Shown here: piece after piece, positions 1 through 35,721 of the stretch
Numbering within the stretch: position 1 is the stretch's first letter
How the letters are laid out: the number at the start of each line of letters is the position of its first letter
Origin: a virus
Taxonomy: Duplodnaviria > Caudoviricetes
Length of the DNA stretch: 35,721 bases
Virus record (IMG/VR): IMGVR_UViG_3300037482_000205
Coordinates: 1-35,721 of that record
Reading direction: 5' to 3' (one strand)
Notes under the pieces: model-generated
Database searches by the model: none
What the model was told of the DNA's origin: nothing
Seen by the model: the letters and a program-made list of their open reading frames with translations, nothing else
Made by a program: the position numbers and the translations under genes

Positions 1-2
1 AG

Positions 3-491
3 CGCGGAGAACAAGTCCACCACATCAATCACGATAGGGTCGACAACAGGCCGGAGAATCTTGTCGTGGTCTCGTCTGACGCCGAGCACCGCATGTTTCA
101 CCGAAAGAAAGGGTGCAGTAAGCGTAAGCCCAGCGAGCCTAACCCTATGATCGCGTGCGGCTGCGGGTGCGGCAATAGATTGTACAAATACGACAGTAGC
201 GGAAGGCCCCGACTTCACCTGTATCGGCATCATGCTGGGCGGCGGTCTCCCGAAGGAAGGGTTTTGCCGACTGGGGTTAGACGCGCCGGGTCCACCCCGC
301 CTAGGTTTTCTTCTGCCATCTGGCGGAACGGGCGCGGCTTCTTCCTCGGCACCTTTTCGACGGTGCAGCAGGCCCACTTTGTGTACATGGAAGCGGCGGT
401 CAGGATCATGGTCGAGAGGTCGACCGGCAAGCCCGCAGAGTTAGCCGACCTTAGGCAGGGACCGCGTGGCGGAAGGGGCCGCTCTTTCTGA
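3..491 (+). CDS. HNH endonuclease with CGCGCG motif and C-terminal AP2-like DNA-binding domain (5'-truncated)
   Basis: Frame is open from the window edge and reads RGEQVHHINHDRVDNRPENL (HNH_3-type motif), then IACGCGCG, then AIWRNGRGFFLGTFSTVQQAHFVY (AP2-like). Confidence 0.85.
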   Translation, partial: RGEQVHHINHDRVDNRPENLVVVSSDAEHRMFHRKKGCSKRKPSEPNPMIACGCGCGNRLYKYDSSGRPRLHLYRHHAGRRSPEGRVLPTGVRRAGSTPPRFSSAIWRNGRGFFLGTFSTVQQAHFVYMEAAVRIMVERSTGKPAELADLRQGPRGGRGRSF

Positions 492-534
492 TCCGGGCTC
501 GACTGCCGGAGTGCTACGGAGAGGAGGCGGCGGC

Positions 535-1422
535 GTGAGATTCCGCAACCCATGGGATTCGGAGGCCGAGATCGCGGACGCCACCCGTGCCGCACTGGAG
601 TCCCTCGGCTGGGAGGTCCACCCCGAGTGCGGGGGCTGGGATCTGCTGGCGGTGGCGGTGGAAGTCAAGGCGCCGTGGCACGGGGACCTCCGACGGGGCG
701 ACGTGCTGGGGGTGGAGTGCAAGCTCGACGCCGGGACGGTCGCTGGACTGGAGAGCCTGCTGCGGCAAACGCTGTGGTCGCCGGTGCGAGATCACCAGCT
801 TGAGTTCGGCTGGCGGGACCCGGCTAGCCCAATTCCCGAGCCGCCGGTCGTAGACTTCATGCGCCCTCGCAGCGGCCCGCACTTCCGGGCTGTGGTCTCG
901 GCCCGCATCGCCGCTCGCGAGACGTGGTACGGCCACGGCGTCATGACGGTCGAGGTCGCCGAGCAGACGCGGAGCGGCGACCGCTACTCAGAGCCGGACG
1001 GGTGGGGACGTCTCACCGCCGAGCAGATCGCAGCATGGTTCCGCGATGCCCGCTGGGGGGCTGGTCAATTCCCGCGCCGTCAGCCTCAGTCCCCGCCGAG
1101 GGTGCCGAAGGTCGTGGTGGACGTCCCCGCCGGCGTCCCCTCCCCGCAGACGTCCAGCCCGTGGAAGGTGGCGGCGGTGGAGGTCATGCTCAAGCTCCGC
1201 GCAGGCGAGACGATGACCTCCGCCGAGATCGGGGCCATGGGGATCAACTCCCGCCGCCTGATCGACACCGGCTGCATCGTCGACTCCGGGCAACGCCGCG
1301 GCCGCGCCTACCTGTGGACCGCCGGCGAAGGCCACGCCCGCTACGGCCGAGAGGGTCTGCCCCCGGATTTGCGGTGGCCGGAGATCGCCGAGGCCCTGCG
1401 GCGGAAAGGTGTCGCCGCATGA
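535..1422 (+). CDS. Phage protein with N-terminal PD-(D/E)xK nuclease-like motif
   Basis: GTG at 535 with GGAGG at 523-527; E..I...L...GWEVHPE..WDLLAV...VLGVECKL pattern; stop overlaps next ATG (ATGA). Confidence 0.55.
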   Translation: MRFRNPWDSEAEIADATRAALESLGWEVHPECGGWDLLAVAVEVKAPWHGDLRRGDVLGVECKLDAGTVAGLESLLRQTLWSPVRDHQLEFGWRDPASPIPEPPVVDFMRPRSGPHFRAVVSARIAARETWYGHGVMTVEVAEQTRSGDRYSEPDGWGRLTAEQIAAWFRDARWGAGQFPRRQPQSPPRVPKVVVDVPAGVPSPQTSSPWKVAAVEVMLKLRAGETMTSAEIGAMGINSRRLIDTGCIVDSGQRRGRAYLWTAGEGHARYGREGLPPDLRWPEIAEALRRKGVAA

Positions 1423-1850
1423 ACCACCCCGAGCAGTCCCTCCACCTCGCCGTAGCCGAGTTGCTGACCCTCTACCCGCCCGGCAGATCCGGAGTCGCCT
1501 GGTTTCACCCTCCCCAGGGCGGCAAACGGGGCGGGAAGCGCAACCGCCGGGGCGTCCCGATCGAGGCGGCGATTCTCAAGGGCATGGGCGCTCGGGCCGG
1601 CGTCTCCGACCTGGTTCTGCTGTGGGGCGGGGGATCAGCCGTGGTCGAGCTGAAGGTCGAGGGCGGACGGCTCTCCCCGGCGCAGCGGGATTGGATGGCG
1701 TGGTGCGAGCGGGCGGGCGTGCCCCGCTTCGTCTGCCGCTCCGTGGCCGAGGTGCGGGGCGTGGTTGCGCACCTGGTCGAGGGTGGGATGCCGGAGCCGA
1801 GAGGGTGGCGCGCCAACAAACCGCGGCCATCCCGTGTCCTCTGTGAATGA
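1419..1850 (+). CDS. VRR-NUC domain nuclease (Holliday-junction resolvase-like)
   Basis: EQSLH...WFHPPQGGKR...LKGMGARAGVSDLVLL...VELKVEGGRLSPAQRDW...VCRSV; ATGA coupling to the upstream gene. Confidence 0.88.
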   Translation: MNHPEQSLHLAVAELLTLYPPGRSGVAWFHPPQGGKRGGKRNRRGVPIEAAILKGMGARAGVSDLVLLWGGGSAVVELKVEGGRLSPAQRDWMAWCERAGVPRFVCRSVAEVRGVVAHLVEGGMPEPRGWRANKPRPSRVLCE

Positions 1851-1978
1851 GGGCGGGATGCCGCCGAAGCGCTCGCGGCGCCCGGTAGCCGACAGGGGCG
1901 GTCTCGACGCCCCCAGCAGGCGACCCCCGGAGTCCGTCCGCGATCCCGTGCGTGCGGCGCCCGCCCTCGATTTAGGAC

Positions 1979-2013
1979 TTGACAAGGCGGTCGGACTTCC
2001 GTACAGTTACGGA
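1979..2013 (+). promoter_or_regulatory. Sigma70-type leaderless promoter with an overlapping palindromic operator
   Basis: TTGACA (1979-1984), 17 nt, TACAGT (2002-2007), 7 nt, ATG 2015; inverted repeat TCCGTA-cagt-TACGGA (1998-2013) covers the -10 box. Confidence 0.8.
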
Positions 2014-2014
2014 C

Positions 2015-2221
2015 ATGAGGACCGAGCGCATAGAGATCCGGGTCACGGTGGAGCAGCGCACCGGGTACGACAAGGCGCGCGGCGACGTCCCGCTGTCGGC
2101 CTGGATCCGGAACGTGCTTGATGCGGCGGCCGGCCAACCCGGCAGCCGGAAGGGCGACCGTCGGAATTCTCCGAGGTCGCACCGGGGGTTGAGAGTCCCC
2201 CAGGGAGGCAGGAAGCCATGA
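2015..2221 (+). CDS. Ribbon-helix-helix (CopG/MobC-like) DNA-binding protein
   Basis: RTERIEIRVTVEQRTGYDKARGDVPLSAWIRNVLD: alternating beta strand followed by two helices with LSxWIR. Confidence 0.7.
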   Translation: MRTERIEIRVTVEQRTGYDKARGDVPLSAWIRNVLDAAAGQPGSRKGDRRNSPRSHRGLRVPQGGRKP

Positions 2222-3036
2222 ACGGATTCGTAGTTCTCTTCGGTAGTGCCGCGGCCGGCGCCGCGGCCCCGCGCGACCTCGACGTCGTGGTCGGCGGGCA
2301 GACCTCGGCGGCCGACGCCGTCTCAGCCGCGCAGGCGTGGTGGCTGGTTGAGCACCACGGCACCCAGGCGCGCGACGATCTCGCGCAGCAGCTCCGCGAT
2401 ACTCCGCCGCCGCCGGTGGAGGTCACTCGTCAGCGGGAAACCTACCGCGACGGGTCGGTCTACCTGCTCCGCCCGCGCGGGGCGGAGACCACCGCAATCG
2501 TGCTCCGCGGGGAGTGCGTGGTCCGGTGGTCGGACGTGGACAGCCTGCCGGCCGCGATCAGGCTCGCCACCGACGGCTATCGCGATCTCGCGTCGGACAT
2601 GATGAGTCGCCTGCTCCGCGAGGGCGGTGACCGCGTGCCGCTCAGTCTCGCCGACTACGACAAGGGATCGCCCATCGGCGCTGGCGGCTACTCCGGGGAC
2701 GGGCCGGTCGCGCTCGAGAGGGCGTTGTCCCGGATCGACCGGGAGGCCCCCCTCGGCGAGGTCATGCCGTCGCCGTTCCCGGCGGCGCTGAACTCGCTCC
2801 TGACCACGATCAGGGCCTGCCCCGGCGTGTGGTCGGGCACCTTGCCGCGGGTCAACATCGCCGACAAAGGACCCGTGTTCGAGGGCCTGCGGCACTACTG
2901 GCAGGACTGCACGCCCCTCGGTTGCCGCGGCTACGTCGGCCCGATCGACATCGTCCTGGAGTACGGCCGGAAGATCCCGATCAGTCTGGTCGAGGACATC
3001 ATCGTTGCCAGCGACCCGACGGGGACCCGGCCGTGA
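2218..3036 (+). CDS. Pol-beta superfamily nucleotidyltransferase-domain protein
   Basis: N-terminal VVLFGSAAAGAAAPRDLDVVV matches hGS-x9-DhD; candidate third acidic residue in PVEV; ATGA-coupled to the RHH gene. Confidence 0.65.
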   Translation: MNGFVVLFGSAAAGAAAPRDLDVVVGGQTSAADAVSAAQAWWLVEHHGTQARDDLAQQLRDTPPPPVEVTRQRETYRDGSVYLLRPRGAETTAIVLRGECVVRWSDVDSLPAAIRLATDGYRDLASDMMSRLLREGGDRVPLSLADYDKGSPIGAGGYSGDGPVALERALSRIDREAPLGEVMPSPFPAALNSLLTTIRACPGVWSGTLPRVNIADKGPVFEGLRHYWQDCTPLGCRGYVGPIDIVLEYGRKIPISLVEDIIVASDPTGTRP

Positions 3037-3134
3037 CCCTCTGGCAGCAGGCCGCCGCCGCCCTCTCCGACCTCTGGCCGGTGGTCGCGCTCGCCGCCTT
3101 CGTGGCGGGAGTGATCGTCGGCAGCTACCTCTGA
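3033..3134 (+). CDS. 33-aa single-TM membrane peptide
   Basis: GTGA overlap with the NTase stop; MTLWQQAAAALSDLWPVVALAAFVAGVIVGSYL. Confidence 0.55.
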   Translation: MTLWQQAAAALSDLWPVVALAAFVAGVIVGSYL

Positions 3135-3142
3135 CCACTATT

Positions 3143-3171
3143 CCGCGCCCGGTGCTCGCGACCGGGCGCGG
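3143..3171. repeat. Perfect 11-bp inverted repeat (hairpin) before the Csx16-like gene
   Basis: CCGCGCCCGGT-gctcgcg-ACCGGGCGCGG, ending 6 nt before the AGGAGA RBS. Confidence 0.75.
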
Positions 3172-3188
3172 TCTTCCAGGAGACCATC

Positions 3189-3476
3189 ATGGAAACCGTA
3201 GTCGTCACCCGTCACCACGGACTGATCGAGTACCTGCGAGCCGAGGGGCTCGCGCCCGCTGATTGCGAGGTGATCGACCACGCCACCCCGGACGCCGTGC
3301 GCGGCAAGCGCGTCATCGGCGTTCTCCCCCTGTGGCTGGCCGCCGAGGCCGCCGAGGTGGTCGAGATCCCGATGAGCATCCCGCCTGAGCTGCGCGGGGT
3401 GGAGCTGACCGCCGAGCAGACGGCGGAACACGCAGGCGAGCCGCGGACGTACCGGGTCGAAGCCGTCTCGCAGTGA
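3189..3476 (+). CDS. csx16: Csx16 (Cas_VVA1548)-family protein, putative cyclic oligoadenylate ring nuclease
   Basis: 95 aa; VTRHHGLIEYL...DH...VIGVLPLWLAA...IPPELRGVELTAEQ...YRV matches the family pattern TRHxG, VIGxLPxxLAA, PxExRGxEL; RBS AGGAGA at 3178-3183. Confidence 0.8.
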   Translation: METVVVTRHHGLIEYLRAEGLAPADCEVIDHATPDAVRGKRVIGVLPLWLAAEAAEVVEIPMSIPPELRGVELTAEQTAEHAGEPRTYRVEAVSQ

Positions 3477-3481
3477 CCCCG

Positions 3482-3512
3482 GCCCAGCCGCCTGTAGCCT
3501 CGGGCGGCGGGC
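3482..3512. terminator. GC hairpin between convergent gene blocks, probable terminator
   Basis: GCCC(A)GCCGCC...GGCGGCGGGC stem between stops at 3476 (+) and 3517 (-); no U-tract. Confidence 0.5.
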
Positions 3513-3516
3513 TCCC

Positions 3517-4698
3517 TCAGAGCTGACCGACCGCCGCCTCGACCGCCAGCAGCGTCCGCTCAGTATCCGCCGCCTTCGCCTCCCCCTTCCGCTGCCGGTC
3601 CCACGTGGCGCGCAGCTCGGCGAGGCGCTCACGCACGAGGCGCAGCGCGGGGTCTCCCGGTGGCGGAAGGGGCGGCGGCTCGACCGGTGGTGCCGGGGGC
3701 TCGGCCGTCTCGCCGACGATCCGCCCGCCGGCGATGTCGATGATGATCTCAGTCCAGTCCGCGCCCACGCCGGCGACGTTGGCCGTCCCGAGCGACTTAC
3801 CCCCGCCGCGCACGGACCAGGAGCCCGGGGCGATGCGCACGGCGGCCGCCGGGGGCTTGGTGACGATGAAGCGGTCCTCGCCGGCGATGCTCGACACCAG
3901 GGGCTGCGTCCGGTTCTTGCCGGCGCCGTAGCTGCTGATCACCGTCATCCAGGCGATGTGCCCCCGCCCGCGCAGCACGTGCAAGCCCTGGATGCACCTG
4001 ATCGGTTCGATGAGGCTCGCCAGCGCGGGCGACAGCGCCCCCTCGAGAATCCAGGCGCTGAGGGCAAGCCGCTCGGCCGAGCTGAACAGCCCCGGCACGT
4101 CGCGGTCGACCACGGCCCGGTAGGCGGCCATCGCCTCCATCCACTGGGGTCCGGTGCCCGGCTGTCGCTGCCATTCCATCCCGGCGGCCACGGCAACCGC
4201 GTAGTCGGTATCGATGTTGATCGCGCCGCCGGCGGTCCACCCGTCGGAGTCTCGCGGTAGGAGCGCCCGCCCGCACGGCATGACGCACCGGGGGCGGGAG
4301 TCCGAGCAGCAGAGGGCGGCGATGGTGAGGTCCCAGCGCAGGAACTCCCGGGCGGCGCTCCGCAAGTCCGTGTGCACCCGTTGCCACATGCGAGCCCATC
4401 CGCAGGCCGCCAGTGCCGCCACCCGCTGAAGGTGGCCGTAGCCGACCGACAGCCCCTCGAACTCGCCGCGGTGACCCTCCCGCGAGCGCGCGTAGAAGTC
4501 GACCAGGGCCTCGACGGTCGCGGTCAGCCGGTTCCCGGCCACCAGGTTGCAGGCGAGCCGGAGGTGTTGGAGGTTCGTCTCGCCCTCGCCCGTCAGCCCG
4601 CCGTCGTGCTTGGCGGCCTGAGCCATGGCGGCAGCGTCGAGCGGGGTGCCGCGGTTGAGCCAGCGGACGAGGGCGTCGTCAAGTAGGACCTTGGCCAT
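3517..4698 (-). CDS. Hypothetical protein (393 aa, Pro-rich linker, C-terminal coiled coil)
   Basis: ATG at 4698 (MAKVLLDD) overlaps the upstream TGA; long ORF in a coupled chain; no family recognised. Confidence 0.7.
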   Translation of the reverse strand: MAKVLLDDALVRWLNRGTPLDAAAMAQAAKHDGGLTGEGETNLQHLRLACNLVAGNRLTATVEALVDFYARSREGHRGEFEGLSVGYGHLQRVAALAACGWARMWQRVHTDLRSAAREFLRWDLTIAALCCSDSRPRCVMPCGRALLPRDSDGWTAGGAINIDTDYAVAVAAGMEWQRQPGTGPQWMEAMAAYRAVVDRDVPGLFSSAERLALSAWILEGALSPALASLIEPIRCIQGLHVLRGRGHIAWMTVISSYGAGKNRTQPLVSSIAGEDRFIVTKPPAAAVRIAPGSWSVRGGGKSLGTANVAGVGADWTEIIIDIAGGRIVGETAEPPAPPVEPPPLPPPGDPALRLVRERLAELRATWDRQRKGEAKAADTERTLLAVEAAVGQL

Positions 4699-5228
4699 CA
4701 GGTGGTCCCTCCGAGCTTGGCGAGGGCGGCGCGCAGCTCGCGGGCGACCCTTACCAGCTCTCGATCCCCGCCGACGGTGTTGGCGCTCTCCCACGAGAAC
4801 TCGGCCGCCCTCCGTTCCAGCCGCCCCGGCAGGGCCAGCAGCTCGGCCAGCGCCTCTGCTGCGCGGGAGGGCGGGGCGGCCAGGTCGGGGCGACGCCAAA
4901 GGCGCACGATGGCGCGCGCTGTGTCGTACATGTGCTCCCGGTCGTCACCGCGGGGCAGCGCGATGGCCGCCTCCAAATGCTTGCTGACCTCCCCCAGAGC
5001 CCCCCGCAGCCGCAGCTCGCTCGCCGCTGCGGCCAGCTCGACGCCGGCGAGGACGGCGGGCCACGCGGCCTCCATGGCGCTGAGGACGTTGCGCTTCGTT
5101 ACCTTGACCGCAGCCCGCGCTACGTCCATCGTGCTGTAGTGCCTGAAGTCCTCCGGCATGTCGCCGGGCAGCTCGGGCTCGGTCTCCACAGCCGCGACCA
5201 GCGCCGCCGGCAGGGCGGGAGCGGTCAC
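4698..5228 (-). CDS. Hypothetical phage protein
   Basis: GTGA-coupled start; EPELPGDMP motif; GGAGG upstream. Confidence 0.65.
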   Translation of the reverse strand: MTAPALPAALVAAVETEPELPGDMPEDFRHYSTMDVARAAVKVTKRNVLSAMEAAWPAVLAGVELAAAASELRLRGALGEVSKHLEAAIALPRGDDREHMYDTARAIVRLWRRPDLAAPPSRAAEALAELLALPGRLERRAAEFSWESANTVGGDRELVRVARELRAALAKLGGTT

Positions 5229-5449
5229 TCGCACACCTCCTCTCCCAATCCGTGCGCCTTGGCCGCCGCGAGCATCTGCAGGACGTCTCCGGAGGCGATG
5301 GCGTCCTCGGTCTGGCGGATCAGGGCCGAGGTGACGGCGCGGGAGATGGCGCACCCCGGACCCGGCAGGATCTTCTCGGCCTCATCCAGCTCCACCAGGA
5401 ACTGCCGGCTCTTGCGGTTCTCCTCTTGCAGGGCTTCCACGAGGTTCAT
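5225..5449 (-). CDS. Hypothetical phage protein (74 aa)
   Basis: MNLVEALQEE...AIASGDVLQMLAA; ATGA overlap with the upstream gene. Confidence 0.7.
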   Translation of the reverse strand: MNLVEALQEENRKSRQFLVELDEAEKILPGPGCAISRAVTSALIRQTEDAIASGDVLQMLAAAKAHGLGEEVCE

Positions 5450-6801
5450 GGGCACACCCCGGGCACCGCCCGCACCGCCTCGAGTAGGGCTTCTGCTACG
5501 GGATCCACCGGTGGGCAAGGGGGGCACGTCGGATCGGGAGCCGGCGTGCAGTCCGCCGGGCACACCTCGCTGGGTTCGCAGGTGCCGTCGCCGCAGAGCG
5601 GAGGCGGGGGCTCGGGTGGAGCCCAGCAGGCCAGCCGCAGATCCTCGAATCGCTGGCAGTCGGCGGGTAGGCCAGCGAAGCAGGCGGGCCGCGCGGTGTT
5701 GACGTAGAGCGCCCGCGGGGAGAACCAGTAGGAGCACACCGCTCGCGGGTCGGCGGTCGGGTAGTACTGGACGATCCCGCCGCCCGGCACATCAGCTCCC
5801 CGCCAGCGCTCGGGCGGCAGGTCGAGCAGCGGCGGACACGTCCACCCTGTCGGGCACGGCCCTGACGTCGGGCACGTCCTGACCTCGTGGGGTGGGCAAC
5901 TCGCCCACCCGCACGACAGCATGTGGCAGCCGAGGGTCGCCCCAGCCGTCACGTGGGCGTCGCAGGCGGCGCGTCCGGTAGCCCCCGGGGCCTCGCACGC
6001 CGGTACGCCAGTCCCGCCCACCAGCGCGCGCCAAGCGGCGCCCACGGCACGGCACTCGCCACCGTGTTGGCCGCACCAGTTGCCGAGCCCCCAGCCGGAG
6101 GGCTTCGGGTAGGCGTAGCGATGGCGCCAGCAGGCGAGGTCGGAGCGCACAGGTGTTCTGCCCTCGCAGTCCACGGCGCACGTCTCGGGCGTCTCGGGGA
6201 TCTCGCAGCGGCCATCGCCACAGCGCTCGGTCGCCGTGCGGAACACTCCGTCGGCCCACGGGTCGCACGGCGCTGCCGGCACGCTCCGGGTATCGCGCAC
6301 CCGCCCGGGATTGCAGCGCAAGTCGCCAGAGCAGTAGTAGACCAGGTCGCCGGGGGCGAGGGGACGGGGGAGGTCCTGCGCCGCGGCGGGGGCGGCGAGC
6401 AGCAGGACCGCCAGCACCAGCCCCGGCGTCCCGCCCGGCGGCGGCTTGGGCCACTGCCGTTTCGGGCGCCTCGTCATCCTCCGCATCTCGCTGAGGGTCT
6501 GAGCGTCGCGATCCTGCCGCTTGCCCCGGACCGCCTGCCCGGCCCGCTTGATCGCCGTGTAGCCAACTCCGCCCGCGGTAGAGCCGCCCGCCGCGACGAT
6601 CAAGAGGCTCCCCAGCATCGCCCGGTCTCCATCGCCCCACACCGCCCAGACGATCACGGCGCAGAGCTGGCCGAGCACGGCGTTGATGGCGGTCGACCAG
6701 CGATCTACCCAGCGCCACTCCTTGCCGGCCTGAGTGAGCAGCGGACCACCGACGGCGGCGAGTAGGGCGGAGAGCAGTAGGTAGGGGGTTGCGGTTTCCA
6801 T
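5446..6801 (-). CDS. Holin-like multi-TM N-terminus fused to an internal signal peptide and a Cys-rich exported domain
   Basis: ATG 6801 with GGAG RBS; three hydrophobic segments in the first ~85 aa; basic stretch then GLVLAVLLLAAPAAA-Q; C-terminal part very Cys-rich with CGDGRCEIPETPETCAVDC and CGDGTCEPSEVCPADC. Confidence 0.7.
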   Translation of the reverse strand: METATPYLLLSALLAAVGGPLLTQAGKEWRWVDRWSTAINAVLGQLCAVIVWAVWGDGDRAMLGSLLIVAAGGSTAGGVGYTAIKRAGQAVRGKRQDRDAQTLSEMRRMTRRPKRQWPKPPPGGTPGLVLAVLLLAAPAAAQDLPRPLAPGDLVYYCSGDLRCNPGRVRDTRSVPAAPCDPWADGVFRTATERCGDGRCEIPETPETCAVDCEGRTPVRSDLACWRHRYAYPKPSGWGLGNWCGQHGGECRAVGAAWRALVGGTGVPACEAPGATGRAACDAHVTAGATLGCHMLSCGWASCPPHEVRTCPTSGPCPTGWTCPPLLDLPPERWRGADVPGGGIVQYYPTADPRAVCSYWFSPRALYVNTARPACFAGLPADCQRFEDLRLACWAPPEPPPPLCGDGTCEPSEVCPADCTPAPDPTCPPCPPVDPVAEALLEAVRAVPGVCP

Positions 6802-6809
6802 GGGGACTC

Positions 6810-7157
6810 CTATCCGTGCTTGGGTGGGCGGAAGGGGTCGAGGGCGCGATGCATCCGCTCGATCGTGTCGGTGTAGCTTCTGCCGCGAGCGACGTACTCG
6901 TGTAGAGCGGCAGTGATCTCGGCCTCTGCGGCCTTGATCTCTGCGGCGCGGTCGGTCCTCTTCGGGAAGACCCCCGCCATCGCCGCTTTCGCTTCCGGGC
7001 ATTCCCCCGACTCCGCCGGCGATCCGTGGCCGGCTTCGCACGAGCAGAGGCCGATCGGCGGGGCGTCATCCTCGTCACTGCGGACGGTCATCCGCCAGCG
7101 ACCGAGGGGCTCGCCGTGCTTGTCGCGCATCTCCAGGGGTTGGTAGGTCTCGGCCAT
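6810..7157 (-). CDS. Hypothetical phage protein (CxC-H-C putative metal site)
   Basis: ATG 7157 after AGGAG; LCSCEAGH...EC. Confidence 0.65.
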   Translation of the reverse strand: MAETYQPLEMRDKHGEPLGRWRMTVRSDEDDAPPIGLCSCEAGHGSPAESGECPEAKAAMAGVFPKRTDRAAEIKAAEAEITAALHEYVARGRSYTDTIERMHRALDPFRPPKHG

Positions 7158-7162
7158 TGGGG

Positions 7163-7585
7163 TCACTCCTTGAGGTCGATCACGATGCCCCGGCAGTAGG
7201 GCTCGCCGTCCTCGACGATTTCGAACGTGGCATGCGGCCGGTCGGTTTGGTAGGTCCAGCACGGCGGGACGTACTCGCTCCACACTGCCTCCACCCTGAT
7301 CGCCTTCGGCTTGCGGGCGAAGTAGTCGGCCATCTCCTCGTCATCCCAGTCGTCGTCGCGCTCGCCCGGGATCAGACCCTTGGCGTCGAGGTAGATCGTT
7401 CCGCCGTCGAAGCAGCCTGCTTCGTCGTAGATCGCGCCTTCCAGCTCTACCAGGTCGTCAGAGGCGCCGTAGATCACGACCAGGCCGGACTCAGCGGCCT
7501 GCGCCGCCTCCTCTTTTGAGATCTCCTGTAGGTACTCGCGCCCATTCAGGAGCGCGGCCAGCTCTTCCTTTGTCATTGCGGTCAC
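7163..7585 (-). CDS. Conserved acidic phage hypothetical protein
   Basis: LAALLNGREY...GLVVIYGASDDLVELEGAIYDE...WTYQTDRPHATFEIVEDGEPYCRGIV, a pattern I recognise from many phages; function unknown. Confidence 0.8.
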   Translation of the reverse strand: MTAMTKEELAALLNGREYLQEISKEEAAQAAESGLVVIYGASDDLVELEGAIYDEAGCFDGGTIYLDAKGLIPGERDDDWDDEEMADYFARKPKAIRVEAVWSEYVPPCWTYQTDRPHATFEIVEDGEPYCRGIVIDLKE

Positions 7586-7878
7586 TCCTCTGTGGGAATC
7601 TCGTTCAATGAACCAGAGCCGCGGGCCTGTCGCTCAAACGGAAAGTCTCCGCCCACGTAGACAGGCGCGTGAGTCGTGGGCGTCGCCACCCACAGCCAGA
7701 CGCGACCGGTGAACAGGATGCGCAGCCGCTCGCGGAAGTGAACAGCCTTCCAGCACGAGATGACCTTGCCCCCGGACCGATGCACCGGCAGGTCGCCTAC
7801 GTCGAAGGCCGTGACGTAGCGAGCCGCCGGGCCGCCGGGCAGGGTCGAGTTGGCTTCTGGAAAGTGGATCGGTTTCAC
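7582..7878 (-). CDS. Conserved phage hypothetical protein
   Basis: MKPIHFPEAN...DLPVH...VISCWK...ERLRILFTGRVWLWV; GTG 7878 with GGAG RBS. Confidence 0.75.
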   Translation of the reverse strand: MKPIHFPEANSTLPGGPAARYVTAFDVGDLPVHRSGGKVISCWKAVHFRERLRILFTGRVWLWVATPTTHAPVYVGGDFPFERQARGSGSLNEIPTEE

Positions 7879-7882
7879 GGGC

Positions 7883-8197
7883 TCACTCCTCTCCGAGGCA
7901 GGGATAGGCGGCGAGCAGGGCGTTGTACGGGTCCCGGAGTCGCTCATCCGGGTAGTCGGCATCCCGCGTGACCTCCCTGATGGCCGCCACCAGCTCGCGC
8001 AGCGGGGCGAGGTCTGGCGGCGGGGCGGCGAGCACCGAATACCCGCATGAATCCAGGTGTGCGAGCCCGTGTCCAATGTCGGCGCCGCAGGCCATGCAAC
8101 GACCATCGACGCCCGTAGCGGCCCGGGCGTCGTCTTCCAGCGCCGCCAGGGCCCACAGCTCGGCGGCCACTTCCTTCCGCGTCTTCTCGATCTTCAC
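7883..8197 (-). CDS. Hypothetical protein with CxxC...H...C putative Zn site
   Basis: GTGA-coupled start MKIEKTRKE; RCMACG...HLDSC. Confidence 0.6.
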   Translation of the reverse strand: MKIEKTRKEVAAELWALAALEDDARAATGVDGRCMACGADIGHGLAHLDSCGYSVLAAPPPDLAPLRELVAAIREVTRDADYPDERLRDPYNALLAAYPCLGEE

Positions 8198-8610
8198 GGC
8201 CCCGGCTCCTCTACCGGCGGATCCCCCGGGATCGGGTCCGGGGCTGGCGGCGAGGGCCGGTCCGGGCCATCCTCGGCCCGCCCGGAGACGGTCGCGTCGG
8301 GCGGTAGCGCCCGGGCGTCGATGATCTGCGTCACGCCGACTTCGACAGCCGTAGTGCCGAGGTTGACCACCCGCGACTCTCCGACCCTCAGCACCAACTC
8401 GGCGCGCGCGTGTGCGACCTCGGCGCCCTGGAGCGTGACCAGGCAGGCGGCCGGGAGGGGCATCGGCGGGGCGGCGGCCTCGATGGCGGGCGGGTCGGCC
8501 GGCGGCGGGGCACAGGCGACGGCCAGCACCCCAGCCAGGGCAAGGGCCAGCAGGATGCAGCAGCCGGGGTCGCGGACGTATCTGTTCTCGGGAGGCTTCG
8601 GCTTGTCCAT
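8194..8610 (-). CDS. Putative Pro-rich lipoprotein (possible o-spanin or exclusion lipoprotein)
   Basis: Hydrophobic ILLALALAGVLAVA-C lipobox-like segment followed by APPPADPP. Confidence 0.55.
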   Translation of the reverse strand: MDKPKPPENRYVRDPGCCILLALALAGVLAVACAPPPADPPAIEAAAPPMPLPAACLVTLQGAEVAHARAELVLRVGESRVVNLGTTAVEVGVTQIIDARALPPDATVSGRAEDGPDRPSPPAPDPIPGDPPVEEPGP

Positions 8611-8820
8611 TCAGGTCTCTCCTTTCAGTTCGGTCAGTACAGCAAGGTACTCCGCCCGCGTCAACGCCTCGAAGTGAACGTCCGCCCCACACCGATCGCA
8701 GGTGTAGGAGGCGCCGGCGTGGATATCCACATCGGGATCTACCGTCTGCGCTCCCGGATGACCGCAGGCGGGGCAGGCGAAGACGAAGTCGCGGAGGGGC
8801 GGCTGCTTCCTACTCCCCAT
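8611..8820 (-). CDS. Zn-ribbon protein (69 aa)
   Basis: CPACG...CDRCG; GGAGGT RBS. Confidence 0.7.
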   Translation of the reverse strand: MGSRKQPPLRDFVFACPACGHPGAQTVDPDVDIHAGASYTCDRCGADVHFEALTRAEYLAVLTELKGET

Positions 8821-9046
8821 CGGGCACCTCCGCCAGAGCTTTCGACAGCTCCATCTGCGTCTCGGCCAGCTCGGCGGCGGCACGCTCTCCGAGGTTGTTG
8901 ATCAGCGAGGGGATCGCCTCGACCAGCTTCTCGGCGGTCGAGTGCGCCCCGATATGCTCGGCGCGCAGGGCCATGTAGGCGATGCGCATGGCCAGCGAGC
9001 CGTAGTCGGCGGCGAGGACGGGGATGGACGGCTTGCTATTCGGCAT
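8810..9046 (-). CDS. Hypothetical protein (78 aa)
   Basis: ATG 9046 with GGAGGT RBS; part of the coupled chain. Confidence 0.6.
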   Translation of the reverse strand: MPNSKPSIPVLAADYGSLAMRIAYMALRAEHIGAHSTAEKLVEAIPSLINNLGERAAAELAETQMELSKALAEVPDGE

Positions 9047-9263
9047 CGGGCACCTCCGTCGCGACCCCACGCCGCTTCATCTCCCGCCGGCACGCCTTGC
9101 AGGTCACGGCCTCGTCGCAGATCGTCCACAGGGCATGCTCGAGGTTGATCGCTCGCGGACGCTTGAAGCAAAGCGCAGAGACCCTGCCGCCAGGACCCCA
9201 GAGCGCCGCCCGGTGATACTTCTTGCGGTCGCGGTACGGATCGTCTGTGCTCGCGAAGGTCAT
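9036..9263 (-). CDS. Small Zn-finger-like protein
   Basis: H...ALC...VTCKAC; ATGA overlap with the upstream gene. Confidence 0.65.
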   Translation of the reverse strand: MTFASTDDPYRDRKKYHRAALWGPGGRVSALCFKRPRAINLEHALWTICDEAVTCKACRREMKRRGVATEVPDAE

Positions 9264-9823
9264 TCCCTCAGCCCTCCAAGTGAGAACGTGGCTCCGATCA
9301 CCGGCGACGCCGAGTCAAGGCCAATCCCGAAGTCGTCTCGCGTAGCCGCCACCCCCGCGCCGGCGCACAGCCTCCCCCTGCACCAGGCCACCCCCAGCCC
9401 CACCGTCTCCGCCCCGACGAAGGCCACCCCGACGGCGGTGTAGTGCTCCCCGATGCTCCGGTCGATCAGAGAGACGGCCAGCCCGCCGTCACAGCCGAAT
9501 CCGTCGGGCTCGGAGCCGGAGCGCAGAGGGCACCAAGCCGCGGGGGCAATGTAGTCCGCGAGCGAGGGCGCCGGGGGCTCGGGCTCCTGAGCGGCGAGCG
9601 GGGAGGCGAGGGCGAGCAGCAGGGCGGCCGCCACTTTCCGGGCGCCACGGAGGCCGACTACCGCACCGCACGCGCAGCGCTTCCCGACGCCAGCGATCGA
9701 CCAGAGGAAGCCGACCACCTCATTTCCGCAGAACGGGCAGTCGAGCGCGACCAGCTTCCGCCCCGGGCCGCGGTCCTCGATTTCTTCGACCTTGCCGTTG
9801 GTCTCTCGGTAGGTGATGCTCAC
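9260..9823 (-). CDS. Zn-ribbon fused to an internal signal peptide and a beta-strand-rich exported domain
   Basis: CPFCG...CACG, then RKVAAALLLALASPLAA-Q, then amphipathic Gly-rich strands ending VIGATFSLGG. Confidence 0.6.
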   Translation of the reverse strand: MSITYRETNGKVEEIEDRGPGRKLVALDCPFCGNEVVGFLWSIAGVGKRCACGAVVGLRGARKVAAALLLALASPLAAQEPEPPAPSLADYIAPAAWCPLRSGSEPDGFGCDGGLAVSLIDRSIGEHYTAVGVAFVGAETVGLGVAWCRGRLCAGAGVAATRDDFGIGLDSASPVIGATFSLGGLRE

Positions 9824-9993
9824 CTGCTTGCCCTCCGCGCCCTCTCCACCCGCACCACGCGAAAGCCCTCGCCCTCCAGGGTCGACCAGTCGGCCCCCAT
9901 CCGGGTGCAGGCGAGCCTCCGCGCGCCGTACTTGTCGCCGCTCGCCACCGGCAGCAGCCGCCCCTCCGGGTCGCGGACGCCCCAGCCGGTCAC
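9820..9993 (-). CDS. Small hypothetical protein (paralogue of 11916-12098)
   Basis: GTGA-coupled; WGVRDPEG...C..MG..W......GFRVVRVE. Confidence 0.6.
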   Translation of the reverse strand: MTGWGVRDPEGRLLPVASGDKYGARRLACTRMGADWSTLEGEGFRVVRVERARRASR

Positions 9994-10493
9994 GGCTTCA
10001 CCCCCGCCGTCTGCCAGTCCGGGAACGCCCGCTCCGCATTCCGCTCCCACCAGCGATAGCGCCAGCCGCGGAATCCTCGGATCGCCTGGTCGACGGTGAC
10101 GGCTACCGCCCCGCCGCGGCGGATGAATGCCTGTAGCTCGCGCTCGGTCTCATCGGTCTGAACCGCGTACAGCGGGGCGTAGCCTCGGAGTTTGCCGAGG
10201 GCAACCACGTAGACGCGCTGATCGGGGTCAGCGAGGTGCCACATGCTCTCCGAATCGCGGCGCGACCAGACCAGCTCGGTGCCGGGGGAGTTGTCGTCAA
10301 GCAGATCGTCACGCGCCGGGGCGAAGGCCCCGCCGCACCGCTTTGCCCCGGTCAACCCAACCCGCGACGGGATCGCGCTGCCGAGGTAGAACGACCAGTA
10401 GTCGCCCGACCACCGATCGCCGGGCAGATCACCCTCGGCGATCCAGGCGGCCCACAGGCGGGCGGGGACCGTGACGACCAGGTCGGCGCTCAC
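9990..10493 (-). CDS. Conserved phage protein, possibly PUA/ASCH-like fold
   Basis: DLVVTVP...WIAEGD...RVYVVALGKLRGYAPL...IRGFRGWRYRWW; the fold is an inference. Confidence 0.6.
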   Translation of the reverse strand: MSADLVVTVPARLWAAWIAEGDLPGDRWSGDYWSFYLGSAIPSRVGLTGAKRCGGAFAPARDDLLDDNSPGTELVWSRRDSESMWHLADPDQRVYVVALGKLRGYAPLYAVQTDETERELQAFIRRGGAVAVTVDQAIRGFRGWRYRWWERNAERAFPDWQTAGVKP

Positions 10494-10756
10494 AGACCCA
10501 GCTCCTCTCGCCAAGCCCGCGACCCCTCGGCAGTCGTGACGGCCAGCGTCGCGCCGAGGTGGGCGGCGACGTCAGCGTCGGCGATGGTGTAGCCCTCGGC
10601 CTGCCAGCCGCGGGAAAGGTTCGACAGGTCGGAGACCCGGACCGGGCCGTAGACCGCGATCCCGTGCGGGCGGCGCTCGAGACGCACGACGGCCGCCTCG
10701 ATCACCCCGCTCCGCAGCATGCCGGGCGGCACCGGGGGCGGTGTAGACCAGGGCAT
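10490..10756 (-). CDS. Hypothetical protein (88 aa)
   Basis: ATG overlapping the upstream TGA, GGAGG RBS. Confidence 0.55.
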   Translation of the reverse strand: MPWSTPPPVPPGMLRSGVIEAAVVRLERRPHGIAVYGPVRVSDLSNLSRGWQAEGYTIADADVAAHLGATLAVTTAEGSRAWREELGL

Positions 10757-11145
10757 CAGCGCACCGCCTCCAGTGCCGCCCGGCAGACCGCTTTGGCGAG
10801 GGCGCCGCGCCAGTCGCCGCGGACGATGCTCTGCTCCGCGAAACCGTCGAGTTTCCTGGCATGCCCGAACTCCACGTAGACCACCGGCTCGGCGGCGTCT
10901 TTGCTGTCGAGCGAGATAGAGAGTTCTTTGCCCCGCTCGCGCATCGCCCCGATCACGTCCATGAGATCGCCTGAGTTGTCGAGCGGGTGCCAAGCCCCGC
11001 CGCTCGGCGCCCGGACATGCCAGCCGTCCGGATCGAGGTAGACGGGATTGCCGCAGCCAGAGCAGTCGGCCTCTTTGCAGGTGCTCCACCCCATCACGTC
11101 CCGGGCGACGCGGGCGGCGAGCGGGAGGGTGGGGCGGCGGGTCAC
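10756..11145 (-). CDS. Phage ABA-sandwich (BC1872-like) domain protein
   Basis: LAARVARDVMGW...WHPLDNSGDLMDVI...ALAKAVCRAALEAV. Confidence 0.65.
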   Translation of the reverse strand: MTRRPTLPLAARVARDVMGWSTCKEADCSGCGNPVYLDPDGWHVRAPSGGAWHPLDNSGDLMDVIGAMRERGKELSISLDSKDAAEPVVYVEFGHARKLDGFAEQSIVRGDWRGALAKAVCRAALEAVR

Positions 11146-11750
11146 AGCCTCAACTCCTCAGCGGCCCGCTCGTACGCCGCAGCCATCCGCCCCGCGTAGT
11201 CGTGCCGAGCGTGACCGGGGCCGTTGTACCAGCGAGCGAAGGTCGGCCAATCGAGCCCCCGCAGCGCGTCGACCAGCCGCTCGCTCGCCCGGATGAACAT
11301 CACGAACGCCCGCAGGTGATCGTCCACCCCGCGGTACATCGCGGTGATGAAGCGCTGGAGGCTCGGCGAGTACTGCTGATCGCGGCCGAGCTGCTGATAC
11401 AGACCCCACGAGGCGGAGCGGAGCGCCGCGTCTCGGTCGAGCGCCACGGCCGCTTGGAGTCGCCGATGCTGCGCAGAGGTCGGCCCGTAGCCCCCCGGGA
11501 TCGGGTTGGAGATCAGCGACCACGCTGCTGGCGCGCCGGGCACCCGGGCACCGGCGAAGCGACCGCGGGTCAGCTCGTGGAAGACATGGCGCTCGAACAG
11601 GATGGTCGGCTCGCCCGAGTCGAGGAAGGCGCCCTCCCGCCTGGTTTCGACTTCGGCAACGGCCTGGATCGCCGCGGGCTCGCACATCAGGAGCCAGGCG
11701 GCGGCCTGGTAGGCAGCGGGGGTGGGGTGGTCGGCCTTGCGGTCGGTCAC
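11142..11750 (-). CDS. Endolysin, N-acetylmuramidase (DUF3380/PF11860 type), catalytic domain only
   Basis: AIQAVAEVET...GEPTILFERHVF...ALRSASWGLYQ.LG...WPTFARWYNGPG...Y. Confidence 0.92.
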   Translation of the reverse strand: MTDRKADHPTPAAYQAAAWLLMCEPAAIQAVAEVETRREGAFLDSGEPTILFERHVFHELTRGRFAGARVPGAPAAWSLISNPIPGGYGPTSAQHRRLQAAVALDRDAALRSASWGLYQQLGRDQQYSPSLQRFITAMYRGVDDHLRAFVMFIRASERLVDALRGLDWPTFARWYNGPGHARHDYAGRMAAAYERAAEELRL

Positions 11751-11884
11751 AGGTAGATCCCGTTCTGGCGGAGGGTCTCTTCCAGCACCTCGATCCGCCG
11801 CCTGAGTGCGCGCGTCGTCATGAGCGCGCCGGCTCCGATCAGCACCAGGGCTATCGCGAGCACAGCCACCGGCAGGTAGATCAT
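11747..11884 (-). CDS. 45-aa single-TM protein immediately upstream of the endolysin (holin-like candidate)
   Basis: MIYLPVAVLAIALVLIGAGALM plus a charged tail; GGAGG RBS; GTGA-coupled to the endolysin. Confidence 0.55.
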   Translation of the reverse strand: MIYLPVAVLAIALVLIGAGALMTTRALRRRIEVLEETLRQNGIYL

Positions 11885-11915
11885 CGCTTCCTCCCCGTAG
11901 CGGCCCGGCGGTCGG

Positions 11916-12098
11916 TCACGGCAGCTCCCTGATCTCGACCTTGACGGCCCGGTCGCCCGCACGCCGACACTCGTCCCACGTCTGACCGAGCGCCTTGCAG
12001 TGCGCTCTGACAACCTCCCTGCGAGTACGCCCGGGATCCCGCAAGTATCCGTTTCGGTCCTTGATCGCCCACCAACGCTCGGCCACCGGTTCGCTCAC
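11916..12098 (-). CDS. Small hypothetical protein (paralogue of 9820-9993)
   Basis: WAIKDRNG...C..LG..W......GDRAVKVE; GTGA-coupled to the RHH gene. Confidence 0.6.
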   Translation of the reverse strand: MSEPVAERWWAIKDRNGYLRDPGRTRREVVRAHCKALGQTWDECRRAGDRAVKVEIRELP

Positions 12099-12292
12099 CG
12101 CTTCACCCTCCCCGCAGCGGCCCGGCAGTGCCGTCCGCCGGGCTCGCTGCGCTCGACTGCACCACGGAGGATCCAGCGCACCTGATCGCTCAGGCGCCGC
12201 CCGTCCTTGGCCGCGAGCTGCTTGAGCGAGTCGGCCAGATCCTCGTGGATGCGAATGTTGATGCGGGCGGTCAGATCGCGGCGTCGCGGCAT
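12095..12292 (-). CDS. Arc/ribbon-helix-helix DNA-binding protein
   Basis: TARINIRIHEDLADSLKQLAAKDGRRLSDQVRWILRGAV; leaderless ATG 7 nt after CACAGT. Confidence 0.85.
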   Translation of the reverse strand: MPRRRDLTARINIRIHEDLADSLKQLAAKDGRRLSDQVRWILRGAVERSEPGGRHCRAAAGRVKR

Positions 12293-12345
12293 GTACCCCA
12301 CTGTGGCACGTGGGAGAGGCCGCGCGGGGGCTTACGAGATTTCAG
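12293..12345 (-). promoter_or_regulatory. Conserved box plus extended -10 promoter, copy 1
   Basis: Minus strand: CTGAAATCTCGTAA, 23 nt, TGC-CACAGT, 7 nt, ATG (12292). Confidence 0.6.
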
Positions 12346-12543
12346 TCAGCGAGCCAGCACCACCCGCCGCGGAGTAGCCCCCTCCGGTAGATGCTGCAGC
12401 TTGACCGCCGTCTCGCTGTCGCGGACGCCGATGCCGCGGAGGGCCTGCTCGACTACGCCGGCGACACGAGCCCGGGCGTCGGGATCGTCGAGTGCGCCGA
12501 AGCGGTAGTCGACGCGCAGCAGGTAGGGGCGCAGCGGGGGCAT
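12346..12543 (-). CDS. Hypothetical protein (65 aa)
   Basis: MPPLRPYLLRVDYRF...; fills the gap between the PAS and RHH genes; TGA-TAGGAT extended -10-like site upstream near 12601-12609. Confidence 0.5.
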   Translation of the reverse strand: MPPLRPYLLRVDYRFGALDDPDARARVAGVVEQALRGIGVRDSETAVKLQHLPEGATPRRVVLAR

Positions 12544-12640
12544 GATCTCGGCTCGCGGGTGGGCATGCGTGATCCTGGCTGCGCCTTCGGTGCGGCGGCG
12601 ATCCTATCACTACCGGTATCAGTGGCACCAGCCCAGCAGG

Positions 12641-13309
12641 TCAGTCCGGAGCCGCCCCGTCGTCGCGCACCCAGGCGAGTGAAGTACCGGCATCGTAGGC
12701 AATCGCATACCACCGCAGACGCCGGTAGCCGCCATCCTTGCAGCGGAAGCGATTCGGGAAGCTGTCCACCGGCGAGGACCACGTCCCACCCTCGGCCGCC
12801 TGGGTCCGCTGGAAGTCCTCGGGGTGGCAGAGTCTGCGCCAGCCCATGCTGACGATCTCCTCCCGCGTCCAGCCGAGGACGTCGCAGAAAGACTGGTTCA
12901 CCCACAGTAACGAGCCGTTCCCCGAGGATCCGGTGATCGCCCACGGTACGGGCAGCCCGTCCAAGAGCGCGGCCACGGGCGCGGCGTTGCGCGCCAGCAG
13001 CTCCGCCGCCTTGAGCAGGGGGTACTCGCTGGCGTACCAGCCGAGGTCACGCTGAAGCCCATGGATCGTTTCGAGCGCGGCTTCCAACTCCATCGACTTC
13101 ACCTCCAGCGCGGAGATAGCGGTATCCTCAGCCACGTGCGCATCCCGGCGGCGCTGACGCTCGCGGTCGATCTCGACGGCGGAGTCAGCACCGGCATCGC
13201 GACGCAGCTTCGCCAGATCGGCGCGGGCACGCCATACGGCAATTGCTGCCCCGGAGAGGGTCGCCAGCACGCCAGCCACCGCCACCGCCTGCGCTAGAGT
13301 GATTTCCAT
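12641..13309 (-). CDS. Membrane-anchored PAS-domain protein (TM, coiled coil, PAS)
   Basis: N-terminal TM AVAVAGVLATLSGAAIAVW; coiled coil; PAS signature LLDGLP...G.LLWVNQSFCDVLGWTREEI...W..LCHPED...NRFRCKDGGYRRLRW. Confidence 0.88.
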   Translation of the reverse strand: MEITLAQAVAVAGVLATLSGAAIAVWRARADLAKLRRDAGADSAVEIDRERQRRRDAHVAEDTAISALEVKSMELEAALETIHGLQRDLGWYASEYPLLKAAELLARNAAPVAALLDGLPVPWAITGSSGNGSLLWVNQSFCDVLGWTREEIVSMGWRRLCHPEDFQRTQAAEGGTWSSPVDSFPNRFRCKDGGYRRLRWYAIAYDAGTSLAWVRDDGAAPD

Positions 13310-13661
13310 GGCGACGATCCTGATGATCGATGATCACCCGCACATGCGGGAGCTATCCCGATACCTGCTCGCGCGAGCGGGACACCGAGTACTCCTCTGC
13401 GCGCGAGGAGAGGATGGCCTCGCCATCGCTGCCAGGGAAAAGCCCGATCTCGTATTGATCGATCTCAACCTGCCTGGCGGGATCGACGGGTACGAGACGA
13501 TGCGCCGCATGCCGGCGGGAACACGAGCGGTTGCCTTCACCGCCTACCCCGGGGAGATCCTGGCCGCCGGCTTCGCCGGCCGGATCGACAAGGCGGTGCG
13601 ATCGGAAACCTTTGTCGATCAGGTCGAGGCGTTCCTGCCTACGGGGGCGGCCGCAAGATGA
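13308..13661 (+). CDS. Single-domain response regulator (CheY/DivK-like receiver)
   Basis: ILMIDD...GEDGL...EKPDLVLIDLNLPG.IDGYE...AFTAY...AGF...IDK; phospho-acceptor Asp, Thr and Lys present; TAGAGT 7 nt before the ATG. Confidence 0.9.
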   Translation: MATILMIDDHPHMRELSRYLLARAGHRVLLCARGEDGLAIAAREKPDLVLIDLNLPGGIDGYETMRRMPAGTRAVAFTAYPGEILAAGFAGRIDKAVRSETFVDQVEAFLPTGAAAR

Positions 13662-13845
13662 TGATCACTTCCTCTTCCTTCGACCCCAGCGTCTCGGCGT
13701 CGAAGGCCTGGAGCTTCTGGTCGACCTGCTCGGAGAGGTCCTGCAGCACTTCGTCGACCAGGGCGCGGATCTCATCTGCCTGCTCGGCGGAGATCGGGAG
13801 TTGCGGCGTGTAGGCGGTGACGGCGGAAGCCAGCTTATTGCTCAT
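13639..13845 (-). CDS. Small acidic hypothetical protein
   Basis: 68 aa, ATGA-coupled to the upstream gene; 3' end overlaps the receiver gene by 23 nt. Confidence 0.6.
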   Translation of the reverse strand: MSNKLASAVTAYTPQLPISAEQADEIRALVDEVLQDLSEQVDQKLQAFDAETLGSKEEEVIIILRPPP

Positions 13846-14105
13846 GGTCGGCAGATCTCCTCAACCCGCTTGCGGGTGTGCACGCCTTCCAGTTGGACGG
13901 CGGTGGTCATCTTGAAATCTCGGTCGCGCTCCTCTGCCCGGTGCTCGGTCAGCACGCGGGCGCACTCGCGCAGCTCGGCGGTGAGCGCGTCCTTGAGCTG
14001 CTCGTTTTCTTCCTGCAATCCCCGTACGGCGAAGTAAAGGCATGCAGCACCGACTATAAGAATCAGGCATACCGCGACGTCGAACCATCGCGGGCGAGGG
14101 CGCAC
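13842..14105 (-). CDS. N-terminal TM plus coiled-coil protein (i-spanin-like or holin accessory)
   Basis: WFDVAVCLILIVGAACLYFAV then GLQEENEQLKDALTAELREC. Confidence 0.55.
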   Translation of the reverse strand: MRPRPRWFDVAVCLILIVGAACLYFAVRGLQEENEQLKDALTAELRECARVLTEHRAEERDRDFKMTTAVQLEGVHTRKRVEEICRP

Positions 14106-14407
14106 TACGAATCCTCCCCTTGCTCATGGTCGTACGGCGGGGCGGTTGGCTGCTGGAATAGCTCGGTCACGCGCCTCTGAATGGCCTCCCCTCGCCCGGG
14201 GGCGATGTACTCCACCGCCGTGAGCAACAGGGCGCTTTGGCGCTGGATCGTGATGCTGAGTCCCTCGATCGCGTGGCGGTCGGCCGCCATCGAACGAAGA
14301 TAGTCGCGGCGCTCCATCTTTCGATCGCGCTGCTGCGCGATGATGAAGTAGGCCAGCACCAGCGATGCCGGGGCACCGGAGAGCGCGGCGATGACCGAGG
14401 GATCCAC
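14105..14407 (-). CDS. Single-TM holin-like protein
   Basis: GTG 14407; VIAALSGAPASLVLAYFII plus a charged coiled tail; TAGTCT 7 nt before the GTG. Confidence 0.55.
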   Translation of the reverse strand: MDPSVIAALSGAPASLVLAYFIIAQQRDRKMERRDYLRSMAADRHAIEGLSITIQRQSALLLTAVEYIAPGRGEAIQRRVTELFQQPTAPPYDHEQGEDS

Positions 14408-14424
14408 GGCGCCTAGACTACCTG

Positions 14425-14467
14425 AAAAGAGTGCGGGCCGCCCCTGGAGGGTACAGGAGCGGCCCGC
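14425..14467 (-). terminator. Intrinsic terminator/attenuator hairpin
   Basis: Minus strand GCGGGCCGCTCCTG-taccctc-CAGGGGCGGCCCGC followed by ACTCTTTT. Confidence 0.65.
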
Positions 14468-14486
14468 CGATGGAGGAGAGACGCAT

Positions 14487-14540
14487 GACCCCGGAATAGT
14501 GGCAGATCTGTTGGGGAGCACGAGGGTTATGGGATTTCAG
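14487..14540 (-). promoter_or_regulatory. Conserved box plus extended -10 promoter, copy 2
   Basis: Minus strand: CTGAAATCCCATAA, 22 nt, TGC-CACTAT, 9 nt, ATG (14486). Confidence 0.55.
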
Positions 14541-14561
14541 CACGGGCTCGCAGCGCTCAGG

Positions 14562-15533
14562 TCAGCCACCGCACCCCGCGTCAATCCACTCGCGGTGTCC
14601 GCCCTCTGCTACCGGGCGGTCGAGGTAGGCGAACAGCCCGGCGCGAGTGGTCGCGTCGAAGGCGTGGCGGTAGAACATGCCCTCGCGGAAGAAAATGGTG
14701 CCGGGGTACTCCAGATCCGTCCCGGTGCCGTTGACGTGGTAGCAGCTCAGGCACCCGAATTCTGGACCGCTGGGCGGGGCAATGGCGCCGATGTCGAACT
14801 CCTCCCACGGCGAGCACGGGAGGCGGCGCCACATCCGCAGGGATGCATCTAGGCGCCGCTCGACCACGGCCGCCATGCGGGTATTGAGCGGGACGTTGCC
14901 GAACGTCACCTTCCCGGGACTGCCGACGCGGATCTGCCAGGCGCCGGAGCTAGAGACGGTGATGTAGCTCGGCATCGCCGCGGGGTTCGCATAGCCGATG
15001 ATCTTGCCCGGCGTGTGGACGTAGCCGGCGAGCACGAATGCCCACGGGTCGGAGGCTCCGACCGACCACGGATTCTGCTCGCAGACGCACGGGCCGGGGT
15101 TGCAGACGGTGCAGTTCTGGAAGACGAGCTGATCGTTGCCGTCAAACATGATGCCGTCGATCTCGGCGAGCGGACCCCATTCGACGGTTGGCTCGGTGGC
15201 TTCCCTGGTGGTGCCCGAGAGAGCGAGGAGGTGGTGCACCCAAGAGCCCGGCGGAGGTGGGTCGCCCATCTCGCCGATCTGCACCGGCGGCTCGATGCCA
15301 GGCTCGACGGCGTGGGCAACGTCCCACCGCCAGTGCGCCTCCAGTCCGGCGAGGGGCGGGCCGCTTGTCGGCGGCGGGTCCTCGCAGGTCGGGGGCGGCG
15401 GGCACTCGGGAGCCTCGGCACAGGAGATCGAGATCTGCTCGCCGTGACTCAGCTCGACGGGGGCGACCTGAGAGGCGGCGGGCGCGGCTAGCAAGAAGGC
15501 CAACCAAGCGAAGGCGAAACGACGATTCATCAT
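14562..15533 (-). CDS. Exported Cys/Pro-rich protein with LamG/concanavalin-like domain
   Basis: Signal peptide MMNRRFAFAWLAFLLAAPAAS-Q; LAGLEAHWRWD...GIMFDGND...YITV...GMFYRHAFDATTRAGLFAYL pattern. Confidence 0.65.
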   Translation of the reverse strand: MMNRRFAFAWLAFLLAAPAASQVAPVELSHGEQISISCAEAPECPPPPTCEDPPPTSGPPLAGLEAHWRWDVAHAVEPGIEPPVQIGEMGDPPPPGSWVHHLLALSGTTREATEPTVEWGPLAEIDGIMFDGNDQLVFQNCTVCNPGPCVCEQNPWSVGASDPWAFVLAGYVHTPGKIIGYANPAAMPSYITVSSSGAWQIRVGSPGKVTFGNVPLNTRMAAVVERRLDASLRMWRRLPCSPWEEFDIGAIAPPSGPEFGCLSCYHVNGTGTDLEYPGTIFFREGMFYRHAFDATTRAGLFAYLDRPVAEGGHREWIDAGCGG

Positions 15534-16609
15534 GCACAGCTCCCTGTACCGGATAGATCGTTTACCATCACCCAGGCGGCCGACCAACAGATGCAGAAAG
15601 CGCCGGAGGTGTCGGTGTATTGGTCGCCGTTCGCACATGCCGCGGGTGCGGTGGCGATGGTTCCAGGCCGAAGGATGGCGGCGCCGGTGCTGCCGGCTCC
15701 AAAGTCAACATATCTGCCGTTCGCGTCTACACGCAGGCGAAAGAGCCTCTGCACCGTCCAGGCAGTTTCGCCATCGTTCAAGATGCCGAACTCCAGCACC
15801 GCGTTGCCCGACCCGCCCGTGTTGCGTATCGTCCAGCGCTTGAGCCCGGTGCTCGCGGCGGATTGATAGATCTGAATGTCGGGCGGCCAGGTGCCGTCCC
15901 CTTGGAGGAATATGCGGTTGCGGGAGTCGGTGAAGGTGAAGTCCGCCCCCGCGGACTTCAGCAGCGCCCCGCCGGCTCCGTCGGCGAGCAGCAGGGCGTT
16001 GTCGACCGCCCCGGTCGAGCCGCCGATGCCGCCACCGCCGCTCGGCGTCGCGATGCAGCTCGGTACGCCGCTCGCCCCGTACTCGACGATCTCGTCAGGC
16101 CCGGCGCAGGCCGCCAGCTCATCCAGCCCCACGGAGTCGGCTGCCAGAGACAGCACGTCGAGCCCGCCGCTGAGGTCTCCGCCCACGGTGTCGCAGCCGC
16201 CCTCGCCGTCCTGGTAGGTCGAGGTCCCGGCGCAGTCTGGGGAGGGGCCGGTGTCGGTGGTGTGCTCGGCGTCCACCTCCTCGATCGCCGCCTGAACGTC
16301 CGCGGCGGCTACCCCGCCGGCTGGGGTGAACGGCACCTCGGCGGCGACCTGATCGTCGGTTCCGCCGGCCGCGAGCAGCGGCACCCAGGCAGTCCCGTCG
16401 CACCAGCACGGCGCCGGGGTCGCGCCGCCGCCGACGGTGCAGTCGACGGTGGTCAGCCCGTCGGTGGCGATGGCGAACCGTGGGCCGAAGGTGCCGCTGG
16501 CCTCGCAGGCGCCAAGCCCGTCCACCGGCCAGCGCGGAGGGTGGCGGATCTGCCCGGAGGCCGAGCCGGAAACGAGTAGGAGCAGCGCTACCGCTGCAGC
16601 AATTCTCAC
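15530..16609 (-). CDS. Tail-fibre/adhesin-like protein carrying a Sec signal peptide
   Basis: GTG 16609; MRIAAAVALLLLVSGSASG-Q; fibre-type motifs DDQVAAEVPFTP...DVQAAIEEV, GSTGAVDNALLLADG and APAACANGDQYTDTSG. Confidence 0.7.
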   Translation of the reverse strand: MRIAAAVALLLLVSGSASGQIRHPPRWPVDGLGACEASGTFGPRFAIATDGLTTVDCTVGGGATPAPCWCDGTAWVPLLAAGGTDDQVAAEVPFTPAGGVAAADVQAAIEEVDAEHTTDTGPSPDCAGTSTYQDGEGGCDTVGGDLSGGLDVLSLAADSVGLDELAACAGPDEIVEYGASGVPSCIATPSGGGGIGGSTGAVDNALLLADGAGGALLKSAGADFTFTDSRNRIFLQGDGTWPPDIQIYQSAASTGLKRWTIRNTGGSGNAVLEFGILNDGETAWTVQRLFRLRVDANGRYVDFGAGSTGAAILRPGTIATAPAACANGDQYTDTSGAFCICWSAAWVMVNDLSGTGSCA

Positions 16610-16663
16610 GGTCGTCAATCCTCGCAGAGCGGCGGTCCCTCTCGGACCGTTACGGGATTTCAG
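16610..16663 (-). promoter_or_regulatory. Conserved box plus extended -10 promoter, copy 3
   Basis: Minus strand: CTGAAATCCCGTAA, 23 nt, TGC-GAGGAT, 8 nt, GTG (16609); GAGGA could also act as RBS. Confidence 0.55.
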
Positions 16664-16671
16664 CGCGGACC

Positions 16672-16700
16672 TTGACTCGCGGATGCGCATGGTCTACACT
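16672..16700 (+). promoter_or_regulatory. Sigma70-type promoter for the antisense gene at 16824
   Basis: TTGACT (16672-16677), 17 nt, TACACT (16695-16700). Confidence 0.7.
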
Positions 16701-16742
16701 CGGGCTGTCGAGGCCGCTGCGATGCTCAACCCAACAACCTCT

Positions 16743-16800
16743 CCCGCCCGGCCGCTCGCGCGCAGCGGCCTCGACAACCGCTTGCGGGCGGCCGGGCGGG
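16743..16800. repeat. Long GC-rich hairpin in the 5' leader of the antisense gene
   Basis: CCCGCCCGGCCGCTCGCG pairs with TGCGGGCGGCCGGGCGGG (18 bp with two G-U pairs), plus inner AGCGG/CCGCT. Confidence 0.7.
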
Positions 16801-16823
16801 GGTTCTGACTGAGGGAGATCGTC

Positions 16824-17177
16824 ATGCGTACTGCCATGGTTGCTCTGCTACTCGCCATCTCGGCGGGCTTCTTCGCCCCCATCGGATCGCTCAGCGCGGA
16901 CGGGTCGATCGACGTCGCCAAGGCGCCGCCGCCCACCCCGGCCGGTATAACCTTCGGGGAGTTCTACCTGGAAGGCCGGGTCAACGGGTTCGCCATCGAA
17001 GATGGCGGCGCCGCCGGGTCGGTCACGGTGGCAGGAGTCGAGGTCACGGTTGACGGATTCCCCACGGTGGAGGCCGGGGGGTGCGTCGAGGTTACGGGCG
17101 TGGCCGTGTTCGACGGCGGCCACCTGATCAACCGGGTCACCTCCCCCGGGCACTTCGTCAGCGTCGCCTGCGAGTAG
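16824..17177 (+). CDS. Exported small beta protein, DUF5666/OB-fold-like (moron)
   Basis: GAGGGAG RBS; signal peptide MRTAMVALLLAISAGFF...; LEGRV...SVTVAGVEVTV...GGCVEVTG; two Cys. Confidence 0.65.
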   Translation: MRTAMVALLLAISAGFFAPIGSLSADGSIDVAKAPPPTPAGITFGEFYLEGRVNGFAIEDGGAAGSVTVAGVEVTVDGFPTVEAGGCVEVTGVAVFDGGHLINRVTSPGHFVSVACE

Positions 17178-17546
17178 CCCCACCGCCCCGGCGTCGAGCA
17201 CCTGTAGGCGCCGGGGCATCGCCCCTGACAGCGTCACCACCGCCCGCGCGATCTCCTGGTGATCCTCTCGGACCACGTTCGCCGAGCGGGCGAGATCCAT
17301 TCCGTAGGAGCGGAGGAACTTCGGCAGGTAGGCGCGACCGCACCCGAACACGGTCCTCGTCTGGCCGGTGTCCTCGTTCTCTTCCTTGATCTCCCACAGC
17401 CAGGTGCACCTCTCCGCCCTGATCTCGGCGGCGCGTGCTCGCATGCGCCCGGCGCTCGCGGCCGCCCCCACATCTTCGGCGAAGTCGGCCTGTAGGTCGA
17501 GCGCGTCGGCGGTCAGCCGGGCGGGACAGGTTGCGCAGACGTTCAT
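16848..17546 (-). CDS. Cys-containing protein downstream of the tail fibre, with a C-terminal extension antisense to 16824-17177
   Basis: ATG 17546 after GAGGAGG; CATCP...RCTWLWEI.....DTG......GCGRAYLP pattern resembles small proteins next to fibre genes; first stop is at 16848. Confidence 0.6.
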   Translation of the reverse strand: MNVCATCPARLTADALDLQADFAEDVGAAASAGRMRARAAEIRAERCTWLWEIKEENEDTGQTRTVFGCGRAYLPKFLRSYGMDLARSANVVREDHQEIARAVVTLSGAMPRRLQVLDAGAVGLLAGDADEVPGGGDPVDQVAAVEHGHARNLDAPPGLHRGESVNRDLDSCHRDRPGGAAIFDGEPVDPAFQVELPEGYTGRGGRRRLGDVDRPVRAERSDGGEEARRDGE

Positions 17547-17554
17547 GGGCCTCC

Positions 17555-18607
17555 TCAGCTCTTCTGGATCCACCCGGCCTTGTAGTAGGCGGGCCTCCAA
17601 GTGCCGTCCTGAGCGAAGGTGTGAGTGTGGGCGCTGCCGCTGCCGGTGCTCGCGGTGGCCGCGTCGTTCCCCACCTTCTGGGTGCCAGCGGTGTGCATGT
17701 CGATCGCGCCGGACGTCGTAAGGAACGAACCGCCGGCTGCCGGCGCGTGAGTGTGCGCAGGCATCTGAGCGATGCTGAGGGCGGTGTTCCCGATCGTCAC
17801 GCCCGAGACCGACCAGCTCCCGCCGGTATCGTCGATCTCGGAAGCCGTTGAGGTGGTGAGGATGATCTTTTCCGCGAGCGCCGCGACGATCGCCCATCCT
17901 GGCGGGATCGAGTTCGTTCCCCACAGGATGCGACCGCCGACCGGCAGCGCGATGTACGGATTCCCGGCCGCATCCTTGAGCCCCGCCGAGCTGAGCGACG
18001 CCCTGACCGACCCCGCCGTCAGGAACGACAGCACCTCCGTCGAGTGCGTGAAGAAGATCCGTGCGGCGTACTGATTGTCGGTGTCGCCGAAGTCGAGGTC
18101 TGAGACCCCGGTGTTTCCGGCGATGATCGCTGCCCGGCAAGTCGCGCCCGCGGTCCCGCTGTTCTGGACGACCAGTGGCGTCGAGCTGTCGGCCCCGAAC
18201 GGCGTCCCGGCGAGCTGAGCGCGCACCACTGAGGTAAACGTCTTCACCCCGGCGACAGTCTGATCGCCAAGCGTCAGAACCGCCAGCATGACGGGGTCGA
18301 TCACCAGGACGTCCCGGGTCCCGGCGCCCCAGCTCACGGCCGTAGCGTTCGGTTGGTGGACGGTGTCGCGGGTCAGCGTCTTGGCGGTGTTGTCCCAGGT
18401 GCCCAGCCCGATCTCGAGGACGACGTCTCCGACCACCGTGGTGTCCACGACGCAGTAGGCCACCTGGTCGGCGTCGGCCAAGTCGCCGTCCGCGACCGCC
18501 TGTGTGAGGTTGCGCCAGCCGTCGGAAGTCGGCTCGGTCAGCGTGTAGGTGCCGGAGCCTGCGGTAGCGGTAGCGGAACGAGTGCGAGCGGGTAATCGTA
18601 GCGCCAT
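17555..18607 (-). CDS. Tail fibre protein
   Basis: N-terminus MALRLPARTRSATATAGSGTYTL...EIGLGTW...TLTRDTV; C-terminal collar-like LPVGGRILW...IPPGW and TALSIAQMPAHTH...AHTH. Confidence 0.85.
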   Translation of the reverse strand: MALRLPARTRSATATAGSGTYTLTEPTSDGWRNLTQAVADGDLADADQVAYCVVDTTVVGDVVLEIGLGTWDNTAKTLTRDTVHQPNATAVSWGAGTRDVLVIDPVMLAVLTLGDQTVAGVKTFTSVVRAQLAGTPFGADSSTPLVVQNSGTAGATCRAAIIAGNTGVSDLDFGDTDNQYAARIFFTHSTEVLSFLTAGSVRASLSSAGLKDAAGNPYIALPVGGRILWGTNSIPPGWAIVAALAEKIILTTSTASEIDDTGGSWSVSGVTIGNTALSIAQMPAHTHAPAAGGSFLTTSGAIDMHTAGTQKVGNDAATASTGSGSAHTHTFAQDGTWRPAYYKAGWIQKS

Positions 18608-18615
18608 CTATCCTC

Positions 18616-19446
18616 CTAGTCGGCCATGGGGATCGGCCCCAACTCCGACACCTCGAACGTTACCGCCCAGCGGTTGAATGATGTTGCGTTGATGATCTGA
18701 GGCTCTTTGACCCGGCCCAAGTAGGTGACCTCCATGTGGGCGACGTCGTCGGTCTTGTCGAGCACGATCGCGACGTCGTGATGCGAGCCGAGCCACAGCA
18801 TCATGCGGTAGAAGACGATTGCCTCGGCCTTCGTCGCCCATGCGAAGGTAGCGCCCACGGCCCGCTTCGTGCCGCGCGGCCGGGGGCTTTCCTCGCCTCC
18901 GAAGTCCACCGTCTCGGCTACCGCCTCCGCAGCGGTCAGCGCTGCGGGGTAGATCACCGGATGCGCGGGCTCGACCCGCTCGCCAAGGATCAGGCGACCA
19001 GCGCGGACGAAGCCGTCGGGGTTGCCGCCGAAGTTGAAGTCCACCCGCCACCATCGCAACGTGTAGTAGGTAGCATCCAGCTCGAAATGCCGGTGATGGA
19101 GATCGTAGGCCGAAAGATCAGAACCCGTCGGCCAAGCCGTGACCCCCGACGGGTGGTCGTTGTCGGAATCGTAGGTCGGCGCCGCGGTGAGGTTGGCTTC
19201 GGTGTCGGCGCCGCGGAGGCGGAAGACGTCGCCGCTCACCCCGTTCAGGTAGCCGATCAAGAGGGTGTCCACCGGCTTCGCGCTGCCGAGGTCGACCAGC
19301 ACTGCAGGGTTATCCACCTGGCTTTGCCAGAGCTGCGACGGCCGCGGGAGCAGTAGATTGGTCGCGGAGGTCCCGGCGGCGTTATCGCTCGCCGAGATCG
19401 TGGCGGAGTCGCTGCCGCGGGGCGAGAGGACGAAAGAGTTACCCAC
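18616..19446 (-). CDS. Minor tail / tail-tip protein
   Basis: Position between hub-like gene and fibre; NLLLPRPSQLW...VDLGS...RWWRVDF..NPDGFVRAGRLILG. Confidence 0.7.
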   Translation of the reverse strand: MGNSFVLSPRGSDSATISASDNAAGTSATNLLLPRPSQLWQSQVDNPAVLVDLGSAKPVDTLLIGYLNGVSGDVFRLRGADTEANLTAAPTYDSDNDHPSGVTAWPTGSDLSAYDLHHRHFELDATYYTLRWWRVDFNFGGNPDGFVRAGRLILGERVEPAHPVIYPAALTAAEAVAETVDFGGEESPRPRGTKRAVGATFAWATKAEAIVFYRMMLWLGSHHDVAIVLDKTDDVAHMEVTYLGRVKEPQIINATSFNRWAVTFEVSELGPIPMAD

Positions 19447-21700
19447 AGAGCGTTACCTCGACGGTGTCGGCCTCGGCGTTCGTCCCGCCGGTTTCATCGA
19501 CAGCGACCACCCAGCAGGATTTTCCCGCCGATAGACCGTATCGGCTCCAGACCAGGCTGGACAGCGTGCCGACGTAGTGCGCCAGCGCCCCCTGCTTGAG
19601 GCGCAGCGGATAGAGGCGGGGCTTGAGCGCCAGCCAGTCCAGAATGCGCTGCGCCTCAGCGCGGGCGTCGGCCTTGGTATCGAAAGCGGAGTGGATCTCC
19701 AGGACGGCGGCATCGTCCGGCAGGTCGAAAAAGTTGGAGGCGCGACGCGATCCCCAGCGGATGTCCTTGCCGAAGTCGTCGCGCACGGCGGCATCAACGC
19801 CGGTTGCCACCTGTTCGGGGTCGAGCGTCTGATGGTAGGGACGATACGAGACCCTGACCTCTCTGGGTAGCACGGAGATCGGCGTCGACGGCAGCGACTC
19901 GACGTTGTCGCTGTCAACGTCGAATGTAACCGTTGGGGTCAGCCCGTCGGGGTCGCCGATGCGGCCGACCTCCCAAGCGGAGGCTCTGTTCATCACCGCC
20001 CAGCACATCGCGCCCGCCATCACTCTATGCAGGATCTCGGCGCGGCTGGCCTCTTCGTCGAAGTAGTAGCCAACCACCGCCGGCTGCGCTGTCTCAAGCG
20101 CGTTGAAGGTCGTCAGCACCAGATCGTCGAGCCCGGTGTAGCCGCAACGTTCGGTCAGGATCTTGCGGGCGATGCCGGACACCGTGTCCTGATAGCCCAG
20201 CGTGCCGGAGTTGTCGCCGCGAACGTCACAGGTGATCCGCCCCTCGTGCTCGGTTCCGCTGACGTTCATGCGGATGTAGGTGCCGACGGCGGTACGCGCT
20301 ACGTTGTAGGTGCCGGCCGACGGCAGACCGCCGTCGAAGATGTCGGCGACATCTGAGCCGAGCGTGAAGTCGTCGCCGTTGACCCTGACGGCGTCGATCG
20401 CCTCGCACGAACGGGTGTGCACCTGCCAGATGCCGCGCTGCGGATCGACCAGGACCGGGCCGACCTGCCGGCGCAGTCCGTAGGCGTCGGGCTTCACTCG
20501 CCCGGCGGTTGCGGCGTCGCCCTCCAACGATCCGATCCACGTCGCTCCAGTGATCGTACCGGTGAGTCCGTTGCCGCTGGAATCGAGAGCTGAGCCCCCG
20601 GAACCCTCGTTGTACTTGCTATAGAGGTCGAGCCCTCCCTCCGAACCCTCAAGCTCGCCGAAGGCATCGTCTGCGATGGCGATCTGACCGCGAACGGCGT
20701 TCCACATTCTAAAATCGTCGAGGTCGCCGTCCATCACGACTCCGCCGTCTCCGCGAGCGCCCACGCGCAACGATTCCGCGTTCGCCAGTGTGCCGATGGC
20801 AGCGATGGAGGAGGACGTCGCCCGCAGCTCGCCGTCGGCGTATGAGCGCACCACCTGCAGTGCGCGGTCGACCACCATCGCGATGCGGTGCCACTTGCCG
20901 TCCCAGATGGCGGCGTCGGAAAAGAAAGCGGTCGCGGCAGTAGCACCGTCGCCGACCTGACAGGAGATTCCGTTCGCGGTATCGGTGAAGCACAGCCATC
21001 CGGCGCTCGCGCCGGACAGCTTCTTCCCCATCAACGTCTTGAACCCGCCGGTGCTGGTCATCCGCACCAGGATCTCCGCGGTGAACGAGTCGCCCGCCCC
21101 CTTGTCCAGCACATCGCCGTAGTCGACCCGATCGCCTGAGCCGTCGAAGCGCAGGCACGCCCCCGTCCCCATGAACAGCTCTTCGGCGAACCGCTTCCCC
21201 ATGGCGAACGCCTGGTCGCGCAGGATGACGGTGATGGTGTCGGGATCGAAGACGATTTCCTTGCTCACCCCGTTCAGGATGCGGGTGAAGCGCGCGATGT
21301 CCTGCTGCCCGCGCGTGCCCCGCGGTCCGAGGTAGATCTCTGCGGAAGCGCCTAGCCACTCGATCCCGGCATGAGCGTCGTACTGCCCGACGGGGTTCTT
21401 GACCACGACGTTCGAGGGGCGGGTGCGGGCAAGTCCCGCAAACTCCGGCGCCTGCAGGGCCACGCCGAACGAGTAGGGCGACGGCAACGCCGACTCAAAC
21501 TGCCGGCCGTCGGTGAACACCGACTCGCTGGCGACGTCGAGCGGATCGACGTCGACCGCCGACGCACCCGATCGGAACAGGTAGATGCGTGGAACAGACG
21601 GATCCTGCAGCAGCCCCGGGAGAGGGTCGGCTACCGAGAACGGGTCGAGGTCGCCCACCCCGCCGGCGTAGGGGACCTCGGCGATGCCGGCGCCGATCAT
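19439..21700 (-). CDS. Tail tip/hub protein with inserted LamG domain
   Basis: Follows the TMP; LamG motifs CLRFDGSGDRV...FTAE...DGKWHRIAMV...YADG...DGDLDDFRMWN; GRVKPDAYG..RQV.PVLVD. Confidence 0.8.
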   Translation of the reverse strand: MIGAGIAEVPYAGGVGDLDPFSVADPLPGLLQDPSVPRIYLFRSGASAVDVDPLDVASESVFTDGRQFESALPSPYSFGVALQAPEFAGLARTRPSNVVVKNPVGQYDAHAGIEWLGASAEIYLGPRGTRGQQDIARFTRILNGVSKEIVFDPDTITVILRDQAFAMGKRFAEELFMGTGACLRFDGSGDRVDYGDVLDKGAGDSFTAEILVRMTSTGGFKTLMGKKLSGASAGWLCFTDTANGISCQVGDGATAATAFFSDAAIWDGKWHRIAMVVDRALQVVRSYADGELRATSSSIAAIGTLANAESLRVGARGDGGVVMDGDLDDFRMWNAVRGQIAIADDAFGELEGSEGGLDLYSKYNEGSGGSALDSSGNGLTGTITGATWIGSLEGDAATAGRVKPDAYGLRRQVGPVLVDPQRGIWQVHTRSCEAIDAVRVNGDDFTLGSDVADIFDGGLPSAGTYNVARTAVGTYIRMNVSGTEHEGRITCDVRGDNSGTLGYQDTVSGIARKILTERCGYTGLDDLVLTTFNALETAQPAVVGYYFDEEASRAEILHRVMAGAMCWAVMNRASAWEVGRIGDPDGLTPTVTFDVDSDNVESLPSTPISVLPREVRVSYRPYHQTLDPEQVATGVDAAVRDDFGKDIRWGSRRASNFFDLPDDAAVLEIHSAFDTKADARAEAQRILDWLALKPRLYPLRLKQGALAHYVGTLSSLVWSRYGLSAGKSCWVVAVDETGGTNAEADTVEVTLCG

Positions 21701-24700
21701 GATGCTCTCGCCCCGTACTCGGCGTGTGCCTCGGCGAGGAAGCGGGCGTTCTGGTCGATCGCGCGGCGCTGCTGTTCGGCGAGGTTGTCGATGCTGGCCT
21801 TGATGGCGCGCTGGGTGTGGAGCTGGGCCGAGGCGACGATGCCCAAGTCCACCAGCCCAGCCGCCGGCTGCTGGCCGGCGATCACCGGCGCCGCCGCGGC
21901 CGCCCCGACCGCCGGCCCACCGCCGAAGCGGTTGCCACCGTCGAGCACGCGGCTTGGGGCGAGGGCGGAGGGCGGCGCGCCGCCGAGCCCGAGAAGTCGC
22001 TGGATCTCGGCGAGGATGCGCGGCGATTCCAAGGCCAGCAGCTCCGGCGAGTAGTCGCCCAGAACGTCGAGAAAGTCGCGCGCCACCCCCGACAGAGCTT
22101 CCCGGGCTTCCAGGTCGCCGGCCTGGGCGCGTGCCAGCGTGTCGCGATAGCGCGACTCGGCGAAGGCCAGCGCCTGCTGTGGGGAAACCGCGGCGCCCAC
22201 CTCGCCGAGGGACAGGTCGTCCACCAGGTCGCGTAGCGACTCGTTGGCCCGCTCGAGGCGGCGCTGCATCTCTTCCAGCGCCCGGGCGGCATCGCTGGCG
22301 GCGGAGTCGAGGCGGTTGAAGGCCGGCGGCGGGGACGCGGTCGGCGGGCTCAGCAGGCTTGGATCGAACTCCAGCGCCGCGATCTCCGCCGCCAGTCCGC
22401 CGAGCTGGTCGAAGATCGCCAGCTCCAGCCCGTACTTCTCCTGTGCCAGCTCCAGCTCGGCGATGGCGACCAGCAGGCCCGCCTGGTCGATCTGGAAGCG
22501 GAGACGCGCCACCTCCTCCTCCCGGCCGAGGAAGGTCAGAGCCTGCAGCAGGACGTCCTGGGCGCGCTGCTCGACCTGTGCGAAGCGGGCGGCCTCGGCG
22601 TTCGCCTCCAGGGCAGCGCTTGCCTCGGCGATGGCGTCCGCGCTCATCAGCCCGGCCTCGCCCAGCATCGCCAGCTCGGCGGCGAGGGTGGCCACCTGGT
22701 CGTCGATCGCGGCCAGCGAGTCCGTCAGCGCCCCGGCCGACGGTGCCAGAGCGTCGATGCGGCCGATCAGGTCGTCAACCAGCGCCTGACCCATGGCGTC
22801 GACGGCGGCAGTCGCGCGGGCGAGGAGGTCGGCGTACTCGGCGGCCGACAGCTTGCCGTCGTTCAGCTCGGCGGTGAGGTCTGGGATGATGTCGCCGAGG
22901 GAGAGCAGTTCCTCCTGGAACGGGTCGAGCACGCCGCGCTCCAGCCCTTCGACCTGGTCGCGCAGACCCTCTCTAGTGCGCTCCTGCTGCTCGCGGCGAC
23001 CACGACGGCCACCGCCTCCACCCCCGCTGAAGGCCGGGATGTCGGTCGGCAGCAGCCCGAGCTGCGCCTCGATCCCGGCGATCTGCGCAGCGATGTCCTG
23101 CGCCTGCCGCATCAGGGTGTCGATCACGGCCTGCGGCAGGCGGGTTGTACCTTCCAGGTAGCGCTGGATCAGCCCCTGCACTCGCACCAGCTCGGCCTGG
23201 GCGGCGGCCAGCGCCGCCTCGAGCTGGGCGCGCTGGTTGGCGATTTCGTCAGCCAGCTGCTGATGTTCCTCCGGCGTGGTCGCGTTGCGCAGCGCCTCCA
23301 GTAGATCATCGCCAGCCTTCTTGATCAGGGGGTCGGGGTCGATACCCAACTCGATGGCCCGCTCGATCTCCCTCGAAACCTTGTCGAACAGGTCCATGAA
23401 GAAGGCGCGCACTGGCCCCATGTCGAGACGGGCGATATCCATTGCCAAGGCAAGATCGCGGGTCAGCTCTTCGATGGTCGTGGCCGACGTATGCGCCAGC
23501 GCTTGAAGCACCTGTTCTGGAACGCCGCTGAACTCGGCGGTCTTGAGCAGCCACGTCGTTGCCAGGTCGAGCGCTTCCGCCACGCTGTCGACCTGAACGT
23601 TCATGATCTCGCCGATACGCAGCCAGACCTCGCCGTTTGCGCGGGTCTTGATCTCTATCTTTTCGGTGCTCTCGATCGTCCCGGAGACCAGCTCCTCGAT
23701 CCGGGAGAACGCCTCATTGATCGCTTTGACGCTACCCTCTAGAGCGTTGATGCCGAGCTGCGTTCCTCCGACCTGGAACTCTGTCTGCCCGGTGACGGCA
23801 TCCGCGCTGCCAGAGTCGATCCACCCGCCGAGAGCGCCACCTAGGGCACCGCCTATCGCCGCACCATAAGGCCCCCAGATGGAACCAATGATAGTGCCCA
23901 TGGAGCCGATCCAACTCTCGGCCGAGATCTCCGTGTCGTTGATCAGGCTGTCAAAAACACTTCCAATCATCGACCCCAGGGCGGATAGCGCAGCCTCCAA
24001 CGCTTCATTCAAACCAGCGCCCATCTTGACGCCGATGGCTTCGCCGAGACTGGCAAAGGAACCCGCCAGATCGCCCACGGACATGTCATCGAAAGCGCGG
24101 GCTAGCAGGAACTCAAACTCGACGGACACCCGCTCGGCTTCCCGCTGGATCTCCTCCTGCTCCGTGATCAGATCTTCGGTAACCCACGGCTCGTGCTCTG
24201 GAATCGTCGATGGCGGCGGCTCAATCCTTGAAAGGTCGACCTCGCCGCCCAGCTGGTGGAGCACCCTTCGGAGGTTGACCTCCAACTCCAGTTCCTCGAC
24301 AATCCCTTCCAGCTCTTCGCGATACTCCTTGGATTCCGAGAGCAGCTCCCGCACCCTGTCCTTGTACTCGCGGGCGGCCTCGGCGGCGGCCTTCTTGGCG
24401 GCGGCTGCATCGTGGGTGGTGCCCACGGTCCTTTCCAGGGTGCCTTCCAGCTCGGCGAGCTCGCGCTCCAGCTCGGGCAGCGTCTTTCCGGTGCCCTCCA
24501 GCTCCTCTCGCCACGCCTTCTCGTTCTCTGCGGCGATCCCCAGCGTGGTTGCCAGTTCGCCCACCTCTGCGCCGGTCGTGGCGGCATGAGCGGCAACCAT
24601 GCCGAGCACGCCACCCAGCGGGGCCAGAGTCTGAATCAGCTTCAGTAGGGTTTTGGGCTCGCCAAGCCCCACCAGCTTGACCAGCGACGCCACGATTTCG

Positions 24701-25764
24701 TCTAGCGGGCCGAGTGCGGCGTCGGCTACCTCGCCCATCTCGATAATGAAACCGGACAGGGCGTCAACTCTCTCGCCCGCCACGATGGCAGTGGCGCGCA
24801 GCAGGTCGATGCCGTCGCCGGCGAACTCGATCACCACCGGCAGGGCGGTGCTCAGCTCATCGGTCAACCCGCCGACGAACTCGACCAACTCGCCGACCGC
24901 TGCCCCAGCGTCGCGCAGCATCTCGGCAGTCTCCTCGTCTTCGGCCAGCTCGGTCAGCCGCCCGATGACTTCGTTGACCGCCGGGCTCAGCCCCTGCCCG
25001 AACGCCTCGTACAGATCACCCGTCGCGTTCTTGAGGGCCAGGAAAGGCCCCTCGCCAGCCAAGCGCGCGGCCTCTGCGGCGCCGCCGAACTGCGTTTCCA
25101 GCTCGCCGAGGATGATGCCCTGTGCCTCGGCCAGCCGCCCCGTCTCGACCAGCGTCTTGATGGCTTTCTCTTGATCGACCGAGAACTGGATGCCGGCCCG
25201 TCCCAGGGCGCCGAGGTTCTTGACCGGGTCGTTGAGGGCCTTGCCGACCTGGAGCGCCGCCGAGTTGAGGTCGGTGCCCATGCGCGTCGCCACGTCGAGG
25301 ATGGCGGGCACGGTGCGTGCGTAGATCTCTCCTCGGATGCTGGTGAAAGTGAGCAGCACCGACTGCATCGACAGGGTGGCGTCGTCTGCAAACGCCGTCG
25401 TCTTTTGCAGGCTGGAGGCCAGCGCCTGAAGCTCCCGGGAGGTGAAGCCCGCCGTGCCGCCGGTGCTCTTGAGTGCGGACTCGACCTGCGCAATGGCTCC
25501 GGCCTGGAGGTTCCACTCCGACAGCGCCCGCTTGGAAAAGTCGACTACCTGATTGAAAGCCTTGATCGCTACCGTGATCCCGGCCACGGCCGCCGCGGCA
25601 ACGGCCGCCGCCCCGACAGCAATCGGAGCCATGCTCGCGAAGCCGGCACCCATCCCACCGGCCTTGGTCGTGACCTGATCCTCGGCGACTCCCAGCTCGC
25701 GCAGCTTCGCCTTGATCTTGTCGACCGAGCCCTTGTCGACGACCTCAACGATCAGTTGCGACAT
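21697..25764 (-). CDS. Tape measure protein (1355 aa)
   Basis: Longest ORF, Ala/Leu/Glu-rich helical; ELQALASSLQKTT.F.DD...AALQVGKALNDP...LGRAGIQFS; follows the chaperones. Confidence 0.93.
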   Translation of the reverse strand: MSQLIVEVVDKGSVDKIKAKLRELGVAEDQVTTKAGGMGAGFASMAPIAVGAAAVAAAAVAGITVAIKAFNQVVDFSKRALSEWNLQAGAIAQVESALKSTGGTAGFTSRELQALASSLQKTTAFADDATLSMQSVLLTFTSIRGEIYARTVPAILDVATRMGTDLNSAALQVGKALNDPVKNLGALGRAGIQFSVDQEKAIKTLVETGRLAEAQGIILGELETQFGGAAEAARLAGEGPFLALKNATGDLYEAFGQGLSPAVNEVIGRLTELAEDEETAEMLRDAGAAVGELVEFVGGLTDELSTALPVVIEFAGDGIDLLRATAIVAGERVDALSGFIIEMGEVADAALGPLDEIVASLVKLVGLGEPKTLLKLIQTLAPLGGVLGMVAAHAATTGAEVGELATTLGIAAENEKAWREELEGTGKTLPELERELAELEGTLERTVGTTHDAAAAKKAAAEAAREYKDRVRELLSESKEYREELEGIVEELELEVNLRRVLHQLGGEVDLSRIEPPPSTIPEHEPWVTEDLITEQEEIQREAERVSVEFEFLLARAFDDMSVGDLAGSFASLGEAIGVKMGAGLNEALEAALSALGSMIGSVFDSLINDTEISAESWIGSMGTIIGSIWGPYGAAIGGALGGALGGWIDSGSADAVTGQTEFQVGGTQLGINALEGSVKAINEAFSRIEELVSGTIESTEKIEIKTRANGEVWLRIGEIMNVQVDSVAEALDLATTWLLKTAEFSGVPEQVLQALAHTSATTIEELTRDLALAMDIARLDMGPVRAFFMDLFDKVSREIERAIELGIDPDPLIKKAGDDLLEALRNATTPEEHQQLADEIANQRAQLEAALAAAQAELVRVQGLIQRYLEGTTRLPQAVIDTLMRQAQDIAAQIAGIEAQLGLLPTDIPAFSGGGGGGRRGRREQQERTREGLRDQVEGLERGVLDPFQEELLSLGDIIPDLTAELNDGKLSAAEYADLLARATAAVDAMGQALVDDLIGRIDALAPSAGALTDSLAAIDDQVATLAAELAMLGEAGLMSADAIAEASAALEANAEAARFAQVEQRAQDVLLQALTFLGREEEVARLRFQIDQAGLLVAIAELELAQEKYGLELAIFDQLGGLAAEIAALEFDPSLLSPPTASPPPAFNRLDSAASDAARALEEMQRRLERANESLRDLVDDLSLGEVGAAVSPQQALAFAESRYRDTLARAQAGDLEAREALSGVARDFLDVLGDYSPELLALESPRILAEIQRLLGLGGAPPSALAPSRVLDGGNRFGGGPAVGAAAAAPVIAGQQPAAGLVDLGIVASAQLHTQRAIKASIDNLAEQQRRAIDQNARFLAEAHAEYGARAS

Positions 25765-26098
25765 CGGCCCGCTTCTCTTCCCTGTACTTGATGTTCATCT
25801 GCCGGAGGATGCTGCGGCAGATCCTCATCGCCGCGGGGTGGCCCAACTCCGGCCAGCGTTCGGCGCGCTGAGACAGGGCATGATCGATGCACATGCGAGA
25901 GAGTCCGCCGTTGACGTCGCGATCGATGTCCCAGAACTCATCCTCGAGAAACGAGAGGATCGGCCGCGGACTCGGCTCCCGTCCGAAGAGGGTATCGGTT
26001 GCCCCCTCTAGGAATAGCTCATACTCCGTCTCCCGATCGCTTTCCTTCAGGCGCCCGAGCTGGCCGTACCATCCTGCTCGGGCGATGAGGCTTCCCCC
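25745..26098 (-). CDS. Tail assembly chaperone C-terminal (gpT-like) part, reached by -1 frameshift
   Basis: The -1 frame after the slippery site reads GSLIARAGWYGQLGRLKESDRETEYELFLEG...; no own start codon with RBS. Confidence 0.7.
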   Translation of the reverse strand, partial: GGSLIARAGWYGQLGRLKESDRETEYELFLEGATDTLFGREPSPRPILSFLEDEFWDIDRDVNGGLSRMCIDHALSQRAERWPELGHPAAMRICRSILRQMNIKYREEKRADVATDR

Positions 26099-26754
26099 TC
26101 GCTGTCCAGGACCTCCAGCCTGGGTTGCACGAGCTGCCGGAAGCGGGCGCGGACACCCTGCACCAGGGCACCGCCGGAGCGGGTGGCGAGGGAGATGAAG
26201 TTCTCGCGGGTGAAGGGTAGGCCGATCTCTTCCTCTTTCCATCCGGTGATGACGCCGGTATCGAACACGCGTTCGTAGTCGGCCTCGGCGACGCACTGGC
26301 CGTCCCTCAGGAGGTCGACCGACTCCTCGAGCAGGGCCTTGACCCGGGCGTTGGATTCGTCCTTGTCCTCGGCAGCGTCGTACTCTTCCTTGGCGGCATT
26401 CAGCTCCTCTTGCTTGGCCTTCAGCGACTCGTACCAAGCGGTGTAGTCGCGGCTGTGCTGCTCGGCGGCCTTCTGCATCTCCTCCCGGACTTGCAGGCTG
26501 TTGCTGATCAGGAGGCGGAACGCCACCGGGCCAGCGGGGGAGGGGAAGGCCAGCACCGACGGCCACCCTTCCTCCTCCATGCGGAACAGCTCGGCGACGT
26601 TGGCGGGAACGGGGATGTCCTTCTCGAGGACCAGCGCGGCGCCGGCCTTCACTGCCCGGCGCGCGGCTTCCCTGGCATCCACGCCCTTCGGCAGGTTGAC
26701 CGTAATGGTCGCTCCCTCGGTAGTCGCGGGAGCGCCGTTGGTTTCTGTGCTCAT
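26047..26754 (-). CDS. Tail assembly chaperone (gpG-like)
   Basis: Between tail tube and TMP; VITGWK...GLPFTRENF motif. Confidence 0.8.
   Translation of the reverse strand: MSTETNGAPATTEGATITVNLPKGVDAREAARRAVKAGAALVLEKDIPVPANVAELFRMEEEGWPSVLAFPSPAGPVAFRLLISNSLQVREEMQKAAEQHSRDYTAWYESLKAKQEELNAAKEEYDAAEDKDESNARVKALLEESVDLLRDGQCVAEADYERVFDTGVITGWKEEEIGLPFTRENFISLATRSGGALVQGVRARFRQLVQPRLEVLDSEGEASSPEQDGTASSGA
26092..26098 (-). other. Programmed -1 frameshift slippery sequence GGGGGAA
   Basis: GAG GGG GAA GCC near the 3' end of the chaperone gene; the -1 frame is open to 25745. Confidence 0.75.
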
Positions 26755-27986
26755 TACGGCAGCGCCTCGACCGGCACGAAGAACATCGCATGCTGGTAGC
26801 CGAATCCGGCGGCGTTGTAGATGCTGGTCCCGTCCTTGACCGGGTCGTGGATCGGGAACGTCAGGGGATGGAAGACGGTCGTGCCGCGGGTGCCGAACTC
26901 GATGTCTCCCTGCGGCCTACAAGCGGGGTGGAAGAAGAACATCCGATTCCCCTGCTTGTCCTTGACCGAGATGCCCGCCTGCATGGTGGTGTTGTTCTTG
27001 ACGGGGTTCACCAGGAGCGCCCAGGCGGTGTCGTCGAGGCGCACCCGGGCGGTGAACTGCGAGCCATCCCAGTTGCCACGGTCGAGCGCTTGCGGGCCGT
27101 CGGTGGGGAGGCCCTTGATGCCCTCCTGATTGTGCGTCCACCGCTGGGTGTACTCGCTCACCACGACGGTCGCCGCGAGTGGGGCGCCGATCGCGACGGT
27201 GCCGTCCGCGAGATAGATCCGGCCGACCCCACCCTGAGCGGGGCGCATCGGGTCGGTGGTCTTGGCGGCGATCGTGCCGGTTGCAGCGGTCGCGGCGGCG
27301 GGGCTGAACTCCTGCCCCATGAGGGTGGCCACCTCGCCCAGGAAGTTGCCCTTCTGGATGTTCCACTCGATCTGGCCGACGCCATAGCCCTCGCCGATGA
27401 TGAATCTGTTGGTGAGCCTCAGAAGCTGCATCTCCCAGGCCAGCGAAATGTCGGTATTGCCGGGGATCAGGCGGCGCGAGCGGATGCGCACCTGACCGCC
27501 GGCCGCGAAGTCGGCGAGCTGCGTCGTGCCGGCCGCTAGCGTCAGGGCGGTAGCGCTCTTCGTCAACACCGGGCCGTACCACTCGGCAACGTTCGGCGCG
27601 ATGCCGGCGCCGTCGAGAAACAGCATGTCGCCGACCTGGAACCCAGAGAAGTCTGCCGCCCCCGCCGTGGTGAGCACGCCGGAGGTGGCGTCGATGTCGA
27701 CGTCGACCTCCGACTTTGCCGCACCGCGAGCCGCGCCCATCAGCGATTCGTAGAGGGGGAGGTAGTTCTCATAGACGAGGTCGGACGGCAGGGACAGGTT
27801 GCCGCCCTCATCCAGGAACTCGCTCGGGTAGGAGTTGGGGTCGCCCGACCAGAACGCCGGCGCCTGATAGTTGCGGTCGTACGTCGGGGTGGCGTCCTTG
27901 ACCAGCAGGAGCTGCTTGTCGGCGGTCGGCCACGTGCCGTAGGCGGACTCGGTCGCTACCCCGATGGTGGTGTGCTCGGCGCGCAT
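26754..27986 (-). CDS. Major tail tube protein
   Basis: 410 aa; IGVATESAYGTWPT N-terminus; inserted domain FSGFQVGDMLFLDG; position. Confidence 0.82.
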   Translation of the reverse strand: MRAEHTTIGVATESAYGTWPTADKQLLLVKDATPTYDRNYQAPAFWSGDPNSYPSEFLDEGGNLSLPSDLVYENYLPLYESLMGAARGAAKSEVDVDIDATSGVLTTAGAADFSGFQVGDMLFLDGAGIAPNVAEWYGPVLTKSATALTLAAGTTQLADFAAGGQVRIRSRRLIPGNTDISLAWEMQLLRLTNRFIIGEGYGVGQIEWNIQKGNFLGEVATLMGQEFSPAAATAATGTIAAKTTDPMRPAQGGVGRIYLADGTVAIGAPLAATVVVSEYTQRWTHNQEGIKGLPTDGPQALDRGNWDGSQFTARVRLDDTAWALLVNPVKNNTTMQAGISVKDKQGNRMFFFHPACRPQGDIEFGTRGTTVFHPLTFPIHDPVKDGTSIYNAAGFGYQHAMFFVPVEALP

Positions 27987-28240
27987 CAGCGGTTATCCTC
28001 TTTCTCCGCCTTCTTGGCGGTCTTCACCGGCTCGACCGCCGCGGGCTTGGCAGCGCGCTCGGCGTCTTTCAGGTGGCTGGGGTGCTTGGCGAGGTGCTCG
28101 ACCTCCGCCACCTCGGAGCGGGTGTGCGGTCCTTTCTTGTCGCCCCGAACGATCAGCGCGTCGATGCGCCTCAGCTCGGGCAGGTCACACTCGAGGCGGA
28201 GCGCCCCGGGGTGGCCGTTGAACAGAACGATCTCGGGCAT
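27986..28240 (-). CDS. Hypothetical virion-module protein (84 aa)
   Basis: AGGAG RBS; coupled to the tail tube gene. Confidence 0.65.
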   Translation of the reverse strand: MPEIVLFNGHPGALRLECDLPELRRIDALIVRGDKKGPHTRSEVAEVEHLAKHPSHLKDAERAAKPAAVEPVKTAKKAEKEDNR

Positions 28241-28249
28241 TTCGGTCTC

Positions 28250-29041
28250 CTACTGGACTTCTGGTTGATCGAAGGTGAGCAGCAGCTCGGTGGTCGAGAC
28301 GATCACGCCAACGCGCTGCGCTACGCCGGCTCCGGGGGTGGTGACGGTCGGAGCGCCGGCTACCGCCTGCGACGTGTAGACGTCGCCGCTGGCGCCGAGC
28401 CCGTGGGTGATTCGCACCGGACCGCGGTGGCGCATGGAGACGCGGTCGCCGACTACCGACACGATCAGCGCTTGAGCACAGTTGGCGGGAACGTCCGCCA
28501 ACGCCAGCGCGAAGGCTCCGGATCCGGTGGGGCGGACCAGTTGCATCACCGAGAGGCTGTGTCCGGGGATGGTGTAGTTCACGGCCAGAGGCTCCCTGGT
28601 ATTGGTCTCCGCGTCGTACTCGATGCGGCGGTAGAGGGCGAGGACGTTGATCTGCTGGCGGGACTGCTGGGTGTCGACAGCGACGGTCCACGCCGACTCG
28701 AATCCGATGGTGCCCACCTCGGCGCGCTTCAGATCGTTCTCGATCTCGCCGGCCATGACGGCCAGCCCGCTGAGGTCCTGGTCGGCCGGCGATTCCGAGC
28801 GCAGCTCAATCACCATCGTCCCGATCTTCTCGGCCCAGCTCCACCCGCCCTCGCCGCTCGGCGCCTCGCCCGCCAGCACCACGCGCGCCCACACGCCGTC
28901 CGCTGGGTTGAGCACCGACGGACCGGGCTTGTCGATGCCGGCGGCGCCGAACGCCGTCCAGTCGATGCGGACGGCCGGCAGCGGGATCACCGCCGTAGCC
29001 AGCGCGCGGAGGTCGAGCACGGCCTCGTGGTAGAGGCTCAG
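28250..29041 (-). CDS. Tail terminator-like protein with C-terminal beta domain (probable CTG start)
   Basis: Position; VWARVV...IGTMVIELR; GGGAGGT precedes an in-frame CTG overlapping the upstream TGA. Confidence 0.65.
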   Translation of the reverse strand: MSLYHEAVLDLRALATAVIPLPAVRIDWTAFGAAGIDKPGPSVLNPADGVWARVVLAGEAPSGEGGWSWAEKIGTMVIELRSESPADQDLSGLAVMAGEIENDLKRAEVGTIGFESAWTVAVDTQQSRQQINVLALYRRIEYDAETNTREPLAVNYTIPGHSLSVMQLVRPTGSGAFALALADVPANCAQALIVSVVGDRVSMRHRGPVRITHGLGASGDVYTSQAVAGAPTVTTPGAGVAQRVGVIVSTTELLLTFDQPEVQ

Positions 29042-29493
29042 AGGAACCTCCCGCGCGAGTCGCGTTGCCGTCCGCCGCCTGCCGGCGCCGAGGGTCCTGC
29101 CGTCACCGTACCGGCGGCCGCGAGCGCCGCCTGCCAGTACGGCCGAGCCGTGATCGTCGCCGTCCCCTCGGCCTGGAAGGAGCTGTAGCTGGCGGCAGAG
29201 GCGAACCCGTACGTCTTCTTCAGCCCCGCCTCGTGCGACAGCTTGAGCGCTGCGGCCTTCACCGCCGCGGGGGCGGGCGTACCGGCGCGGGTGTCTCGAG
29301 CGGGTGCCTGTTCGGGTGTGTACGCCTCAGGAGGCGAGCCGCTGAACGCCTGGATCCCGGCCTTGAGCGCGCCCTCTTTGACGGGGGCCAAAGAGTTGGC
29401 GACGTCGAGGAAGGTGGCCGCGACTCGACCACCCCGGAAGTCGAGGTACTGCTTCGTGACCTCGGCGATCAGTTCATCAGCAATCTTGGCCAT
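29038..29493 (-). CDS. HK97 gp10-like tail completion/neck protein
   Basis: ANSLAPVKEGALKAGI...YSSFQAEGT...ARPYWQAAL. Confidence 0.75.
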   Translation of the reverse strand: MAKIADELIAEVTKQYLDFRGGRVAATFLDVANSLAPVKEGALKAGIQAFSGSPPEAYTPEQAPARDTRAGTPAPAAVKAAALKLSHEAGLKKTYGFASAASYSSFQAEGTATITARPYWQAALAAAGTVTAGPSAPAGGGRQRDSRGRFL

Positions 29494-29682
29494 GAGCTAC
29501 CTGCGGGGCCGGCGGGGCGCGCGGTCTCTCCCCAGCTCGGCGGGCGAGAAAGGCAGCCGAGGGATGGAGACCACCCCGCGCGACCCTGACCCGCAAGATT
29601 GAGCGTTGATGTTCATCCCCTGCCGGGGTTGTAGCGCGGCGGGGAGACGAGGAAAACCCCGGGATGCACAAATGCGGTAAAC

Positions 29683-29717
29683 TTGCCGAGTGGTCCGAAC
29701 GCGTCTAGAATCACGCC
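29683..29717 (+). promoter_or_regulatory. Sigma70-type leaderless promoter
   Basis: TTGCCG (29683-29688), 17 nt, TAGAAT (29706-29711), 6 nt, ATG 29718. Confidence 0.75.
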
Positions 29718-29912
29718 ATGCCCACGTTGCCCGAAGGCGTAGAGTTCGTGACCGCCGGCCAGCTCGCCCGCACGCTCGGCGTCGGCAAGCGGACCGTCTA
29801 CGCGCTGATCGAGGTCGGCGAAGTGCCGGCCACCAGGCCGCTGCGGGAGTACCGGATCAGGCGGGAGGATGCTGTGGCGGCGATCGAGCGGGCGAAGCAG
29901 AGGGCGCGATGA
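29718..29912 (+). CDS. HTH_17 excisionase/MerR-like DNA-binding protein
   Basis: FVTAGQLARTLGVGKRTVYALIEVGEVPATR..REYRIRRED. Confidence 0.85.
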   Translation: MPTLPEGVEFVTAGQLARTLGVGKRTVYALIEVGEVPATRPLREYRIRREDAVAAIERAKQRAR

Positions 29913-30199
29913 AGATGGGATACGTCAAAGAGCCACTTTTCCGAGAATCCCCAGATCCAGACGGCGGCGGGTCCCGGTCCGTGCCGACTGGTCCGGGCGG
30001 CGCCGACGTTCCGGTATCAGGGTCGTTCCGGTGCCCCGGCTGTGGCGTCAAGGTTGTATTCGTCGGAGCGGCGCCTGTGCGCGGAGCGACCACCGCCAGT
30101 TGGAGCGGGGTTCCGTGCCCGAACTGTCACGCGACCTTTACGGTGGATCTCGAAGTGGACCCGCCACAATCCAAGCTTGCAAAGGAGGAGCCGCGATGA
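29909..30199 (+). CDS. Zn-ribbon protein
   Basis: FRCPGCG...VPCPNCH; ATGA coupling on both sides. Confidence 0.7.
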   Translation: MKMGYVKEPLFRESPDPDGGGSRSVPTGPGGADVPVSGSFRCPGCGVKVVFVGAAPVRGATTASWSGVPCPNCHATFTVDLEVDPPQSKLAKEEPR

Positions 30200-30597
30200 A
30201 GCTTGACCTCAATCTCCCGCGCGCCCCGTTCTCCCCGTTAGACCAGGAGGGCTGCTGCCCGGAGTGCGGGAGCTATGCCCTGACGGTCCGAGTAGACGAA
30301 CGCGGGGAGTACGTCGTCGGCTGCAAGGACTGCTTGCGAGCCTGTGCCGACGCGGACCGTCGGAGCACTTGGTCTTACTTCGCACCGATCGAGACGGGAA
30401 GCGAGCGCGCGAACCCTGATCTGGCGGCGCGGAGCCTGGAACATGCGTCGCTGGCGGTCCAAGGCGTGCCGGAGGGCGAGAGGGCGAAGATGGTTCGGGG
30501 AAAGCTCGGGCACCAGTACCTCAAGCGAAGGAAGGTGTCCGGCGTAACTACCCCCGCCAAGCCAGCTTGTACAGCGCCACCGCCTCCCCGGTCCTGA
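30196..30597 (+). CDS. Zn-ribbon protein
   Basis: CCPECGS...VGCKDC; AGGAGG RBS; 3' end overlaps the convergent head-closure gene by 50 nt. Confidence 0.65.
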   Translation: MKLDLNLPRAPFSPLDQEGCCPECGSYALTVRVDERGEYVVGCKDCLRACADADRRSTWSYFAPIETGSERANPDLAARSLEHASLAVQGVPEGERAKMVRGKLGHQYLKRRKVSGVTTPAKPACTAPPPPRS

Positions 30598-30919
30598 TGG
30601 CCCCCGTTCCCTCGCCGAGAACCACTCCGCTGTTTCCTGCGATCGACTGCCCCGCGGACGTCACAGCCAGGATGTCCCCGGGCCGCGGCTCCGGCAGACC
30701 GGCCGCGACGAACGCGGCATCCAGCGCCGGCAGGTAGGCCACGGACATCAGCTCTTCGGTCTTGGTAGACTTGATATAGACCCTCTCGTCTTCTGTCGGC
30801 GTGATCTTGATCCCGGTGGCGGTAAGGTTCTCCCGCACAGAGTGCAACTCCGCCAGCATCCCGTGCTTGGCGATCGCCTTCGCGGCCTGTTTGGGGACGA
30901 TGCGGTCGGCGAGGGTCAC
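30548..30919 (-). CDS. Head-tail joining / head closure protein
   Basis: AAKAIAKHG...EPRPGDIL...GEAVALYKL; follows the adaptor gene. Confidence 0.7.
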   Translation of the reverse strand: MTLADRIVPKQAAKAIAKHGMLAELHSVRENLTATGIKITPTEDERVYIKSTKTEELMSVAYLPALDAAFVAAGLPEPRPGDILAVTSAGQSIAGNSGVVLGEGTGAIRTGEAVALYKLAWRG

Positions 30920-31404
30920 GCCCGGACCAGCCTGTTTTCCGGCACGATGTAGGAGCGGACCAGCGCCCGCACTTCCGGATAGTCGGTAACGGCGCCGGCG
31001 GCGCTTGAGAAGTCCAGGGCGATCGGGCCGACCTTCAACGCATCGAGCCCGCCGTCCTGAGCCTCGGTCAGAGGCGAGACGCGGTGATGGTTGGCCATGA
31101 CGAACACCGCGGCTTGCACGCGGAGGGGGACGGAATCGCTGGGGATCAGGCGGCCGTCATCGTCGATGCCGCCGACTCGCGGGAAGGGGAGCGCTTGCTC
31201 CTGCAGGAGGATCGCGCCACGCCACTGCCAGCGCAGCGCGACCCAGTCGGTGCCGATCCGCAGCGCCGCCTCTTTCTCGGGCACCGTGGAATCGGTCCAC
31301 GAGGCCGGCGACCCGTGGGTAGTCCAGTAGGCGTCGGCGGCAGCCACCGAGCCCAGCGACTCAGCGTCGGACTTGCCCGTGCCGTCCTCGTGGATCAGCG
31401 CCAC
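30916..31404 (-). CDS. Head-tail adaptor (DnaT-like domain family)
   Basis: MALIHEDGTGKSDAES..SVAAADAY...KEAAL...W.G....EQALPFPR...VP..VQ.A...KVGPI. Confidence 0.85.
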   Translation of the reverse strand: MALIHEDGTGKSDAESLGSVAAADAYWTTHGSPASWTDSTVPEKEAALRIGTDWVALRWQWRGAILLQEQALPFPRVGGIDDDGRLIPSDSVPLRVQAAVFVMANHHRVSPLTEAQDGGLDALKVGPIALDFSSAAGAVTDYPEVRALVRSYIVPENRLVRA

Positions 31405-31416
31405 GGATCCGCCTAC

Positions 31417-31839
31417 CTACTCGCCTTCAGGAAGTGGAGGTGCGTATCCGCCGACGGCTTCGCGCAGCGCCTTGACCTTCTCCTCCTTGAGGCGGTACTT
31501 CGACAGGTCGACCCCCAGGCTGTGCTCGACGACGTAAGCCTCCATCTCCTTGACCGTCATGGTCTCTAGGTGGACGCTCGGCAGCAGGCTTGCTGTGACC
31601 TCCTGGGTGGCAGCCTCGGGGCTGTGGGTTTCCTGCTCTTCCATCGCCACGATGCCGCGTAGCAGTTGCTCGCGGGCGTCGACCGGATGGAGGATCAACC
31701 AGCGCTGACCCTCGATCTGCCACACCCGTACCCGCCCGCTGGCGTCGACTGGAAGCCTCCCGGAGCGGGGGCGGGGCTGATCGTCCTGCGTGATCGGTCG
31801 TATGGTGCCGGACGTCAAGTCAACGACGGTTTCCGCCAT
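31417..31839 (-). CDS. Hypothetical head-module protein with C-terminal HeH/Rho-N-like helical motif
   Basis: HPVDAREQL; LETMTVKEMEAYV...GVDL...KEEKVKAL. Confidence 0.6.
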   Translation of the reverse strand: MAETVVDLTSGTIRPITQDDQPRPRSGRLPVDASGRVRVWQIEGQRWLILHPVDAREQLLRGIVAMEEQETHSPEAATQEVTASLLPSVHLETMTVKEMEAYVVEHSLGVDLSKYRLKEEKVKALREAVGGYAPPLPEGE

Positions 31840-31848
31840 CAAGACCTC

Positions 31849-32295
31849 CTAGCTCAGGGTGACGCCCAGCTCGTCAAGAACGATCCACTTCAGCGTCCCG
31901 GAGATGAGCGTCAGGATCTCGCCGGCGGCGTTGAAGCTGGCGCTCGACGCCGCAGAACCGCCGACGACGTTGGTGAGCGCCAGGGTCACGGCGTTGGTGG
32001 AGGTGGTCGCAATCATCTCGATGACCTTGACCACGCCAGGCCGCGTCGGCACCGCCAGCGTGACGGCGTAGGTGCTGGTAGCCGGGCCGGTGATCGAGAC
32101 GTGCCCGGCGCCGAGGTCGATGGCGCCGGCTTCGGTGATCGCCTGGATCGACGGCGCGAGATCTGTCCCGGTGACGGAGCCGCCGGTGATCGCCACCGCC
32201 GACGGCTCCTGAAGCGCCATGTCACCGAGGTCGTAGTCGATGAACTTCTTGGTGTTGGTTCCGGGCTCGAACCCGGTGACGCTACCGATTGCCAT
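31849..32295 (-). CDS. Putative capsid decoration/head fibre protein
   Basis: LGDMALQEPSAVAITGGSVTG motif and a beta-rich C-terminus. Confidence 0.6.
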   Translation of the reverse strand: MAIGSVTGFEPGTNTKKFIDYDLGDMALQEPSAVAITGGSVTGTDLAPSIQAITEAGAIDLGAGHVSITGPATSTYAVTLAVPTRPGVVKVIEMIATTSTNAVTLALTNVVGGSAASSASFNAAGEILTLISGTLKWIVLDELGVTLS

Positions 32296-32298
32296 GCC

Positions 32299-32739
32299 TC
32301 AGTCCTTCGCCAGGTAGGCCGAGTAGTTGATCCCGGTCCCGACGGTCCCGTCGACGAAGGTGTAGATGCGCAGGTGGCGGTACAGCGTGCCGTCCACCTC
32401 GTTGCGGAACGGGATGATGTAGCGACCCACTGCGTCGTCCTTGTCGGAGTCGGTGCGCTTGACCTCCTTGGCCGACAGGTTGAGCAGGGGTCCGTCCTGG
32501 ATGGCCGTCGCGGTTGCGAAGGCCGCCGTGTTGGTGAGCTGCGGAACGATCTCGTAGATCTCGTCGTTGTCGGCGATCTCCAGGGCGGAGACGTCGACGA
32601 CGATGTTCCCCTCGACCAGGCCATCGCCGAGGTCGAGCACCTTCGCCACGCCGCCAACGGTCGCCGCTGCCGACGCCGCGATGAGGCCGGCGTCCTTGAG
32701 TTCCAGGTCGGAATCGAACGTGTAGTGGAACCGTGCCAT
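32299..32739 (-). CDS. Capsid cement/decoration protein (Bbp16-like jelly roll)
   Basis: Directly after the MCP; FDSDLELKDAGLIAASAA...VLDLG...YRHLRIY. Confidence 0.7.
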   Translation of the reverse strand: MARFHYTFDSDLELKDAGLIAASAAATVGGVAKVLDLGDGLVEGNIVVDVSALEIADNDEIYEIVPQLTNTAAFATATAIQDGPLLNLSAKEVKRTDSDKDDAVGRYIIPFRNEVDGTLYRHLRIYTFVDGTVGTGINYSAYLAKD

Positions 32740-32751
32740 TGCGCTGTCTCC

Positions 32752-33675
32752 TTACGCGACCACGGCCGCGTCGGTGATGCCCCAGAGGCGGGCGGCGGAC
32801 TTGCTCTGGAAGATCGCCATGCCGGAGTACCACTCGACACGTGTCCGGAAGACGGGCTGAGCCTGAAGCTCGCCGAGGTCGCGAACGTCCATCTGGCCGT
32901 TCTGAATGCCGGTCACGCCGTTGTCGGCGACGCTGACGCAGTAGATCGAGGTTGAGGCCGTGCCTCCGCCGGCGGCCGCTTCGGTGAAGGGCAGGATCTG
33001 CGAGCTGGTGTGATCCTCATCCGCGATCAGGATCGGCAGCTCGCCGTACTGGGTGACCTGCCGTCCGAGTTCGTCCTGGCTGTAGTTGATGAACCCGCCG
33101 ACGGTCGAGAGACGGCTGGCCGCGGTCAGGCGCCGGCGCATCGTTTTGTTCATCAGCAGGTGGGTCGGCGACTGCACGGCGTCGATCAGGGCGTCGAGGT
33201 TGACCAGCGAAAGCGCGGCGCCGGTGCCGGCGCTGTTGCTGACGAGCTGGCCACCCACGAGCCGAACCTGAAGGCCGTCGAACTCCTTGGGGTCGGAGGT
33301 CGAGTCGCCCTTGATGAACTTGAGCGTCCACGCCAGGGCCAGCGCCTTGACCTTCATCAGGGTGTGGGTGGCGCGCTGACCCTCGCCCATGGTCTGGACG
33401 ATGAAGCGGTCGACGTCGAGGTCGCCGCCGGCGATCACGAGTGGCTCCATGATGGGGTTGAGGACGCCGACCGATTCGGTGTATGCCTCGTTGACCCCGC
33501 GGAACCCGATGCCGGGAAGCGCCTGCTCCCGGTTGTACTTGAGGGCATTGCCCTCGATGTCCTGGATCGGCAGGACGCGCAGAATGTCGCTCTGCCGCGC
33601 GAACTCCTCCATGATGGTCGAGAGCAGGATCTCGCCGGAGTTGATCTTCGCGGCCTCTACCAGCGTCAGCGGCAT
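32752..33675 (-). CDS. Major capsid protein
   Basis: 307 aa; LTLVEAAK...IEGNALKYNRE..LPGIGFRGVNE...GGDLDVDRF...EFDGLQVR...RVEWYSG...AARLWGI. Confidence 0.92.
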   Translation of the reverse strand: MPLTLVEAAKINSGEILLSTIMEEFARQSDILRVLPIQDIEGNALKYNREQALPGIGFRGVNEAYTESVGVLNPIMEPLVIAGGDLDVDRFIVQTMGEGQRATHTLMKVKALALAWTLKFIKGDSTSDPKEFDGLQVRLVGGQLVSNSAGTGAALSLVNLDALIDAVQSPTHLLMNKTMRRRLTAASRLSTVGGFINYSQDELGRQVTQYGELPILIADEDHTSSQILPFTEAAAGGGTASTSIYCVSVADNGVTGIQNGQMDVRDLGELQAQPVFRTRVEWYSGMAIFQSKSAARLWGITDAAVVA

Positions 33676-33696
33676 GATGTCTCCTGTAGAGACGTG

Positions 33697-34485
33697 TTAG
33701 CGGGCCGCGGCGCCTTGTTTGAAGGCGATCTCGAGCCTCTTGCTCGGCGGAAGCTTCGACACGTCCTGGGTTGTGGTGGTCGTCTTGTGACCGTTGGACG
33801 GGGCTCCGCTTCCGCTGACCCCGGACGCGGCGAGTAGCCGGTCCTTGTCTGCACGCCGGTCGATCAGGATCTCGACAGCTTCGTCGAAACCTGCCGGCTC
33901 TCCGATGCGCTTTCCCTTCTCGATGGTGATCCGCTGCTCGAAGGTGCCGGGGTCGAGATACCCGGCGACCGTTCCGTCTTCCTCGACCCGGAAGTGACGG
34001 CCGAAGTAGGTCTGTGCGATGTCCGGAGGGAGGATGGTCTTCGGCTTCTCGCCGGAGAACCATGCCGACGCGGCGAACTTGCCGCCGATCGACGCCGAGG
34101 ACATCCGCTCCTTCGTCGCCTCCAGCTCCTTGCCGAGGGCGTCCAGGCGCTTCTGGTATTCGGCTGCGACCTGCTCTTTCACGCGGTCGAGGTCCTTGTG
34201 GTCGCTCTTCCCGCCACCGCCGGACTTGCTTGATGCCGATTCCAAGAGCTCCCGAACCTTGTCCGGCTCGGTTTCGAGAGCACGCCAAGACTTCAGCTCG
34301 ATCTCTGCCTTTTCTGCCGCTCGACGGCGATTTGCATTCTCGCTGTTGAGCCTGACGATGGTCGTCTCCGCGTGGCCCGGGTCGTAGGGCTCTTCCGAGC
34401 CGTCATCCTTCAGCCACACGGGATGGTGAGCGCCATCGGCTTCCACCGTGGCGATCTGTCCGTCGTCTGTCGTTTTCCAAGGCAT
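33697..34485 (-). CDS. Capsid scaffolding protein (DUF6651-like)
   Basis: ATG 34485 after AGGAGG; RLNSENANRR coiled coil; IGGKFAAS...PPDIAQTYFGRHFRVEEDG...GEPAGFDEAVEILI...KDRLL. Confidence 0.85.
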   Translation of the reverse strand: MPWKTTDDGQIATVEADGAHHPVWLKDDGSEEPYDPGHAETTIVRLNSENANRRRAAEKAEIELKSWRALETEPDKVRELLESASSKSGGGGKSDHKDLDRVKEQVAAEYQKRLDALGKELEATKERMSSASIGGKFAASAWFSGEKPKTILPPDIAQTYFGRHFRVEEDGTVAGYLDPGTFEQRITIEKGKRIGEPAGFDEAVEILIDRRADKDRLLAASGVSGSGAPSNGHKTTTTTQDVSKLPPSKRLEIAFKQGAAAR

Positions 34486-34637
34486 CTGGGCTTCCGCCCT
34501 CCTTTCGGCGATGGTCGCCGCTGAACTTTTACCGCATGGGAGAGGAGGGGTGGGCGCACGTCTGCGCGTGCAGTGTGTCGCGCCGCGAATTGATTCAACT
34601 AAGTGCCCCGCAGTGTGCCGCTGTACCATTCGATGCC

Positions 34638-34805
34638 ATGGAAGACACAGTGACCCCGAAGGAGCTGGCGGCGGAGTTCCGCTGCCACCCCGATACCGTG
34701 AGGCGGTTGATTCGGAACGGGAAGCTGGCCGCCTACCGCGTGGGCGGGCAGTGGCGGATCAAGGCGGAGGATGTGGAGAAGCTGAAAAGGGAGGTGGCAG
34801 CATGA
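34638..34805 (+). CDS. HTH_17 excisionase-like DNA-binding protein
   Basis: TVTPKELAAEFRCHPDTVRRLIRNGKLAAYRVGGQWRIKAEDVE; TACCAT 8 nt before the ATG. Confidence 0.9.
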   Translation: MEDTVTPKELAAEFRCHPDTVRRLIRNGKLAAYRVGGQWRIKAEDVEKLKREVAA

Positions 34806-35056
34806 CTGATGGAGAGTGGATAATGGTCGAGCCCGGCGGGGTAATCCGCCTGAGCGAGCCGCTCAAGCAGGAACTCAGCATCGTCGACGGAGACATGGTT
34901 TTCGTCGTGGTGAAGAGGCCCACGAAGGCCCGGTCGGACGCTGCGCTAGCTGCGATCTGCGCTGGCGACCTAGAGTACGTGCTGGCCAATCTCACCGCAC
35001 CAGAGTCCGAGGAGCAGGCACCCGCGGCTGAGCCCGCCCCAGCTCCCGACCTCTGA
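34802..35056 (+). CDS. AbrB/MazE-like DNA-binding protein
   Basis: VEPGGVIRLSEPLKQELSIVDGDMVFVVV fits the swapped-hairpin pattern; GGAGG RBS and ATGA coupling. Confidence 0.6.
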   Translation: MTDGEWIMVEPGGVIRLSEPLKQELSIVDGDMVFVVVKRPTKARSDAALAAICAGDLEYVLANLTAPESEEQAPAAEPAPAPDL

Positions 35057-35720
35057 CCACCGGCTCCTCGTAGCAGCGGCACCCAGGATCATCCGACGGC
35101 GGGTGCATCACCCCCATGATCGCGTAGGGCTGGTTCCACGGGATCGCCCCCGCTCGACCCTGAGCGCTGTGCGTCGGCCGGACGTTCTGGTCGCCCTGCG
35201 TCACCCACCGCTTGCGCATCGTGGCCGGCAGCTTCCCGGCGTCGATCTGTGCCTGCCACGCATCGGCGCGAGCTCGGTTGATCGCCTCGGCGATGGCTCG
35301 GTCCGCGGCGCTTCGAGCGCGGATCCGGATCGCCACCGCCGTCTGCCGCGCCACCCCCTCGGCGATGGCTCGCTTGGTCAGCCCCACGGCGCGGGCACGC
35401 TCGGCCCACTGCGCGATGCGCGCCGCCTGCTTGGCCGTGGCGCCGAGGGTGGCGCGTGCGGTCGTGGCCGGCGCCACGCTCACCCCCGCGCGGACCAGGG
35501 CCTCGGCGAAGGCGGCCGCGGTGTCGCCACTCAGCGACTGCGCGAAGGCCTTGGCGGCGAGCGGGGCCTGTACGTCGGCGTAGGCGGTGACGGCAGCTCG
35601 AACCACCGGGAGCCGAACCGCCCTGACCGCGTCGGCGTAGGCGCGGTAGAGAGCGGGGCGCAGCCGCCGGGCGGTGTCGCGTCGGAGAGAGACGAAGACA
35701 CCCTGCCACGCGGGGTCGCT
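34992..35720 (-). CDS. Head morphogenesis protein (Mu gpF / SPP1 gp7 family), 5'-truncated
   Basis: RKRWVTQGDQNVRPTH...HPPSDDPGCRC; frame is open to the window edge. Confidence 0.85.
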   Translation of the reverse strand, partial: SDPAWQGVFVSLRRDTARRLRPALYRAYADAVRAVRLPVVRAAVTAYADVQAPLAAKAFAQSLSGDTAAAFAEALVRAGVSVAPATTARATLGATAKQAARIAQWAERARAVGLTKRAIAEGVARQTAVAIRIRARSAADRAIAEAINRARADAWQAQIDAGKLPATMRKRWVTQGDQNVRPTHSAQGRAGAIPWNQPYAIMGVMHPPSDDPGCRCYEEPVVRGRELGRAQPRVPAPRTLVR

Positions 35721-35721
35721 G

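What the first reader, a model, noticed from the sequence alone, without database searches (positions are those of the whole stretch)
1979..3512. Self-contained phage operon: RHH regulator, nucleotidyltransferase, TM peptide and Csx16-like ring nuclease
Seen: a TTGACA-N17-TACAGT promoter with a palindrome over the -10 box, three translationally coupled genes, a hairpin, a Csx16-like gene and a closing hairpin. Known: Csx16 occurs at type III CRISPR loci and is regarded as a cyclic-oligoadenylate ring nuclease; Pol-beta-fold NTases include second-messenger synthases (CD-NTases) and AMPylating MNT enzymes; acr operons typically have a strong promoter repressed by a small Aca regulator. Inference: this is either an Aca-like controlled anti-defence cassette against type III/CBASS signalling, or a minimal phage signalling unit of synthase, membrane effector and eraser. 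I know of no description of this combination.
Basis: partly seen in the sequence, partly recalled or inferred. Interest (0 to 1): 0.85.

Follow-up and report, generated by a model that had tools for sequence, protein, structure and literature searches.

The report
Phage anti-CRISPR cassette with orphan nucleotidyltransferase
A phage carries a 1.5-kb add-on gene cassette, missing from some close relatives, that encodes a Csx16-family enzyme likely to destroy the type III CRISPR alarm molecule, a predicted self-repressor, a tiny predicted membrane peptide and an undescribed predicted nucleotidyltransferase that is likely a second, untested counter-defence protein.

Summary
The promoter is the best sigma-70 match on the contig, with a palindrome over -10. 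Three genes are coupled, and two hairpins beat shuffles but lack U-tracts. Contigs from two other studies skip 1969-3494, so the unit is a real presence/absence cassette. Gene 4 is Csx16 (PF09652, E 1e-19), a family shown to cleave cA4. Gene 1 is probably an RHH repressor; an RHH repressor plus ring nuclease operon is already published (csx20-aca14). Gene 2 founds an unannotated 24-member family: an MNT-like catalytic core (profile P 1.4e-7) plus a C-terminal domain with no fold match and an invariant tyrosine. Matching contig metadata indicate it shares contigs with close Csx16 relatives in two more genomes (indirect), but 75 of 75 other viral Csx16 loci lack it. Best reading: an autorepressed anti-defence cassette with Csx16 as anti-type III CRISPR and the NTase as separate cargo, likely an AMPylator. 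The synthase-effector-eraser reading is poorly supported. This scan has reported phage Csx16 cassettes before on other DNA; the NTase partner is the new part.

The parts
1969..3494 (+). Whole accessory cassette as defined by presence/absence in related phages
   Evidence: Joints 1968->3495 (run X2, depth 15.8, shorter side 29 nt) and 1965->3497 (run X3, depth 5.2, shorter side 37 nt)
1979..2007 (+). Sigma-70-type promoter, -35 TTGACA, 17-nt spacer, -10 TACAGT
   Evidence: best of 5 matches on the contig; activity not shown
1998..2013 (.). Inverted repeat over the -10 box; predicted operator of gene 1
   Evidence: binding untested
2015..2221 (+). Predicted ribbon-helix-helix repressor (68 aa, domain about 1-45), probably leaderless
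   Evidence: hhalign against 11 RHH-like sequences: prob 69%, P 4.5e-5; 0 of 2000 shuffles score as high; Atlas feature neighbours are RHH-type clusters at 0.89-0.90; no Pfam hit
2218..3036 (+). Predicted nucleotidyltransferase of an unannotated family: MNT-like core (1-108; G9 S10 D20 D22 E68) plus orphan C-terminal domain (invariant R115, Y158)
   Evidence: AF2 pLDDT 81; weak top Foldseek hits are MNT antitoxins; C-domain has no fold match
3033..3134 (+). 33-aa peptide with one predicted transmembrane helix; function unknown
   Evidence: Best 19-residue Kyte-Doolittle mean 2.09, GC3 0.97, GGGGA upstream; no meaningful family hit
3143..3171 (+). 11-bp perfect hairpin ahead of the Csx16 ribosome-binding site; likely a processing, stability or partial-termination element
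   Evidence: no Rfam match near a gathering score
3189..3476 (+). Csx16-family protein (95 aa), predicted cA4 ring nuclease
   Evidence: PF09652 E 1e-19, 70.9 bits against cut-off 25; PADLOC Csx16 2e-18; TIGR02620 26.1 bits, under its cut-off of 46.35; conserved residues retained
3481..3513 (.). Closing hairpin between convergent genes; the right-hand indel joint falls in its loop region

Best explanation
This is a presence/absence accessory cassette of a tailed phage that likely works as an autorepressed counter-defence operon: a near-consensus promoter would fire at DNA entry, the Csx16-family protein would cleave the cA4 alarm of host type III CRISPR, the predicted RHH protein would then bind the palindrome over -10 and shut the operon down, and the predicted nucleotidyltransferase likely acts as a separate second cargo. 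Shown: sequence anatomy, Csx16 family membership, conservation of the NTase catalytic acids, and cassette-free relatives. From the literature: Csx16 family members degrade cA4, and an RHH protein represses a csx20 operon through an inverted repeat at -10. Inferred, with odds: this Csx16 is active on cA4 (about 0.85) and acts as an anti-CRISPR (about 0.7); gene 1 autorepresses (about 0.65); gene 2 is an active NTase (about 0.8). The activity I commit to for gene 2 is MNT-like protein AMPylation that silences a host defence nuclease, plausibly a HEPN effector such as Csx1/Csm6 or HepT (about 0.3). RNA-end modification or tyrosine-primed oligonucleotide synthesis are the alternatives. The membrane peptide is likely an independent small cargo.
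For: Bounded indel containing promoter and all four genes in runs of two other studies. In X2 the cassette-bearing piece (2393-3523, no differences) and the cassette-free piece end at the same base, 3523, as expected of two alleles. Csx16 hit and conserved residues. Csx16 is a cA4-specific ring nuclease found in 2 of 28,114 phage genomes (PMC12409355). There are 75 viral loci with Csx16 relatives; 34 of the 64 with enough upstream DNA have a 10/12-or-better promoter on the sense strand within 1.5 kb, against 16 of 64 antisense. Two of 8 hand-picked small ORFs near viral Csx16 genes pass an RHH Pfam cut-off. A Deinococcus plasmid Csx16 sits among small genes and SSBs with no annotated cas gene within 5 kb. 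The csx20-aca14 precedent (PMC13551039 section 24). NTase N-half against 23 MNT sequences: prob 94%, P 1.4e-7, all three acids aligned; G9, S10, D20, D22 invariant and D/E68 in 24 of 24 rows. Two NTase/Csx16 relative pairs share exact contig count and longest-contig length (3 and 5239; 3 and 27438), 2 of 405 pairs, crude expectation 0.04. Those NTases lie in the window's 5-row clade (100/100), and those Csx16s lie in a 4-row group with the window's (SH-aLRT 88).
Confidence: 0.62

Rival explanations
1. Lysogen-expressed accessory (moron) cassette: the NTase and membrane peptide would protect a lysogen against other phages, and Csx16 would damp type III autoimmunity against prophage transcripts.
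For: Own promoter and closing hairpin, inserted between convergent genes. Fused MNT-HEPN genes of similar size (276 aa) lie in prophages (PMC13000451 section 17). An Rx4H motif occurs in 10 of 24 family rows.
Against: The window's protein and its whole 5-row clade lack Rx4H (E167, R/K172). The C-domain does not match 16 HEPN sequences (P 0.21). No tyrosine integrase on this contig, which is only 45% complete.
Confidence: 0.15
2. Loose assembly: Csx16 is an ordinary stand-alone viral ring nuclease, and the NTase and peptide are unrelated passengers behind the same promoter with no counter-defence role.
For: 75 of 75 other viral Csx16 loci lack the NTase family and share no recurrent neighbour beyond near-identical genomes. 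L083 holds the NTase without Csx16 in 2065 bp. The internal hairpin separates Csx16 from the three coupled genes.
Against: All four genes are gained or lost as one block, and the pair seems kept across NTases only 52-58% identical.
Confidence: 0.17
3. Minimal phage signalling unit: the NTase makes a cyclic or linear oligoadenylate, the peptide is the effector, Csx16 is the eraser.
Against: A 33-aa single helix has no ligand-binding domain. The NTase core aligns with MNTs. Csx16 is cA4-specific. Each enzyme occurs without the other.
Confidence: 0.06

Closest known systems
csx20-aca14 operon of Pasteurella multocida (PMC13551039; abstract, passages and sections 23-24 read)
   Same: RHH regulator co-encoded with a cA4 ring-nuclease gene; inverted repeat over the -10 element; mobile-element counter-defence setting.
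   Different: Csx16 instead of Csx20; GC-rich operator; RHH is the first gene and probably leaderless; extra NTase and membrane peptide. Homology of gene 1 to Aca14 was not tested.
Csx16 (PF09652, TIGR02620), cA4-specific ring nuclease (PMC12409355; parts 1-3 of 5 of the main text read, supplements unavailable)
   Same: Full-length Pfam match above cut-off; VTRH, HA, GVLP and RG.EL positions conserved.
   Different: Phage-borne, flanked by non-cas genes; below the TIGR02620 cut-off; no phage Csx16 has been shown to act as an anti-CRISPR in the papers I saw.
AcrIII-1 / Crn2 viral ring nuclease (as described in PMC12409355 and passages of PMC12830947)
   Same: Proposed function: viral destruction of cA4.
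MntA antitoxin (type VII HepT/MntA) and fused FhepTA (PMC13000451; abstract and section 17 read)
   Same: GS..DxD..D/E Pol-beta core at the N-terminus; FhepTA has similar size (276 aa) and a two-domain order.
   Different: The C-terminal domain shows no HEPN fold or profile match, the Rx4H motif is absent in this clade, the invariant Tyr lies before rather than after the motif position, and no HEPN toxin gene is in the cassette.
Hailong HalA/HalB (review passage, PMC13434031)
   Same: NTase next to a membrane protein gene; candidate priming tyrosine.
   Different: HalA is a tetrameric channel with a cytoplasmic crown, here a 33-aa helix; only a weak structural score to HalB; Hailong has no ring nuclease.

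Membership tests
Csx16 ring nuclease | PF09652 match above curated cut-off over the full length | tested here: met
   70.9 bits against 25, residues 5-90 on profile 2-90 of 91
Csx16 ring nuclease | TIGR02620 curated cut-off | tested here: not met
   26.1 bits against 46.35, E 7.7e-6
Csx16 ring nuclease | Family-conserved residues intact | tested here: met
   23 of 25 columns conserved in at least 80% of 76 viral sequences are identical in the window protein; the other two are I for V and M for L. The published list of key residues is in supplements I could not read.
Csx16 ring nuclease | Cleaves cA4, not cA3 or cA6 | not testable with these tools
   Shown for another member (PMC12409355)
Aca-controlled anti-CRISPR operon (Aca14 type) | Co-encoded RHH DNA-binding protein | tested here: inconclusive
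   hhalign prob 69%, P 4.5e-5, 0 of 2000 shuffles; no Pfam hit
Aca-controlled anti-CRISPR operon (Aca14 type) | Inverted repeat overlapping the -10 element | tested here: met
   1998-2013
Aca-controlled anti-CRISPR operon (Aca14 type) | Co-encoded acr or ring-nuclease gene | tested here: met
   Csx16 at 3189-3476; no validated Acr
Aca-controlled anti-CRISPR operon (Aca14 type) | Binding and repression by the regulator | not testable with these tools
   Needs EMSA and reporter assay
Aca-controlled anti-CRISPR operon (Aca14 type) | Sequence homology to Aca14 | not tested
   Aca14 sequence was not fetched
Pol-beta-fold nucleotidyltransferase (MNT-like core) | hG[GS]x9-13DhD motif plus third acidic residue on the next strand (motif recalled) | tested here: met
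   G9 S10 D20 D22 invariant, D/E68 in 24 of 24; aligned to 23 PF18765 sequences at prob 94%
Pol-beta-fold nucleotidyltransferase (MNT-like core) | Structural match to solved NTases | tested here: inconclusive
MntA antitoxin (type VII TA) | Adjacent HEPN toxin gene | tested here: not met
   The cassette's other three genes are RHH-like, a 33-aa peptide and Csx16; a HEPN profile finds nothing in L076
Fused MNT-HEPN (FhepTA) | C-terminal RxxxxH RNase motif with adjacent Tyr | tested here: not met
   The window has E167 and R172; Rx4H is present in 10 of 24 family rows, none in the window's clade
Fused MNT-HEPN (FhepTA) | HEPN fold of the C-terminal domain | tested here: inconclusive
   hhalign P 0.21 against 16 HEPN sequences; C-domain model pLDDT 74 lists no HEPN chain
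CD-NTase / CBASS | CD-NTase (SMODS) family or fold match | tested here: inconclusive
   None listed in Pfam or PADLOC at E up to 1; one CdnG chain at Foldseek E 2.8
CD-NTase / CBASS | Adjacent effector with a nucleotide-sensing domain | tested here: not met
   The only membrane gene is a 33-aa single helix
Hailong | HalA-type multi-domain channel next to the NTase | tested here: not met
   33-aa peptide only; HalA as described in PMC13434031

The most novel reading that the evidence does not exclude
The NTase founds a new class of enzymatic anti-defence protein that works with Csx16 as a two-pronged block of nucleotide-signalling immunity: Csx16 removes cA4 while the MNT-derived enzyme, a detoxified relative of MNT-HEPN-like fusions, AMPylates and silences the host's HEPN effector or makes a tyrosine-primed decoy oligonucleotide.
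Probability: 0.2. Interest if true: 0.85.

Novelty: new variant of a known kind. Interest (0 to 1): 0.5.

Why it matters
The regulator plus ring nuclease design is known, so the cassette mostly serves as guilt by association. It places an unannotated NTase family (24 sequences, no Pfam, PHROG, NCBIfam or PADLOC family) inside a bounded, probably anti-type III operon. I found no paper naming Csx16 with a nucleotidyltransferase (0 papers) and only one, unread and on type IV CRISPR, holding phage, AMPylation and anti-CRISPR together; the library lacks most subscription papers. If the enzyme neutralises a defence effector by nucleotide transfer, that would be a new anti-CRISPR chemistry and a possible off-switch for type III tools. 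Natural alleles with and without the cassette exist in one sample (X2), which suits a study of selection by host defences. It is also a simple test case for whether phage Csx16 is a real anti-CRISPR.

Full report
Setting. The window is an entire 35,721-bp virus record, linear and estimated 45% complete. It carries major head and endolysin genes on the minus strand. The two runs holding most of the stretch are labelled sediment metagenome; one may be the source. The finding lies on the plus strand between a VRR-NUC gene (1419-1850) and a convergent 394-aa orphan (3517-4701).

Observation. All described elements are present. The promoter (1979-2007) is the best of 5 sigma-70 matches on the contig, and a perfect 6-bp inverted repeat (1998-2013) covers its -10 box; 2.5% of hexamers on the contig are covered by such repeats. 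Gene 1 begins at ATG 2015, 8 nt after -10, which suggests a leaderless mRNA (inference). Genes 1-3 overlap by ATGA and GTGA. All four genes score best in their own frame. The two hairpins fold better than 200 of 200 shuffles on the plus strand but have no U-tract.

The unit is a real cassette. Laying contigs of 3 runs on the region showed joints that skip it: 1968 to 3495 in X2 and 1965 to 3497 in X3, which come from different studies. The X3 joint has 37 nt on its short side. The X2 joint has 29, under the tool's bar, but its other side is 120 nt identical to the window apart from one gap, and it ends at 3523, the same base as a 1131-nt cassette-bearing piece with no differences. X2 therefore appears to hold both alleles. 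The right joint falls in the loop region of the closing hairpin. In the empty allele the left flank can pair with the same right arm (-22.8 against -26.1 kcal/mol), so a hairpin between the convergent genes would exist in both forms. Cassette GC (70.6%) matches its flanks (69.4% and 71.3%). Whether it was gained or lost cannot be told.

Gene 4. PF09652 matches at E 1e-19, far above cut-off, PADLOC Csx16 at 2e-18, TIGR02620 below cut-off. It keeps 23 of 25 strongly conserved columns, with two conservative changes. PMC12409355 (parts 1-3 of 5 read; supplements unavailable, which hold the conserved-residue figure and the phage table) shows Csx16 fully degrading cA4 but not cA3 or cA6 and finds it in 2 of 28,114 phage genomes. 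In IMG/VR, 75 of 106 pattern matches were Csx16 relatives, so viral Csx16 is common. I did not scan those loci for cas genes. Earlier notes of this scan report several phage Csx16 cassettes; they are unchecked leads and not support.

Gene 1. No family library matches it. The pattern strand-helix-helix (by inspection) aligns to 11 RHH-like sequences at prob 69%, P 4.5e-5, and beats 2000 of 2000 shuffles; that set was chosen by me and only some members pass a Pfam cut-off. The nearest Atlas clusters with a family are RHH-type at 0.89-0.90. RHH is likely, not certain. PMC13551039 (abstract, passages, sections 23-24) describes Aca14, an RHH protein that binds an inverted repeat at -10 and represses a csx20 operon. 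This is the same design, so the regulatory part is not new.

Do genes 2 and 4 travel together? Directly seen: only here. Indirectly: P0002 (NTase, 58% identical) and P0007 (Csx16, 76%) each occur on 3 contigs, longest 5239 bp; P0022 (52%) and P0006 (77%) each on 3 contigs, longest 27438 bp. These are 2 exact matches among 405 pairs, with a crude expectation of 0.04 and P about 8e-4. The other two close NTases lie on contigs of 1855 and 1281 bp with no matching Csx16 row. The three Csx16s and P0008 form a weakly supported group (SH-aLRT 88, 94 columns). Against a general link: 0 of 75 other viral Csx16 loci hold this family or an MNT by profile search (49 of 75 have at least 1.5 kb on both sides), and L083 carries a distant member followed by another gene. 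The pairing looks lineage-specific, which shows co-inheritance and not functional coupling.

Gene 3. A 33-aa ORF with strong codon signal and one hydrophobic helix, with no meaningful family match. I did not search for its homologues, so its conservation is unknown.

Mechanism. Most likely (0.62) an autorepressed counter-defence cassette in which Csx16 clears cA4 and the NTase is a second cargo. For the NTase I commit to MNT-like protein AMPylation of a host defence nuclease, at about 0.3, because the closest profile and structure matches are MNT antitoxins; no substrate evidence exists. Rivals: loose assembly (0.17), lysogen-expressed defence cassette (0.15), synthase-effector-eraser unit (0.06).

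Novelty. A new variant of a known kind. Phage ring-nuclease operons under RHH control are published, and phage Csx16 has been noted in print and repeatedly by this scan. The NTase family and its pairing with Csx16 were not found in searches of the held library (listings only), which lacks most subscription papers. Interest 0.5; the bold case (0.2) would deserve 0.85.

Noticed in passing
window 16672-17177 (+): A second near-consensus promoter ahead of a 117-aa gene with a signal-peptide-like start, running against the surrounding late genes; possibly another accessory gene.
   Followed up: partly
window 29683-29912 (+): Promoter whose -10 box ends 7 nt before the ATG of an HTH_17 gene, a second probable leaderless transcript.
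   Followed up: partly
window 13299-13661 (+): Stand-alone gene that looks like a response-regulator receiver domain (by inspection), counter-oriented beside lysis-region genes; PHROG matches of unknown function.
   Followed up: no
window 12098-12301 (-): Another RHH/Arc-like repressor gene.
   Followed up: partly
window 3170-3185: A small alternative stem can cover the Csx16 ribosome-binding site and competes with the base of the large hairpin; the two folds differ.
   Followed up: no
L083:1344-2063 (+): Gene after the distant NTase member, at least 240 aa, with motifs that recall DHH-type phosphoesterases (recalled, no Pfam, NCBIfam or PADLOC hit). If real, a second NTase plus phosphoesterase pairing.
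   Followed up: partly
proteins P0007 and P0008: Close Csx16 relatives with a C-terminal tail of about 40 aa containing CxxC, H and C, possibly zinc-binding.
   Followed up: no
L200:5001-5285 and L201:4998-7013: Plasmid Csx16 genes in Deinococcota among small hypothetical genes with no annotated cas gene in the stretch; the L201 protein is about 670 aa with two Csx16 matches on that record.
   Followed up: partly
L027:5699-5884, L029:5737-6048: RHH genes above Pfam cut-off about 0.7 kb downstream of other viral Csx16 genes; candidate further Aca-like regulators.
   Followed up: partly

Follow-up and report, generated by a model that had tools for sequence, protein, structure and literature searches.

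A membrane-anchored PAS protein and a lone receiver domain share a variable slot near the lysis genes of an uncultured sediment phage

Lysis time sets phage fitness. The best-studied external control over it is the lysis inhibition of phage T4, in which the antiholin RI acts on the holin T and the signal, superinfection, is read in the periplasm (PMC11413866). LysF1b of the F1 cluster mycobacteriophages Girr and NormanBulbieJr is a lysis regulator of 124 aa with a single transmembrane (TM) segment in a predicted N-out/C-in orientation (10.64898/2025.12.04.692442). The Mu releasin, gp25 (DUF2730), frees a SAR endolysin (PMC9239132). A phage-encoded PAS domain is found in VqmA of vibriophage VP882, where it binds DPO, a host ligand, drives dimerisation and sets off the lytic program (PMC8284805). 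Among bacterial proteins, single-domain response regulators such as DivK, LovR and MrrA act as shuttles or sinks (PMC5964349). In the open-licence literature, no study was found that deals with lysis cassettes containing PAS or receiver genes.

The window, i.e. the whole stretch of DNA analysed here, consists of a single linear phage contig (35,721 bases, 68.5% GC) that is about 45% complete. Its minus strand carries the genes for capsid, head-tail adaptor, tail tube, tape measure and a muramidase endolysin, and near the lysis genes this uncultured sediment phage carries a sensor/receiver pair. Parts of window 11000-16000 are present in 14 sequencing runs, which are 13 sediment metagenomes and one soil metagenome, with no RNA data set listed among them. 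Only one of these (X1) has more than half of the words of the region; a 1137-nt contig of this run, possibly the source sample itself, matches 12542-13678 with no differences. The PAS/receiver junction is also crossed, again with no differences, by a contig of a second run (X2) over 13077-13385. Both genes are intact, and each shows coding-type GC by codon position. Capsid and endolysin matches scatter over many hosts, all below 60%, and give no host assignment. A domain search detected no HATPase_c in the contig, in keeping with the initial observation that the window has no histidine kinase; as the contig is only about 45% complete, the phage may have a kinase elsewhere in its genome.

The PAS gene (12641..13309, minus strand) encodes a protein of 222 aa that consists of one hydrophobic segment (residues 8-26), a charged helix reaching to residue 89 and a PAS domain at about 108-220. 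The PAS_3 profile matches residues 136-205 (44.5 bits; cut-off 25.6), and there is no further domain and no output domain. An AF2 model (mean pLDDT 84) has a helix over residues 5-89, and the best PDB match by Foldseek is a Leptospira PAS structure, 8px4 (TM-score 0.86 by target). Profile match, hydropathy and predicted helix together bear out the first-pass annotation, which had described a TM/coiled-coil/PAS protein without kinase or output domain. Five basic residues follow the TM segment and none precede it; the protein is therefore predicted to sit N-out/C-in, with coil and PAS in the cytoplasm. A sensor histidine kinase, whole or truncated, was rejected, since neither the protein nor the contig has HisKA or HATPase domains and the PAS domain branches apart with 99/100 support. 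A LOV photoreceptor was rejected as well: the flavin-adduct cysteine motif of LOV domains, GxNCRFLQ, corresponds here to the stretch SMGWRRLC, and GWxxL is present in all 15 rows of the family described below.

Layout invites comparison with the lysis proteins named above. As in LysF1b, there is one N-terminal TM segment, a predicted N-out/C-in orientation, basic residues after the TM segment, a long charged cytoplasmic helix and a place among lysis genes. The likeness considered is one of layout. LysF1b lacks a PAS domain, efficient lysis requires it and it comes after a 2-TM partner, whereas the window protein is optional and ends in a PAS domain, and its coil has 38% KRDE against about 50% in LysF1b. 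The Mu releasin is likewise a membrane-tethered cytoplasmic protein and governs lysis without being a canonical holin. However, it has no sensor domain, and membership of the releasin class was rejected, because the window protein has no DUF2730 match and the window endolysin has no hydrophobic anchor segment. T4 lysis inhibition shares the proposed principle that a signal delays lysis via the partner of a single-TM holin, but the predicted sensor here is cytoplasmic and has a PAS fold. VqmA also is a phage-encoded PAS protein, namely a soluble PAS-HTH transcription factor that works on the lysis-lysogeny switch, in contrast to the membrane-anchored window protein, which has no DNA-binding domain.

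A full HMMER search with the PAS protein returned 15,880 proteins at E <=0.001. Among the best 150 of these, 11 besides the query are short single-stretch proteins of 198-254 aa, and together with the query and three further members from DNA scans (L003, L007 and L009) they form an anchor/coil/PAS family of 15 members, 198-254 aa in length. When 155 proteins were ranked by single-domain rescoring, the 12 best after the query (97-72 bits) were all short anchor/coil/PAS proteins, and the best long protein reached 62 bits. A tree of 53 PAS domains, midpoint-rooted and with a bootstrap that had not fully settled, places all 15 family rows plus the long-branch L004 on one side (99/100); the PAS proteins of L005 and L006 are near-relatives outside the family clade. 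A hydrophobic N-terminal segment is found in 14 of the 15 rows, 13 of them scoring at least 1.6; that of L003 scores 1.85 from its corrected start, and P0160 only 1.31. The three best matches (0.96) in the Atlas feature search are PAS clusters of 187-229 aa that are recorded as 100% viral. Compared with 80 long proteins, the family has specific PAS positions at W136, G156-W157, E173, A/T176-W177, R199 and Y205. From the general PAS topology, E173 and W177 would point towards the pocket, and W136 and R199 would be turned to the outer sheet. Judged from sequence comparison, the PAS protein is a member of a separate family of short proteins and not a kinase remnant. The concern that the nearest homologues might be full-length host kinases and the locus a decaying one is thus not substantiated for PAS, where short relatives rank first on a branch of their own.

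Other searches extended the family little. The tblastn comparison of family members with 50,697 phage records gave no matches, and word-indexed protein searches gave only the query itself or rows already known. A motif scan of metagenomes yielded three loci (L007, L009 and L008, the last identical to L003). The motif fits 13 of the 15 family rows, and its sole GTDB match (L010) is false; further false motif matches (L011, L014-L018) and long multi-domain frames (L012, L019-L021) were excluded from the context counts. The anchor/coil half of the window protein shows a weak resemblance to a PAS-less TM protein of L003 (57% probability over 35 columns).

The receiver gene (13308..13661, plus strand) encodes a single-domain, DivK-like receiver of 117 aa. 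Its Response_reg match has 57.3 bits against a cut-off of 30.2, there is no output domain, all five phospho-site residues are kept (D8, D9, D52, T78 and K95), and the AF2 model has the receiver fold with a pLDDT of 94; the earlier identification as a single-domain CheY/DivK-like receiver is therefore sound. The 29 receiver matches include host-type DivK- or CheY-like lone receivers at 36-49%. A DivK orthologue was rejected, since the score against the DivK family NF045717 is 30.8 bits (cut-off 160), and the protein is DivK-like by resemblance only; it falls under the cut-off of each of the NCBIfam receiver families shown. Receiver domains typically have a Lys-Pro motif and an aromatic switch residue on beta5. 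The window receiver has KA where all 15 other rows have KP, and R92 at the beta5 aromatic position, which is Tyr in 12 of the 15. In addition, two deletions of 5 aa shorten alpha3-beta4 and alpha4, the latter to one turn. The output face (alpha4-beta5-alpha5) is eroded. The GC3 of the gene is slightly lower (0.76), there is no Shine-Dalgarno sequence, and the stop codon comes from flanking sequence. The protein resembles DivK, LovR and MrrA in being a lone receiver with an intact phospho-site, and the closest homologues carry the names DivK or CheY-like in their source records; it differs from them in being phage-borne and antisense, with shortened alpha3-beta4 and alpha4 and KA in place of KP. 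A complex prediction with PAS residues 60-222 and the receiver scored 0.01 against a mark of 0.32, a result that counts neither way on binding.

Receiver matches were found at 24 loci of the viral collection, 18 of which were examined; the six omitted have the same match scores as L030, L035 or L038. The closest match, at 39%, lies within a kinase/receiver/receiver-cyclase operon (L022), and this points to capture of the receiver from a host. In three related prophage records (L023-L025, near 4001-4360), a lone receiver gene lies antisense between those of a Q-like antiterminator and the terminase and is not near lysis genes. At four loci, receivers are fused to or beside TM proteins, with no endolysin identified there (L039, L043, L044 and L045): L043 has two receivers before a coil-TM gene (3860-5588), L039 a receiver fused to two TM segments (3989-4810), and L044 a receiver-TM protein beside a PAS kinase (2553-4665). 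The remaining receiver loci are mostly host-type regulators.

The two genes of the window are adjacent, as the first-pass annotation had noted, but they are on opposite strands and not in tandem; both start codons lie in a single CATG (13307..13310) in a head-to-head overlap that is crossed by the X1 and X2 contigs. The receiver start is taken as the homologous one, because the N-terminus MATIL is invariant in all eight rows of alignment A4. A candidate -10 box of the leaderless type, TAGAGT (13295..13300, plus strand), lies 7 nt before the receiver ATG and inside PAS codons 3-5. Conversely, the putative ribosome-binding site of the PAS gene, AGGA (13318..13321, minus strand), is inside receiver codons 4-5, so that any receiver mRNA with its 5' end at 13308 would contain the complement of this site. 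Further along the minus strand, TAGTCT (14415..14420) lies 7 nt upstream of the GTG at 14407 as another candidate -10 box, and a hairpin of 14 bp, 12 of them G-C, with a T-rich tail (14433..14467) is a candidate terminator of the tail-gene unit; terminator-type hairpins number two in 6.5 kb against 1.5 expected. A candidate extended -10, TGaTAGGAT (12601..12609, minus strand), faces four small genes and the endolysin gene from just beyond the slot that holds the pair, and the endolysin is therefore likely to be in a separate unit with its own TM neighbour of 45 aa.

TAnnnT occurs 5-8 nt upstream of 13 of the 1754 ATG or GTG codons in the window. Among 988 starts of frames of at least 45 aa, nine have it at 6-8 nt, compared with a total of 28 at the other 28 distances; of the nine, two precede plus-strand HTH_17 genes inside the late region, and four look like shadow or internal frames. 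In 40 kb of the phage record G001, which carries L003, there are 18 at 6-8 nt against 80 over 28 distances, and the set includes the family PAS gene and its divergent neighbour. It is likely from these motifs that the receiver and the 100-aa TM gene described below use leaderless promoters. Small plus-strand genes at 29718-29912, 34638-34805 and 2015-2221, two of them HTH_17 genes, run against the late genes and also have TAnnnT 6-8 nt upstream of the ATG, from which it seems that this phage expresses counter-oriented regulators from leaderless promoters. The same 12-mer, TGATTTCCATGG, is present at the divergent junction in the window (13300-13311) and in L003 (5873-5884), in both on the side away from the PAS gene, which may be chance. 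A minus-strand hairpin at 13462-13444 is weak and at chance level. As to an inversion of the receiver, no convincing flanking inverted repeat was found, nor any strand-change joint in seven runs.

The endolysin gene (11142..11750, minus strand) lies 0.9 kb from the pair, as reported from the first inspection, and encodes an N-acetylmuramidase (PF11860, 149 bits; PHROG 1224 and 2860, endolysin). Hydropathy shows no TM or signal-anchor segment. Its start is overlapped by the gene of a 45-aa single-TM protein (11747..11884, minus strand; hydropathy 2.58 at residues 4-22, no family match), which may be holin-like. This is one of four small genes in the interval between PAS and endolysin; another (12095..12292, minus strand) encodes a ribbon-helix-helix-like (RHH) protein with an RHH_5 E-value of 6e-4, under the cut-off. 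Around the candidate extended -10, a palindromic stretch (12540-12625) is matched by related contigs in several runs that then diverge, some of them into another palindrome; it is a possible operator for the RHH protein. Contigs from other runs skip approximately 10596-10695, 10820-10943, 10992-11086 and 11902-12090, so strain variation extends to the small genes near the endolysin as well.

On the other side of the pair, an acidic protein of 68 aa without a TM segment (13639..13845, minus strand; coding-like GC) has no family match over cut-off and no viral relative found; the last 23 nt of its gene overlap the receiver end, and the gene is kept in relatives that differ in the slot. It separates the receiver from two single-TM genes on the minus strand. 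The first (13842..14105; hydropathy 2.47 at 9-27) encodes 87 aa with a basic N-terminus followed by a coil, a topology that is apparently Rz-like; a pattern search at 9-17 kb found no lipobox partner. The second (14105..14407; hydropathy 2.12 at 5-23) encodes a putatively holin-like protein of 100 aa with a charged C-terminal helix, and is likely the first gene of a leaderless unit; an Atlas lead points to the BhlA holin, which is on 28% of a cluster (score 0.88). The description of 13842-14407 as flanking holin/spanin-like TM genes holds as far as one TM segment each is concerned. The label is one of topology, since Pfam, PHROGs and NCBIfam gave no holin or spanin match for either gene, and the 68-aa gene intervenes.

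At the boundary between tail and lysis genes, the pair forms a cassette that is optional. Over 13639-13950, X2 and X6 contigs are about 97% alike to the window; they depart from it exactly at 13639, where the 68-aa gene has its stop and the receiver its last homologous codon (P111). On the other side, contigs of X2, X5 and X7 depart at 12613-12616, in a variable flank with further exits at 12567-12598. These divergence points define a slot (12617..13638) that holds other sequence in close relatives, and run X2 contains both forms. Among the related contigs none joins across the slot; the X7 contig extends about 1 kb further and does not rejoin. At the right-hand loose ends a minus-strand frame begins with GTG-P-E-I-L-E, and these five residues are also found near the N-terminus of P0101, a weak hint that another anchor/coil/PAS-type allele may fill the slot in relatives. 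Being optional in close relatives, the pair cannot be an essential holin.

Seven distinct phage loci have a short PAS protein and DNA context, and in four of these, the window, L004, L005 and L006, an endolysin is identified by family match within about 1 kb; this is a raw count, uncorrected for any background rate of lysis adjacency. The endolysin is an amidase in L004, a PHROG endolysin in L005 and an M15 peptidase in L006. The L004 locus (5008-7155) has, in tandem, the amidase gene, a TM gene, a short PAS gene, a lone receiver gene and a coil-TM gene, in a record (G002) that is 76% complete and has no kinase. The other three loci (L003, L007 and L009) have TM-protein or lysin-like neighbours. 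The L003 PAS gene lies between a virion protein gene and a run of TM genes, to which it is antisense; no endolysin was found in the 29 frames scanned in 40 of the 71.5 kb of G001. In L007, the PAS gene is directly followed by a cut-off frame without any family match that has a DCSG motif, presumably NlpC/P60-like. L009 is a fragment of 1.6 kb in which the PAS gene has a tail-like frame on one side and a small hydrophobic gene on the other. A kinase ATPase domain is present in none of the four other PAS-bearing phage records (G001-G004), and the receiver is absent from three of them, the complete G001 and the incomplete G003 and G004; G002 has it in tandem after the PAS gene.

Similar arrangements are found in cultured phages. 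In Alteromonas phage vB_AspP-H4/4, gp42-45 (L002, 3485-4830) are a holin, a TM gene, a receiver and a 2-TM gene in a row. The receiver, gp44, thus lies among holin and TM genes as in the window, but in tandem and with no PAS partner in view; the genome note does not discuss it (PMC5658483). In Cellulophaga phage phi19:1, gp108 follows three TM genes and precedes a lysozyme gene by 1.5 kb; it was paired with the Foldseek match R9ZZL0 by length alone and has no sequence match to the PAS family. On the proposed association of PAS and receiver genes with endolysins, the loci examined here are divided: PAS proteins or lone receivers recur beside lysis genes (L004-L006 and H4/4), but within the strict 15-member family, of which four have DNA context (window, L003, L007 and L009), an identified endolysin is nearby in the window only. 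The pair is part of an uncharacterised phage theme of PAS and receiver genes among lysis genes.

The link of the pair to lysis is circumstantial. The reading that we tentatively prefer, at somewhat less than an even chance, is that the PAS protein is an accessory lysis modulator with a topology like that of LysF1b or releasin, in which the PAS domain serves as a ligand gate, and that the separately expressed receiver acts as a sink. The protein would sit N-out/C-in and dimerise via coil and PAS. A cytoplasmic ligand, perhaps read by E173 and W177 on helix F, would shift the coil and hence the TM helix, and this could bring about earlier or later holing by the neighbouring single-TM proteins, on which the endolysin would depend because it has no export signal. 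Transcription of the receiver gene would begin on the PAS start codon and give a leaderless mRNA complementary to the ribosome-binding site of the PAS gene, and the two genes would consequently tend to alternate and not be co-expressed; reciprocal expression is a prediction from the sequence layout. The receiver would drain phosphoryl groups from host kinases without a relay, as the eroded alpha4-beta5-alpha5 face suggests. The idea of a module that links host physiology to lysis is upheld in so far as the relatives are short anchor/coil/PAS proteins, and such proteins, as well as lone receivers, recur beside lysis genes. A single co-expressed module, which that idea had implied, is not borne out in that form: the receiver is antisense with a likely promoter of its own, has lost part of its output surface and is missing from three of the four other PAS-bearing records. 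A bolder form, which appears quite unlikely, is a two-signal switch in which the membrane PAS gates the holin-like proteins by a metabolite, the receiver taps host phosphorylation and silences the sensor via its leaderless mRNA, and strains swap the cassette to change the lysis rule.

The pair may alternatively be a host-manipulation moron without a lysis role, where the anchored coil/PAS protein heterodimerises with and jams a host sensor kinase that the receiver drains, and the location would simply reflect a hot spot of insertion at the late-region end. We consider this rather unlikely. It would accommodate the variable slot, the lone antisense receivers away from lysis genes in L023-L025 and the PAS gene of G001, antisense to a TM-gene cluster with its own candidate promoter, and the single-domain PAS protein MopJ is reported to act on the DivJ kinase (PMC4432633). 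However, a wide distance separates the family PAS from kinase-type PAS domains, with differences at W136, G156, E173, W177, R199 and Y205, which would make for poor mimicry, and unrelated lineages (L004, L005/L006, H4/4 and phi19:1 gp108) place PAS or receiver among lysis genes. That both genes occupy one slot, and that PAS and receiver are in tandem in L004, argue for joint function over independence. A single signalling module, with a host or unseen phage kinase phosphorylating the receiver, which then binds the PAS protein or the holin and sets lysis time, would further agree with the kinase-free L004 record, the gene row of H4/4 and the complete phospho-site; it is nonetheless unlikely, given opposite strands with a probable antisense overlap of the PAS ribosome-binding site, the eroded output face and the same PAS family without any receiver in the complete G001. 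Least probable is decay of host DNA, in which a truncated kinase gene and a receiver gene would both be turning into pseudogenes. It is refuted for the PAS gene, whose family is conserved with equal length and layout, and is tenable, at low probability, for the receiver only, where the lost Pro after K95, two deletions, flank-supplied stop, lack of a Shine-Dalgarno sequence and GC3 would suit it; the receiver nevertheless keeps every catalytic residue at about 50% divergence, is modelled with high confidence and has a well-placed candidate -10 box.

If the accessory modulator reading is true, a cytoplasmic ligand sensor on a lysis-type anchor would mean that phages can match the moment of bursting to host metabolism even once the lytic decision has been made. 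The proteins are small and have family-specific residues, natural strains exist with and without the cassette, and H4/4 is a cultured phage with a receiver among its holin genes, all of which make the proposal testable. In its shared CATG, the pair also offers a compact example of how a coding mRNA might exert cis-antisense control.

Beyond the lysis genes, at the end of the tail region, the minus-strand genes at 14562-15533 and 15530-16618 have signal-peptide-like starts and encode Cys/Pro/Gly-rich proteins with no family match. Next to them (16672-17177, plus strand) is a counter-oriented gene of 117 aa with a hydrophobic N-terminus and a Shine-Dalgarno-like site, preceded by a promoter-like TTGACT-17-TACACT.
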